A stretch of 64,000 bases of DNA from Piedraia hortae CBS 480.64 (taxonomy: Eukaryota): contig MU005960.1 of assembly GCA_010093745.1 (NCBI GenBank), positions 248,636-312,635 of the forward strand, given 5' to 3'. This document shows positions 1 through 64,000 of the stretch, piece by piece. The translations under genes and the position numbers were made by a program. A model generated the notes under the pieces. The model was not told the origin of the DNA. It saw only the letters and a list, made by a program, of their open reading frames with translations, and searched no databases. Position 1 is the stretch's first letter, and each line of letters begins with the position of its first letter.

Positions 1-414
1 GGCCAGAGCCATCTTTGGGGTACAAAAAAGATCAAGACCAAGAGTGCAATAAGGGTGAGGTTCGCAAGCGCCTCGTAAGCTTCCACTAGCTGTGCATTTC
101 CCCCGTGAGTGAATAACCAGAAAAGTAGCAAGGACGCAGTCAACGGGGCAGTGAGCACAGTTGCAAACCGAAACACTGCTACATGCTCTGCCGAGCTGGA
201 GTGATACCGTATTGTCTGTAGTGCGTTCTGTGGAGGTTAGTCCGGCGACTACAGCCTTTGGTGGATTACGCACAATTTGCACTCTGTTCAGTCCGTATAG
301 ATTTAAACCCCAAAGCCATATTCCAAACACCCAAATTGCTGCTAAACGGTACGGTAGCGGCAATACCAGTCCAAAAGCATCAACTTCCTCCACGCGACCG
401 TCGATATCTGCCAT
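1..414 (-). CDS. ERD1: EXS-family ER protein-retention protein (5' part; runs off window)
   Basis: Not in ORF track. ATG at 414 and intron 273-228 (GTGCGT..CTAAC..CAG) give MADIDGRVEEVDAFGLVLPLPYRLAAIWVFGIWLWGLNLYGLNRVQI-NALQTIRY...LLLFWLFTHG. The PLPYR...WGLNL start is typical of fungal Erd1. Confidence 0.8.
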   Translation of the reverse strand, partial: MADIDGRVEEVDAFGLVLPLPYRLAAIWVFGIWLWGLNLYGLNRVQIVRNPPKAVVAGLTSTERTTDNTVSLQLGRACSSVSVCNCAHCPVDCVLATFLVIHSRGKCTASGSLRGACEPHPYCTLGLDLFCTPKMALA

Positions 415-668
415 CCCTACATGGTTTTTCCCCAATAATTTCCGAAAAAGTGAGAGGCTAACGTCCGATTAAGGGTCGGTCCGGCCCGCTGTCAGCGCTA
501 CGTGACATCATGCTGAGTAATCATGCGCCATCTAATGAACATCTGGTCGCGGGAAGCTGTTGTTGGGGTTGTTCCAGACGGCTACCAGCAATCAATCCCT
601 TTTTCTTTGGCTGTAATGATAAACCAAACAAAGAAGTTCTCTACTCTACCCCGATTCCGTTACCCATC

Positions 669-3600
669 ATGACTTCCAGTGAAGAACGTGAGATGCAACT
701 CTTGCAGAAGTTGGAGTTCAATATAGCATCTGCAAGATCTGACGAGAAATTTCAATCTATTCTCGACACCTATCTGGCGCCATTACTTCTCAAAGCTGCC
801 TCAGAAAGCCCCAATGTGCGGAAGAAAGTAGTGACTATGTGTCAGCACATCAGTACTCGCATCAAGCCCCAAACCATCCAACTCCCAGTAGCAAAGCTCA
901 TGACCCAGTTCAACGAGAAAGAAAACTCTATGATCCGGAATCTTGACCTCATGTACATTCAACAGGGCGTTGGCAGGTTATCTGACCAGAAAAAGGCAGA
1001 GCTCATGCCGGTGGTTATATCAAGCATCACCAAAGCTGGCAGTCATGCATCGCAGGTATTTAACCTGATGCTTAGACTGCTGGAGTCTTACAAAGTGCCC
1101 CCAAGGGCAAGCAAAGAGGACGCCGAACTGCGAGCGGCTTGTGGACTCTCTGATGAGGATGCCAAACATCTGGCTGATTTGTTGGGCAAGTTTATACTAT
1201 TCACTCCTCAGAAAGCACCAGGCTTACAATGCTGTCCCGGACTCACGACAGAGGAATATTCTTTCATGATGTTAGAGGGAAAAGAGGGTGTTTGGGATCC
1301 TGCAACTGGTGGACTGAATCTACTTCGAACCAAAGTTCTCGCCGCGAAGATTTTGGCAAGTGGGCTGTTCAACGATAAAGAGAGGTTTCTTCCTGCGCTG
1401 TTTGCAAAAGCTGATGCTGCTTCACAAATAAGTGATGTTGGGGAAGATATGTTGAAAAGAGCTCTCCCGGCTGCTGACCTGGAAGATGAGGCTCTCATTG
1501 AGCAGCTGTTTGAAATCTATCTGGGCCGTGATGGCGTACCTAAAATACGCACTGCTCTACAGATCAAGATCCTGGAGCTGCTGGCCAAATCAACAAAGGG
1601 CACGTCGTTCACAGAAAACGTCACGAAGCTGATAGATAGCCGCATCTCCATTCAACCCAGCAACCCAGAGAGAGTAGGGCCGCGGTTAATATACCATGAT
1701 AGAGAAGGCTCAAAACTCCAAACGGTCTTTTTCCAGTATCTCCAGTTTGTTGCCCGCGTCGCACCCGCAGATACTCTTCATACCATCTCGCCGCGACTCA
1801 TCCAAAATCTGCACAAGTCCATTTTGGCCCAGGGGTGGCCGAAACCGCATCCGGGCGAGGACTTGGCTCACCGAGGATATTGCTATGAACTTATTGGGCT
1901 CATAATTGGCGCTGCTCCCCGTGAGGTCCTGATAGGAGGGAATTTTGGCGTATTAAAATGGCTGCTTCATTCGCTTGCCCGCGAGGAATCCAGTAGCGCA
2001 GTGACAATCAGTATAGAAGAATCGCTTTCAGCGTTTATGAGCGCACTGTCCAAAATGGAGATGGAGCAAGAGGAACAGAACTTGCTTGAAACAATACTCG
2101 TCAACGAAATGACCGTGTCGGAGGACCTTTCCTCTCATCAGAGACTGAGAAGCACCGAGTACGTGGCCGTGCGGCTGGCTAATCAATGCCTTTCGTTTTC
2201 TTCAGCGAAAGCCCGCTGGGTGGACGTCCTTGGATCCAGAGCCGTAGCTGGTAGGCAAGAGGTGCGGGAGGCAGCTAGACAAGGGCTGGATCCCTACTGG
2301 CATTTGATGCAAAAAGGCTCAACCGATCTCGTCTTTCCTTCTTTCTCGGCCGTCATGGCACAGTTCTACCCTCGTCAAGACCCCGACTATGGCCAAGAGC
2401 CAGTTGAACTTGCACGGCAGGTACGAAGTGAGCACCCGGATTGCTTCCCGCGTATGATATCGTTTGCCCGCCAGATACTGGTAAGCGAAGCTCTGTCCGC
2501 CGCCAATGAGGCATTCAAATTGGATTCCGATTGGCAGAGGCGGATTGACTATGCGTTGCAAGATAATGACAAGGCTCGTATAGCTGTGAAGCAATACCTG
2601 CAGCATCATTCTATCGAAGAAGTTAATGCTCTACCAACTCTGCTCTCTGCAATGTTAATCGGCATAACCGAGGGTTCATTAATACCTGCTGGTGATTACC
2701 TCATCGAGTTCCTACCGCTGGCGTCCGATGCTGACGTGCTGCGGCTGGTGCCCAACTTGGAACAGCTGGTAAAGACGCTACTAACTAATGATCCGGCGAA
2801 GCGACGAGTGGCGGCTCAGGTATATGGCGTGCTGGCTTCTCACCCTGCTAAGTCACATTCTGAAGTCCGAATTGATAACTCCAAGCTGCTCGATAGAGTT
2901 AAGGCCTGGGACGGTGAGGGCAGTGCTAGATCCAGTCAGGTCCATGGAGCAGTCCTGGCACTGGGGTATTTTCTCAGCAGATGTGAATACCGTGACCAAG
3001 GCATGATGGATGAGCCACTGGCGCAGGAGTACCTTGCCACCATATCGGCGATGCTGAGGAGCAGTCAAGATGCTTCGCTGTTGCAGGCTTGTCAGGTTGC
3101 TCTGGGTCAGCTCTCCATATTTGGAGCCCTCACTGTTGTGCTCATCAGCAGGTACATGAATGTACGTGAGATCTTTCAGAAATCGTATAAGATGGCCAAA
3201 GAGGGAAACCATGTTACGATCGTTTGTCTCGGTCAGGTTTCTCTCATGTTGCCTGAGGATGGGGACGACCTAAAATTCGTCGAGGACGAGCTGTACAAGC
3301 TGCATGATGTAAATCAGCCCGAAGCGCACTTTGCAATTGGTGAAGCATTCAGCTACTTGGCTGCCGGCTGGAAATCCACGGCCTTGGCTTCGAATGTGGA
3401 TATTGATGGCCCTAAACCCAAGGGGCTGGAGAGAAAGTCAACTCTAGTCTCTGTTACCGAGCGCATCTTGAAAGACTGTGCTAACCCCAAACCTTCTCTC
3501 AGAAAGGCAGCTGTGATGTGGCTGCTTTGCCTGGTGCAGTTTTGCGGTCAACTGCCTGAGATACAACAGCGCCTTCCGCGGTTCCAGAATGCCTTTAAAC

Positions 3601-6137
3601 GTTGCTTGAGTGACAGAGATAGCCTTGTTCAAGAATCAGCCTCGCGTGGCTTGGGCCTTGTGTATGATCAGGGAGACAGGAAGCTAAAGGACGACCTGGT
3701 CCGGGATCTGATGACTTCTCTTTCGTCGGATCGTCAGTCTCAGCTTGCGGGTAATGTGTCGGAGGAAACGCAGCTTTTCGAACCTGGCGCATTGCCAACC
3801 GAGGATGGATCGGTGTCTACTTACAAAGACATTATGAATCTGGCTTCTGAGGTGGGAGATTCTAGCCTGGTTTACAGGTTCATGAACATGGCATCATCCA
3901 ATGCTATCTGGTCCAGCCGCGCGGCGCTCGGTCGCTTCGGCCTCAACAACGTTCTGACCGATGCCAGCGTTGACAAATACTTGGCTTCTCATCCAAAGTT
4001 GTATCCCAAACTGTTTCGATATAGGTTCGATCCAAGCAGAGGTGTGCGGTCGTCGATGAATTCCATCTGGAATTCGCTAATCAAGGACTCTGCTGCGACT
4101 ATTGATACCCACTTTAACGAAATCATGAGTGACTTACTCGTCAGCATACTGGGAAAGGAGTGGCGCGTTCGACAGGCCAGCTGTGCGGCCATTGCAGATC
4201 TTGTTCAGACTCAATCGTCTGAGAAGTACGAAAATTATCTTGAGCCTATCTGGCAAAAGTGCTTCAAGGTGTTGGATGATATAAAGGACTCTGTACGAAC
4301 GGCGGCAGCATCGCTTGCCCGCACCTTGACCGGAGTCTTGACAAGAACCCTCGAGACAGACCATTCGAACAAGAGAGCAGCGGCAATGCTGGGCCACGTT
4401 GTTCCGTTTCTACTTTCACCCTCAGGTATGGAGTCGACAGCCGAAGACGTGCGAGCTTTTGCGGTGCATGCATTGCTTCAGATTGTAAAGAAAGCTAATG
4501 GCGAGGCACTGCGTCCGGTCATACCGGATATTGTTGAGCGACTGATTGGATCACTCAGCACATTGGAGCCGGAAGCGGTCAATTATCTCCATCTCAATGC
4601 ATCCAAATACAACCTCACCGAGCAGCAAATTGACGACAGACGTTTGTCATATATCCGCACCAGTCCACACATGGAGGCGGTCGAACGTTGTTTAGATCTA
4701 CTGGATGCGGGAACAATGGAGAAGCTACAGCCCAAGCTTGAAAGTGCCATGGTAAGCGCGGTAGGGCTGCCTTCTAAGGTGGCCTCCAGCCGTGTCCTCG
4801 TCACCTTGAGCACACGCAAGATAGCTCTATTCAGCCCTTACGCGGACCGCTTCCTCAAAATCATTGAAAAGCTGGTTATTGACCGAAATGAAACTGTATT
4901 AAGCTCGTATGCCGTTACTGCTGGCTACATAGCGCGTGCAGCTTCCGACTCTCAGATTCTTCGCCTCATCGAATTCTGCAAGCGTCTGTATTTCGAAAGC
5001 GAGGGTGATCGAGAGTCCGCAACACCGAAACGCGCAGTTGCATCAGGCGACATCATCTACTCAACCGCCAAGCATGCCACTGACAGATTCAATGCGGTCG
5101 CGACGTCTGTTTTACCATTCGTGTTCATTGCAAAGCACGATCCTAACGAGCACGTGCAGGAGCAGTTCCAGAAAACGTGGGAAGAAGCTGTTGGCGGTCC
5201 TAGGGCCGTCTCTCTCTACCAGATCGAAATCGTCCGCCTCGCAACAAAGCACCTCGACTCACCGCAGTGGGTGCTAAAACATACATCTGCACTGGCAGTC
5301 GCTGACGCAACCACGACACTCTGCTCACTCGGTAGCGGTAACCTTAACGGTGATCACCTATGGCCTGCCCTAGAAAAATCCCTAAATGGGAAAACATGGC
5401 CAGGAAAAGAGGCCGCTCTCCAAGCATTTGTTCGCTTCGTCGAAACCGCCAAGCCTTGGTATGAACCCAAGAAAGAAATCTGCTCTGCTATCACAAAGGT
5501 ACGTTGTCCCCTACATCTTTTCCTGGCCATCTAACTCAGTTAGATCTCCCTAAGAGAAGCCAGCCGCCAAAACGCAACCTACAGACAACACTCCATCGCG
5601 TCCTTGGCACAGATCTGCCGTGCGCGCAGCGATGAAAACATGTTCCCGCAAGTCTACAACCTTGTGGAACCTATCCTCTTTCTCTCTGAAGATCCAGACG
5701 AGATGGAAATTGACTCGGATGTTCTACAACAGAATACCCAAGCGGCAGCGATTGAAGCGTTGCTGGATTCTGTGCCTCCTTCCTCTGGAGAGGATGCAGA
5801 AAAGGCAGTTTCGCTGCTTGCGAAGATGACAGGTCACCGCTCCCGCAAGATGTGGCTCAAGACTTTTGAGGCGCTGGCACGTCTTATGGAGAGATTGGAG
5901 GATGTGAAGAATTGGGTTGGGAACGAGAGGGTTTTTGAGGTTTTGTGGAATGTTTTGATGACCGCAAGCCCGGGCACGGAGGCATTGAGGCTCAAGTGGC
6001 TTGAGACTGTGAGGATTTGGTTTGAACTTGTGCCGGAGAAGATGAAGGGGAGGATTCGGCAGGGCTTGGGTGGGATGATGAAGGATGAGAAATCGATGAG
6101 TGTTAAGAGGGGGATTGAGCGATTGGTGGGGATGTAA
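669..6137 (+). CDS. ECM29: Proteasome adaptor/scaffold Ecm29 (HEAT repeats), 2 exons
   Basis: ~1800 aa from ATG 669. Intron 5499-5543 (GTACGT..CTAAC..TAG) joins ORF 5604-6137 in frame. Motifs STYKDIMNLASEVGDSSLVYRFM, KLYPKLFRYRFDP, KEWRVRQASCAA. Confidence 0.93.
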
Positions 6138-6214
6138 GGGGGGGTGGGAATGATTTTGTTGTGTCTAATTTTTTGGGTTCGTCAAGTCTTTAAAAAAAAA
6201 GCTGAACATTGAAA

Positions 6215-6580
6215 ACAGACGGTATATGCGAGTGAGAATTATGGATAGAGAGTACAAGTGTGTGTATGAGTGAATACAAGTGTATCTACGAGGGGACATC
6301 AGAGAATATATTCTGGGCTGGAAGGCCCGTGCGTAGCCTCGTATGAAGAGTCATCAATCGTATGACCGTAACCAAGTGGTCATATATGCAGTAAGACCGT
6401 CAGCATGCAGCCTTACTCCATGAATCACCTCAAAGAGCAGCAGAGCGCATTTACCATGTCGCATGCGACATGACCCTAATGGAAACCTCTATGAGGACAA
6501 AACCTAGGGTGCAGCTGCTGGTGTAAGAGGTGTCGCGTAGTGGCATCGTACACTCATAGCAACGAGGCTTCATGCCAACA
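6215..6580 (-). mobile_element. Diverged solo-LTR-like repeat, family 1
   Basis: 6445-6540 aligns with 28968-29060, and 6288-6330 with ~28895-28940. Terminus CAACA at 6580 reads TGTTG on the minus strand. Left boundary approximate. Confidence 0.55.
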
Positions 6581-6874
6581 AACATTGCAAGGCTTCATGT
6601 ATACGAGCTTCAAGCCTCCTTGCTGCAAGGAGCAGCGAAGTCCGTCCTAACTGCATGCAAACTGTGTTTAGTTGTCCCTCTTCGAACAAGTCGACATGCC
6701 CTCTTCATGCCAGCGCAACCTCCTTTCCAAAGTCACGCAGTAACGCACTCACCAACCCCCAAACAATGTACCAATCAATGCACAGTCACACGAGAATAGT
6801 AAAACCGTGAACACTACTCTCCCTCTCCCTATAAATCCTCAACCCTTTCTCCAAAAACCACGAAAACAATAAGA

Positions 6875-6994
6875 ATGGCTAGGAACAAACTCGAGACTCC
6901 TCTGGCTCCTCTGACCAAGCCCCGGCAGCGGCCCCGACCGCCCCGACCCCAGCCACAGCCGCCGCCCCCTCCCCCACCGAATTCTCCGTCATAA
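6875..6994 (+). CDS. Putative 39-aa Pro/Arg-rich micropeptide
   Basis: MARNKLETPLAPLTKPRQRPRPPRPQPQPPPPPPPNSPS*. TATAAA at ~6830 and an A-rich leader with A at -4 (aagaATGG). No homology evidence. Confidence 0.25.
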   Translation: MARNKLETPLAPLTKPRQRPRPPRPQPQPPPPPPPNSPS

Positions 6995-7228
6995 AGGAAT
7001 TGGGGGTGGTTAGTTAATTGCCGATAGGTAGAAAAGGTGTTGAACAAGCGTTTTCATTTCTTTCCTAGTTAGCGGTTTGGTGTGTGATCAGTAAATGAAA
7101 AGTTCCCCATTTTGTGATTAATCATCACCGTAGTTTGGCGTGAGAAGATCATGGCGCCTTCCGCTTGAATTATCTTCCACATCAAGGTATGTTACATTCC
7201 CAATCTGAATCCTCACGCACACTCTTAC

Positions 7229-7414
7229 TGTCGGGTATCGAAATTATAGCACGTGATGGGAATGTGATGTGACCTAATGCGGGGAGCATGTATTGTGATT
7301 GTGAGTAGATATGTACCTGCATACAAATCTCTACGGAAAACTAGTTGACGTGTGAAGTCGAGAGCCGAGCGCCGGTTACTAATAATACGTGTAAAATACC
7401 GCATATTCACAACA
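7229..7414 (-). mobile_element. Solo-LTR-like repeat, family 2
   Basis: 7283-7414 is the reverse complement of 9641-9775 and 29364-29485. Starts TGTTG on the minus strand, with a possible CGACA end at 7229. Confidence 0.55.
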
Positions 7415-7499
7415 GCATGCCCTTAACTCCATTGTACGTAGAGGAGAAAAAGAATAATATACTTGTTGGGCAGCTGAGAGACTAGCAAGGTGAGCCCTG

Positions 7500-7690
7500 T
7501 GTCAGATGAATTAGATTGGTGAAGTTAGAACGCCCGAGGCTTCGCAGGGTTTTCTGCCTCATAGAGGGGTTTTTCTCTTTGACGAGATCACTCCATCACT
7601 AGGTCCCGGCAAATGCAGTCTGGCCAACTGTGGGTCTGTGGAAGAGGTTTCGTTAGCTCTTAGCACGTAGAGACGTACACAGTTACACAC
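7500..7690 (+). mobile_element. Diverged solo-LTR-like repeat, family 3
   Basis: Starts TGTCAGA like 40625. Shares cagggtttt..cctcatagagg..ttttt and gcaaatgcag..gtggaagaggtttcg blocks with 40680-40810. Confidence 0.4.
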
Positions 7691-7992
7691 CTTTGGGCCC
7701 AGATTTCGCGTTTTAGAGACTGTATGGTGCTAATGGTGTTACTTTATCTCCGATAAGGGCCCTCCCGATCCATAAGGGATCGGGAGTATGCACGCCTATC
7801 TCTCTGTGTAGCCTGTGGCATTACACAACATTCCTCCTCAGACGTCATTGCCAGGCTACAGACAACACTACAGCCCACTCTGTTAATCCATACTGTACGT
7901 TCGTACTAAAGCCATCCAACATTTACACAATCCTCTCCCACATTCTTACACACTTACACACAATCTTGCACACTCTTTCACAAACATTCACC

Positions 7993-8690
7993 ATGTCCGA
8001 ACATCAAGCCACCCAGACAGCGGCCACCGATCCTGAACTTCATCCTCACCCCAATCGAAACATGGCATCTCCAATTCCAGGGACTCCACCTTCCAAAGCC
8101 AAAACTGACAAATGCTGGATCTCACACACCTGTCTCCATATTTCCCACATAAAGAATCCCTCAAAATTTCAGAACCCCCGCTCCCGTCAGGGAATCGCCG
8201 CTTGATATGTATTCCCTCGTACCAAATCTCATCAGGGGCTCTTGAATTCGTCGGCCTCACAACCGAAGCTTCGCAAATGGTTTTCGCTCGCCGGGAAGCC
8301 ATCCACGAAGACCAGCGCAGGAAGTTTCAGGATTTGTGAGTGAAGCAGGTGTACACTGGGATCACAAGGTCGATGGTCAATTTATCTCCGAACAAGGAAT
8401 TGACCGAGGCCGGTATGCGGGAGGAGATGAAGAGACTGTTGTTTCCGAGAGATGAAGCTATGGGTCGAACGGAGGGCGTGGTGTGTTGAGTCAGGAATAC
8501 GATGCAACGTAATTGGCATGAGTTGCTTCTTATACTGAAGGAATTGAAAAAAAGGCAAAGGAGATGGAGAAGAAGAAGAAGAAGAAGAAGAAGAAGAAGA
8601 AGAAGAAGAAGAAGAAGAAGAAGAAGGGGGGTAGAGGGCGACGGAAAAAGGCATGGTGTGGTGACTCGATGTAGACTTTGGGCACTTTGA
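7993..8690 (+). pseudogene. Disrupted gene of unknown function ending in a GAA run
   Basis: ORFs 8112-8339 and 8502-8690 share a frame, interrupted by TGA stops (..IPSYQISSGALEFVGLT..FQDL*..LTEAGMREEMK..VVC*VRNTMQRNWHELL). ATG 7993 lies in a different frame. Confidence 0.45.
8569..8625 (+). repeat. (GAA)19 microsatellite
   Basis: Perfect trinucleotide run. Confidence 0.95.
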
Positions 8691-9500
8691 GGCGTGTATA
8701 CTTGAATCCCTTCGTCAACTTGCTAGGGTCGAAGCTTTTTGTTAAAATCCGTTGATGACCGTCTTCATGTCTGAGATGACTCCCTCATGCCGAAGGCATC
8801 GATCCAAACATTTATAATCGTGTTCAATAAGCCTTAAACCAGAGTAATACTCGCACTCTTATGGCATCTTCCTCAATGCATCCACTGTCATTCTGGAACT
8901 ACACACAAAGATCAATTAACCAGTGAACTATTGTGACTCTCTGTTGTGCTGGTCGCCACGGAGCGATCAGCAGGTGATGACCCACATCTCTGACCAGGGC
9001 TCGAGTACTCGGAAATTTTCTTGTGTAGCTCTAGATACGCGTATATACTGACACCCCTGTGAAATGCCGCTGCTTATTACGACACTCTCCCTAAATATCA
9101 CCCCTACTCTCCGCAGAACCCGCAAGTTAATGGCAAGTCATGAGCAGGGCTAAACTGTACCCCGGCTTGCCTAATGATTGTTACGGTGCTCAGAGGAAGA
9201 GGTTCAATAAGACCCAACAACGAGGACAATCCAAACTCCTATATACTGGGAAGCTAGGGTACTATAAATCAATCCAGAAGCGCGGTCCATACGCGCATGT
9301 TAGCGAGCGTAGCTATGAATAACTAGCAGGGCGCATCAGTGTATCAAATTCCCTGTGCACTTAGGCGGCGCGGGTCGCCCCGTGCACACACAGCCTCGCC
9401 GTAACAATGATGTGTCTAAGCTTCGATTTGATTGGGCGAGACCAACAACCGTCCCCACTGAATCCTTCAGTCTAGGGGGTTAGGGGTTTCATGGGAAAAC

Positions 9501-9640
9501 TGTCAGAACTAGTATCGGAGGGGTGAACCTCCGAGGACTAAAGGGCAGCGGATATCGAAGACAAATGTTTTTACTCAACTTTGACTGTAAAAAGTGAATG
9601 TAGATGTCTATGTCTAGATGAGGTGATGTTTGAAACCTTC
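9501..9640 (-). mobile_element. 3' half of solo-LTR-like repeat, family 3
   Basis: Reverse complement of 40801-40924. Ends TCTGACA on the minus strand and stops exactly where the family-2 copy begins (9641). Confidence 0.6.
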
Positions 9641-9780
9641 TGTTGTGAATATGCGGTATATTACGCGCATTATTAGTAATCGGTGCTCGGCTCTCGACTT
9701 GACGCGTTAAACTAGTTTTCCGTAGAGACTTGTATGTACACTGGTACACATCTACTAACAATTATAACATATCCCCACCA
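9641..9780 (+). mobile_element. Solo-LTR-like repeat, family 2
   Basis: Starts TGTTG. Clear match to 29364-29485 and to the reverse complement of 7283-7414. Confidence 0.6.
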
Positions 9781-9949
9781 AAACTGTCACGGCTAATGCC
9801 GACCAGGTTCGTGCGCTCTTAGTAGTTAGGTAGCGCGCCTGGAGCCCATCTCGCGCGACAACATAGTTCCAACGCGTACCCTGACAAACACTGTATGAGA
9901 CGGTAAACCCTCTTATATAGTATGCAGCCAGGTCGCAACTGCGAGCATA

Positions 9950-10140
9950 GATAAAGGTAGATACTCCTCAGGATTTTTACCCCCATAGGAAGTTTTCCCT
10001 GGGACGAGGCACGGTACCGTTCATGCTCTGTGCTTGCTCGGTGACTTGGCCTCGGTGAATGCGGCTAGACCTGGGTTAGCGTGAGGTGAAGTTTTGCACT
10101 TCACCACACCACATCACCTCAACACCTACATACACACACA
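9950..10140 (+). mobile_element. Partial solo-LTR-like repeat, family 3
   Basis: Aligns with 40660-40850 (gataaa..ctcagg..ggaagttttccctgg..cgttcatgct..gaatgcgg.tagac). Confidence 0.55.
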
Positions 10141-10533
10141 TAGCCACACATATATGTGCCTCATACACCATTGCCTGACCCAAACAATCCGACGCACTGG
10201 CCTTCCAGTCTACATAGATTGCTTCAGCATATAGAGATACTTATCCTGTCACTTGGACAGTTTATCATGGAGGGACACAAATTGCGGGTTCTCTTGGACA
10301 ATCCTATAAAGTAGAGTCACTCTCATGACTCCAGTCCTATTATCTGCCCACTTTGGAACGAACGTTGTCATTTCCCTCTATACATAAGAGCAGGAAACCG
10401 TAGACAACCCTTCATTCAGCATACAAAACCTATCGTACCCAGGCATCTGCGCCTCCAAACTCCCACCTATCATACAAGTAGCGAAGAAGACAAAGAAACT
10501 CATCATTAGAATATTGTAAAGCGGAAGCTGCAT

Positions 10534-12429
10534 CTACACATCCTCAGCCTCAACCCTACACAGCACCTCTTCCAGAAACCCCTCCAGCAATCCAGGGACG
10601 CCATCGCCCATTCCGACGGGCGCGTCAAGGTCATAGCGATCGATTTCGGCAAAGAGACGAGCAAGCTTGCCCATGCATTTGCGGATCTGGTCATGAACGA
10701 GGCGCTTCTCCACCAACTCGTTCTCGGCCGACACGTTGCTGCCGGCGGAGGACTGCGAGGACGCCGAGCCTTTGGCTGCTTTCTTGTGCAAGAGGTTGAG
10801 CTGATAACTGCGACGATGCAACGCCGCTTCAAGAGCGGGCACAATGACGGAGTTGAGGGCTGTGATCTCATTATTATTGTTTTTGTTGTTGTTGGTAATA
10901 TCCTGAGACTGCGGAACGGAGTTGGAGCTGCTGCGGGAGCCGCTCGTAGACGCAGACGTAGGAACGTGCTGGACAGAGGACACACGACTGCCGTTGTTGG
11001 GAGCCGAGAAGGTAGGCAACGGTTTCTGGGCCGGCATGTTTGACGACCCGGACTGCTTGGAGTCCTCGCCGACACGCAGATTCTTCATGTAGCGACTCAT
11101 GTCGCTGGCGATGCTTTGCTGTAGGAAATCGTCGTTGATCATTTCCTTAGTTTGGGGCGTTGGTGGTGGACCGATTGAGCTGAAACTGGGCTCGCTCTGA
11201 GGCGTTTGTTGTGCACCACCCGTTGGGGTTAGCGGCAGTGGGACTCTGTCTGCTTTGGTGGGTGATTCTATTTGGGTGGTTTTGGATGGTGAGGGGGTTC
11301 TTGGGGGCGGCGGAGGAGGAGACATGTTCCCCTTTAGTGTGTCACGCACATCGCCCTCAGCCGCGTTCTCTTTGTTAGAGGTAGATATGGGTATCGCCGT
11401 TCCAGCCATGGCGGCGCTGCGGGAGTTCATGCCCGAATCATTCATGACGCGTAATCCACCGCCGCGGCGGCCTGCTGGCCTAATGGTTCCAAAATCCCAA
11501 AGATCTTCTTCGTCGCTATTCACCGCACGCGGCTCAGCGTGGACATCTTCGTCTTCACTTTCATCCTCCTGATGCGTGGCCTGCCATCGCTCGTAACGCT
11601 CAATGAGCTCCGTCAGGTACGCAGTCCGTTTGGCCTTCTTCACCCACGGGTGTCTCAGCAGTTCCCGTGCGCTGGGCCGCTCACGAGGCTCTTTCTGCAG
11701 ACAGCGATGGACAAAATCCTTGAACTCCCGCGAGAAATTGCCTTCCAAAACAGGCGCCGGATTTTTGGGGATGAGAAAGAGGACTTTCATGGGATGGATG
11801 TCGCTGTATGGCGGCTCGCCCAAGGCCAATTCCAATGCGGTGATGCCCAGTGACCAGATATCTGCCTTGTGGTCGTAGCCCGACTGCTTAATAACTTCGG
11901 GCGCCATCCAAAAAGGAGTGCCAACGAACGTGTTCTTCTTGGTCATAGTGGCCGTCAGCTGCCCCGAGACACCAAAGTCGGCCAGCTTCACTTGGCCATT
12001 GGAGCCCAGTAAGATGTTTGCCGCCTTGATGTCCCGGTGCAGCTTCCCATCGCTGTGCAGATACTCGAGGCCCAGCAGCAGCTCCTTGATGATGATGCAA
12101 ATGTATTCCTCAGCCAGGTTCCCGGGCTTCAGCATGTCGCCGCAGCTTCCACCGGAGCAGAACTCCATGATGATCCAGAGGTCGCTGCCCTTGAGGTAGG
12201 AGCCATAGTAGCGCGTGACGTAAGGTGAGCTGAGGCCGGCCAGGATGGAAATTTCCTGGATGATGTCGTCGACCTCGTCGTCCGCGTTCTCCACATCGAT
12301 GACCTTGATGGCCACCAGCTGCCCGGAGCGTTTATCGACGCCCTTGTACACTTTGCCGAAGCTGCCGCCGCCAATGCATTGTTGCTTGGTGTAGAGAGTC
12401 TCGGGGTCGACGGCGTTCGCATCTGCCAT
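10534..12429 (-). CDS. Ste20-like GCK-III Ser/Thr kinase (MST-1/STK24 type)
   Basis: Intronless. GGGSFGKVY, VAIK, HRDIKAANILL, DFG, FVGTPFWMAPEVI motifs in an N-terminal kinase domain. First ATG at 12429. Confidence 0.92.
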   Translation of the reverse strand: MADANAVDPETLYTKQQCIGGGSFGKVYKGVDKRSGQLVAIKVIDVENADDEVDDIIQEISILAGLSSPYVTRYYGSYLKGSDLWIIMEFCSGGSCGDMLKPGNLAEEYICIIIKELLLGLEYLHSDGKLHRDIKAANILLGSNGQVKLADFGVSGQLTATMTKKNTFVGTPFWMAPEVIKQSGYDHKADIWSLGITALELALGEPPYSDIHPMKVLFLIPKNPAPVLEGNFSREFKDFVHRCLQKEPRERPSARELLRHPWVKKAKRTAYLTELIERYERWQATHQEDESEDEDVHAEPRAVNSDEEDLWDFGTIRPAGRRGGGLRVMNDSGMNSRSAAMAGTAIPISTSNKENAAEGDVRDTLKGNMSPPPPPPRTPSPSKTTQIESPTKADRVPLPLTPTGGAQQTPQSEPSFSSIGPPPTPQTKEMINDDFLQQSIASDMSRYMKNLRVGEDSKQSGSSNMPAQKPLPTFSAPNNGSRVSSVQHVPTSASTSGSRSSSNSVPQSQDITNNNKNNNNEITALNSVIVPALEAALHRRSYQLNLLHKKAAKGSASSQSSAGSNVSAENELVEKRLVHDQIRKCMGKLARLFAEIDRYDLDAPVGMGDGVPGLLEGFLEEVLCRVEAEDV

Positions 12430-12674
12430 GATGGTTAGTAAGAGATTGCTCAACTATTCGGCATTGCGGCGTCGCGGCGCGTCGTGTTGCGTGTGCTGCG
12501 CCGTTTCCCAGGCACCGGGTGGGGCTGACAGCGCTAAGAATGGCGGCTTTCACCCCCGGTCCGGCGGGACTCGATGACGCAAAAGACCCACTTGACGCAC
12601 AACATTCACGAGCTAATACGCAGATACAGAGAACATTCACACTAGTTAACATCATTGGATTGCTACCTACGCGG

Positions 12675-13556
12675 CTAGCCTGACTTGCTAGGGAGAGCTG
12701 TTGCATCAATGACTGTCGTCGAAGTGACTGTAGTACGTGTCTTGGAAGTAATTGGGGTTCCGCCAGGATTGACCGTGAGATAAGTCACACTTTGCACCGT
12801 GCTTTGAGGCGGAACAACTGTGAGAAAGACAGTCGAACTTGGCACGGCTGTAACAGTCGAAACGGCATTGCTTGTCCAGCGGCTGCTCAGGGCTCCAAGA
12901 ATATCGGAAATCATGACAGCAGCTTTGGAAGACTCGTCAGCAGTAGACGTGGGAGTGACACTGGTCGTAGCAGTGGCCGTGGTTGTGTCCGTCGTTGCAT
13001 CCGTGGTAGTGGCGGTGGTGGCTTCCGTAGTAGTAACAGTTGTGGAGGCGGTAGTGGTCACGATAGTTGTCGAGATCAAAGTGATGGTCTCTGCAGGGCC
13101 ATTGCTGGCCGCCGGAACAACGATATTAGGGGCAACGTTGATGGCTTGTGGGACCTGCCTCATGTTTGGAACAAAGCGATTGGGTAGATTACTGTACAGC
13201 CCAATCGTTGTGTAGGCAAAAAGAATCATGGCCTCCAGAGTCAGGGTCGCCATTATGATTATGAAAACGGGCGTGGTAAGGAAAACGCCAGGAGCTCGAC
13301 TCGGACGAGGTGGCAGCTCAGCAGGACGCTCAACTGAACGCTCTGGGAACGAAGGCGGAGCCGCAGGAAAGAGAGTGGAGAAGCGCGGAGGAGGGTCCCT
13401 CTTTTCCGACCAGTCCTCATCGCCGCAATCGACGCCAGTCTCCAGCGTTGCAGGTGATAACTTCCTGTCGGCATCGGCCATTTTCTGCATGTTCGTATTG
13501 ACTTGTTTTTCAAAGGCCCGCTTGAAAGGTCGTTTGGAAGAACTTGATGGCGACAT
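12675..13556 (-). CDS. Hypothetical single-pass membrane protein with Thr-rich (mucin-like) C-terminal region
   Basis: ORF from ATG 13556. Pro-rich N-terminus, hydrophobic VFIIIMATLTLEAMILFAYTTIGLY, then T/S/V-rich tracts. Confidence 0.7.
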   Translation of the reverse strand: MSPSSSSKRPFKRAFEKQVNTNMQKMADADRKLSPATLETGVDCGDEDWSEKRDPPPRFSTLFPAAPPSFPERSVERPAELPPRPSRAPGVFLTTPVFIIIMATLTLEAMILFAYTTIGLYSNLPNRFVPNMRQVPQAINVAPNIVVPAASNGPAETITLISTTIVTTTASTTVTTTEATTATTTDATTDTTTATATTSVTPTSTADESSKAAVMISDILGALSSRWTSNAVSTVTAVPSSTVFLTVVPPQSTVQSVTYLTVNPGGTPITSKTRTTVTSTTVIDATALPSKSG

Positions 13557-14189
13557 GGTATGGTGGAGGTGTAGATTGATAAGACTACGACCAGCGCAAT
13601 GGAAAAGGACTTGTTCTCTTGGAATGAAAGAATGTTCACCTCGGAAGTGCAAATGGCAAACAGAGAGTGCGGCCGGCGCGGGAGGTGAATCACTTAGGCT
13701 ATAGTGACCATGAAAGAAGCGATTGACTTCAGGTGATGAAAGAAGCTGGGGAGCAAGGAAACAAGAAGAAAGGAAGCTTTACCTGGGTGGACAATGGAGT
13801 CCAAAGAATCCAACTACGTGCTTCTAAGAATACTACGTTGTCTGTCAGACTTGGCGCTGGAGTGGTGGATGAGGCGATTGTGAAGCTTTGTTGCTTCTCT
13901 GATTGGCTGTCGGTCGTCTCTTTGGCGCCCTGTCAAAGAATCGTCCGGATTGGCGCTAAAAACCTCAAACGTCGGGCTTTATCTTGGCGCCGCCATTGTC
14001 CCGGCTCGTTTCCACGTTAGAGATGGTTCCAGGTGCTGTGTCAAATGCGTCGTGACTTCCGTGACTTCCCATGAGTCGTGTGTGTGTGACTTCGCCACAA
14101 TCAGGTGCCCACGTATGACGCAGCCTCCCCCCCCCCCCACCTCCATCTCACCTGTTCATCAACTTCACCTACAGCACAACTAGAACAGT

Positions 14190-15053
14190 ATGGCTGCCGA
14201 TACCAAATACCACCCCGCACCCTCGCGCGACAGTTTCGACGATGCTGCCCACAGCTACACCCAACCTCCGCCTTCCTGTACGTGATCTCCTCGGCAAAAG
14301 ACTGTAAATTAACATCGACCAGATCAGGCCGAGCCTGTGGTTGGCGAGGCACGAAGCGAACATGACAACGTCCCGGACGACTTCAAATTTGGCGGCAGCG
14401 TCGCCGAAGCGACGCTCCCCATCCGAATGCAGTTCGTCCGCAAAGTATACGCCATCCTAACAGCCCAGCTGCTTCTCACCACCGCCCTGAGCACCGTCTC
14501 CTTTATCAGCCCGGCCTATAAGGGCTGGATCCAGAACAACCAGTGGATGATGTGGACCAGTCTCTTTGGCGCCATCGGCTTCATGTTGTTGACGTTTTGG
14601 AAGCGCAAGAGCTATCCCGCCAATCTCCTATTCCTCAGCGGCTTCACGGCGCTCGAGGCCTACAGCATCTCCGTTGTCACGTCCTTCTTCGATTCGCGCA
14701 TCGTCCTGCAAGCTCTGATCTTCACATTGGCCATTTTCGTTGCCCTGACCGTCTTCGCTTGCCAGTCCAAGTACGACTTCACCAGCTGGATTCCCTACCT
14801 GGCCGGAGCGTTGTGGATACTCATCATCTTCGGTTTCATGGCCATGTTCTTCCCGTACTCTTCTGGCGTCGAACTTGGCTGGGGCATTGCGAGTGCGCTG
14901 ATCTTCTCCGGGTACATACTCGTGGATACCCAGCTGATTATGCGCCACCACAATGTTGAAGAGGAGGTCGCCGCCGCCATCAGCCTGTACCTCGACATCC
15001 TCAACCTTTTCCTGGCAATCCTGAGGATCATGAACAGCCAAAGCAATAATTGA
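14190..15053 (+). CDS. BXI1: Bax inhibitor-1/TMBIM family membrane protein
   Basis: ATG 14190 and intron 14278-14322 restore the frame. IRMQFVRKVYAILTAQL and AAISLYLDILNLFLAILRI motifs, multiple TM helices. Confidence 0.92.
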
Positions 15054-15079
15054 GTTTTATTAGGTGGTGTTTCTAAAGA

Positions 15080-15697
15080 TTACGGAATATTCAGTGCATG
15101 TACCCTTTTCTCAAATGCCTCTATCATCTTATCAGCCACTTTCGGCGCCGCAGATGCACAAATCATGGTATAGAATGGATTGCTGAACTCGTATTCAATG
15201 TCTAAGCCGACCTTTGTCATGCCTGGCGGTTGTGCTTTGACCGTCCACTGCGTCCAGAGATGTGACAAGACGCTCGTGCTTCGGCTTGGATCCCGTCCGT
15301 CTTGTGCCCGCACCGAGTGATGCTCTACCTCCTTTCTTTGCTTAGCTTCTGCATTCCCACTCACAGCCTCGACCGATTTTCCAGGCACGCAGTAGATGCG
15401 GGACCAAAAGTCTTCGCTGAGTCCGCCATCGAACCCGACTCGCAGCCGCGCTTCCTCGGGATAAGACTTGCCCGTAGCTTTCGCTGGGCGTGAGACTTTC
15501 GTCACCGTGCTCTCCAAACAGTACGGTAAGAACAGGCGATATTTTTCGACATCGGAGATGACGTCGTAGATCAGTTCAGGTGGAAAGCGCAGCAGCCGCG
15601 AAGTAGAGATGGTTTGCAGGCCTTTACTAAAGGAAGGTGGTGTCAAGAACGAGCGACTCGGCTGGAAGGACTGGACGGGCCTCTTCAAGGCTCGCAT
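15080..15697 (-). CDS. COQ10: Coenzyme Q-binding START-domain protein
   Basis: Basic presequence-like start MRALKRP; IYDVISDVEKYRLFLPYCLESTV; EYEFSNPFY; KMIEAFEKR. Confidence 0.88.
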   Translation of the reverse strand: MRALKRPVQSFQPSRSFLTPPSFSKGLQTISTSRLLRFPPELIYDVISDVEKYRLFLPYCLESTVTKVSRPAKATGKSYPEEARLRVGFDGGLSEDFWSRIYCVPGKSVEAVSGNAEAKQRKEVEHHSVRAQDGRDPSRSTSVLSHLWTQWTVKAQPPGMTKVGLDIEYEFSNPFYTMICASAAPKVADKMIEAFEKRVHALNIP

Positions 15698-15810
15698 GCT
15701 GCCGACTTCAGCAGAACGCGCGAGACGAAGCGGCAACGCCCGTTTAGTGGGTCTGCCATCATACCCACAACGATATCCGACACAAGAGAATCTCATACAC
15801 CACCTCGAAC

Positions 15811-16905
15811 ATGTCCACCCTCCCACGGAAACCCCGTCAACAACTCACCAAAGGAATGGAACACATGCGCTCCTACGTAACCGTCCCCTCACCTCCCGAA
15901 TCCGACGCCTACGGAGTCCCAGCAAGCTACCAACCTCTCCGCGAAGCATCCCTCCTCAAACCCATTCAAGACAACCCCCAGCAGAGAAAAGACCCCTTCC
16001 AATTCGGCACACGGTACCTCACAACCGAAGACGACATCTTCTCGCACAACGCATGGGACCACGTAACCGTCGACCCTCAATATGACGACTTCATCGCCTC
16101 TCAAATCTCAATGCAGCGTTCCAACCCCGCTGACAAAGACCGCTACAACGCCCGGCCTGAGAAGTGGTGGGACGAGTTCTACGCGCGCAACAACGCAGCC
16201 TTCTTCAAAGATAGAAAATGGCTAATCCAGGAATTCCCGCTGCTGGAACAAGTCACGGCTGAAGACTATGGGCCTTGTGTCGTGTTAGAGGTTGGTGCAG
16301 GGGCAGGGAACACTGCTTTTCCTCTCTTTGCGCAGAACAAGAACAAGGATCTTTGTCTCCATGCGTGCGATTACTCTGCGAAAGCGATTGAGGTTATTCG
16401 CTCCGCGAAGGAGTATCAGGATCAGAGTATTCTGATGGCTGATGTGTGGGATTTGGCGAGTAGAGATTCGCTGCCACCGGGTTTGGAACCTGAGGGTGTG
16501 GATGTTGTGATCTTGATTTTTGTGTTTTCGGCGCTTGCGCCGGATCAGTGGGGCCAGGCGGTGAGGAATGTGTGTAGGCTGTTGAAGCCGGGTGGGGAGG
16601 TGCTGTTTAGGGATTATGGGCGCGGGGATCTAGCGCAGGTGAGGTTTAAGAAGGGGAGGTATCTCGAGGAGAATTTCTATGTGAGAGGGGATGGGACGAG
16701 GGTTTATTTTTTTGAGGAGGAGGAGTTGAGGGGCATTTGGGGGAAGGAATTGGAGATTGTGCGGCTGGCAACGGATAGGAGGATGTTGGTTAATAGGCAG
16801 AGAAGGTTGAAGATGTTCAGGTGTTGGATGCAGGGGAGGTTTAGGAAGGGTACTGAGGAGTTGAGGGGAGATGGGGATGAGGATTTGGAGGAAGATGCGT
16901 CGTGA
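15811..16905 (+). CDS. TRM140: tRNA m3C32 methyltransferase (Trm140/METTL2-like)
   Basis: HNAWDHV, FFKDRKWLIQEFP, LEVGAGAGN, FRDYGRGDLAQVRFKKG, YVRGDGTRVYFF motifs. Confidence 0.92.
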   Translation: MSTLPRKPRQQLTKGMEHMRSYVTVPSPPESDAYGVPASYQPLREASLLKPIQDNPQQRKDPFQFGTRYLTTEDDIFSHNAWDHVTVDPQYDDFIASQISMQRSNPADKDRYNARPEKWWDEFYARNNAAFFKDRKWLIQEFPLLEQVTAEDYGPCVVLEVGAGAGNTAFPLFAQNKNKDLCLHACDYSAKAIEVIRSAKEYQDQSILMADVWDLASRDSLPPGLEPEGVDVVILIFVFSALAPDQWGQAVRNVCRLLKPGGEVLFRDYGRGDLAQVRFKKGRYLEENFYVRGDGTRVYFFEEEELRGIWGKELEIVRLATDRRMLVNRQRRLKMFRCWMQGRFRKGTEELRGDGDEDLEEDAS

Positions 16906-17225
16906 TACCCCTGTTTGTTTGTAGAGGTTTAGGCTGGGAATGTATGAGGTTCAACGCCTTTGGATGAAGACATTCGTTTTTGCCGAGTTCCACTGCCTCG
17001 CCCTTGCAAAATGGAAGCACTTTGTACCTACTGCTTCGATGCAGGATCAGAAACAGGATAGAGGTAAGACATGGGTTGACAGCCGTGGAATAATGACCTG
17101 CATTTCCTTCATGTGTCACGGCCGATGCAATACAAATTCAAATTCTACTACCAAAGTCATGATTGACATCCGCCCATCGTTCATGACTGCATCCATACTC
17201 GTGCTCATGAGGCCTGGAAAGCCCT

Positions 17226-18131
17226 TTAAAATCGGCCAGCAGCTGCCAAGCCTTTGTACTTCATAGGTGCTGCCGAGCCGACAGGAGAAGCGCCACCGGA
17301 GCTGCCAGATCCACCCATGCCGGAGGTGCCTGAACTATCCATTCCGCCAGGGCTGCTCGAACTGTCTAAACCTCCTGAACCTCCTGAACTGCTCACGCCT
17401 CCCGAGCTGCCGGAGCCGGCGGAAGAAGAAGAAGAAGAAGAGCCGCCGCATCCGGGACATCCAGCACCACCACAGCCACTGCACCTCATAGGAGCCGCCG
17501 AACCAGCAGGAGAAGCACCACCGGAGGTACCCGAACCATCCATTCCACCAGAGCTGCCGGACCCGTCGGAGCCTCCTCCCATCCCACCAGAGCTGCTAGA
17601 ACCGTCGGACCCGCCGGTGCCGCTGGAGCCACCCATACCACCAGACCCATCCGAGCCACCAGCGCTGCCGGAACCACTCACCCCACCAGAGCTACCAGAT
17701 CCATCGGAACCACCAGATCCGTCGGACCCGCCGGACCCGCCAGCATAGTTGACAGTGACAGCGCGCTGAGGCATGCCGGTAGCAGCTGAGACACCGCCAC
17801 CGCAGCTAGGGCATCCAGCGCTGCTGCATCCGCCGCAGTTCATAGGGGCAGCCGAGCCAGCGGGAGAAGCACCACCAGAACTGCCAGAGCCCCCAAGGCT
17901 CCCCAACCCGCCGAGGCTGCCAGAGCCGCTGCCAAGTCCACTCAAGCCACCGAGACTGCCTAGAGCCCCGGATCCACTACCCAAGCCGGGAATGGCTGAT
18001 CTGAGGGTTGAAACTACTGTTAGCGATGGAAAATCTAAGACTTAGGATAACACGTACCCAAGACCTCCAGCATAAGGTCGCGCCAGCGCAGCGGCGGTGA
18101 GAAGGGAGGTAAGAAAGACGAGCTTAGTCAT
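17226..18131 (-). CDS. Secreted Gly/Ser-rich protein with Cys-cluster repeats
   Basis: Signal peptide MTKLVFLTSLLTAAALA-RP from ATG 18131. Intron 18057-18001 (GTACGT..CTAAC..CAG) joins ORF 17226-17984 in frame. Confidence 0.75.
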
Positions 18132-20285
18132 TTTGGGAGGGAGAAAGAAGACAAAGTCAAGATGTAACGACTGTGAGAAGATATCAAGAGTGTGAGGAAA
18201 TGTAGAGACAAGTTGAAGCGGAAAGGAGATGGACTTAAATATCGAGGATGAGATCGAGTGGAACTGACATGCTACAGACTCGTTGGGGCTACTGACCCCC
18301 GGGTGTATCGAGGAGACTGGTTCATTATGATATCGCCGGTGATTATCCGTCGCAGGATTGGGACCGGGGAGCAAAAGGTCTCTACCGGGTAATCTAAGTG
18401 GCTGTTCGAACGCTTTGGTGAACAGGCGACGCCATGTTTGGTAGTTTCGGTGAAAGATGTGAACGGCTTCAGCGTGTTTCCCAAGCTAAGCAGTCGTAAG
18501 TGATGCTGGACTTAACGAGGTGAGGTTGAGGTGGGGCCGCTTCCCGTTTCCGGATGGCGGAACTTCGGATGTGGGGGATCCGCAAACGAGACGTCGCAAG
18601 TTGCGATTGACCAGCGTTGCAGCGCCGAGAGTTCGGTTCCTGGCCCCAGTCAACCAAACACGGCTCAGATCACAGTTTCCTCTGGATGACGCGTCGTGGA
18701 ATTCCGCGGAATGGTTCGTCGATGCAGCAAGGCTTTCGTGGGGATAAGCCTTGACGGTATCCGATACAAGATCCCCTTAGTGAGGATGGCAAGCGGCGAC
18801 CAAGATCATACTATCTCGCAATGGTTGCGGCGATCGTAGTTGCATGGGGCTTGCAATCTCTCCACACAGTTCACTTGTGCCTGTGAGGATCATGGCAAGG
18901 ATCATGTCGATTATCGGCACTTGAACCCCTGTTGCCGGCACTGTTCGTGTGGAGGATCAACGATCTGCCCCCCGTAAACCGGCAAACGCTGAGACAGGGC
19001 AATGTCTCTCCCAGCTGGAAAACCGTTGCCGTCTATCTGTAACAAAACATGGCTCTTTGTGCAACCCAATCGGGGCACGACCGCCGCCTGAACTCCTGCG
19101 AGTAGAACCAACAATCAATGTAAGATACTTTCCCTTGTTATGATGCTTCTCAGGCACGTTCAATGGACCTAATGTCGGAGCCTCGGGGCAGCACTGTTCA
19201 AACAAAAGAGCGCATCTCCTTGTCTCATTTTCGTCTCCACAATGTCACGACTTTTCTACGTGTGAGTGGTGCGCAGCCACTGAGAGGGCTTCGTTAGCCG
19301 CGGTACTCTCACCACCGTGGTAAGGAAGGTCAAAGTAGCAACAATTAGTAAAGCAGCGACTATAGCTGGGTACACAGAACTCCAAGGATGGCTATTTGCT
19401 GTTTCGAAGGCCGTTCAACAACTCCTCTGTTCTTGAAGAATTGAGTTACACATTTCTTGCCTACACGGTAAAATTCACTTGGCTAACGGATTCAACAACA
19501 TGTCTAACATGACGGCCAGCTGAAACTCTGGCCAAATGCCTACACTTTGCTATATATTCGACCGAGGGCTGACACCCTTCCGGATTGACATTTGCCATCC
19601 TCAAGTCAAGTCCAAGGCAGAATACATGCTACCTTTCGGTAAATAAGCCATGATTTTTGTCTCGTGGGTGCGGACTCAGCCAAAGTCAGAATAATCTGTG
19701 CACACTCAAAACAGAGGCCGTGCATTTCTCTCTCAAAGTCTTTGTCTTGCTTACTGGTAAGTATGGGAACCGGAACTGCAACATCTAACGTCTAGCTGAA
19801 TAATATTCTGGGACGATGGATGGCGATATCCCTTAGCCCGGCGGTGTATCGCTGCTTTCGTGATGGAAAAATCTTTATCTCTCAATATTATCAGTACTGA
19901 TCTCCATTATATTCTTCTCACTCACCACGAGATCGCTCTTCTCACTTGTGGCATTGACGCATCAAGTCCAGATGGACCATGCAACCTGATGAAAATTTGA
20001 TAATGGGTCGAAACAAAGGCACCTGAAAAAACAAAGGCGAGCACAAGGCTTTGTATCGATTGACAAATGGACCGCCCTTTGTTCGACAGAATCGGTCCAG
20101 TCTCGATGCTTCAGTCACCCGCTTTCGCGGCCTTTGTCACAAGAACACGCGAGCGACACCATATTATCGTTGCCCTGCCCGACGACACGGTGTTAATTCC
20201 GACCAAGGACCATTTTTCGAACAACACTTCAAGTACCGCTTCTCTTCGGTGTTCGGAATTGCTGCACACCTGTTGCAAGCACAAC

Positions 20286-22658
20286 ATGTCGGACCGTCAT
20301 CCCTCACGATCACGTTCGCCAGCAAAGTCCCCACAAGAATTGCAAGACGATATCGACCACTGGTACAACGAGGCCGTGGAGTCTCATGAAGAGGTGGACA
20401 AAGTTCAGCGCAAGCTATTCGAAGTCCAATCAGCTTGCAAGAATGCCGAGGTATCTAAACAGGAACTGCAGGCAAAGTACAACAAACTCTATTCCCAGTA
20501 CAAGGACTTGCAGCACGGCTATCGGCATCTCGAAAGCAAAGCCGAGAAAGCCGTGAAGGATGCGCAAGAGGCAGAGGGTGCGTTCGCCCAAGCAAGCGAC
20601 GAAGCTAAGGCGGCCTTGAAAAGAGCCCGGGACGAGACCGAGAAATCAAAAGCTCTCGAAGGCGACTTAGCGGGCTTGCAGGCTTCCTTTGACGAGAAAC
20701 AAACTGAGATCTCTGCTCTCAAGCAGACAATCTCGACGCTAGCTGAGAAGTCCAGCGAGAACGACCACCTTACCACGAAACTGAACAACTGCCAGAAAAT
20801 CCTCTCCAAGATCTTCGCTGGGCCCATTCCAAGCCACGAGGACAAGAATTGGCTGAGTTTTATCCAGGCAAAGGCTGAGCTAGCACGCTTGGATCAGTCC
20901 AACCTACTGAGTGCTCCGAACTCTGCTGCTGAGCTTCACTTTCCCGCCGATGCTCGTGCTCTCGGCAAGACTGTTATGCCCGCAGACTCCGCTGTAGAAC
21001 CTCAAGTTCTTACAGATCGCCTCGCACTCGACAAGGTCAACGCTGCTTTGGAAGAATCCAAGGTGCGAGAAGCTAATCTTCAAGAGAAAATCAGGACTTT
21101 GCAGGAGGGGAATCGCGAGCTGTGCTTGGATGTGCTGGACTCCTCGTCACACACGGTAGAGGGTATCATGCGGGGTAAGTCTTTGGGAGATGAGCTTGGC
21201 GGTCTTAGCGATGAGGAATCTGAAGACAATGGTCATGACTCGGACTTTGAACACCAACACGAAACTGCGGTTGGGCACAACTTGGACGAGCAACTCGACA
21301 TTGTCTCGGAGAAGAAACCTGCAAACACCCTGGCTCAAGACCTCGAGGAGGTTTCGAAGGGCTCAAGTGCCACAGATTTGGTCATGAAAGCCACCGACAA
21401 GAAGACAGCGACGTTGATTGAGCAGGATGAGCATCTTGCGATTGTCCGCCAGCTACATGAGGAGGCCAGCCGCTGGTGTACCGCGCATGACGAGCTCAGC
21501 GTCGAAGTTTCCAAGCTGCGAAAGCAAGCAGAGGGACTGCGCAAGGAAAACGCCCAGCTGCACGAGTTCTCGGTAGCCAAGCCTCCATATGCTTCCACAG
21601 GCACCAGCACCGAACACTTTATCTACACTCAGGATGCGGTAGAACTCGAGCAATATCGTGATCAAGTCAACGCTTTACGTGAAGAGCTTAGCAGTGTGCG
21701 CAGAGAGTACGAGCAGCTGAACGTGGAGTGCATTGATATGGAGAAGAGTAACGAAAACTTGCGTCTCGAAATTTTTAATCTCAAAGAGCGCGTCGCGACT
21801 TCGCAAAAGAACGTCCGCAAAGCTACCAACACATTCCAGACCCTGCACCTGGCCAACATTACACTGCAGCAAGAGAAGACAAAACTGCAACAAGAAACGA
21901 CCCAGCTGCAAGCAGCCAGCAATGATTCGAATCTGCAGATTCAGAAGTTGCACAACCAAAATGCCGAGATCCAGGCGAACAACAAAGCTCTACATGAAGC
22001 ATTTGACGAGCTTCGGGAGTGTGGCAATGGGCTTCGCGACGGGCTCGAAGCCTCAATGGCAAGGAACAGAGCACAAACCAAAGAACTTCAACGACAACGC
22101 GAGGAAAACTCTGCGCTGAAGGAAGAAACTGCCTCCCGCCGCGCGGCCAATAAGGCTCTAAAGAAGAAGATGGCCACCGTGAGCAAGGAGAATGATGCCC
22201 TTCGTAAGAAACACCATAAGGTGCGAGAGATGCTGACGAAAGAGCGCGGAAATCTGGAAGAAGCGCGGGACACATTGATTCCGAGCCTTACTGGTCAATT
22301 GGAACTTTACTCCGACATGCTGAACACCATGTCGAAGATGCTGGCTAAGGTGCGGGAATTGAGTACCTCGACGGCGCTGCTCACTGCTCGTAACACACGA
22401 GGTGTGAGGGCCATTGCACGGCCTGACTCGCTTGTTAAGACGTCAAGAGACGTCTCTTGTTTGAATATCGCTGAAGAGGAGACTCCAGTGGTAGAAGCGG
22501 AAATTCGACGGATTATCGACTCCATGAACAGGCTCTTGAAAGCCATATACATCAAATTCCTCGTCTGGTATGTGCTTGTTGTCATGTTGATCTGGATTTT
22601 CAACCACATTTATCGCGTATTGCAGGAAGATGTTGGGCAATTGCGCCCAATGCGTTGA
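20286..22658 (+). CDS. Long coiled-coil protein with C-terminal transmembrane anchor
   Basis: Open for 863 codons from ATG 20067; ATG 20286 (acaacATG) preferred as start. E/K/Q/L heptads, then FLVWYVLVVMLIWIF before a short tail. Confidence 0.75.
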   Translation: MSDRHPSRSRSPAKSPQELQDDIDHWYNEAVESHEEVDKVQRKLFEVQSACKNAEVSKQELQAKYNKLYSQYKDLQHGYRHLESKAEKAVKDAQEAEGAFAQASDEAKAALKRARDETEKSKALEGDLAGLQASFDEKQTEISALKQTISTLAEKSSENDHLTTKLNNCQKILSKIFAGPIPSHEDKNWLSFIQAKAELARLDQSNLLSAPNSAAELHFPADARALGKTVMPADSAVEPQVLTDRLALDKVNAALEESKVREANLQEKIRTLQEGNRELCLDVLDSSSHTVEGIMRGKSLGDELGGLSDEESEDNGHDSDFEHQHETAVGHNLDEQLDIVSEKKPANTLAQDLEEVSKGSSATDLVMKATDKKTATLIEQDEHLAIVRQLHEEASRWCTAHDELSVEVSKLRKQAEGLRKENAQLHEFSVAKPPYASTGTSTEHFIYTQDAVELEQYRDQVNALREELSSVRREYEQLNVECIDMEKSNENLRLEIFNLKERVATSQKNVRKATNTFQTLHLANITLQQEKTKLQQETTQLQAASNDSNLQIQKLHNQNAEIQANNKALHEAFDELRECGNGLRDGLEASMARNRAQTKELQRQREENSALKEETASRRAANKALKKKMATVSKENDALRKKHHKVREMLTKERGNLEEARDTLIPSLTGQLELYSDMLNTMSKMLAKVRELSTSTALLTARNTRGVRAIARPDSLVKTSRDVSCLNIAEEETPVVEAEIRRIIDSMNRLLKAIYIKFLVWYVLVVMLIWIFNHIYRVLQEDVGQLRPMR

Positions 22659-22828
22659 GGATAGGTAGGGTAGCACTGTGTGTAGCACTGAAAATCATGT
22701 GAACAAGGATTTTCAAAGTTCCAGATTGTGTCATTAGTAGCTTATAGCAAGATTTCTGGCAAAAGTTAGGATGGAACAGATACAAGAATGTTACTTTTTT
22801 AAGTCGTCTGTCAGTCGACTCACACTAT

Positions 22829-24517
22829 TCACACACTATCATACATCCCTCGCCTTCCCAGATTCTGCAAGCATCGAGCGCGCATACCCCGCCAACTGAA
22901 ACTCGAAACTCTTGTGCTTCTCGTTCTGCTTTGTTCAGCCCGCTCTGGCTGGACATTTTCCTGCTGCTGGCCAATATCTTCGGTAGCATCACTGTCGTCA
23001 CAGGATTCAACATGACGCAATGGAGATTGTGAAGCTCGCTTCCAGCTCCTATGGCGTTGACTGTCCGGCGCAGACGGAATCCATGACCTCTGTCTCACTA
23101 CGTGTCTCAGGAACCTTGGCATATTATGCTGCTCGAGATTTATATCGACGAAGTGCAATCTCTGAGAAGGCGTCTCACTGACCTCAGATTTTGTCAACTG
23201 CTCGAAAATCTCATCACATGGCTTTGCAAGATCAATTTGCATGAGTTTGACGAGCAGTGCCAACTTCTTCACCATGAGATCATGGACATGTCCGTGTATG
23301 ACAGCTTCTTCTAATGATATGAGTCTGTAGATATGAACACCATCAACCGTATCCGACTTCGCCAGATGGTCTAGTAAAGGGGAGGTATTTACGTGGCTCA
23401 AAACCGTGTCGAAGAGTATAATGGCATCAACACCCAGATGGTCGTCACTCAGGTCTTCTTCTCGGGTTTCTAACAGACAACAGCCATCTCCATCTATATT
23501 GTCTTTGAAGTCCTCCAGTTCCTGCCGTTTTTTTTCTGGCGTGGCTTTCGCATTGATACGACGAACCCATCCAAAACAGCATTCCAGGATCTTTTTAACC
23601 AAATCGACCACACTATCATGCTGGCAGACAATTAGTGGTCTGATGTTCCGGTCCGCCAAGATGGTGAGCAAGCGGAAAAGCATCAACAGCTTCCAGGGTA
23701 TGGCTAAGAGCTGCCTAAGATGGGTAACGTTTTGGCCTTGAAATCCTAGAGCAATCATGTAGCGATCGAGATAGTATTTTTCCAACTCCATTCTGAACTG
23801 ATCAGACTGAACCTTTTCTGTTGTTAATATCGAATCGCGTCTACGCCGAAGGATATATGGCGTTGCAACTTTATTGATCTCATCCATGGTGACTGGCGTT
23901 TTCCCTGGACGCACGTCCACAAACCCTGGCTTGATAAAATTTACGAGGGATGCAAAACCAGTTACTCCAAACTTCGTCGGACCATCTGTGACAAGTAAAC
24001 GGCCCATTGCATTCAAGCTGTTAAGGGCTTGATATAGTGGCGTCGTGGGATCTTCCATAACGTGCGCTTCATCCACTGCCAGCAATTTCCATTCAAAAGG
24101 AGCAAAGTACGGAAAATCCTCCATTATGACCTCGTGCGTGGTCAGAAAGACATCGCACGGTAGACAATCTGAAGACGCTTGCGCGAGGAGTTCTTGTTGC
24201 ATTTCCTCGTTGCCGTCGTATGTCACAACACAGCAATCAAGATCCAGCTTTTCCTCGAGAAGCGAGCCCCACAAGGGCAGGGTGGCTTTCGAAACCACCA
24301 AAATGATTGGATGCTCTGACTCGATCTTATCGATCAGCCAGCCGATAAAGAGGGTTACTTGCAGAGGTGGATCTAAGTTTTCCTCATCCGCCAGGATTGT
24401 GCCATTGCGTACCATCCAATGCCGGGTCAGAAAACCAACGCCCCAGGTATGATGTCCCTGCAGCTTGTATTCTGAGGAAAGCTTCCACAGTTCTTTAGCG
24501 GAACCAGGCTGTGACAT
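22829..24517 (-). CDS. CHD1-derived Snf2 ATPase-like protein with degenerate catalytic motifs
   Basis: 562-aa intact ORF. ILADE, VVTYDGN, VFLTTHEVI, WKLLAVDEAH, RLLVTDGP, PYILRR, DAIILFD, IYRLIS follow Snf2/CHD1 motif order. Confidence 0.75.
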   Translation of the reverse strand: MSQPGSAKELWKLSSEYKLQGHHTWGVGFLTRHWMVRNGTILADEENLDPPLQVTLFIGWLIDKIESEHPIILVVSKATLPLWGSLLEEKLDLDCCVVTYDGNEEMQQELLAQASSDCLPCDVFLTTHEVIMEDFPYFAPFEWKLLAVDEAHVMEDPTTPLYQALNSLNAMGRLLVTDGPTKFGVTGFASLVNFIKPGFVDVRPGKTPVTMDEINKVATPYILRRRRDSILTTEKVQSDQFRMELEKYYLDRYMIALGFQGQNVTHLRQLLAIPWKLLMLFRLLTILADRNIRPLIVCQHDSVVDLVKKILECCFGWVRRINAKATPEKKRQELEDFKDNIDGDGCCLLETREEDLSDDHLGVDAIILFDTVLSHVNTSPLLDHLAKSDTVDGVHIYRLISLEEAVIHGHVHDLMVKKLALLVKLMQIDLAKPCDEIFEQLTKSEVSETPSQRLHFVDINLEQHNMPRFLRHVVRQRSWIPSAPDSQRHRSWKRASQSPLRHVESCDDSDATEDIGQQQENVQPERAEQSRTRSTRVSSFSWRGMRARCLQNLGRRGMYDSV

Positions 24518-26045
24518 GATGATTGACTGCTGGGAGAATTGTGTTAAGCGGATGTGCTGGTGTATATGTTTGAGTGAAAATCTAGTGACTAGACTTACGC
24601 AGCTGTCAAGGTGGATCTGTCAACTGACTCCGGTATACTACCTCGTTCGCAATGACAGCTAGGCAGTACTCGCCAATATCGCCTCTTAGAGCAAGAAATT
24701 CAACAGAGAAGATATCAGGTCAGTTTTTTTTCAAGGGTAGGAGGTCAGTGACCCTTAAAGGAACCTTTTGAGCTAATTCGCGGTGACGACATGTCGTAGA
24801 ACAACACCCTCGGTCTATGCCATAGACTGGTGAAAGAATCCAGAGATTCTATGGTCGCCTTCATGGCTTCAAAGTTCTGGTGTCGCTCACCTTTCTGCAG
24901 TTGACGTCTGGAGTCCTCTCCGTCGGCCAGTACAGTTAATTTGGCAAAGAAACAGATCCCCAAGGGAGCAATAGTGCCACATGGAGAGATTCTGACCCAG
25001 GAAGACTGCAGCTTTATAAAGGAAGATATGTGTCAGCCCGCCGTACCAAGTCTTGCATGCTCACAAGTCCATAAATTGACTTTACGTGAAGTCATTTTTG
25101 AAGCATTCCATCTTCTAGGCAGTACGCTGACGAATCTAGGAGCAAAAACCGTTTTGCCGTCCATGATTTATGATTGCTCAAGAACAGCAATGTGCCCTCG
25201 ATGAGAATCTAGCAGCAACGCACCACATAAGCTTGATGGTCATCACGTAAATGCTGCTTACGAATTGACAGCAAGAGGGATGGCATTGGTATTTGTGTGT
25301 GCGCCTTTGAAGTCTGTCGCAACAGCCTCGGTAACCTAATATATCGCCATGTCATGCAGACGTTGCTATTGATGCCGCTTAAGCCGAGAAAGTCTGGCCA
25401 AAGCATATAAGAGTGTGGGGAAGCAGGCGCAACGTTGAAACACGATCCATGCCATGAACAATCACCGGGATGTGCAACCTGCGATGCGGCTGTGAAAGTG
25501 CACGCCTTCCTAATTGGACAAGAGCTCGCGGCCCCTCGTTTACATGCACCACATAGCGTCGGCTGCAGAAACTTCATATCATAGCGTGCGCAAGTAAAAG
25601 CTCGAGTATCTCTATACAAATACAAGGGTATACACAGTTTGTTGGACCGCCGTTGATGCTAGCAACGATTCTCAATCCACGGTGTGGGGCAAGGCTATGC
25701 TGCGCTGACGGAGTCTGGACACTCCCCGCAGACACACCCCCACACGTCACCCCAAAGTCTGTCTATTCTGCATGTGAAGCTTACGCTTGAGCAATCAAGC
25801 TAGCCCATTTCCTCAAGCGTAAAGGCGGCCACGTGGCGCACAGCTAGCGTGAGGTTTGATACACCACCAGGGGCAAAGCGTAAGCGACAGGGCGTCATCG
25901 CAACGAACGGTGCAACGGTTGGTCGAGATCCAGAAGATGGATAACGTAGACCGAGTGCAGACAGGATGCTCGCTGTGCTACACGGCCCTGGTATCTCTCT
26001 TGATCTCTGGTGATCGTCATCCATTCCATCACAAGAGCGTCTATC

Positions 26046-27803
26046 ATGGCAAAAATCGTCCAGTTCGAGGCGATGGAGCCAATGGAGCCCTCATTGAACA
26101 CTCGCGCAAGCAGCTTATCCCACATTCCACAAGAGCCCCTTCTCTCACGTTTCATCGACAGCTTCAAGCGCCATCCGGGTAACTACTCTATGCCCCCAGC
26201 GAATATAACCCTGGGAGGCATATACAATATCAACGATGCCGCCGAAGCAACAGCCTGTTCACCTTTGAGGCGAAGCTTGAATAGTCGACATCTTCAGATG
26301 ATCACGATCGGGGGCTCTGTTGGAACTGGCCTTTTCATCGGGAGCGGAAGTGCCTTGGCGACTGGAGGTCCCGCATCTCTCTTGATTTCATTCGGGCTCG
26401 TCGGGGTTGCGATCTACTGTACGGTTCACGCTTTGGGCGAACTGGCCGTTATATTCCCCTTGGCGGGATCCTATGCTGCCTACTTCACCCGGTTTCTAGA
26501 CCCCGCTTGGGGGTTTGCCATGGGTTGGAACTACGCTTTTGGCTGGTTGATACTCATGCCAGTCGAAATTGTCGCCGGCGCCCTCACCATTGACTTTTGG
26601 AAAACGTCGATCAGTCACAAAGTTTGGGCGACCATTCTTTTACCTGTTCCGATTACCATCAATCTGTTTGGGGTCAGGGGCTTCGGCGAAGCCGAGTTTG
26701 TCTTTTCCACGATAAAGGTTCTTGCTGTATTAGGCTTCATCGTTCTCGGCATAGTGCTCAACTGTGCCAACACTCCCGATGGAGGATATATTGGTACCAA
26801 GTATTGGCGTGATCCCGGGGCTTTCAACAATGGCTTCAAGGGAACGTGCTCAGTGTTTGTCATGGCCAATTTTGCCTTTGCTGGGACCGAATTAGTGGGC
26901 CTTGCAGCAGCAGAAGCCGCCAATCCCCTTAGATCTTTGCCAAGGGCGGTCAAGCAAGTCTTCTGGCGCATAACATTGTACTACATTGTGTCCTTTATCA
27001 TCATCGGCATGCTGGTGCCATACAACAGTCCACAGCTGCTCAATGGCATGTCGTCAGCCGACATCAAAGCATCGCCTTTTGTGATTGCCATCAGCACAGC
27101 CGGAATCAACGCTCTGCCATCGATCTTCAACAGCGTCATTTTGATCTCTGTTCTCTCCGTTGGTTCTTCAGCAGTCTACACCACCTCCCGAACACTTTCC
27201 GCGCTCGCGGACCAGGGCCAAGCGCCGAAGATCCTTGGATACATTGACCACAAGGGACGGCCACTTGTCGCTATCGGTGTCGCCTCTCTCGCAGGCTTCC
27301 TCGCACTTTTCGCCGGTTCCGACAGAACCTTGCACGCCTTCAACTGGATTCTCGCACTCTCCGGTCTGTCCTCCGTCCTCACCTGGGCAAGCATCTGTTT
27401 AGCCCATATCAGGTTCCGTTCTGCTTGGCTAAAACACGGACATTCCTTGGAGGAACTTACCTTCCGCAGCCAGGCGGGGGTCATTGGCTCATGGGTGGGA
27501 CTTTTCATCAACTGTTTGATCCTGCTCGTGCAGCTTTGGACGGCTGTATGGCCAATAGGATACGAATCAATGACAGCGCGGGAGATTATAGTGTCAGTTT
27601 TTGCGGCATATCTCACCCTCCCGGTTGTGATGATACTTTACGTCTCCTACAAAGTTCGATACCGCACTTCGATTGTTACGATTAACAGTATGGACTTGTA
27701 TACTGGATTGCAGAATTTGACTACGCCGGAGCTGGCGGCTATGGAGCAAGAAGAGCAGGCTCATTGGCCGGTGTGGAAGAAGGTGTTGAAGTTTTGTTGT
27801 TGA
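26046..27803 (+). CDS. General amino-acid permease (APC/YAT family, GAP1-like)
   Basis: LNSRHLQMITIGGSVGTGLFIGSG, FGEAEFVFSTIK, FAFAGTELVGLAAAE, KQVFWRI; about 12 TM helices; C-terminal FCC. Intronless. Confidence 0.92.
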   Translation: MAKIVQFEAMEPMEPSLNTRASSLSHIPQEPLLSRFIDSFKRHPGNYSMPPANITLGGIYNINDAAEATACSPLRRSLNSRHLQMITIGGSVGTGLFIGSGSALATGGPASLLISFGLVGVAIYCTVHALGELAVIFPLAGSYAAYFTRFLDPAWGFAMGWNYAFGWLILMPVEIVAGALTIDFWKTSISHKVWATILLPVPITINLFGVRGFGEAEFVFSTIKVLAVLGFIVLGIVLNCANTPDGGYIGTKYWRDPGAFNNGFKGTCSVFVMANFAFAGTELVGLAAAEAANPLRSLPRAVKQVFWRITLYYIVSFIIIGMLVPYNSPQLLNGMSSADIKASPFVIAISTAGINALPSIFNSVILISVLSVGSSAVYTTSRTLSALADQGQAPKILGYIDHKGRPLVAIGVASLAGFLALFAGSDRTLHAFNWILALSGLSSVLTWASICLAHIRFRSAWLKHGHSLEELTFRSQAGVIGSWVGLFINCLILLVQLWTAVWPIGYESMTAREIIVSVFAAYLTLPVVMILYVSYKVRYRTSIVTINSMDLYTGLQNLTTPELAAMEQEEQAHWPVWKKVLKFCC

Positions 27804-28442
27804 AGCGTGGTGATGCTGTTCATATCTGAGACGAGATTTTGTCCTGTTGTTTGTGAATTTCCGACAGATGACTGATAGGTGGCATAGATGTTGAAACGTG
27901 AATCAATTACTTGCGCCGTCGAAGAGGTGTGCCGCTTAATTGTTGTGTTCCTGCCACCACATCCCGCCACTGCCTATTTGGACCACCGATGCGATGAGGT
28001 TGCAGCCCACCTTCCTTTCGTGGAAAGTTACGTCAGCGTTCCACTTGCTTTCCTTGCTCGGTTCATACACCAACACCAATGGCTACCCATGCTTAAATCC
28101 CAGTGTTAATCATGTATGTTCGCATCACGATCATCATCTGCGTGCGTCGTGCACGTTCTCATTTAACAGGTACGCTAAATGCTGGTATATGATGGAATGT
28201 GTACATGGTGATTTAGCGCAGCGTCATGTGCAGTATGGACACGGAGAGTGGAAACAAGAACAGTATCCGTGATTATGCTTATGCATTGAGTTGTATTGCC
28301 TTGTTATATTGTAATTATGAAGTGAGGGGTTGGGTGAAGTGCCAACGACTGCCCCACATTCCGGCACGTTCCGGATCGCATTCGCCGTGATCACATCATG
28401 TGACGTGACCACGTCCCTCTAGCCATATAGGCTCACATGCAT

Positions 28443-28467
28443 ATAGCAACGAGGCTTCATGCCAACA
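28443..28467 (-). repeat. Terminal fragment of family-1 LTR-like repeat
   Basis: atagcaacgaggcttcatgccaaca is identical to 6556-6580. Confidence 0.6.
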
Positions 28468-28617
28468 GTATACAGAGCGTAACTAAGCTCGCCCGCATGG
28501 TCATCATGTTTTTCGACTTTCTTTGAATCTAAGTATGCGATGTAACGAGAATCACCATGCAAATACATGGCAAGTCTTCAAAGTTGTGGTAGGTACGTTA
28601 TCATATCTGGTAGCTTC

Positions 28618-29344
28618 TGTTGGATTCAAGCATCGCCGCTAGCGCGTATGCGGGGCACTTGCATAGCAAGTCAGCGATACCTCCTACACTACCAGCTGCA
28701 CCCTAGGGTTTTCCCTCACAGAAGTTTTCCCTCAGGGTCATGTCATATGTTGTAGATATTAGCTCTCGTGGGTGAGAGTGCACAGCGACCCGAAGAGGAC
28801 GGAGCGATAGACGGAATCAGGGACAGGAAAGATGTAGATGTATGTAAGTCAAAATACCAGTTGCTGTATGGTAGTGTGAATGACTATTTTCAATAAGGGG
28901 ACGTTCAGAATGAAAATTCTGTACTGGTGGGCCGGTGACGTCACGTCGTACACTAGCGGGGCGTATTAACCATGTCACATATGACATGACCCTGAGGGAA
29001 AACCTCTGTGAGGGAAAAACCTAGGGTGCAGCTGGTAGTGTAGGAGGTATCGCTGACTTGCTATGCAAGTGCCCTGCATACGCGCTAGCGGCGATGCTTG
29101 AATCCAACATATGTGACATGGTTAATGCGCCCTGCTAGTGTACGACGTGACGTCACCGGCCCACTGGTACACAGAATTTATTCTGACATCCCCTTACAGA
29201 GATAGATAGTCATTTCACACTGTAATATCGACACTGGTATTGACGCATATAAATCTACATCTGTCCTGTCCCTGATTCCGTCTATCGGTTCGTCCTTTTC
29301 GAGTCGCTGCGCACCATCACCCACGGGAGCCCAAATCTCTACAC
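28618..29344 (+). mobile_element. Outer family-1 solo-LTR-like copy, split into 28618-28747 and 29110-29344
   Basis: Starts TGTTG. The two parts joined give the reverse complement of 28748-29109. Confidence 0.65.
28748..29109 (-). mobile_element. Inner, apparently complete family-1 solo-LTR-like copy (362 bp)
   Basis: TGTTG...CAACA termini, typical of LTR ends. No coding capacity. Inverted relative to the outer copy. Confidence 0.7.
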
Positions 29345-29363
29345 GGGTCGCCGCGAAGCGATC

Positions 29364-29491
29364 TGTTGTAAATACGTAGTATATTACGTGCATTATCAGT
29401 AATCGGCGCTTGGCTCTCGAACTAGTTTTCTGTAAAAGATTTGTATGCATACTGGTACACATCCACTCACAAATATAACATTCCGTGACAA
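29364..29491 (+). mobile_element. Solo-LTR-like repeat, family 2
   Basis: TGTTG...TGACA. Matches 9641-9775 apart from an internal deletion of about a dozen bases. Confidence 0.6.
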
Positions 29492-30700
29492 CCAAGGTGC
29501 CAAGCTAATCACATGATCTTCCCTGTGACCTGTCAAAAAACGACTTTTTCTGACCCTCATTCAAGGCTGTCGCGCTGCCAGTCTCTCGACAGCGAGAGAA
29601 GTACCCAGGATGAAAGAGAAACCATCCTGAATGAGACTCATCGAGAGTCTCCCCACATCACTTCCACATCGACAGACATACCCAGAATTAAAGGCGACCA
29701 GGGCGGTCCATCACAGATCATTACACAGGAATAAAAGCTGGCCAAGTTGTATAACGCTCGTGCCTAAGGCTCAGCGCTTGGGGAACTAAATCATACGCAG
29801 CCAATCGAATCTTTCCGCAAGGCAGCGACAGACGCAATGACATCTAGTATAGATACTTCTAAGCTCAGACACCCAAGCTGCTTTCATCGTCTCTCCAGGT
29901 ACGTGTCTGAGCCGAAATTGAGACAAGTTATGGCTAGCTTCTTCGTGTACAATCTCTACGATTGTGACTGAAGAGCCATACTGGCACCAGGAAACGACCT
30001 ATCACTTTCACATAATCCCTCCCAATACATTACACGGCTTCGGGGCACGGCTGTCAAAGTCCCACTTCGAGCGGTTTCAACGAACGTTGATGCTATCGGA
30101 CACGAACAAGGAAGTGAAGGGCCATGACCCCAATCGAGGGGCTTCGTCTATGAGGTATTTCCTTCCAGGAAGTGATTCTCTGGCGGAGGTCAAAGATTGA
30201 TCAGGATTCAAAGGTGCAGAGTACACTCTCGAGGGATAGATCCCTGAAAGACACCCTGGTTAGTCTTCATCAATAATGGTCTGGAAGGGATCCCAGGCGC
30301 GATGGCAGTCATACTGGAGGTGAGAACGAGTCCATTGCGCGAGGGATGTCTCCATATAGCCTCAGTGGCTACAAGGCGCGGTGTGCAATGGGGAAAGACG
30401 TCATCGCTGAGCCTCGGAAGTGGTATATACCAACACATGCACTATCACCATCCGGCCATCTTTTGATGCCTCCCGTCAAAAAACCAACACAAGTAATGAA
30501 AACCCTTCTCAATGCAAGCCAACCAATCCATAAAGTAGGGGTATACGTAACAACTAAACCCATCCACCTCCCAATTAAAAAAAATACAGTTCACACACAC
30601 GCACGCACATCTTACCCATTCTAAAACCACTACTACGAAGAAATTGTCGTTCATATCATGTCATGTCCCTTCCAAAAATAGCTGAAAAAGTCTCCCAAAA

Positions 30701-33700
30701 TTAACAATTTCCTCCCCCGCCTGGATTTAGCTTCGAGAGGTGTGATTTTCCTCTTGCTTGGTGCGAGCCGTTTAGGAAAAACATGCCGCTTTCGCGCCAG
30801 GTTGATTTTGTTTCTCGCGAGGGCATGGCAGTGTTAGTGGGGATGGCGCTGTGGGCGGGGGACGGACGGAGGGTCTCGGGCGGAGGTGCTGGGGAAACCA
30901 CGCCGCGACGGGATGATCCTCCGCTTCCACCGGACGCGCCGGAAATGGAGCTGTTTTTGGAAGATGGTGAGAATAAAACGTCATTGGGCCCAAAGAGCGC
31001 CTCCTGGTTCTCGACAAAGGCCGATATCAGCGGCGCTGGGACGTTCAGCGTTGGTGCGAAGACGATGCCGACTGTTGGTTCAAGTTAGCGTAGAGTAGGG
31101 ATTGGGATTCGAAAGACTGACCGTTTCGGACGTTCATCTTGTTCACCTCGGCATTGTTCACAATGGATAGCAAAAAAACGGAGAGGATTTGTAGGAGAGC
31201 GCGGTTCGGTCGAGGCAGACGGTCGATGAGAGCCTTCATCGTCTCCATCTTGTCTGATTCGCTCATTTCCAAACAAGCTAAAAAGTCCATATGCAGCTCG
31301 CGAGTGAGGATGCTCGCAGGGAGTTCGCGGAGATACAGTTTCAGCAGACTGGCGACGGCGTGGATATCGTAGTGATGGGCATCGGCGACAAGGTTGATGT
31401 CGCCTTCGGCGTTGAACCGCTCGCGGAGGGCTTTTATGACGTTATTCGAGCCCGAGAGACGGAAGATACCCTCCTCGGACGTCGCGTTCATGATGGTCAG
31501 GAACTCAATGCACCGATATACCACAACAGGCAGGTCTGTGGTGACATCGCCCGGTTGCGCCATGGACACTGCATCAGCCAACGGGGCACCGAACAGCGTG
31601 CGGGAGCCCATACGCTCCACCGAAGGAGAGGTTGGAGACCCGCCTGGCGCCAGATCAGATGACGATCGCCCTCGCAGCGCGGCAAACATGCTCCGTTTCT
31701 TGTCCTTGCTTAGACCCTGCGGCGTCGACTGCTTGACACCCCAGTCGCTGGCATTGGCAATCACTTGGCCCTTTTGCGGGCTGGATATTTGGGTCATGGT
31801 CTCGGGAGGAGGCGGAGAAGGAGAGCCGGCGCTGCGGTGGACTGGAGCATCGCCAGGCACCGTATCGACGTAGTTCGTTGTGCGCATGGCGTCGGGATGC
31901 GGAGGCGCAGGGAGCTGCAGGTCGTTTAGAGATTTTTGAAGCCGGGGACTCTTCGAAGGCGGTTCTTGGCGTACTGGGGCCAAATTGCGCTGGTTTCGCG
32001 GCTCCTCTTCCGCCTCGACAACACATTGCAAGAGTGCCTCCACCCAGGCATCGCGTTCCTCATCGCTCTCGGCACACAAAACATGGCGCACCAAACTGGA
32101 TGAGTCTTTTCTCTTGGGCTCTAGTACCAAAAACGCATGGCGGAACTCGTTGTCTTCTTCTTCCTGCTGTCCGTTATAAGGAGCCTGCTGCTTTCCAATC
32201 TGAGCTTTGGTCAGGCGGATAATTCCCAGCGGAGCTCCGCCCGGGGCGTCGTAGTATCGAAGATTGGGACCCTCGAGGACAAAATACCGCGCCTTCCAGC
32301 CGCCAAAGTTTTTGCCCCGCTTCGTCAAATATCCTTCGTGCTGCAGACGCGGTCGCGGCGCGGGGGAGTCCGGCCGCGAGTCAGCATCTCGCCCACAGAC
32401 GGGCACGTCGGCGCCAATGGCATCTGTGGACAGAAACTTGCACACCACTCGGGCAGCTGAGTCGCTTTGCAATGAATCGAGCATTCGGTCCAGATAGCGG
32501 TCAACGGCAGCACGGCGGAGATCGATTCGGGTCGGCGCATGACCGCTGAACAGCGCCTTTTCCGGTAGCCGCTCTTTGAAATTGCATGCAGCCTTGACTT
32601 GCGCATCCAGCTGGGCCAGCGCCGCCACCGACTTCTCTACGCGCCAAAGCTGCCGACCATCTGAGCGGGCATAGACGCCCAGGGTAAAGACGAGGCCATC
32701 CTCTGCCTGCTTGGACAGTACCATGCTCTGCCGCGACGGCTTCATGCGTGGCGACGACATCTTGATCTCGACGGACGGTAGCGCGTTGGGCGCAAGCAGC
32801 AGGTCTGGAAACTGCTCACTCGCCAGCCCGCGGTAGATCGAGCCTTCATCTGCTGACATCTTGCTTTCACTGTCGCCACTTGGGTTGGGAGAGACGTCGG
32901 TCCGCCGCAACGTCGACGGAGCGAGCGGTGGAAATGGGGCGCGGGCGGCCCGCGGAGACTGTGGAAGACCGGGAAGAGCTGTCACCGCCTTGTGCGGTGC
33001 GCGCGGTTTAGGGGAGTTGGGCGGCTTGTCGACCGGCCGCGGACTAAGCGGGAGGCCAGGGCTCAGCACCGACGGCGCTGTTTTGCACCGTTGAACTCCC
33101 GCAACGTCCGACTTTGCGCGGTGGCGGAGTAGCGCAGCCGGCTCAAGCGACGAAGGCGGCGGCTGAACGGGCAGTGGAAGTGACGGAGGTTGAGAGGGGG
33201 CGGTGCTCTGCTCGCTGCGTTCGTCTGGTGGGTTGGATGCGCCGTCGGGCTCGCGTTTGTCGTCTTCTCGAGTCCGGCGGCGACCTCTCTGCGCCATCTC
33301 AGCTGAGGACGGATCGTGTTCCTCATCCGACGGCTCGCCCTCTTTTGGCGGGACTGACAGCTGCAGCGGCGCGGGTGGCCCTTTCCGGACAGCCTTGGAG
33401 CCCGATTCGGGCGGAGATATTGGTGGGGCGATAAGATCGGCTGGAAAAGGCGCAATGGCGGCGTTTGCGGGGTCAGGGGACGGCGAAGGGCCTGGCGAGA
33501 GCGGATTGTGCGAATCTGGTGGTTGTGCGTTGGCGGAAGCGTTGGCGATACTTTGTTTGAGCCGCTGCCGATATCTTTCTTTGTCTCGCAACGCCGCCTC
33601 CAGATCTCGATTCAGACCCAATATCATGGCCCGCTGCTTCTCCATCAGCCGCCATAGCTGAGCATTGTGCGACGCTGCCTGATTTCGCTCCACCAATAGC

Positions 33701-33897
33701 TTCTGCACCGCCGCATCAGCTGAGCCGGCAGCTGCAATAAATGCAGCTGGATCGGGCGTCGAAGCATCAGGTAACGGCCGTGCAGCACCTGAGGCTGACG
33801 AGACTGCTGAGTGCGTTGATGTGGTGCGCGCCGGTCCTTCACCGACATCGGACATTGGCGACGGTAGCAGGTGGCGCGGAGCATCTCCCATGGCCAT
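30701..33897 (-). CDS. BEM3: RhoGAP with PX-like, PH and RhoGAP domains (Bem3-like)
   Basis: PH: EGYLTKRGKNFGGWKARYFVL. GAP: EEGIFRLSGS, VASLLKLYLRELP, NKMNVRN. Intron 31121-31072 restores VGIVFAPTL and joins ORF 30701-30901. First in-frame ATG at 33897; true start uncertain. Confidence 0.88.
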
Positions 33898-34593
33898 GTC
33901 AGGCCTTGAACATATTCCCCCCGCGCTGCCCCCTCTCTCGGCCTGGGACTCTTGCTGCGTTCCGCCTCGTGGTGATTTCCGGGGACCGGATGGAGAATGT
34001 GACAGGGAGCGTGGACCGGCCCGATGCGCGAGGGGCAGAGGCACTCGATGATGTCAACTTTGTCAGTCGAGGGCGCCAATTTGACACTATAAAGTGTCAA
34101 TGACGAGCTTCAAGTGAAGCAGATTGTTGAGATTTTGCAGCAGCCCGCCGTCCCGCGTGATGGATGCAGTAGACGAAGCTGCTCCATGTTGGTTGTTGGC
34201 CGTTGATTAACGCCGCTTCCGCGGCCAATCACTAGTCCGCAAGCGACTAAGCGTGCTGCTGTAGGCCAATCACGCCGCTTCCCCTACAATTGTGAATCAA
34301 TCTACTGGACAAAACAAATACAAACCTCTCTTGCGGGTTTGATTGGGTCACGAGCGGCTGGAGGCTGATTGAGCAAGGCAGATCTCGGGTAATCAAACGC
34401 CTTTGAATGAGTCAGCCTGCGCGTCGAGACTGACGAGGCTTGGCTGACAATTGATCAAATTTTGAATGACAATTGAACAAATTGTCAGCCTGTGACAAAC
34501 GGCGAGGTGGCGTTTGCAGCAGCCGACCGCCTTCTTCAGGAACAGGCCAACCATTGGTTAGGTTAATGTACAAAAACAAACTACATCTTACAC

Positions 34594-35577
34594 TCATCTC
34601 CTCTTCCCTTTCCTTCGCCTATCTTCATCATAGCCAATTGTTGCATTTGGCGGTGCGCCGTTGGTACGCCGCGGTGGATAAGCGACGTTGCCTGATTCTT
34701 TCAGCTTATCCCGGGCTTCATGGCTGCGGCTTAGAGGCGAAGATCGGGGAGTCCGTCGCGAGGTTTGAGGCAGCGTCTCTTCCGATTCAAATCGGCCCGG
34801 CAGGCTGTACAGCCGGTTGTAGGATTCGGCTCGACGACGTCGTGTGCGCCGCTCGGCCTCATCCATTGACGCACGCCGGTGGCTTGACGGCCGAGACCGG
34901 CCATGTTCCGACGATATAGATTGCTTACGGCTATGTTTCGAGTATGACCTTGACGAATGCCTGCTTCCCGACCGATTGCGTTCTGCGTAGTCAATAAACG
35001 AAGCAACAGTGGGCACCCCAACGGGCCCCGACATTAGTAACCCCGAGCCTGCGCCGGATCCTGAACGATGCGACGGAATCGGCTCTGTGACGCTTCTCCT
35101 CTCGGTCCGTGGCCTAGGGCTAGACTTTGTAGGTGATCCCAGCCACAAGCTGCTCAGATAGGATGACAACCGGCTCTTCTTTTGGCTTGAAAAGTTTGTG
35201 GAGCTGCTTGATCGACTGCTTGTTTTTCGTGGAGTCTGTGGAGTAACAGATGAAGGGGCGGGCGCAACGGCCTTTGGTTTCTGGACACGCCTGCGTGCCA
35301 GAAGTTCCATTTCGACCGTTGTTAGTTTGACATGAGTTTGGCCACGTAATCGTGCTGCCGAAATTTTGTCCAGCGCGGCCTGTACCAGCGCTTCCTCGCC
35401 CGCGAGGCTTTTGTAGGGATATCCATCTTTAAGAGTATCAGAGTAAACGCCGTCGTTCCAATCGTAGACTTTTTCATTTCGGGGCCCCCTGGTATTACCA
35501 TACACAAACGCATTATTGACGGGGGCCCCGGGTGGTCTTCCCGTGGCATAGGGCGAAGCGAGTGCGCGGCCGACCAA
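34594..35577 (-). CDS. YIP3-associated extension ORF (recoding-dependent long form)
   Basis: 327 codons starting 1 nt after the YIP3 stop. No ATG before the motif EEALVQAALDKISAARLRGQTHVKLTTVEMELLARRR, recalled from proteins encoded downstream of PRA1 in filamentous ascomycetes. Confidence 0.7.
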   Translation of the reverse strand: MVGRALASPYATGRPPGAPVNNAFVYGNTRGPRNEKVYDWNDGVYSDTLKDGYPYKSLAGEEALVQAALDKISAARLRGQTHVKLTTVEMELLARRRVQKPKAVAPAPSSVTPQTPRKTSSRSSSSTNFSSQKKSRLSSYLSSLWLGSPTKSSPRPRTERRSVTEPIPSHRSGSGAGSGLLMSGPVGVPTVASFIDYAERNRSGSRHSSRSYSKHSRKQSISSEHGRSRPSSHRRASMDEAERRTRRRRAESYNRLYSLPGRFESEETLPQTSRRTPRSSPLSRSHEARDKLKESGNVAYPPRRTNGAPPNATIGYDEDRRRKGKRR

Positions 35578-35578
35578 C

Positions 35579-36103
35579 CTAGACCGCCTCGTCGGAGAAA
35601 GAGGCCGCGGCGTCTTTCTCCAGAAGTGACGCGTGGCCGAGCACCGTCACGCCACTGGCGCCAATCAGCCACAGAACCGTTGAAATTGGTGAGGCCCAGA
35701 TGCCCAGAGGCACAGCAATCACTAGCAGAGTCGTGTAAAGCTGGGACGAGCTCGCTCGTGCGAATCCAACATCTAGGTCGCGTCCCTGGAGTTTAGAGAT
35801 GCCAAACATGCCGCCGACTACAAACACAATGACAAAGAGCAGTAGCAGATTCGTGAGGAGGCTGTAGATGCTGAGCATGACGAAGACGACGGCATAGTTG
35901 CTGCTGAAGTACGAGAGATTGTAGTTGACACGGCTCTGCACTTCGCCAAAATCGCGCGGCTTCGAGACGGCGCGGACATTGAGGAACTCCGATATGGGCC
36001 GCAGGTTGGCAAAGCGGTTCATCCACCCCTGCGAGCGGACGCTCTCCAGACGGCCCTGGAGGTTCAGACGGCTGGCGATTGCGTCGAGCGGGACGTTGGC
36101 CAT
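35579..36103 (-). CDS. YIP3: Prenylated Rab acceptor / Rab-GDI displacement factor (PRA1 family)
   Basis: NLRPISEFL, RVNYNLSYFSSNY, LIGASGVTVLGHA, C-terminal FSDEAV. Confidence 0.93.
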   Translation of the reverse strand: MANVPLDAIASRLNLQGRLESVRSQGWMNRFANLRPISEFLNVRAVSKPRDFGEVQSRVNYNLSYFSSNYAVVFVMLSIYSLLTNLLLLFVIVFVVGGMFGISKLQGRDLDVGFARASSSQLYTTLLVIAVPLGIWASPISTVLWLIGASGVTVLGHASLLEKDAAASFSDEAV

Positions 36104-36628
36104 GTTGTGCAGTTGAGCAGCTGTAAGTTAATTGAGTCCAGACGCTCCGGGCTTCTTACTTACTATATATGGTTACGTGACTGAGCGAGCGGTTGAGTGT
36201 GGTGGGAGTTTGAAATTTCGAGGGTGGAGGTTGGGACTACGGAGGCGCTAAACATTAGCGTCGCGCACAAAGGGCAAAGCCTTGGTGGTCCGACATGTGA
36301 AGACGTCCACACTGCCCTGCAAGCTGCAGCCTGCTGTGGCTTATGCTTGGCTACCTAAGCTGGGTCTTCACTGGTTGGTCTGTTGGTATTTGCGTGTCGT
36401 GGTTGGTTGTACATTAAACAGGTTATCAATGGTTCTACGCTAGTAGCTTCTATATTTTGGCCTAGAGGCCGCTATAACTAATTCCATCGAGGCTGAAAGA
36501 ACCCCCTGGGCTCTTGCCTCGACTGTGTGAGTTTCTCGTTGCGGTGGGGCGGGAACGCCCGCAACGCCAAATCCGGATGACAGACGACTGACAGGGCGGC
36601 GGCGAGACGTCCAGCAGCCATCACCACC

Positions 36629-37847
36629 ATGAAGTCGAAGCTTCTACTGCTCCTGGCCTGCCTGGTGGCCTTCGTGGCCGCATGGGGCAAAGAAGACTAC
36701 GAAATCTTCCGATTGAGAGACGAAGTGCGGGCGCACGAAGGGGAGAATGTGACATTTTATGACTTCCTCGGCATCAAGATCGACGCAACGCAGGAAAAGC
36801 TGAACAAGGCGTACCGCAGACTATCGCGGTCGCTGCACCCAGACAAGGCACGCAGCCAATGGTTGGCCGGGTACAGCGACAAGGTAACGGCGAACAGCAA
36901 GGCGCAGAAGAAACCGCGGAAGCCCACCCAGGGCGAGATCAACCGTTTCAATAAAGAGGCATCTGCCCGTTTTGAGCGGCTGAGTCTCGTGGCCAACATT
37001 CTGCGTGGCCCCGGACGCGAGCGCTATGATCACTTCCTGAAGAACGGCTTTCCGGCCTGGCGCGGCACCGGCTACTACTACGAGCGCTATCGTCCAGGCC
37101 TTGGCTCGGTGCTGATTGGACTCTTTATTGCTCTGGGCGGCGGTGCCCACTATGCCGCTCTGCGTCTACAATGGACAAGACGGCGCGAGTTCGTTCAACG
37201 GTATATCCAGCAAGCCCGCCGCTCCGCTTGGGGCGATGGCGGAGTTGCTGCCGGCATTCTGGACCATGCAGAGCACCAAGACAGCCAACCGGCACCTGAT
37301 CAAGGCATTCAGTGGAACCGACGGCAGAAGCGTATGATGGAAAAAGAGAAGAACAAGAAAGACGGCCGCGGTTCTCGCGGCACATCGAGGACGGATCCCC
37401 GCGCAGCAACCAAGGCCCGCAACGAAGGCGTCAGCGCGCCGCAAGACGCAGCCATCACATCGGGCCCCGTTGGCGCCAAAAAGCGAACGGTGGCGGAGAA
37501 CGGCAAGGTGCTGGTGGTTGACAGCGTCGGCAACGTATACCTAGAGGAGGAAACGCCCGAGGGAGACCGTCACGAGTTCCTGCTTGATGTAAGTTGTCCG
37601 CAGCCCTTGCCCGACCGCGAACTGACAGTTGCAGCCGGACGAAGTGCCGCCGCCGTCCATTACCGATACCTTCCTGGTGCGGGCGCCGCTGTTCTTCTAC
37701 CGCCAGACCATTGGGCGACTGACAGGGAAGGCACCGGTCGAGCAGGAGGCCGAGGCCAAGGACGAGTCGGAGGCTGCCCTGAACTCTGCGCTCCCAATGA
37801 ATGCAAATGAAGAGGCGAGACGACGAAGGAAGAAACATAAAAGGTAG
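36629..37847 (+). CDS. ERJ5: ER membrane J-domain co-chaperone
   Basis: Signal peptide, WGKEDYEIFRLRDEV, TFYDFLGI, HPDK, GFPAWRGTGYYYERYRPG, TM helix. Intron 37589-37634 joins ORF 37629-37847. Confidence 0.88.
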
Positions 37848-37870
37848 ATGGTAGCTAGGGTAGAAGCATT

Positions 37871-38166
37871 CTAAACGCCATATGCGCCCATGACGACGCG
37901 CAGCAACTCAAATACCAGCCCCCCGCAGACGACAAAGAGGAGGAGGTCTGGGCATGTAAGTAACAGTAGATAGCACAAACGGGCTGGACTCACACAGCCA
38001 GACTGGGCTGATCGGGGGCTTCTGCTTCACCGACTTCTGTTGAGGGTGCGGTTTCCCGCGCTTGGCGGCTTCGGCACGGGCAAACTGTTCGTTCGCGCGA
38101 CGCTGTTGAGGAGTTTGCGTCTGCGACGGTCAGCGTTTCACCTTGATTAGCCGTCGAACCCACCAT
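37871..38166 (-). CDS. YSY6: RAMP4/SERP1 family tail-anchored translocon-associated protein, 3 exons
   Basis: Not in ORF track. Exons 38166-38164, 38120-37994, 37947-37871 give MTQTPQQRRANEQFARAEAAKRGKPHPQQKSVKQKPPISPVWLYLLLFVVCGGLVFELLRVVMGAYGV*. Confidence 0.92.
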
Positions 38167-38241
38167 TTTTGTTGATGTGCGGTGTGTGTGGGAACAACTG
38201 CCTCGTTTAGCTAAATTCCACCCTTTATAGCCTCGCAGACC

Positions 38242-40272
38242 ATGGATTGTCCGGCCTTTGACGACTACGAACCCGGTAGTTACTCTTATGCCTTAGACCA
38301 ATGCAACGCCTATCTAGCGCGGAAAAGTGCAGATTATGGTGCCTTGGCAACCAAATTGCGCCTTTTGGCTGCCCTCTTCAGGTTCGAAGAAGGCCAGGCT
38401 GTGCTTGATCAGATTGCCACGTTGAAGAAAACCAAACTTCCAACTTTAGAAAATCTGCTTCAGATTACCGAGGGCGCGGCTTCGCTGAAGCAGCTGGAAT
38501 GGCCCCCAGCTCTAACAGCAGGACCAGTGGTGTCCCAGCTATGGGATGCTGTAGTCAAGGACAAGCAGCAAAGAGAAGGCCTGAACGCCGCATTTGATGC
38601 TGTTGAATTGCGTTGGTCCGCAGCCCTCAGCGAGAACCGCCTGGCAGATGCTCAGCAAGCTCTGGTTCAGCTGAAACAGCTACAACCGGGGAAAAAAGTC
38701 TTCTATCTTGCTCACGCTGCCCTGACACAACTATGTTCCACCACAGAAGATGATATTAACTCCCGCATCGCCCTGCAATTGGCCCGAAAAGCCGTAGCAG
38801 ACGAGTTCGATGAGGAAAGATCTCTAGACTGTCGAGTTCCGCGCCAGATATTCGAAGTCCAAGGCTCTGCCTCTAATTTGCAAGCCATAGAGGATCGACC
38901 ACGACTGCGGAAAACGGTAGAAACGATAGATATCAACCCACCTCAATCCTCGCTCTCAACACAACTCTCTCAAGCAGAAACAGCAGAGCAGCTATTCGCA
39001 ATTACATCCAAAGCCATCTCAACCTTTACACAGACCGGGGATAAGGATTCATGTCTCCACTCCATATCATCGCTCATCAAGCTCGGTCCAACCACCAGGA
39101 ATCTCTTAATATCAGCCTACCTCGCGGAGCGCCTCCTCCTCACCTCTCCACACACACCCCCCGCAAAGCTAATCCTTGTCTACATCTACATGCGTCTCGG
39201 ACTAGGCAGCCTTGCCCTAGTACACTTCAAGTCTTTAGACGTCAAACGCATCCAATTCGACACTCTAGGCCACGCAATCTTCACCAAAATATCCCTCGTC
39301 CACTATCACCCCCTCCCGGGCAAAAAGCCTCTAGACCCATTAACCCAGCTCAAAGCCGCAGCCCAAGTGTACCCCTCCAGTGACGAGCAGCTCCTCTCCC
39401 GCGAGATCAACACCCTCTACTCAGCCCAAACGGGCCTCTTAATAGACATCCACGCCCTCCGCACCTCCCTCCAACAAAGCATCACCCGGCGGATCCTTAT
39501 CCTCGAACGACGAAGAATCGAACGCTTCCGCCCTAAAAATCCCAAATCAAACAGCAACTCTGACCACAACAACCCCGACACCTCTTTTCCCCTCTCCTCC
39601 TGGCTCTCCGTCAGCGATAACCGCGACTTCTCCAATTTCCCCCACGACACCGAACGAGACGTCTACGGCATCTTCGGAACCGAACACATCCTCCTTAACC
39701 TCTTACTCGACACAATCTGGTCCCTCGCTCATGGTTCAGCGCCCGTAGTCCTCTTGCCCACTGATCAGACAAAATCCGCATTTTTAGCCGCTTGCAGGGA
39801 CCTGACAGGTCCTTCGCCTGAGGAGGATAAAGTCCGAGTCCTAGCTTGTGGGCTGTACAAAGTTTTGACGCGAAACAGCGGGGACGTGGCGGGAGATGCA
39901 GAATTGAAGACTTCTCTCAGCAACCTGAGTCCTCCCTTCACAGAGTCGACTCTGACAGAGGGGATTCATTCGACTTATCTCTACCTCGATGTTTTGCGGT
40001 GTGTCCTCGCTACGGAACGCTTTGCGGGGAGGATTGGAGAGGGACTCTCCGCTCACGCTGAGAGGGTGATCAAGGAGTTGGGACACTTTGCGGAGGGGAG
40101 GAGGGAAGGAGTTGATAAGAATTCTGTGAAGGAGCTAGTTGGGGGGAATGAGTGGGGAGTTGAGGTTGATGAGGGGTTTTGTGGGAGAATCGTGGATTCG
40201 GCGAGGGAGGGATGGGCTGGGGTTAGAGAGGTTGGGAGGGGTGATGGGACCAAGAAGTTGTGGAATCATTAG
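38242..40272 (+). CDS. MDM20: NatB N-acetyltransferase auxiliary subunit (Naa25-like), short and divergent
   Basis: LLISAYLAERLL..SPH..AKLILVYIYMRLGLGSLA..HFKSLDVKRIQFDTLGH and DNRDF motifs. Confidence 0.8.
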   Translation: MDCPAFDDYEPGSYSYALDQCNAYLARKSADYGALATKLRLLAALFRFEEGQAVLDQIATLKKTKLPTLENLLQITEGAASLKQLEWPPALTAGPVVSQLWDAVVKDKQQREGLNAAFDAVELRWSAALSENRLADAQQALVQLKQLQPGKKVFYLAHAALTQLCSTTEDDINSRIALQLARKAVADEFDEERSLDCRVPRQIFEVQGSASNLQAIEDRPRLRKTVETIDINPPQSSLSTQLSQAETAEQLFAITSKAISTFTQTGDKDSCLHSISSLIKLGPTTRNLLISAYLAERLLLTSPHTPPAKLILVYIYMRLGLGSLALVHFKSLDVKRIQFDTLGHAIFTKISLVHYHPLPGKKPLDPLTQLKAAAQVYPSSDEQLLSREINTLYSAQTGLLIDIHALRTSLQQSITRRILILERRRIERFRPKNPKSNSNSDHNNPDTSFPLSSWLSVSDNRDFSNFPHDTERDVYGIFGTEHILLNLLLDTIWSLAHGSAPVVLLPTDQTKSAFLAACRDLTGPSPEEDKVRVLACGLYKVLTRNSGDVAGDAELKTSLSNLSPPFTESTLTEGIHSTYLYLDVLRCVLATERFAGRIGEGLSAHAERVIKELGHFAEGRREGVDKNSVKELVGGNEWGVEVDEGFCGRIVDSAREGWAGVREVGRGDGTKKLWNH

Positions 40273-40624
40273 GGGTGTTCTGCGCTTTGAGGGACCTGAT
40301 CGGGGTATGGATGGATAGGGATGATTGCATGGCATCGATGATGAAGGGGAGTATTAGAGTATTCGATGGGCAAGCCATATGGGCAGAGTCTTCTGCAGGC
40401 TTGCGACTGAATAAGGGCATTCAGAGTGTTCGTTATCAGCCTTCCTGCTGCCAGCAATGCCAGCCTCATTGTCTTATCCACAAGGATTCCCTGATCCATC
40501 ACCTCATGTCGAGCCAGCACCACCTTATCTTTCCCTTCCCTTCAGAATTGCTTGCATGTCCCAGTTCAACCCATGTCCCCCGAAGGGAAAATACTCCGTC
40601 CAGCCGAGGTCTTGCCTTTGAAAC

Positions 40625-40924
40625 TGTCAGAAGGATGTGGCACCTACCATGACCAGAAGTAGATAAAAGTCGAAACTTCTCAGGGCTTTTACCTCTATAG
40701 AGGAAGTTTTCCCTGGAACGGATCATCGTCTCGTTCATGCTTAAGCGCATGGTTCGATAACGTTGTCCTGGCGAATGCGGTTAGACTGAGGTAGTGTGGG
40801 GAAGGTTTCGAACCTCACCTCATATAGACATAGACATCTACATTCACTTTTTCAGTCAAAGTTGAGTGAAAACATTTGTCGACATCCGCTCCCCTTTAGT
40901 CCTCGGAAGTTCGCCCCTCCGACA
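40625..40924 (+). mobile_element. Solo-LTR-like repeat, family 3 (~300 bp)
   Basis: TGTCAGA...CGACA termini. 5' part matches 9950-10090; 3' part matches the reverse complement of 9501-9640. Confidence 0.6.
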
Positions 40925-41782
40925 AAATCCTTTCATTTCTCCAATCCGTCAGTCAAGTTCCCGAATTCTTGGGCCACATATGCTTATCGACCATATTCTA
41001 CAATGATCTTATACGTGTAGTAGAGATCCCATATCATCCAAATCATCTTCATACAATGGACCACAGAACCGACATCACCATTCGCTGTCAGCACTCAGAA
41101 AGCTACTACCAATTCGACCCTGTAATATGATTGTAGTCCCAATGCATATATTAATGCTGAATCTCATCCGCATATTCTTGAGCCATTGTGTGGAGTTCTG
41201 TGATACCGGATGCCTGTATGTACACTGCGTTTTGCTGAGCACAAGACACGGTGCTTGTACACTGCCAACTTGACATATAACTGCGCCACCACAGTGGGTG
41301 GCACAGATGGATTTGCTTAATGTTATAACGGTAGTGGGTGCTTGGGCTTTTATTGTGTTTGTTGCTTATGACTGGTGGTATGCATGCTTTAGCGTGAGGT
41401 ATCTTACCTCAAGGTAAGTTACCTTAGCCGCTTTGAAAATCCCTACTATTTAGTCTTAGGACTGGGAAAAGATTGAGTTGTGATGTGATCTTGAAAGGGT
41501 GGGGTTGTCTATAAGGTTCGGAAACAGCTGGCAAAAGGCGATTTTTGCTCCCAGGAGTACGACGACGGTGGGCCTAAAGGCTTTGAGATTGTAAAATGTC
41601 ATGTCGGGCACATGGAAACGGATAGGGATACTTGATTGCCCGCTTTGTAGGCTGGAAGGTGCTGCAGTCTAACGGGAAGTTTCCTTGCATGCATTTGCGC
41701 TGAACGGACGACTGCAATTCCCGACGTCATACAAAAACACTACTAAATTCACTTTGAGACCACCAGAAAGTTGAAAACGGAC

Positions 41783-43719
41783 TTAGTAAAACACTATTAG
41801 TACAAACTCGTTTTTTAAATCCCAACAAAACTCCTCCTCCTCCTCCTCCTCCTCCTCCTCCTCCTCCTCATTATCATTATCGTTACCATCATTCCAATCT
41901 ACGCCCCTCAAGTTCCAAGCCAACAACTTCATCCTGCGATTAAGACGCTCGGGTTTTGGATTTCCACTTGCACTTTTTCCGACAAAGATCTTGCTTTCCA
42001 AGCCCAGCTGTACATCGTTCCGGATAGCCGCCCAATTGCCCTAACCACGGCGAGCAACACTAAGAATAAGCATAGCATCTTCATGTTCGCCCCACTGAAA
42101 CGTCAAAATTGGCAGAGTGAAAGAGTTCGCATCGGGCAGCGGATCTTGGGCGCCTAGACTGAAGTATAAGCTATCCATTCCGATCGTATGGACGAGACAC
42201 TCGTTGGCGTTGAAGGTAACATTGCCGTACTTGGCGTGGTCAAAGAGACGGAACCGTGTGAGACGTGGGATTGGGACTTGCTGCTTTGGCCACCTCGTTG
42301 AGTGCCTGAATTTCTTTGAATGGCGGGCAACGAGCTGGGATTTAGCCCTATCGCGCGAGGAGCTTGGCCTCGAGGGTAGTGCCCCAGGTTTGCAATGCTT
42401 TGGCAAGTCTTTCGAGTGTGGATTTGTCAAGTGTACTCGCTATGTTGCTGATGCGGGGAGTACATTTCTCACCACGGGCGCGAGGTGTCGACCGATGAGA
42501 GATACAGCGGGCTTTAGGTGCGAGTATATCGGCAGATGCAGATGCCTTGCGCTTGCGCTTGCGGCCTGTGCGCGGACTCGAGGAAGAAGATCTTTCCATG
42601 GTGTCGTTTTCCTCCTGCTCCTCCTCCACTTTATTTGCCTCGTCCGCATCGCGTTTGAGTTTGTCGGCCATCCTTGGGGACATGCCCTTGAATTGGCGAT
42701 GGCGTATGAGGATTTGCCTCCGCTCCTGGAATTGGTTGTCGGGCCCCTAGGTTTCATGTGGGACGAAGAAAACTCGTCCACAGCTTTTGGGACGTTGTAA
42801 CAGATCATTGTCCTTCTTCTGTTATCCTATTGTATTGTGATTTTTTCGCCGCCGATTGATTTCACAAGCGTCCACTCAGAATCCTTCCTTCCAGAGCCCT
42901 TGCATTTGTTACAGGTCTCCTGGTATAATGCTTCATCACAATCCCAGGTCGAGTTGGAAAAAATGACAATATCACACTCTGCTGGATCGAAAAACCTTAC
43001 ATTCCCTTCAAAGTGGAATCGAATGCCATTCACAAAGTTCTAGTAGTCGCACAACTGAGCGTAGAATTCTTCAAACTCAGTGATGGAACCCAGGCCGTTC
43101 ACTTTGAGAAAGTCTTCAGACTCCCAGGTGCGTTTCGTCCAGGGGCGGCCGAACCACTTGACGTAGTAATGTTTCGACGTACGGACATTGCATCCCAAAA
43201 TGCGCTCGGCAAAGTTGAGCTCAGACGATAGCCGCTCAACTTCTTCCGCTGTTTCAAGACGTCCTTTGGGAGTCTGACCACGCCACTCCCTCATGTACTC
43301 CTCGACGATATCAAATCCCTCGTATTTTCTCAAGTACTTTCCGGGATGCCATATCACTAACTGATATCCTGAAGGGTATTCTAACATAATCTTTCACATG
43401 TCAGTTACCCATCATCTAGCTAGCAACCATTTCACGTTCCAGAAAATTTATTGTGGCCGGTGTAACCCGGGTTCGCCACTTTTGAAAGTCAAAATTTTCC
43501 GGATTCGAAACAAATGGAAGTACCTACCAGCGTCGGTTCTCTTTATGCACTTTATATTTGTTTAATAACAGCCATTCTTTGCTGCCCCTGGCTCTCGCCC
43601 TCTCCAGACGAGGCATCGCTCGAATATGTCTCAACGTTGCTGGTCAATTTGATTTTGTATTCGATCTTTCTATCACCCTTCACGTAGGTGTTCATCGGGC
43701 GTTTCTTGGGTCCTGACAT
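41783..43719 (-). pseudogene. CHD1-derived locus: tandem chromodomains plus SANT/SLIDE, ATPase mostly absent, with stops and frameshifts
   Basis: Chromodomain AERILGC..YYVKWFGRPWTKRTWESE. SLIDE-like WGEHEDAMLILSVARRG*GNWAAIRNDVQLGLESKIF..PKPERLNRRMKLL. In-frame TAGs at 43040, 42827 and 42041; frame changes between ~42750 and 42250. Confidence 0.72.
41831..41869 (+). repeat. (CTC)13 microsatellite (poly-Glu on minus strand)
   Basis: Perfect trinucleotide run. Confidence 0.95.
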
Positions 43720-45025
43720 GGTTGCACAAAGCATCAGCGGTCAGGGTAGTGGAGACGAGAGGATGTACTGGGTAGTCTTCTTTACCAGAACTGAGTCAAC
43801 GAATAACCCCTGTCAGTGACTGCAAGCGGAACATCTTTCACTCTATCAATCCTAACCGCTACAGTGGGGTAAGACATTTAATCGGACTGTTCATCCCAAA
43901 TTTTTTTATCTTATCAAGGTCTTAAAGAGGTATCTTCCGTGTAGGCTTTCATTCAACAGGTCAAATCCGGAGAATGATTCGGCAATCAAGCGCCGGAAGA
44001 GAGCCCATGGAACACAAAGACACAAGATCAACAACATAGTATTCGAATAATGCCCAAGATCTTTGGTTCCTATAAAGGCTAGAAAGACGTAACTAGCTCA
44101 AACGGATGAAGCTCTCTTGTACAGCGCTCTTCGGATGACAAAAACGTTTGAAGCGCGGTGAATACAGCTCAAAGCGAGCATCGAGGAACCTAGTAATGAC
44201 GTCGGGCAAACAAAGACGGGAACTCCACAGAGGCTATTCTCTCATTACAAAGATCATCCCACCCCTAAAGGTTTCTCCACCAAAGCACCGACGACAACGC
44301 CAAAGCAGGCCATAAACCCCCATAGACCCGTTCACTGTAATAGACAACCGCTCCAAGCAATTCAGACACCAAGCAAGTGGTACAACTATAAACATCCTTC
44401 TCACGTGACTGATTCTTGGCAACATTTGGGGAAAATACAATTCAACCAACTCAGCACGGTTTCTACTCACCTATCCATCAATTCATCTACACGCGATAGA
44501 ATCCTTCCGCCTATTCTTATGCAACACCTTTATCTCTTCCATGCGTATGACAGTCCTAAACGAACAGACTTTGACAGACGAAGATTCTAAATTCTCTCGC
44601 GAGCCCACCTCCGGTAGATGCGGCGAGTTAGAATCTGAGTAGGGTATGACAGGATAAATGGGCAAACTTGCCCGCAAGGCTTCGGCAATGTAATTGGATG
44701 AGGACGGTTTATCTGCTGGTAAGGAAGCAAGTGTGCCCAGTCTTGAGAGCATGTTTGGTGCGGGAAAAGAAGTGACGTTGCATTCAGACAAGTCATTACA
44801 TGGACACCTTTCAAAAATCCGGGGTATAACTACATCAAAGTTTAATGTGGATGATAAGAACCGTGCAAGCAGAGGCTAAAACTTTCTTCCCGTCATTTCA
44901 TAATATTTATTGTGAAGGAAAGCTCCGAGGGTGTGCACGAGCCCAGATTCGAGCAAGATATTGTCTCGTATGGAAGCTATAGAGGGCCAGAAGACCTGCC
45001 ATATACTCATGAACTCCTGCACAGA

Positions 45026-45056
45026 AGGCGCGCGCGTACGTCGTACGCGCGCGCCT
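45026..45056. repeat. Perfect 15-bp inverted repeat with 1-nt spacer
   Basis: aggcgcgcgcgtacg-t-cgtacgcgcgcgcct. Confidence 0.95.
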
Positions 45057-45569
45057 GTTGAACCACACCCATGGAACAACTATGTGACGAAAAGGCTAGT
45101 CCGTAATATTTATGGTACAGAGTAATATTACGTTACCCGCTTTTCCTTCGTGTGATCTCACCGGATATTGGGTCGGTTGTTCTTGGGAGAGAGCATGAAG
45201 GGCCAACGGATGAGATCATTGTATCTCCCTCTAGGTCTGAAAGTGGGATTATCGTCCTAATTGTACATCTTCAGAATGAAAATTCTTTCCACCTCGCCGA
45301 GTTTCATCGTAAGAACGAGTTTCTCGATAATCATACATGAGAACGCCTTTGCCGTGTGAGCTCAATCTGTCAGGGTTGTATCCGGCCGCCATTCCTTTCG
45401 CGTGTTTTTCGTCAGAGAGATCATTTGTAAATTTGTAAGGCGTTCTCGTGGCCAGGACTTTGTTCGCTCAACGATCTCGCCAGCTGCGCAAAAATCGCCG
45501 CCGTCGGCATGGCCTCCATGACTAGATCCAAAGCGTGCTGAATTCGACTTCGGCACCAGTGCAGCCACC

Positions 45570-46430
45570 TCACCCAGCGTCATCAACCGGTATATCCTCA
45601 CCCTCCCCGGCCTTGTTTTGCTTCTCAATCCCTCTTCCCAACTGCGTCACAGAACTCCCCGAAACTGTCCTCCTAGTCCCAACCGACGAATTCGACGAAC
45701 CCGACGCCCTCCCCTTTCTCCCCTTAATCCTCCTCCCCCCACTCGAACTACTCACCGCACGAGTCCGCCCTCCAGCCTCCGGATCCCCCTCAACCGGCCT
45801 CCTCTCCAGCACCGTCGCAAACTCATCATCGAGCGGGACCGCATCCTCCTGCTGATCCTCATCCGACAGAAAAAGATCACTCCTACTGCTCGTACTCTCC
45901 GCCACACTCCCACATCCCGGCCTCTGTTGCATACGTTCCTCAAATTCCGACTTCAACTTCACGCCCCGTTCCGGCGGTCTCGCCCCTCCAAAAACCCTAG
46001 CCAACCACCCCTCATCCGGCAAAGGTATCCAACCACGCTTATCCCCCCTTTCCTCGCCCCTCTCCGGAACATAACTCATCCCCCCTCTACTCTGCGACGC
46101 CGAAATCGCGCCATACCCAGCATTACCCCCAACCAAAAGCCTATCAAGCTCATCATTCGGCGTTCCCGCGCCATCATCATCCCAATCATCGTAGAAATCA
46201 AAGCTCAACTCCGCCCGCCCTCGACTTCTTGCTCTTAACCTCCGTGAACGTTGGGTATTTAGCCCGGGACAGCTCGCTTCGAAACACTGAGAGATCCTTG
46301 TGAGACAAGGCTGGATGCAGTTTACGCCGACAATGAAGAGGCCGTCGCGGGCCTGGCCGCGCGCATTTTCCACAGTCTCGCCCAGCTCGGTCAGACGACG
46401 GCGGAAGCGGGGGTCCGAGGCGTTGTACAT
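45570..46430 (-). CDS. Conserved fungal hypothetical protein
   Basis: 286-aa ORF with RSRGRAELSFDFYDDWD..NDELDRLL and SRSDLFLSDED..DAVPLDDEFA blocks recalled from fungal uncharacterised proteins. Confidence 0.72.
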   Translation of the reverse strand: MYNASDPRFRRRLTELGETVENARGQARDGLFIVGVNCIQPCLTRISQCFEASCPGLNTQRSRRLRARSRGRAELSFDFYDDWDDDGAGTPNDELDRLLVGGNAGYGAISASQSRGGMSYVPERGEERGDKRGWIPLPDEGWLARVFGGARPPERGVKLKSEFEERMQQRPGCGSVAESTSSRSDLFLSDEDQQEDAVPLDDEFATVLERRPVEGDPEAGGRTRAVSSSSGGRRIKGRKGRASGSSNSSVGTRRTVSGSSVTQLGRGIEKQNKAGEGEDIPVDDAG

Positions 46431-46572
46431 GATCGTTAGCTCAAGGGCATATATTCGGGTAGGTGTGAGGTTGGCCAGTCGGCTGCGGGGGTGGCTCGAA
46501 TGGGCCTAGCGTGGCCCCGCTCTTTGGGGCGGGTTGGGTTTAGTGTATTTCTCGGCAGCACACGAAGGCGAT

Positions 46573-47592
46573 ATGCATTATATTCGGTTTTTGAAGGTGC
46601 CGAGGGTGGTGCGCGGTTGTGTGGAGGCAATGGTTACGGTTACAACCGATTTGGGGGAGACGTTTTATCCGCTTGCGATCGGGTTGGTTGTTTGTTTGGA
46701 AGGGGACAAAGGGGAGGGAGTTTGTGAGGTCAAAGTGGATTGGAAGGGGAAGGGAATAAGGAGTGTATCGGTTTTGATGCCGATTGGGAAGAGTGTTGAG
46801 TGGCCTGCTCGAATACACGCTTACGCTGGGAAGGGGAACGGGTTTCTAGAACCAATTATTGGCATCTGGAGTGGGGGGTTGGATCCGCGGTGCGGTCAAT
46901 ATGATAGTGGATGGCGAGTTGAAAGACGGTTCATTACTGAACATGATGAATCGATCTGCTTATACGAGGAAGCTGGGGATAGTATCGCGAGACATTTGTG
47001 GGATGGAAGTCAAGCTTTGGCACGGTTCCTTGACCGCGCTATTTCCAAAGGTACTGGTGCCTTGGCAACCACTCAGAGGTTGCTAAAAAGTCCCGTTCGA
47101 GCAATCGAGTTGGGCTGTGGGTGCGCTTGTGTTGGGCTCACTTTGGCATTGCGTTGTCCTGGGAGTGATGTTCTGCTCACGGACATGGAGGAAGTAAGAG
47201 AATTAGCAGAAGCCAATATAAGTCTGTTAAAGGACAAACGTTCCCGTGTTAGCTTCAATGCTCTGGATTGGGAAGAGGCTGTTCCGCAGACTATCATAGA
47301 TCGTCAGCATAACCTCGTAGTGGTATCTGAGTGTACTTATAACAGTGACACTCTGGCCGCATTGGTGGCTACGCTGTCATCTCTCATTGCTGATAGCCCA
47401 AAAGCTCTTATTCTAGTTGCAACAAAAACAAGACATGCCTCCGAAGCAGAGTTTTTCCCGCTCATGAAACAGGCTGGGTTTGTGATCAATGAAAGCATCA
47501 GGCTACCGCTTGTGGGAGAGCCTGGAAGTGGGTACGCAGACTCTGCAACAGATGTCGGGTTGTACGAGTTCTTGTGGAAGTCATCCAGCTGA
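46573..47592 (+). CDS. Family-16 (METTL21/EFM-like) protein methyltransferase
   Basis: MHYIRFLK start, VTVTTDLGE, EEAGDSIARHLWDG, IELGCGCACVG, LLTDM, LDW, SECTYNSD. Confidence 0.87.
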   Translation: MHYIRFLKVPRVVRGCVEAMVTVTTDLGETFYPLAIGLVVCLEGDKGEGVCEVKVDWKGKGIRSVSVLMPIGKSVEWPARIHAYAGKGNGFLEPIIGIWSGGLDPRCGQYDSGWRVERRFITEHDESICLYEEAGDSIARHLWDGSQALARFLDRAISKGTGALATTQRLLKSPVRAIELGCGCACVGLTLALRCPGSDVLLTDMEEVRELAEANISLLKDKRSRVSFNALDWEEAVPQTIIDRQHNLVVVSECTYNSDTLAALVATLSSLIADSPKALILVATKTRHASEAEFFPLMKQAGFVINESIRLPLVGEPGSGYADSATDVGLYEFLWKSSS

Positions 47593-47688
47593 GGCAGCCT
47601 CGGACTGTGTTGGTCGTATCTGGCAAACAAAAAAAAAAATAGCTTAATAAAATACATCCAGCCGCCGGGCGAATGGTATCATCAAAAT

Positions 47689-48327
47689 CTACATCAGCAA
47701 CCTCCACACACCGAGGATGATGGCAGCCGTGCCGGTGCACACGCCCATAAGCCACTGCAACGTAGAGAATTTGACCGCTTCTAGCCTCTCTCTTAAAGCG
47801 GCAGTTTCCTGGTCAATTCTGGTATCTGTTTCCTTGATCTTCAAGTCTTGGCTGCCAGCCTCCTCCCTTGTGCGGCCTCTTTCCAGGTTGAGATCCAATC
47901 GGACGCTAGCCTGAGTACGTTGTATCTCGTCCCTTAACCTGGAATTCAGTTTTGCAATCTCATTAGAGAGCCTTTCGTGAGAACTTCTGGTAAGTGAGCT
48001 TTCAGTAGTATCGGCAGTCAAAAGTTCGGAACGGAGCTTCGCAAAGTCCACTTTCTGCGTGTACGTGGCCCGCTCCTGGTCTTCTTTGAGAACCATGGTC
48101 CGCGTAAGGTTCTGAATAGATTCTTCTATCGCATCCGAGAGAACACGCATGGCGGCCACGGCTTGCTCATCACTAAATCCCTCTATCTTGAGTCGTTGCA
48201 CAAACTTGAGCGTGTCGAAGTGGTGGTCTTTTCTTTGGACAGGGGTTGTAGAGAAGCATCTGATACTCTTGGGAGGCCGAATGGCCCAGCGCTGGGCGAG
48301 CCGCAAGCCGGAAAAGCTCATTGACAT
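47689..48327 (-). CDS. Mitochondrial DUF1640 / CCDC90-MCUR1-like coiled-coil protein
   Basis: Presequence, HHFDTLKFVQRL..GFS, QKVDFAKLRSEL, VRLDLNLERGR, C-terminal TM helix. Confidence 0.9.
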   Translation of the reverse strand: MSMSFSGLRLAQRWAIRPPKSIRCFSTTPVQRKDHHFDTLKFVQRLKIEGFSDEQAVAAMRVLSDAIEESIQNLTRTMVLKEDQERATYTQKVDFAKLRSELLTADTTESSLTRSSHERLSNEIAKLNSRLRDEIQRTQASVRLDLNLERGRTREEAGSQDLKIKETDTRIDQETAALRERLEAVKFSTLQWLMGVCTGTAAIILGVWRLLM

Positions 48328-48474
48328 GTTACTGCAGCTGAGGTGTCAGCGTATCGATTTACCGCAAAAACGATGGTTTACAACGACCGATTAGTCATGC
48401 AACGGCCACTTGATCCATCCTTCGATAGCCGACATCTGCAGTTTTCCAACAGCGATAAATCAGAGCCTGAAGAA

Positions 48475-48852
48475 ATGACAAAGTCATCAGAGATACGCGC
48501 GCAATCCCATGGACGAGGGGGTGCAGGCAACATTTCCAAGGAGCATGCTTCTGTGGAAGCCTCAGATCTCAAAACGCCAACAATCAAAGCGCCTACGTAT
48601 ACAACAGGCCGAGGGGGTAGGTTTACTGCCGCGTAGCTATTCATACCGTAGCTGACAAGTAGTATAGGGACAGGAAATATGGCTGTCAACGATCCCTCTC
48701 ATCCAGAGGTCGCCCGCGCGGCCCAAGACACAGAGGCGCCTATTTGCCACGAAAAATTGGCCAAGGGGACGTATCATTGGGGAAGAGGCGGCGAGGGCAA
48801 CATGGTAACAATTGGCTCAGCAGATAGGCGTGAGGAAGAAGAAAAAAAGTAA
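48475..48852 (+). CDS. PAR32-like GRGGxGN-repeat protein (DUF3602)
   Basis: Intron 48617-48667. Three motifs: HGRGGAGN, TGRGGTGN, WGRGGEGN. Stop TAA at 48850-48852. Confidence 0.85.
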
Positions 48853-49596
48853 TGTCTTCGGTCAGGCAGCATGATTTGCGATACAGGACAATCCCAAGAT
48901 TGGTTAGCGCAGAGCTGAGCTGACAGCGCTAAGATTTCCGAGCCGTCGGATCTCTGACATCCGAATTGTCGGCTGTCAGAAATCCGGGCAGTGAGTTCTC
49001 CGGCGTCCGGATCGTCGGGTGCCCAACTTCCCGGCTCCCCGCCGGCGCTAATGTGCGCCATCGCCCAACCCCGGCCAATCTAAGTCGCGTGCGCATGCTT
49101 GAAGACATGTTCTGGAAGCATTCTATACCGCTAGGCATCGCAAATGCTGCGAGATGATACATAGTAGCACTGTCGCTTAGCTGAGCTAAGCTGGGATGCC
49201 AGCCTTGTAGAGGCCACAATGTCATCCGGGATGACGCAAGGAATGATACCATGGCCCCCCAACCTTAGGCGAATGCCGTTCAGAGCCACAAATTTTCTAT
49301 TTTCCCCCACCCCCGGTGTTTTGCACATGCCGTCGACCGAGGGTATATAGCGTGCTTCAGGCGTCACCTTTGTGTTGACATTTTTATTTGCGGAACATTT
49401 CCCTTTCACCTTAAAGCCAGGCGATCAAAATAACAAAGGGCAGAGGGACAAGTGGGCCGCCGAACCCTGTACCCCCATAGGCTGAAGCCGCTGAAGCCTT
49501 TCATCTGTGGCTGACGCTTGGTTGAGTACAAAATCCAGTGTCCCTGAGACTGTGGGCCCCAACTTTAGTTTTCACTGACTTGCGACATTCTCGACA

Positions 49597-51402
49597 ATGG
49601 TGTTTGGCAGGAAAAAAGGGGGCGAGTCCTCTAGTTCGTCTTCATCTTCAAAATGGGACCACAATCCGGAACATGCATCTGCATTAGAGATGACCGACTT
49701 TGATGATGTTGATCTGGGAAAGGACAAGGAGAAGCTCGATGCTGATGACATTGAAGAGGAACACACCGCACAACGTGTAGCGCCCCAACCAATATCACCA
49801 ACGCGGTCCAATGATGTTGCTGCATCGCCCAAGAATCAAAGGGAGAACGGAGAGGAGGAAGATGACGAAACACAGTACCCTCAATCCCTCCAACTCGCTC
49901 TCATATCCATCGCCCTCTGTCTATCCGTCTTCTGCATGGCATTAGACAACACCATACTCAGCTCAGCAATCCCCAAAATCACAGATCAGTTCAAGGCAAT
50001 CGACGACGTGGGCTGGTACGGATCAGCATATCTACTCTTGTGCTGCGCTTTCCAGCTCTTTTTCGGGAAACTGTACACCTTCTTGTCACTCAAATGGGTC
50101 TTTCTCTCGACGCTGGTGATTTTCGAAATCGGCAGTGCAGTGTGCGGCGCGGCACCCAACTCCACCACCCTCATCATTGGCCGCGCAATCGCTGGTCTAG
50201 GCTCAGCCGGCATCTTCTCCGGCGCGGTGTTGATCATCAGCAACACTGTGCCTCTGCGCAAGCGACCAGCATACATGGGCATGATCGGGGGCATGTACGG
50301 CATCGCTTCGGTAGCAGGACCGCTGATGGGTGGCGTCTTCACCGACAAGGTGACATGGAGATGGTGTTTCTACATCAACCTCCCCATTGGCGCCGTGACG
50401 TTGCTCTTCATCGCCATCTTCTACCATCCTACCAAGCGTGCCCAGCCCCTAACCGGAGGGTGGAAGTCTCGCCTCGAACAATTCGACATCTGGGGGACAT
50501 TGATCTTTCTCCCCATGATCGTCTGTCTCCTTCTTGCCCTCCAATGGGGCGGAACAAAGTACCCATGGAAGAACGGGCGAATCATCGCTCTCCTGGTCCT
50601 CTTCGTCGTGCTTCTCATCCCCTTCATTGCCATCCAATTCTGGAAACAAGACAACGCGACAGTCCCGCCTCGGGTCCTCAAACAACGCAGCGTTGCCTCC
50701 GCAGCCTGGTTCGCCGGCTGTCTCGGAGCAACATTCTTCATCTTCGTCTACTACCTCCCCATCTGGTTCCAAGCCATCAAGGGCGTATCAGCCGTGCAAT
50801 CCGGGATCCGGAATATCCCCATGGTCCTCTCTCTGGTCCTCGTATCCATGGTCTGTGGTGCCACAGTGACCAAAATCGGCTATTACACGCCCTTCATCAT
50901 CGCCTCGACGGTTCTCATGTCCGTTGGCGCGGGTCTGCTCAGTGCACTTAAAGTCCACAGCGGGGCGGGAGAGTGGATCGGCTACCAGATCGTCTTCGGC
51001 GCAGGCGTTGGATTCGGAATGCAGAATACTCTTATTGCGGTGCAAACGGCATTACCGCCAAAGGACATCCCAATCGGAACTGCAATCATCATGTTCACGC
51101 AGACCCTTGGCGGCGCGCTCTTCGTCTCCGTCGCGCAGAATGTGTTTACGAATACCCTCCTCAAGAACGTCCTGCACGCTCTGCCAAATGTTAATCCTAA
51201 CCTCATCTTGTCTACGGGCGCGACGGCATTGAAGGATGTCCTCCCCAAGGCGGTCATGCCTCAGGTTCTGATCGCGTACAATGATGCGTTGATGAAGACT
51301 TTTTACGTTGGTGTCGCCATGGCTGCGTTTTCGGTGCTTGGGAGCGGATTCCTAGAGTGGAAGAGCGTCAAGGGAAAGAAAATTGAAATGGCTGCTGCAT
51401 AG
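49597..51402 (+). CDS. MFS 14-TM drug/toxin:H+ efflux pump (DHA2, AflT-like)
   Basis: ALDNTIL..AIPKITDQF, WYGSAYLL, IIGRAIAGLGSAG, WRWCFYINLPIG, YLPIWFQAIKG. Confidence 0.93.
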   Translation: MVFGRKKGGESSSSSSSSKWDHNPEHASALEMTDFDDVDLGKDKEKLDADDIEEEHTAQRVAPQPISPTRSNDVAASPKNQRENGEEEDDETQYPQSLQLALISIALCLSVFCMALDNTILSSAIPKITDQFKAIDDVGWYGSAYLLLCCAFQLFFGKLYTFLSLKWVFLSTLVIFEIGSAVCGAAPNSTTLIIGRAIAGLGSAGIFSGAVLIISNTVPLRKRPAYMGMIGGMYGIASVAGPLMGGVFTDKVTWRWCFYINLPIGAVTLLFIAIFYHPTKRAQPLTGGWKSRLEQFDIWGTLIFLPMIVCLLLALQWGGTKYPWKNGRIIALLVLFVVLLIPFIAIQFWKQDNATVPPRVLKQRSVASAAWFAGCLGATFFIFVYYLPIWFQAIKGVSAVQSGIRNIPMVLSLVLVSMVCGATVTKIGYYTPFIIASTVLMSVGAGLLSALKVHSGAGEWIGYQIVFGAGVGFGMQNTLIAVQTALPPKDIPIGTAIIMFTQTLGGALFVSVAQNVFTNTLLKNVLHALPNVNPNLILSTGATALKDVLPKAVMPQVLIAYNDALMKTFYVGVAMAAFSVLGSGFLEWKSVKGKKIEMAAA

Positions 51403-51568
51403 GCATGTTTATCTTTTTTTGGCGTTTTCAAGTTTGTGCGCCAAGACTGGGCGTTGTACATAGAAGCCTCTTTCTCTCGCCGTGTGATGGGAGGGAGAGC
51501 TATGCTTGATGAGAAGTCTAATAGCTCTTGATTACCAGAGACTTTACTGGCATCTTCCAACACAAATG

Positions 51569-51738
51569 CAGTCAAACCTGGATATAGCGAGCACTGAATA
51601 TGGCGGGTTCTTCATAGCGAGATGTTTGCACAACTAAGTTGATTTTAACGCACCTGCAGACACCCGGATACAGCGGATCTTTGAAATAACGGGCAGAATC
51701 CTTGCGTCAGATAAATCCGCTATATCCAGATATGAAGT
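51569..51738. mobile_element. Degenerate pogo/Tigger-like MITE (~170 bp)
   Basis: Left end cagtcaaacctggatatagcg; right end cgctatatccagatatgaag (12-bp perfect core). Internal echo cccggatacagcgg. TA target duplication not intact. Confidence 0.5.
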
Positions 51739-51901
51739 GATTTGAAGCGTGCTATCCCGTCAGCCAAGTTTTGCAGGATCATACCAGCCTAAATGAAAGA
51801 ATCATTCAACAGGTTAGCTTGGTTTAGGGTATTTTTTGTTTGTTTTATTAGTGTCTCATGGCTATCATACCCCGAGAGGGGTGTTTGTTTTGCTGCTTGA
51901 C

Positions 51902-54215
51902 TCACTCCGCTAGCAGGTCTTGGCCGGAGAGGCTGAAAGCGTACAGCTTCTGTTCGATCAGGTCCTTGTACTCTTCTGAGTTTAGATATGGCGTTGGGAA
52001 GCAAAGGTTGAGGCTTGACGCCAGCCCCATCGAACTGGAGGCAGATGAAGCAGACGACGACTGCGGCGTCGGGCTCGATGCAGCAGAACGGGAAGGAAGG
52101 GAGCCGCGACCGGACGAAGCAGACGAGGCATTGGGCATGCCCCAGTTGCGGTACTTGCGCACGCAGGCCGACCACGACTTGCCTGTTGGAAGTTCGCCTT
52201 CGTTCGCCGCTAGCAGGAAGTGGTTGGGGTGCTACATCATATGGTTAACGCACCCATAGAAACTCCGAAAGCACAAAACTTACCGCCTTCGCAACACGCA
52301 CACGCACTTGATCCACCACGGCAGCAATGATTTCATCCTTCTTGTCTATTTCGAGTGGCTCGAGGCCGTCAAGGCTCAGCCAGTCCACGTAAGACCGGCA
52401 GTCTAGGGAGCAGCGCTGCGCTTCCTCCCCGAAAGCAATGCCCAGCTGGGCGAAACATGGCAATTCCTGGTTAGCAATGACCAGCGGACGTACAGTCCAC
52501 TCGAAGCGCTGGTGGAGGCTGGCGCAGTCATGATGAGCGTTACGCACCGTCACACCGCGATATGTGGCTGCCTGGAGCCGGGCAAGAACGCTGCAGACGC
52601 CCGTGGCGCTGGGGCGATAATCGATGCGCGCTCCGTTATAACGCACCTGGAGCGTCATTTTGGGGTTTTCGTCAATTAGGTTGGCCATGAAGCCCATAGC
52701 AGTGCTGATAAGCTGATCGGCGCACATATCAACAACCGAGCCGCAAAAGAGGTCCAGGATAGGCGTATCATAACGCGTAGACATTTGACGCTCTGGGGCT
52801 CTTGGGGCCATTAGATGGCGGCGAACAAATTTGAACGATGTCTGAGTAGCTTGCGATGCTGCCTGGACTGGAGTCTCGCGGGGTGCCTGAACAGCAGGCG
52901 GAGAGAGTGTTTCTGGCAGGCATGGAGCGGCATTCCCGTCCTTGGAATACATGTCGATAGCAGTGCGGATCTTCTCCTCGTTCTGCTGAGAACGGCGGGT
53001 GCTGCAGTCGGTCTTTAGATGATCTAGGCCGTTGCTCAGGCCTCGGGCCAAAGCCGAGGACAGCTTGACTGTGCTTATCTTCCAGTATGACATTTCCAGT
53101 TCCGAGAGTGACTTCCACAATTCGGCAGGAGAGGACACCTCGGCGGCTGCCTGTGGCTCCATCCTGTCGACGTAGGCGCCGACATGGAAGACGAACAGGC
53201 TGTACCCATTCTTCGCAAACATGCGGTCCAGGCCGCGGAGCAGAGCTTCCCTCCTTGATCCTTCCACGGTCCGGTCAATTCGTGTAAGCTCGCGTTTGAT
53301 ATCGTCTTGGTCGGCGGACAAATGGTGTTGGCTGACCTCGGATTCATTTTTGATCTTGGGCCGCTTCTGGTACTTGCTATAGCGTCCACCGACACGCAGA
53401 TATTCGAGGCCGTTGGTCTGGCCTTTTCCAAAGGCCACCAACATGTTGTTTGTGGCTGACTTCCAGTAATGTTTCTCCTCTAATGACACTTGGTGCCAGC
53501 GAGGGAAAGGCGACCAGACGGGGTTGTTGTGAGCATGATAATAATAAAGAGATCTGCCGTCGACGGCAAACCTGCCGCCGATGAACTGCAGCAGCTGGGA
53601 AGTTTCATCGTCTGAATCCAGGGTGAGAGTATACTGGATCAACTGGAAGAGATCTTGGTGCGACATGTTCTTGTCGAGGCTAAAGGGTTTGGGCGATTTT
53701 TTCTCTTTGTGCTCAATAAGTGCGTTTGGACGACGCTTGGAGGGAGAGGCGCTGATCTCACGATGCTCAATGGCTTCGGAAGGAACAGTCCATGTGCCAT
53801 CTAACAAGGCCGCATGGCGCGTGTCCTCGATAGTGGCAGAAGTGACCGGCTTGGGCTCCACGTTGCCGATGTTGCCGTCGTCGCCGATCTTGTCAGACTG
53901 AACATGGTAATTGCCCGCCAAATAGTTCTGCAAAACCAGAGGCTCTAACGGAGCTAAGCTGCCGTTCATGAGATTCGTTGTGTGACGTGCCCAGTACAGT
54001 TTCTGGTCGCCATCGTCGGCGAGTTTGTGCCAGCGGGCACCCGCGCTGAGGGCGGCTTGGGCCCAGGGTTCCGTGGCTTCGATGTGTGGAATCATATGAA
54101 ATTTGTATAGGGTAAGGCCGGAGGGATCGATTTGTCCCTTCTTGATGGCGTCTAAACGGTCGCTAATCGACATGGCCTTTAGTGCGCTCCAGTCGGGCTG
54201 CGGAGTCGACGCCAT
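51902..54215 (-). CDS. Hypothetical protein with two degenerate HMG-box-like repeats, 2 exons
   Basis: ATG 54215. Intron 52283-52232 (GTAAGT..TTAAC..TAG) joins ORF 51902-52162 in frame. Repeats RWHQVSLEEKHYW and LWKSLSELEMSYW. Confidence 0.7.
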
Positions 54216-54826
54216 GTTCAAAGACGCGGTTATTTCGACGATTGTTAAAGGCGTAACGAATGCCTGTCGAAATGTTTGATATCAGTGTAAAGTTAGTGGG
54301 GGAATGCTGCTGTGACACGCCAAGAAAGAAATTCGTGTGCCCAAACGCGGGCACCTGCTGTCACGCAAATGATGTAAGTTGACTGGTGCGCAATTTGTAT
54401 GCCCATCGTGCGCGTATCGTGTCGATGAGTTCCCACAACCCCCGCCCACCGAATCCCTGCAACTCCGAGCTTCCCTGGCACACTGGCTCCAGATAATGGC
54501 GGCCCTTTATCCCAAATGGCAAGGATCGACGCCTTCTGCAGGGCAACCGTTACGCTAGCAACTGCGTCTCCGTTATGATTGGTTGCGCCAAAAGCCACAA
54601 CGGTCGACGTCCACTAACCACCGATGGATGACAGCCGGCCGTTGGAATGCTCTACTTTCCTGCAAGCGATTCCCGGTGCCATGGCTTTCGTAAAACGCCC
54701 TTGTCACCGTGTAGAAGTGGACGTAGCGACAACTTCGACCGCTTTGACATGAATTGCATCAAGGCAGATTCTGCTCTTTCATGAAAAAATTGGCCTTCCA
54801 TTGCACTTTTGTAGGCTCTCTTACAG

Positions 54827-55870
54827 CTACAGTTTACCGCTCGTCCTGCGCAGACACTCCTGTGCCTCCAATCTTACAGTTTCAGTTATTCCTGCTGCAG
54901 GAAGCACCTCCTTGACTAGACCTACAGCTGTACCAGCGTAGGTTGTCAATCGACCCCAGTCACCGGCTTCAACCGCTTCATCATACTTTTTCTTGTTTTC
55001 TTCAATTCCCATGCCCTTTTCTGCGTCGAAATGGCTATCGTTGAGCACCCCTCGACCACCATATCTCAATGGCCAATCAGTCGTCCCGCGCAGGGTATCG
55101 TAGAGCTTGCCCCTGAGTGTTGTAGATCCTCCGTCTGCCGCTTTTAGAACAGCCGTTTGGTACCCCTGGGATATGATGGCTTCCTTGGAGGCAAGGTACC
55201 GCGTTCCCATAACGACTCCATCAGCACCCAAGGCCATTGCTGCAGCGACACCGCGGCCATCAGCAATACCACCTGCTGCAAGCATGATGGGCTTGTCAAC
55301 AGATGCATCCTTACAAAGCAAGGATATGGCATCGTCAACCTCTGGGAACAGGGGCATTAGACTCGCACAGCGCTCGAGTCCGTGTCCACCGGCATCTGTG
55401 CCCTGCACGACTAGGACCTCAGGCGAGCAGGATTTTACGGCCTCGACAGCATCAGAGACTGTTCCTACTTGGATCCATACACTAGTCGCTGGAGATACGC
55501 CCCGCACACCCTTTGTCCAGCAAACAAGGTCATCACTTTGGCGAGGAGCGAAAAGCCATACTGCTGCAGGTTTATGCTTGGCCAGAATTGGAAGAGAGAC
55601 GTTGAGCAGCTCTTCCCCAGCCCATAGAAGGAAGCCAACTCCGACGGGCAATACATCCTGAGATGAATGGAGCCCAGGCACGTTATCGATAAGCTGCCTG
55701 ACCCGGGTAAGTTCAGAGTCCAAGTTTGAGACATCGCTCCCAGCTCCAATGAACCCTATACCCCCGGCCATTGACACCGAGGCTGCCAAATCAGATAGCG
55801 CAATCAGGCGCATTGGTGCGCTGGCAATCACAGGTTGTTTGGTCCATGGGTAAGAGGACTTCGAATGCAT
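54827..55870 (-). CDS. Nitronate monooxygenase / 2-nitropropane dioxygenase family flavoprotein
   Basis: ASAPM, AGGIGFIG, VVQGTDAGGHG, AAGGIADGRGVAAAMALGADGVVMGTRY. Confidence 0.92.
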   Translation of the reverse strand: MHSKSSYPWTKQPVIASAPMRLIALSDLAASVSMAGGIGFIGAGSDVSNLDSELTRVRQLIDNVPGLHSSQDVLPVGVGFLLWAGEELLNVSLPILAKHKPAAVWLFAPRQSDDLVCWTKGVRGVSPATSVWIQVGTVSDAVEAVKSCSPEVLVVQGTDAGGHGLERCASLMPLFPEVDDAISLLCKDASVDKPIMLAAGGIADGRGVAAAMALGADGVVMGTRYLASKEAIISQGYQTAVLKAADGGSTTLRGKLYDTLRGTTDWPLRYGGRGVLNDSHFDAEKGMGIEENKKKYDEAVEAGDWGRLTTYAGTAVGLVKEVLPAAGITETVRLEAQECLRRTSGKL

Positions 55871-56338
55871 TTTCAATACTATGCAGACTATACATATGAT
55901 CTATCTCGGCATCTGTTCAGACTCGGAACTCTGAACTTTAGACCCGCTTGCTGATTAAGCGCATGTGAGATGGAGAGCTTGACTTGGAGGTATCACAAGC
56001 CACACACGGGATCCTTGAACCGTTGCCATTGTTGTACTGCATATAGGTCAAATAGCGACATCAACTTCATCTCTGTGAGTACCTTTCTCTATGATTCCAG
56101 AAAGTACCATCGCATGCGGAATCTTTCCGAATATGTCACTCGGCTGTCCAACCAACGGCCCGGAAGCTTCCAAGTGAAGTTCGAATAGCGCGTCTGCTGC
56201 ACGAAACTTGTGCCAACAAGATCCGTCACTAGTTCTTTATCACAACCTACCTCGCTGTTACGTTCGTGCTTCACTCTTCCGCTACTCCGACACCCCTCCC
56301 TTCTTTTCCCGCCACATTGACTCCTATAGTGCACAGCC

Positions 56339-56794
56339 ATGAACGCTCCGGACCGGTAGGCCGCTTCTCCAATAGGGAATCCGCGGCACTAAAGCATCTA
56401 GTCACGATCTCGTCTTTTTGACGCCCGACGAGAAAAAAGTCACCTTCGAGCCCGAGACACGTCAGTCTTTACCATCATTCATTCCCTCACTTGCTGATAC
56501 AGTCTAGGCGTGCCTAATGCCGCTATTTTCACTTTCAACAAGGAAGATCACACCATGGGCAATCTGTTGCGCAGCAAGTTGGCCAAGTCCGAGCACGTCC
56601 TCTTTGCCGCCTATCAGGTCCCCCATCCTTTGTTCGCCGTGGTGAAACTGCGTGTGCAGACTGACGGTGAGATCTCCCCTAGGGAGGCCGTTATTCAGGC
56701 CGGCAGAGAAATCGTTCAAGAGCTGTCAAAGCTGGGTCAGGAGTTTACCAAGGAGTTTGAGCTTAAGAAGATCGCCGGAGCGGGAGGGGTATGA
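56339..56794 (+). CDS. RPB11: RNA polymerase II subunit Rpb11, 3 exons
   Basis: MNAPDR start, introns 56356-56401 and 56461-56507, FTFNKEDHTMGNLLR, FAAYQVPHPL. Confidence 0.95.
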
Positions 56795-57147
56795 AACATT
56801 TACTGTCTGACGATGTGTGATATGATATGACGAGAGATCTGCCAACAAAGGCTGCCAAAGGGAACAAGCTAAGTGGGTTCTGACTAGCGATGGTTAGGTA
56901 CATAGCTCCCTATATGCCTTGTTTGACGTGGTGCATTGATTATCCCCACCCCTCCCCCCGCACGCCACTGCATCTCTTTATCTGATGCTATCCCTCCCTT
57001 TCATGCGACAGTTTAGGTTTGCGGGGTCGTCTGACCTTCTGACGTAAGTGCGCCGGGGCCCGCACCTCAACCCTCCCCATACATTGGGCGCCTTATATCG
57101 GGGGAGGGGGTTCTTATCGTTTAGATACCCTGAACAACATCCCGACA

Positions 57148-57915
57148 ATGGCCGAAGATCCAACCAACAACATCAACAGCCCGCAGCGCAACCGTCGGGC
57201 GTCAATCGCGAGCGAGACGCTGGCGAACCTTTTCGGACGCCCACGTGACACCAATAATTCGCCTCCCAGCCAGATGTCGTCGGGCCCCATTAGCCAGGCC
57301 ACGGCAGATGCTCAGCGGAGGCGTCTCTCCCTATCGATTTTGGGGCTTTCGGGGTCGCCGACTTCGCCCGTCGCTCCTCTGCGTGGCTTGCGCAACGACA
57401 GCATCTCCGGCGGCTCCATTGACGAGACCGCCGTGGACGAGGACGGTAGCGGGCCAGCGCCCAACGCCCCGTTTGGCTCTCTCGGACGCCGTATGAGTTT
57501 CGGCGCTAGGGCGTTGCGAGACGTTCACAATGGTACTGCTGCTTCTTCTTTACCCACCGCTACCGCAAAAACCAATATGAAGTCGTCTTGGGGTTCCCAC
57601 GGTAGACCCGGTAGAGGTCTGTCCAATGATTACCGGAATTCCACGTTCCCTTCCCGTCCTTGGTCGTGGGACACGGTCCAATTGCTAACGTTGAATACAG
57701 GCTCGGCTGATTTTTGGGCCGAAAACGTCCGTAATCGCACTGAACGTAACGCGTCCGTTTCTTCCGCCTCCGCCTTTCAGAGTTTCCACAGCCGTGCTAA
57801 GAGCATCTCCACCATGGAGCCTCCGGCTAGAGAATTGCCTCCCCCCTCCAAGCTCGACCGCAAGCCTGATCCCTACCAAGAGCGTATGCTGCGCGGCGAG
57901 CTTTCGTGGGATTAA
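57148..57915 (+). CDS. Conserved fungal hypothetical Ser/Arg-rich protein
   Basis: RRAS/RRLS/RRMS PKA-type sites and C-terminal KPDPYQERMLRGE. Probable in-frame intron ending 57700 (CTAAC..CAG). Confidence 0.75.
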   Translation: MAEDPTNNINSPQRNRRASIASETLANLFGRPRDTNNSPPSQMSSGPISQATADAQRRRLSLSILGLSGSPTSPVAPLRGLRNDSISGGSIDETAVDEDGSGPAPNAPFGSLGRRMSFGARALRDVHNGTAASSLPTATAKTNMKSSWGSHGRPGRGLSNDYRNSTFPSRPWSWDTVQLLTLNTGSADFWAENVRNRTERNASVSSASAFQSFHSRAKSISTMEPPARELPPPSKLDRKPDPYQERMLRGELSWD

Positions 57916-58207
57916 TTAGTAATGCCTCTGTACCAGATTGACGCGGTTATGACCAAATTAGTCCGCAGTGTACAAGTGGTGCTTGTCTGGAAGCTGCATG
58001 TATGTTATTAGCACTGTCCTCACAATGAAATTTGTAGCCGTTCCAACGTCCAGCCATGAACCACAACTTCAACTTGGTGATCGGATGCGCCTCAGAAGAA
58101 CAAAACTGAAACTACAACTTAGTCATTGATGCCGACCAAGCACCACTAAACATGTCCGCTTGCCCCCCTCGCCCAGTTCTGTTTACGCTGAAAACACACT
58201 ACGCTAT

Positions 58208-59394
58208 CTAAGAAGCTGCAGTAGTTTCCTCCGTGGCAGCAGGCTTGTCCTCGGTAGCAGTAGCAGAGGTCGTAGCCGCGGCCGACGCCTTGTCCTCGGC
58301 CTTGGACTCACCAGCAGCAGTGCCCGTCTCTGTCTCGGCGTTGTCAGAAGACGTCCAGAGCGTAAGGTTGTCGCGCAAGAGTTGCATAATCAGCGTGCTG
58401 TCGCGGTACGATTCTTCCGAAAGGCTGTCGAGCTCCGCAATGGCATCGTCAAACGCCTGCTTAGCGAGGTGGCATGCGCGATCGGGAGAGTTGAGGATTT
58501 CGTAGTAGAAGACCGAGAAGTTCAACGCCAAGCCAAGACGGATTGGGTGGGTAGGCGTGAGTTCGTTTTGAGCAACATCCGTGGCGTTCTGCCCAGTCAG
58601 CAAAAGTCTCTTTTCGAACTACCGCTTCCATACCTTGTAGGCCTCGTGAGCAGCTGTGGCGGCCGTCTTGCGCTTGTCACCCGAAGCGAACTCAGCGAGA
58701 TAACGGTGGTAGTCACCCTTCCTAAAACGCGTCAGCGCCCATGCACGGCCATCCAACGACGACTTACATCTTGTGGTAGAAGACTTTGCTCTCGCCGGTC
58801 TCGGCCTTGGGGATGAGGCTCTCGTCAAGCACATCGAGGACGTCTTGGCACACCTTCTCGAGCTCCGTCTCAATCTTCTGGCGGTAGTCACGGATCGTGC
58901 CAACGTGCTTCTCGCTGCCCTTGGTCTCCTCCTTCTGCTCGATGCTGGAAATGATGCGCCACGACGCGCGACGTGTGCCGACCACGTTCTTGTAGGCAAC
59001 AGACAAAAGATTACGCTCGTCTACGGACAACTCGCCGTTCATCTGGCCAGTCAGCATGGCGTCGACCGGTTGTCTTCATCAACGAAACAAACCTTGGCAA
59101 CTTCCTGTTAACAGTTAGCCGCGTTCCGCAATCAATGGAAACGAGTCTCACCTTCATGTACCCGACCATCTCTGTAGCGCAAACACGTCAGCACACTCAT
59201 CATTGCCGCCGCGATACGTACCGTCATAGCGCTCAGCTTGCTCGCACAGTCGGGCGAGAAAAGTCTTGCTAGATCTCAATGTCAGTCACGCTCCCGTCGC
59301 TCGGGAACGACATACGCTTCACGCTGTCAAACACTGTCAGCACACATACACGAACACACAGCTGCGATAGGGGTGCGCTTACATCAGTCGCCAT
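58208..59394 (-). CDS. 14-3-3 protein, 8 exons
   Basis: Exons 59394-59383, 59323-59316, 59268-59222, 59171-59152, 59104-59093, 59042-58768, 58721-58634, 58588-58208 give [65 protein letters not shown]. Confidence 0.96.
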
Positions 59395-61160
59395 CGCGTC
59401 GGTGTTGTAGAAGGTTTGGTCGCTGCGGTTGATGGAGAAGTGTAGCTTTGCAGCAAAGAGTCGGTGTTTTTTGGAAGTTGCAAACGTGATGGACTCAAAG
59501 GGGGAGGTGGGAGGGGAGCGGTTGCGTAGCGGCGGGAGCAGCCGCCCGCGTCACTGATTGTTGAGATCACGTGCCGCGGTTGCATCCGATGCCATCATTT
59601 TGTTGGCGAAAAGTAGTTAATTATGGAAGGAGTGGAAGAATTGGCTATTGACTCCTTTGAGAATGGGACTTGACAAGTCTTCGTTGATGGCTCAAAAGGT
59701 GTCGAATCAGACCAAGTCGCTTGGGCAGCAAACTCAGCCTGCCTGGCTGTGGAGTTGAGCCTGATGCCACACTAACGAGCGCGTCTTTGGATAGCTCTCA
59801 AAGGAATCTACGACTCGACTTTAGTTGTAAAGGCGAAAGGTTCGGTGAATACGAACTGTAGATGGGGGTTAGTGCTACAAGTACAGTCGCCACATTGAAC
59901 AGAGGACACAGCGAGTCAGGTTTCTTGGCGTGTACTTCATGTCGATGTATTCTGTGGAAGGCAGCAAGCATATCAAAACTTTTACTCTCATAAAACTCCC
60001 AAAAATATTGCATCGATTAGAAACCTGCCAGTACACAAATCCATTCTCAATATAAAGCCGGGAGTTATGTCTGCAGAAAGACACCTGCCACCACGATCCA
60101 GCCAAAACCGCCAAAGGATGCCCCTTCCCATGAGTCCGCACTGTGCAAATAATACCTACATCGACCGGGTGTAAATTTTCCCTTGTACTGTAGCATCAAA
60201 AATTTCTCAAATGTCCTTATTGCTTATCAGACCGCTCGTTCAAATGCTCAATAGCCAACAGCATTGGCACGTCAACTTCCTGAATTCCTAATTTTAGAGC
60301 TAAGTAATGAGCCCGCACAATCAATGCATTACGCCCGACCCTTTGAACTAGATCAAATACCTAATCAACCAGTCAGGCAAGAAAGCCATGTTGACGGGGA
60401 TGGCAGGAGATACTCGCAAGCAGATAATATTTTGCATTTTATCGATCACTTCAGTGTTAGACCTAACCAATCGAGTAAGGGAGCAACCTAGAGCACTTAC
60501 ATAGCCAGAGCAAATGTGTAATACTTTGGGAAGTGCTAGAACTTAACGCGAATGCACTCACCACTGTGGCCGCCATAGAAGGAGATGATCAGTTGAATGA
60601 GTCAATCATGACCAGGGAGACGGCATCTCAAACGCTGGGACTGATTTAAAAGTTTCAACGTTGTCAATCCATAATTGCAGCAATCGATTCATGTAGATAT
60701 CTTTTTGGAGAATACCGCAAGGTCAATTTTCACGAAGAAATTCTTCTGATTCATAGGCAGAACCTTACCGAGTTAGGTTAGACGCAAAACCACCATTCTA
60801 ACTTTAACCTACTTAGATCCTTGAAACAAGCTCGCATGAGCCAACATGGCGTCCTGTCATGAACCCGGTCTGGCCAGATATATGCATTGCTCACAAAAAA
60901 CTCCAACTGAAACCAAAGCAGGGCGAAAACTACCATTCGGGATACTGACAGCCCGCCGGCAACATCTTGGTACCTCAGGGGTACGGGGAAGTGTACCCAC
61001 TCCAAACAGCGCACAGTGCTTTTATTATCCCCAAACCAGCGAAACCCTCCCCAGCAAGATCACATTAACCCCCTCAAGAATTGCCCCAATAACAACATGA
61101 GCCCATATTAATTACAGTAAATCACCTCTTATCTATAACACACCCATCAGATAAACACCA

Positions 61161-64000
61161 TTACCCACCCCCAAATAAACACCTCCACAAATCGCCCTGC
61201 TCGACGAACTCATCCCCAGTCATATCAATCGCCGGCTTAACGGCAGTAACCGCATCCTCCGCCTTCCCACCCCCCTCCCTCTCCAACTCCAACCTCCTCT
61301 GCAGTGAGAGATTATAAATCGGCACCTCAATCGAGTCCTGGACGAGGTAAATCCACACCGTCGTCGGTTGTGTCTGCCCAATCCGATGCACGCGGGCCGT
61401 GGCCTGCAACTCCACCGCTGTTTGAAGCATTGGCTCACAGATAAACACTTGAGTAGCTTCCGTTAGGGTCAAACCTGATGCTGATGTTCTCGCATCGAGG
61501 AGGAGACAATCGAAGACATCAAAGTCCTTGAACGAGTCGATCGAGTTAGACAAGTTTCCTACACGACAGAATCGGATTGCGCATTGTTGTAAGGCTTTGG
61601 AAAGGATATCGAGGAAGGGGGTGAATTGAGAGTAAATTACGGATTTTGTGCCCGGAGAGATTTGGCGGAGCCATTTGAGGTGGCGGCAGAGGGTGTCGAT
61701 TCTTGTTCCGAAGCTGGCAGGGAGAGTGATGTTGTTGATTTCTTGCATCATCTGGGAATCGATTGCCTGGGTTGTGGACAAGGATGGGTGGTGGATGGAG
61801 GAGTGGGGTTCCTCGTTGGCTTTGAGGACCCGCGCTCCGCGCTTGAAATGATGCAGGTCGTTGCGGGAGAGACGGACTCGGCAGTTGGGACATGTGTGTC
61901 TTTCTTGCCACCATTTGGCGATGCATGTTTTGCAACATTCGTGACCACAGACGGTCAGTATGCCTTCGTCGAAATTATCTTTGCAAATGGGGCATTCGCT
62001 TTGCTCGTCCCGATGCTCGCCCTTTTCCATTAGGTTTTGGAAATAGCGCTGCTTGGTCTTAAGCTGCTTTACCTGGCCGTTGGCCTTGGTTTCAGCGGCG
62101 TGGAATTGCTCGAATGATTCGACGTCGAAGCGGTCGTCTAGCTTGTCTTTCCACGGGGAGACCCCGCTGGAGATTTGTTGCAACTGACGATAGAATTCCA
62201 GCCGTTGATTTTGAGCGCCCCTGAAGAGGCTGAGCTCTCGTTGCAGTCCCGTCAGTACCTTGGAATACGAGGAGAAAATTTTCCGAAGGGTGTTGAACTG
62301 CTCCATGTCCTGTGAGGAGCGAGCTTGGTTCATGGAGCTTTGTAGCGAGCCCCTAAATCCCGCTGGTCTGATGATACGCTTTTCTGCGCGCAGTAGGCTG
62401 GATACACGCATGTATTCCACCGAAGATGCGTCGTCTCCTCGGGTCTCATTTTCGACAAGGTGAGCAGAGCTTCCTGTAACAAGGAGGTTAAGATCCGCGC
62501 AAAGGGCCTTGAGCGCATCAAAGTAAGCGTACAACGCATCTTGCTCCAGCACGGAATTATCGTACTCCTCACCAGTTGCTACCTGATCATCGTTTTGATC
62601 CATCAATGGCTTAGCAATGTAGCTAACCAGTTTCGACCGCCACTGTTGAATGAGAGCCCCATATTCTGCAAGACCCTGAAATATCCCCAGGTCATGTTGA
62701 GTGACGTATTGGACATCATCGCCAAGTAGCTCATCTATGTCCGGAAAGCTCGTCTGCTTATTTTTACTCACAAGGTCGGTGACCTGAGACATAAGCCGGT
62801 TGGCTCTGCTGCGTGAATCTTCCAAAATTTCCGCCCGGAGACCTCTAGCAAGGTCATAAGCTTCAGCCTCCGACTGTTCTAGACGGTTGAATTGATCAGA
62901 ACCAGGTTTAACCACCGAATTGTTTATTTTATACTGGTAGGTTGCTGTTGCTGCATGGAACGCAGCAAGATGGCGGTCTAGCAAAGCAGTGCGGAGGTTG
63001 TTGGTCAACTCGGTAAGGACCTTTGAGACCTCCGAGGTTGACTTTTTTGCAGAATTTGTCTTGTTCGAGAATGCTGACATTCGATCCCTTGCATCCTGTA
63101 ATAACACCGCACTCTTCTTCAGCGCATTTGTGTAAAATTGGAGTGCGTGTGCAGCTCGAAGCTCATCCTGGCGATTGTTCCCAATTACATGGCCTTGCAT
63201 CAAGAGGGACTGGACAACGTCACGCTCATGATTCCTGATCGCCTTGACGTTTTCATCCATCATCATTTGTAGCACATCGGTCACTGTGAGCAGAGCTGTG
63301 TTGCTACGACCGAGGAGTTTGCCAGTGTGACCATTCATGAGAGGATGCAGGCAAGCCATTCTCAGGCGTCGAAGCCATGAGCGCATTTTCTGCACAGTTA
63401 CTGGATCGTTGGGATCCCAGTAGCCGTTATTGGGCGAGCCGTCCAGGTTCACCCCTACATCGATGCACATTTCTTCAAACATTGTGGTGTACGCCTGCTG
63501 CTCAACTGCCGAAAATGGCATGGTAACCACAATCCGTTTCTGCGGCGGCAATTCCAGCTCCCCACCGACAAGAGCTTTGTTATGCCGGATAGCAATTGTC
63601 CCAAAGAGGCGTTGGCAAAGGTGACGATGCTTGGTTACGAGAAGATTCCAAAGCTTGACACTCTGGCTGAATGGCTTGTAATCCAGAAATATAAGCAGCC
63701 CATGCAGATCCTGAATGCCAGTGTACATGGGTGTGCCGGACACTGCCCAGCTGTGCATTCGTGACAACTGACGAGCAACTCGCGCCGCCGAAGTGACGCC
63801 AGAACTGACCATTTGTGCTTCATCTAGGCAGATACGCCACCATTTCAACTTCACCAGACAACTGGTCCGGCGAGCATACTTTTTGGGGTGCCTTAAGTTG
63901 CGTTGAGGTGGTTCCTCAACATAGTTCAACTCACGACCGAGCGTATCGTAGCTGACTAGAACAATGTCGTACTCCTTCTCCAGCTTCTTAACCACCTCGG
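61161..64000 (-). CDS. IRC20: Snf2 ATPase / RING E3 ligase, SHPRH-like (3' part; start outside window)
   Basis: WWRICLDEAQMV, WAVSGTP, RING CPIC..CGHECCKTC..CPNC, QATARVHRIGQ. Confidence 0.88.
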   Translation of the reverse strand, partial: EVVKKLEKEYDIVLVSYDTLGRELNYVEEPPQRNLRHPKKYARRTSCLVKLKWWRICLDEAQMVSSGVTSAARVARQLSRMHSWAVSGTPMYTGIQDLHGLLIFLDYKPFSQSVKLWNLLVTKHRHLCQRLFGTIAIRHNKALVGGELELPPQKRIVVTMPFSAVEQQAYTTMFEEMCIDVGVNLDGSPNNGYWDPNDPVTVQKMRSWLRRLRMACLHPLMNGHTGKLLGRSNTALLTVTDVLQMMMDENVKAIRNHERDVVQSLLMQGHVIGNNRQDELRAAHALQFYTNALKKSAVLLQDARDRMSAFSNKTNSAKKSTSEVSKVLTELTNNLRTALLDRHLAAFHAATATYQYKINNSVVKPGSDQFNRLEQSEAEAYDLARGLRAEILEDSRSRANRLMSQVTDLVSKNKQTSFPDIDELLGDDVQYVTQHDLGIFQGLAEYGALIQQWRSKLVSYIAKPLMDQNDDQVATGEEYDNSVLEQDALYAYFDALKALCADLNLLVTGSSAHLVENETRGDDASSVEYMRVSSLLRAEKRIIRPAGFRGSLQSSMNQARSSQDMEQFNTLRKIFSSYSKVLTGLQRELSLFRGAQNQRLEFYRQLQQISSGVSPWKDKLDDRFDVESFEQFHAAETKANGQVKQLKTKQRYFQNLMEKGEHRDEQSECPICKDNFDEGILTVCGHECCKTCIAKWWQERHTCPNCRVRLSRNDLHHFKRGARVLKANEEPHSSIHHPSLSTTQAIDSQMMQEINNITLPASFGTRIDTLCRHLKWLRQISPGTKSVIYSQFTPFLDILSKALQQCAIRFCRVGNLSNSIDSFKDFDVFDCLLLDARTSASGLTLTEATQVFICEPMLQTAVELQATARVHRIGQTQPTTVWIYLVQDSIEVPIYNLSLQRRLELEREGGGKAEDAVTAVKPAIDMTGDEFVEQGDLWRCLFGGG

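Follow-up and report, generated by a model that had tools for sequence, protein, structure and literature searches.

Our analysis suggests that the YIP3 gene in the window (the whole stretch of DNA analysed here, 64,000 nucleotides of contig MU005960.1 from Piedraia hortae CBS 480.64) belongs to the two-ORF recoding genes of Pezizomycotina and has the '+1' configuration known from Capnodiales, with pseudoknot-stimulated frameshifting at UUUCUCC. Judging from the sequence, we give this reading a probability of roughly 55%. One mRNA, unspliced between the ORFs, would carry both the YIP3 ORF and an extension. Most ribosomes would terminate at the UAG and produce the short form. A minority would shift frame at U UUC UCC (35600-35594), aided by a pseudoknot 2 nt downstream, and would read CCG ACG AGG CGG UCU AGG and so forth through the zero-frame stop to make a long form of ~503 aa. 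Three things here we infer: that frameshifting happens in the +1 clade at all, its position, and a net move of -2 instead of +1. For the species of this clade frameshifting is a hypothesis in the published account too (Malagnac et al. 2013, PMC3777964). The '+1' arrangement of YIP3 is not new. It has already been published for Capnodiales, together with UUUCU (PMC3777964), and our locus adds no new kind of system. The initial annotation named the -1 case of Podospora but omitted the Capnodiales case, and the novelty it implied cannot be upheld.

All features described here lie on the minus strand. The short-form ORF occupies 36103-35579, with its ATG at 36103 and 174 codons before the TAG at 35581-35579. 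Its protein matches the PRA1 family of Pfam (PF03208) over residues 30-168 with an E-value of 1.8e-41 and 141.5 bits against a curated cut-off of 30.1, which places it in the PRA1/YIP3 family. The nearest named proteins are from Mycosphaerellales, with up to 80% identity. Downstream lies a homologous 3' ORF, out of frame with YIP3 and without an early ATG, as in the two-ORF genes of Pezizomycotina. The +1 frame is open from 35646 to 34594 (350 codons stop to stop), while the frames neighbouring it shut within at most 156 codons. The -1 frame is open from 35792 to 35322 (156 codons stop to stop) and runs on for 85 codons beyond the YIP3 stop. After that stop the extension comprises 327 codons (35577 to 34597), and its first in-frame ATG is residue 90. 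The initial annotation had reported the T-TTC-TCC site four codons before the TAG, the end of the -1 frame at 35322 and a 327-codon extension in the +1 frame with no early ATG; all of this holds. Its conclusion that the extension is out of reach of a single -1 shift, and that some +1 or -2 recoding is needed, agrees with the frames as well as with related loci. Both by frame and by lineage the gene belongs to the '+1' YIP3 subgroup (Capnodiales and Ophiostomatales).

Related loci from metagenomes show how stable this arrangement is. Among 80 YIP3 loci, 59 carry UUUUUC followed by C, A or G, and have the GRPP motif in the -1 frame. Another 18 carry UUUCUCY (17 loci) or CUUUUU (one locus), and UUUCUCY is found only within the +1 clade. 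Five of these 18 loci are intronless and +1, 11 are +1 after removal of a GT/GC..AG intron beside the junction and two are too short to judge, which makes the extension +1 in 16 of 16 assessable loci. In a quick tree of YIP3 DNA from which the last 45 nt had been left off, where the branch of the window is long, the 18 loci and the window stand on one side of a branch with an SH-aLRT of 97, and one change is enough. Since the +1 loci form one clade, the association between UUUCUCY and the +1 frame amounts to a single evolutionary event. The constancy of the frame in a clade that includes the window also excludes the earlier suggestion that the extension was recently broken by an indel.

The shift site (Phe169 and Ser170; 35594-35600) replaces the U UUU UCC of Podospora and is followed by GAC GAG GCG GTC and then by the TAG. 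Judged by its bases, the likeliest form of the shift would be a net -2 slip of tRNA-Ser. The tRNA-Ser(IGA) would leave UCC (35596-35594) and re-pair perfectly with UCU (35598-35596), from where the extension frame runs to the TGA at 34596-34594 (34594-35598 in all). Such a slip would leave 333 codons of extension (35595-34597) and predicts a junction peptide SFS-P-TRR. At U UUC UCC no forward +1 re-pairing is available, and the only cognate re-pairing is the one at -2. A cognate codon two bases upstream and a close stimulator make the site compatible with -2 frameshifting, and compatibility is what they speak to. Re-pairing of UCC or UCU onto UCU is possible in the window and in the 17 UUUCUCY loci, and of UUU onto UUU in L015. 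In L015 both the peptide and the bases are altered (CUU UUU), yet the codon beside the 2-nt spacer still re-pairs perfectly at -2. The place of the shift is narrowed by loci L001-L011, whose +1 frame opens just 8 codons before the stop, and those codons include UUUCUCU. What speaks against a -2 slip is that, if both tRNAs slipped in tandem, the P-site tRNA-Phe would match CUU at just two of its three positions. Spacer and pseudoknot do not differ from those of the -1 clade, so a switch from -1 to -2 cannot be put down to spacing. For -2 frameshifting the optimal spacers are reported to be 1-2 nt shorter than for -1 (Lin, Gilbert and Brierley 2012, PMC3458567), which we count in favour of a -2 slip here. 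The nucleotides of GGUCGGCCGCG are kept in both clades though they are read in different frames (translated by hand), which points to constraint at the RNA level.

The published pseudoknot is kept in the window, where we traced its pairs by eye and in a fold of stem 1, and covariation supports it. It would be of the H type, extends from 35591 to 35531 and begins 2 nt after the shift site. The 5' arm of stem 1 (S1) is CGAG GCGGUC (35591-35582), followed by loop 1 (UA, 35581-35580) and the 5' arm of stem 2 (S2), GGU(U)GGUC (35579-35572). The 3' arm of S1 consists of GGCCGC (35571-35566), a GCA bulge and CUCG (35562-35559); loop 3 (35558-35538) and the 3' arm of S2, GACCACC (35537-35531), complete the structure. 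Loop 1 holds the first two bases of the UAG stop, and S2 begins with the third. Across 47 junctions, 97.6% of 799 cells are paired and both sides have changed in 8 of 17 pairs. Four of five covariation measures were reached by 0 of 500 shuffles, and controls in which the pairing was slid along the alignment gave 22-66.5%. Within the +1 clade, read by eye, each of the 8 distinct junction types forms all six pairs of the inner part of S1 (S1b, 35587-35582 with 35571-35566), and compensated variants occur there (GUA/UGC, and in S2 GGCGGUC/GACCGCC and GAUGGUC/GAUCAUC). In this comparison within the clade the first candidate was taken as the 3' arm of the outer part of S1 (S1a), which under-reports its pairing, and we rely only on S1b and S2. 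S1a is imperfect in several +1-clade loci; that of the window carries a G-C to C-G swap (CGAG/CUCG). The minimum-energy fold of 35591-35559 is the S1 hairpin at -11.7 kcal/mol, with a z-score (-0.62) that is not significant. Nor are the z-scores of the 121 nt at 35490-35610 (+1.40) and of the 61-nt knot region (+1.16) significant, in a program (ViennaRNA) that cannot score pseudoknots.

It is unlikely that the ribosome instead moves forward by one base at or beside the stop, reading GUC UAG G as GUC-(U)-AGG with slow termination as the pause, as in antizyme or Ty3. For such a shift one could argue that the extension frame is open across the stop, that UAG is followed by G in most +1-clade loci and that '+1' is the published label of these clades (PMC3777964). 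However, a tRNA-Val on GUC, GUU or GUA would find no codon to re-pair with at +1 (UCU, UUU or UAU), and the clade is variable in its final codon and its stop, with GUU UAA in L013 and GUA UAG in L014 and L015. The stop also lies inside the pseudoknot, so the knot would already be open when UAG is in the A site, and the compensatory conservation of the knot in the +1 clade would be left unexplained. The combination typical of antizyme, a P-site codon that re-pairs at +1 or a shifty stop with a stimulator 3' of the stop, is absent from the gene.

The +1 ORF is more than a chance opening, because it retains the conserved motifs of the extension at its start (SPY.TGRPPGA), in its middle (EEALVQAAL...EMELLARRR) and at its end (RRRKGKRR). 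Its best-conserved motif, EEALVQAALDKISAARLRGQTHVKLTTVEMELLARRR (35287-35397), aligns with the extension of L007 in BLASTP at 49% identity over 37 aa (E 1e-8) and also appears in gene models of relatives. An exhaustive protein search with the extension returned only 16 other proteins at E ≤ 1e-3 (best 1e-11), among them fused YIP3 models of Recurvomyces, Aureobasidium, Cladosporium and Elasticomyces. A word-indexed search returned only the gene caller's own 238-aa protein and one partial protein of Elasticomyces, and a Pfam profile search matched the extension to no Pfam family. The +1 arrangement explains why public gene models fuse the two ORFs by invented introns that are inconsistent with one another.

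The beginning of the extension has been scrambled by two insertions (35559-35577). A T at 35577/35576 (alignment column 34) and a CG at 35560-35559 (columns 54-55) are letters present in the window only, among 47 aligned junctions; the exception is L013, which has a 3-nt insert in columns 32-34 of the same alignment. Together the insertions of 1 nt and 2 nt add 3 nt, which restores the +1 frame. The ancestral WSAA(P/H)S, which lies between the two, is read in the -1 frame. We conclude from the alignment that the WSAAHS of the window is the remnant of these compensated insertions. Despite them, the +1 relation is kept from 4 nt after the stop.

These observations also bear on whether the extension is made as a separate, unfused protein, by a non-AUG start such as the TTG at 35577-35575 or by reinitiation after the UAG, which we consider improbable. 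The TTG, proposed as a start in the initial annotation, is indeed in frame directly after the stop, but it arises from the T insertion found in the window alone among the 47 junctions, and relatives have TGG. Gene callers do give a stand-alone product of 238 aa from the first ATG (P0003, residues 90-327), but conserved sequence, SPY.TGRPPGA and the helix motif, lies upstream of that ATG. The orthologue of Podospora anserina yields a fused protein (PMC3777964). Lastly, the frame relation has stayed constant in all 16 assessable loci, and it has outlasted introns of 50-62 nt and the insertions of 1 and 2 nt in the window. An independently initiated ORF would not need a constant frame relation, and so this constancy counts against a separate protein.

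Could the extension be an unexpressed relic in decay, with the scrambled WSAAHS as the onset of pseudogenisation? It is about 150 codons shorter than in relatives and strongly diverged, and two insertions disturb the frame at its start. Nevertheless, we regard decay as very unlikely: the 350-codon ORF is still open next to much shorter frames, the motifs at its start, middle and end are all retained, the insertions compensate each other and the pseudoknot has been retained even through the swap in S1a.

Splicing is best judged from contigs of two runs, X1 and X2, which both reproduce the junction without a differing letter or a gap. X1 is possibly the source run; X2 comes from another sample and study. 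Over 34551-36120 the X2 contig follows the DNA, without differences or gaps across both ORFs, and it skips exactly 43 nt (36121-36163, GTAAGT..TTAAC..CAG, or CT..AC on the plus strand), a 5' UTR intron 17 nt upstream of the YIP3 ATG. Because this GT..AG intron is absent from the X2 contig, we take the contig to be RNA-derived; the RNA label of the run is our guess, and it is this skip that backs it. With an RNA-derived contig identical to the DNA, sequence error, editing and dominant splicing are all unlikely, and both ORFs appear on one mRNA with neither splicing nor editing between them, as far as a contig reveals. A contig is not a single molecule; rare variants are dropped from it, and a minor spliced isoform could be hidden.

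One could therefore argue that minor alternative splicing joins the ORFs in frame, with no recoding at all. Relatives have introns no more than about 20 nt from the junction, at three distinct positions, and in the Friedmanniomyces-like loci L058, L062 and L065 keeping the 62-nt intron lets YIP3 read straight into the extension in a single open frame (in L065 all 300 of the 300 codons inspected are open). The window itself, however, has no junction intron, and by eye we saw no GT..AG pair whose removal would take out the stop and continue in the frame of the extension. The ~77-nt intron put forward in the initial annotation (GTATGG...CTGAT...AAG, 35503-35427) is crossed without a gap by the X2 contig, and it could not join the ORFs because it lies wholly downstream of the YIP3 stop. 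There is thus little reason to expect that splicing makes the long form here.

Least probable of all are three further possibilities: that the sequence or its assembly is wrong, that the RNA is edited, or that two -1 shifts follow each other, the second of them at G AAA AAG near 35470. The -1 frame does stay open for 85 codons past the stop. However, the two runs, from different samples and studies and one of them RNA-derived, agree base for base, which speaks against an error or editing. The double shift would skip the conserved SPY.TGRPPGA in the +1 frame, GAAAAAG is not an X XXY YYZ heptamer, and among relatives the -1 frame varies in length from 3 to 139 codons. The 77-nt sequence, the G AAA AAG and the TTG to which the initial annotation pointed are all present, and all are disfavoured as routes into the extension.

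YIP3 is among the very few cellular, non-retroelement genes thought to gain a domain by programmed frameshifting. Among the literature citing the 2013 title phrase, we found no later work on the shift mechanism of '+1' YIP3. The window and the metagenome loci sharpen this question: the +1 clade has kept the pseudoknot, some of its members leave at most 8 codons for the shift and the sole cognate re-pairing is -2. A wider and more tentative proposal, which we would not yet favour, is that Capnodiales-type YIP3 genes in general, this one included, use a pseudoknot-stimulated -2 frameshift (tRNA-Ser moving from UCC or UCU to UCU, and in L015 tRNA-Phe on a run of U). The change from -1 to -2 may then have come about through one U-to-C change in the slip site and a net 1-nt (mod 3) change in loop 3 of the pseudoknot. 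Nearby lineages would apparently be replacing the shift by retaining an in-frame open intron. If true, a cellular gene would here append a C-terminal domain by a conserved -2 frameshift.

How does the gene compare with known systems? Its closest counterpart is PaYIP3 of P. anserina (Pa_1_8470), which uses a programmed -1 frameshift (Malagnac et al. 2013, PMC3777964). The two genes share an orthologous PRA1/YIP3 5' ORF and a homologous 3' ORF that is confined to Pezizomycotina and has no ATG of its own. In both, codons 169-170 form a U-rich site (here in the variant UUUCUCC) that four codons separate from the stop, a pseudoknot whose first stem has a 3-nt bulge begins after a 2-nt spacer, and an intron lies in the 5' UTR but none between the ORFs. 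They differ in the site, which is UUUUUCC in PaYIP3, and in the frame of the extension, which is -1 there and +1 here, where we read it from sequence. From the shift site to the GRPP codons we count 59 nt here versus 60 nt in most -1 loci. The '+1' configuration has been described for eight Capnodiales species and Grosmannia clavigera, with UUUUU changed to UUUCU in Mycosphaerella graminicola (PMC3777964), and our gene shares both the +1 extension and the UUUCU. In the accessible portions of that paper a -2 slip is not proposed. For Capnodiales the paper describes the pseudoknot as lacking conservation, M. graminicola having no more than a small stem-loop. The window and the related metagenome loci, in contrast, keep both stems with compensatory changes, and in its retained pseudoknot the window resembles the G. 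clavigera case.

Lin, Gilbert and Brierley (2012, PMC3458567) studied -2 frameshifting on a U6A heptamer to which the stimulators lie close. The slip proposed for YIP3 would likewise take a tRNA two bases back to a codon cognate for the same tRNA, next to an unusually close stimulator. Unlike that system, ours is a cellular gene, its site is UCUCC and not a run of U, and its slip is proposed from sequence. Arterivirus nsp2TF is also made by -2 frameshifting, stimulated by a protein-bound C-rich motif, whereas the stimulator at YIP3 would be a pseudoknot. Antizyme (UCC UGA U), Ty1 and Ty3 use +1 frameshifts, and like them YIP3 changes frame by a net +1 near a zero-frame stop. In contrast to them, YIP3 offers no P-site codon for +1 re-pairing and no rare 'hungry' codon that we could identify, and its stop lies inside the stimulatory structure and not upstream of it.

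The 174-codon ORF on the minus strand (ATG at 36103 to TAG at 35581-35579) encodes a PRA1/YIP3 protein (Pfam PF03208, E 1.8e-41) and ends in GCC UCU UUC UCC GAC GAG GCG GUC UAG. The shift site described in the initial annotation, U UUC UCC, is indeed found at 35600-35594 (-), four codons 5' of the stop. The frame map also agrees with its claims that the -1 frame closes early and that a 327-codon extension lies in the +1 frame without an early ATG: on the minus strand the open stretch of the -1 frame spans 35792-35322 and that of the +1 frame 35646-34594 (350 codons stop to stop, 327 of them past the YIP3 stop). The first ATG of the extension is codon 90, the start of the gene caller's 238-aa protein, and a profile search placed the extension in no Pfam family.

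The bases of this region agree with two public runs in which the stretch is found. The contig from run X1, possibly the origin of the window's DNA, is identical across 34500-36300, and a 2917-nt contig from run X2 (same organism, different sample and study) has 0 differences and 0 gaps against 34551-36120. The X2 contig omits exactly 36121-36163 and resumes beyond. This 43-nt segment (-), 17 nt 5' of the ATG, is a typical fungal intron (GTAAGT...TTAAC...CAG), and because it is precisely absent we take the contig to be RNA-derived (the label on the run's record, 'RNA?', is a guess). At the level of contigs, from which rare isoforms are dropped, the dominant RNA holds both ORFs with no splice, indel or base change between them. 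It reads straight through the proposed ~77-nt intron at 35503-35427, which speaks against that route. The core claim that +1/-2 recoding is required is right.

The X2 contig extends about 1.2 kb upstream into a divergent neighbour gene and may thus not represent a single molecule. It enters (36300 to ~37500) an ORF at 36581-37810 (+) with a J-domain-like ...LHPDK... motif recognized by eye; the overrun is probably two head-to-head transcripts fused by unstranded assembly. Introns in the 5' UTR also occur elsewhere: one of about 114 nt is implied in relatives (metagenome locus L007 against L006), and P. anserina YIP3 has one of 173 bp (Malagnac et al. 2013, PMC3777964). A second X1 contig, of 29.5 kb, carries a diverged YIP3-like gene that matches the window only at 35577-35601 (the pseudoknot region) and 35859-35935 (one conserved YIP3 stretch). 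Its depth is 259.7, compared with 12.3 for the contig of the window, and another, more abundant fungus seems to be present in the run.

Compared with L007 and 45 other aligned junctions (alignment A2), the window has two insertions of its own on the minus strand: an extra T just past the stop (GTTGG against GTGG) and, 17 nt beyond it, an extra CG. The T insertion incidentally creates the TTG at 35577, proposed as a start; relatives have TGG. Between the insertions the ancestral W-S-A-A-(P/H)-S lies in the window's -1 frame, and past them S-P-Y-x-T-G-R-P-P-G-A lies in its +1 frame. Together they add 3 nt, which re-establishes the frame of the extension relative to YIP3, and the -1-frame similarity is explained without the two successive -1 shifts once considered. 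The compensation weakly suggests that ribosomes would already be in the +1 frame 4 nt past the stop, a sum divisible by three being expected by chance one time in three. The L007 contig (2372 nt) itself looks like a spliced mRNA with YIP3 and a 473-codon +1 extension: against its genomic relatives L005 and L006, at 90-95% identity, it lacks the ~114 nt in the 5' UTR and a 50-nt post-stop intron.

The alternative that an indel recently broke the extension can be weighed against orthologous loci. In metagenome contigs a scan gave 374 pattern matches, 169 of them confirmed; we analysed the best 80 of these 169 YIP3 loci and called the frame from the conserved GGAAGAYC (GRPP) codons relative to YIP3. 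Among the best 80, 59 have the site UUUUUC[C/A/G] and GRPP codons in -1, and two with UUUUUCC end before the motif. Seventeen have UUUCUCY and are +1 wherever long enough, one (L015) has CUU UUU and GRPP codons in +1, and one contig (L054) ends before the site. A short junction intron is present in 11 of the 18 UUUCUCY/CUUUUU loci, all 11 being +1 after its removal; L003 and L004 are too short for a frame call. The five intronless +1 loci (L007, L010, L012, L013, L015) have +1 ORFs of 472-486 codons beyond the stop where complete. In a quick maximum-likelihood tree of YIP3 DNA minus the last 45 nt, the window and the 18 loci share one side of a branch (SH-aLRT 97), with L054 inside the +1 group, and one change is enough for site and frame state. 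The window's end branch is long (0.36) and its exact position within the tree unsure. Because of this grouping and the single change, the +1 arrangement is, on sequence comparison, ancestral to a clade, not a recent break. The clades differ in site (UUUUUCC in -1, UUUCUCY in +1) and in site-to-GRPP distance, 60 nt in the -1 clade (63 or 66 in five loci) versus 56 or 59 nt in the +1 clade. L010 is probably an assembly chimera whose two parts meet at the conserved junction: its extension is 99.9% identical to that of L005, its YIP3 part only 85.7%, against 96% to L008.

Among named proteins longer than YIP3, the best match to the 174-aa ORF is a fused model from Vermiconidia calcicola (80%), with others from Meristemomyces frigidus (79% and 75%), Friedmanniomyces endolithicus (about 70%), Cryoendolithus, Polychaeton, Recurvomyces, Elasticomyces and Cladosporium. 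The extension alone matches 16 other proteins at E <= 1e-3 among 1.84 billion representatives, including models from Recurvomyces, Aureobasidium, Cladosporium and Elasticomyces. Vermiconidia belongs to Mycosphaerellales, an order carved out of the older, broader Capnodiales. Public YIP3 models from Mycosphaerellales (P0005, P0006, P0008, P0011, P0012, P0015, P0021, P0045, P0089) fuse the ORFs with mutually inconsistent junction peptides, some skipping the GRPPGA region and others dropping the YIP3 C-terminus; their junctions look like invented introns masking the frame change. Malagnac et al. (2013, PMC3777964) describe the two-ORF arrangement as conserved throughout Pezizomycotina, with a +1-frame extension in Capnodiales (eight species) and Ophiostomatales (one species). 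The window's arrangement is already published for its fungal group and is not new. For those lineages a +1 frameshift is put forward there as the authors' hypothesis, without experiment, and of the six papers found to contain the title phrase of that study none addresses the +1 mechanism, as judged by title and abstract.

Introns occupy three positions within about 20 nt of the junction in the +1 clade. Three Friedmanniomyces-like loci (L058, L062, L065; e.g., L065:1560-1700) have a 62-nt GTACGA..GCTAAC..CAG intron between UCU GA and A GAG GCG GUU UAA. If it is spliced, YIP3 ends in ...SFSEEAV and a stop, with the extension at +1; if it is retained, frame 0 enters the extension with no stop (300/300 codons examined, L065), and retention could yield a frameshift-free long form. 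Public models P0011 and P0006 read through this intron. Eight loci (L001, L002, L003, L005, L006, L008, L009, L011) have a 50-56-nt GTGAGT..CTGAC/CTAAC..YAG intron directly past the TAG, and L014 (3510-3580) has a 61-nt GC-AG intron (GCAAGT..CTAAT..CAG) 5' of the last sense codon.

How might ribosomes enter the +1 frame? In P. anserina a -1 frameshift at U UUU UCC, codon 170, yields a 61.6-kDa long form (Malagnac et al. 2013, PMC3777964). The +1 frame of L001-L011 stays closed until eight codons 5' of the stop, which confines the shift to ...GCA GCA UCU UUC UCU GAG GAA GCG GUC UAG. The YIP3 stop codon lies in loop 1 and stem S2 of an H-type pseudoknot; the knot would be a barrier only for a site 5' of stem S1, which points to UUUCUCY. 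Forward one-base re-pairing there is possible for no tRNA, and tRNA-Ser(IGA) on UCC or UCU could re-pair with UCU two bases back through three good pairs. The route we favour, by inference, is a net -2 slip, which would produce a long form of ~503 aa (170 + 333 codons). Two further points favour it. In L015 peptide and bases differ (CUU UUU), and the codon at the same position still re-pairs perfectly at -2. The spacer from site to knot is only 2 nt, and spacers that fall short of the -1 optimum by 1-2 nt favour -2 shifts (Lin et al. 2012, PMC3458567). However, the -1 clade has the same spacer, the association of site and frame is one evolutionary event, and in a tandem -2 slip the P-site tRNA-Phe would pair on CUU at two positions only.

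The pseudoknot was scored on the 47 distinct intronless junctions of A2 (nine intron-bearing loci, loci ending too early and duplicates left out), with S1 pairing columns 15-24 with 40-57 (3-nt bulge) and S2 columns 27, 31 and 35-39 with 84-90. Pairing holds in 97.6% of 799 cells, 8 of the 17 pairs show changes on both sides, and sliding the partners by 1-3 columns lowers pairing to 22-66.5%. For four of five measures 0/500 shuffles reached the observed value, and 3/500 for the fifth. The window's knot (35591-35531, -) reads GA, CGAG GCGGUC, UA, GGU(U)GGUC, GGCCGC gca CUCG, 21 nt, GACCACC; S1 is the minimum-energy fold of 35591-35559, and its outer stem CGAG/CUCG replaces GGAG/CUCC via a GAG-to-GAC change and the CG insertion. 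The inner stem S1b pairs 6/6 in all eight distinct junction types of the +1 clade. S2 has compensated variants there (e.g., GGCGGUC/GACCGCC and GAUGGUC/GAUCAUC, pairs read by eye) and appears weakest in the L058 type. Both clades keep the run GGUCGGCCGCG, read as WSAA in one and GRPR in the other (hand translation), and its retention despite different reading frames suggests constraint at the RNA level. Energy-based z-scores from thermodynamic folding are not significant; support for the pseudoknot is comparative only.

What our analysis adds is modest: the retained knot, the logic of -2 re-pairing, the compensated insertions and the mobile junction introns. In P. anserina, too, the pseudoknot begins 2 nt 3' of the site, and stem 1 has a conserved 3-nt bulge (Malagnac et al. 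2013, PMC3777964). In its treatment of Capnodiales the same paper describes the knot as not conserved, whereas we find it kept in the window and across the +1 clade.
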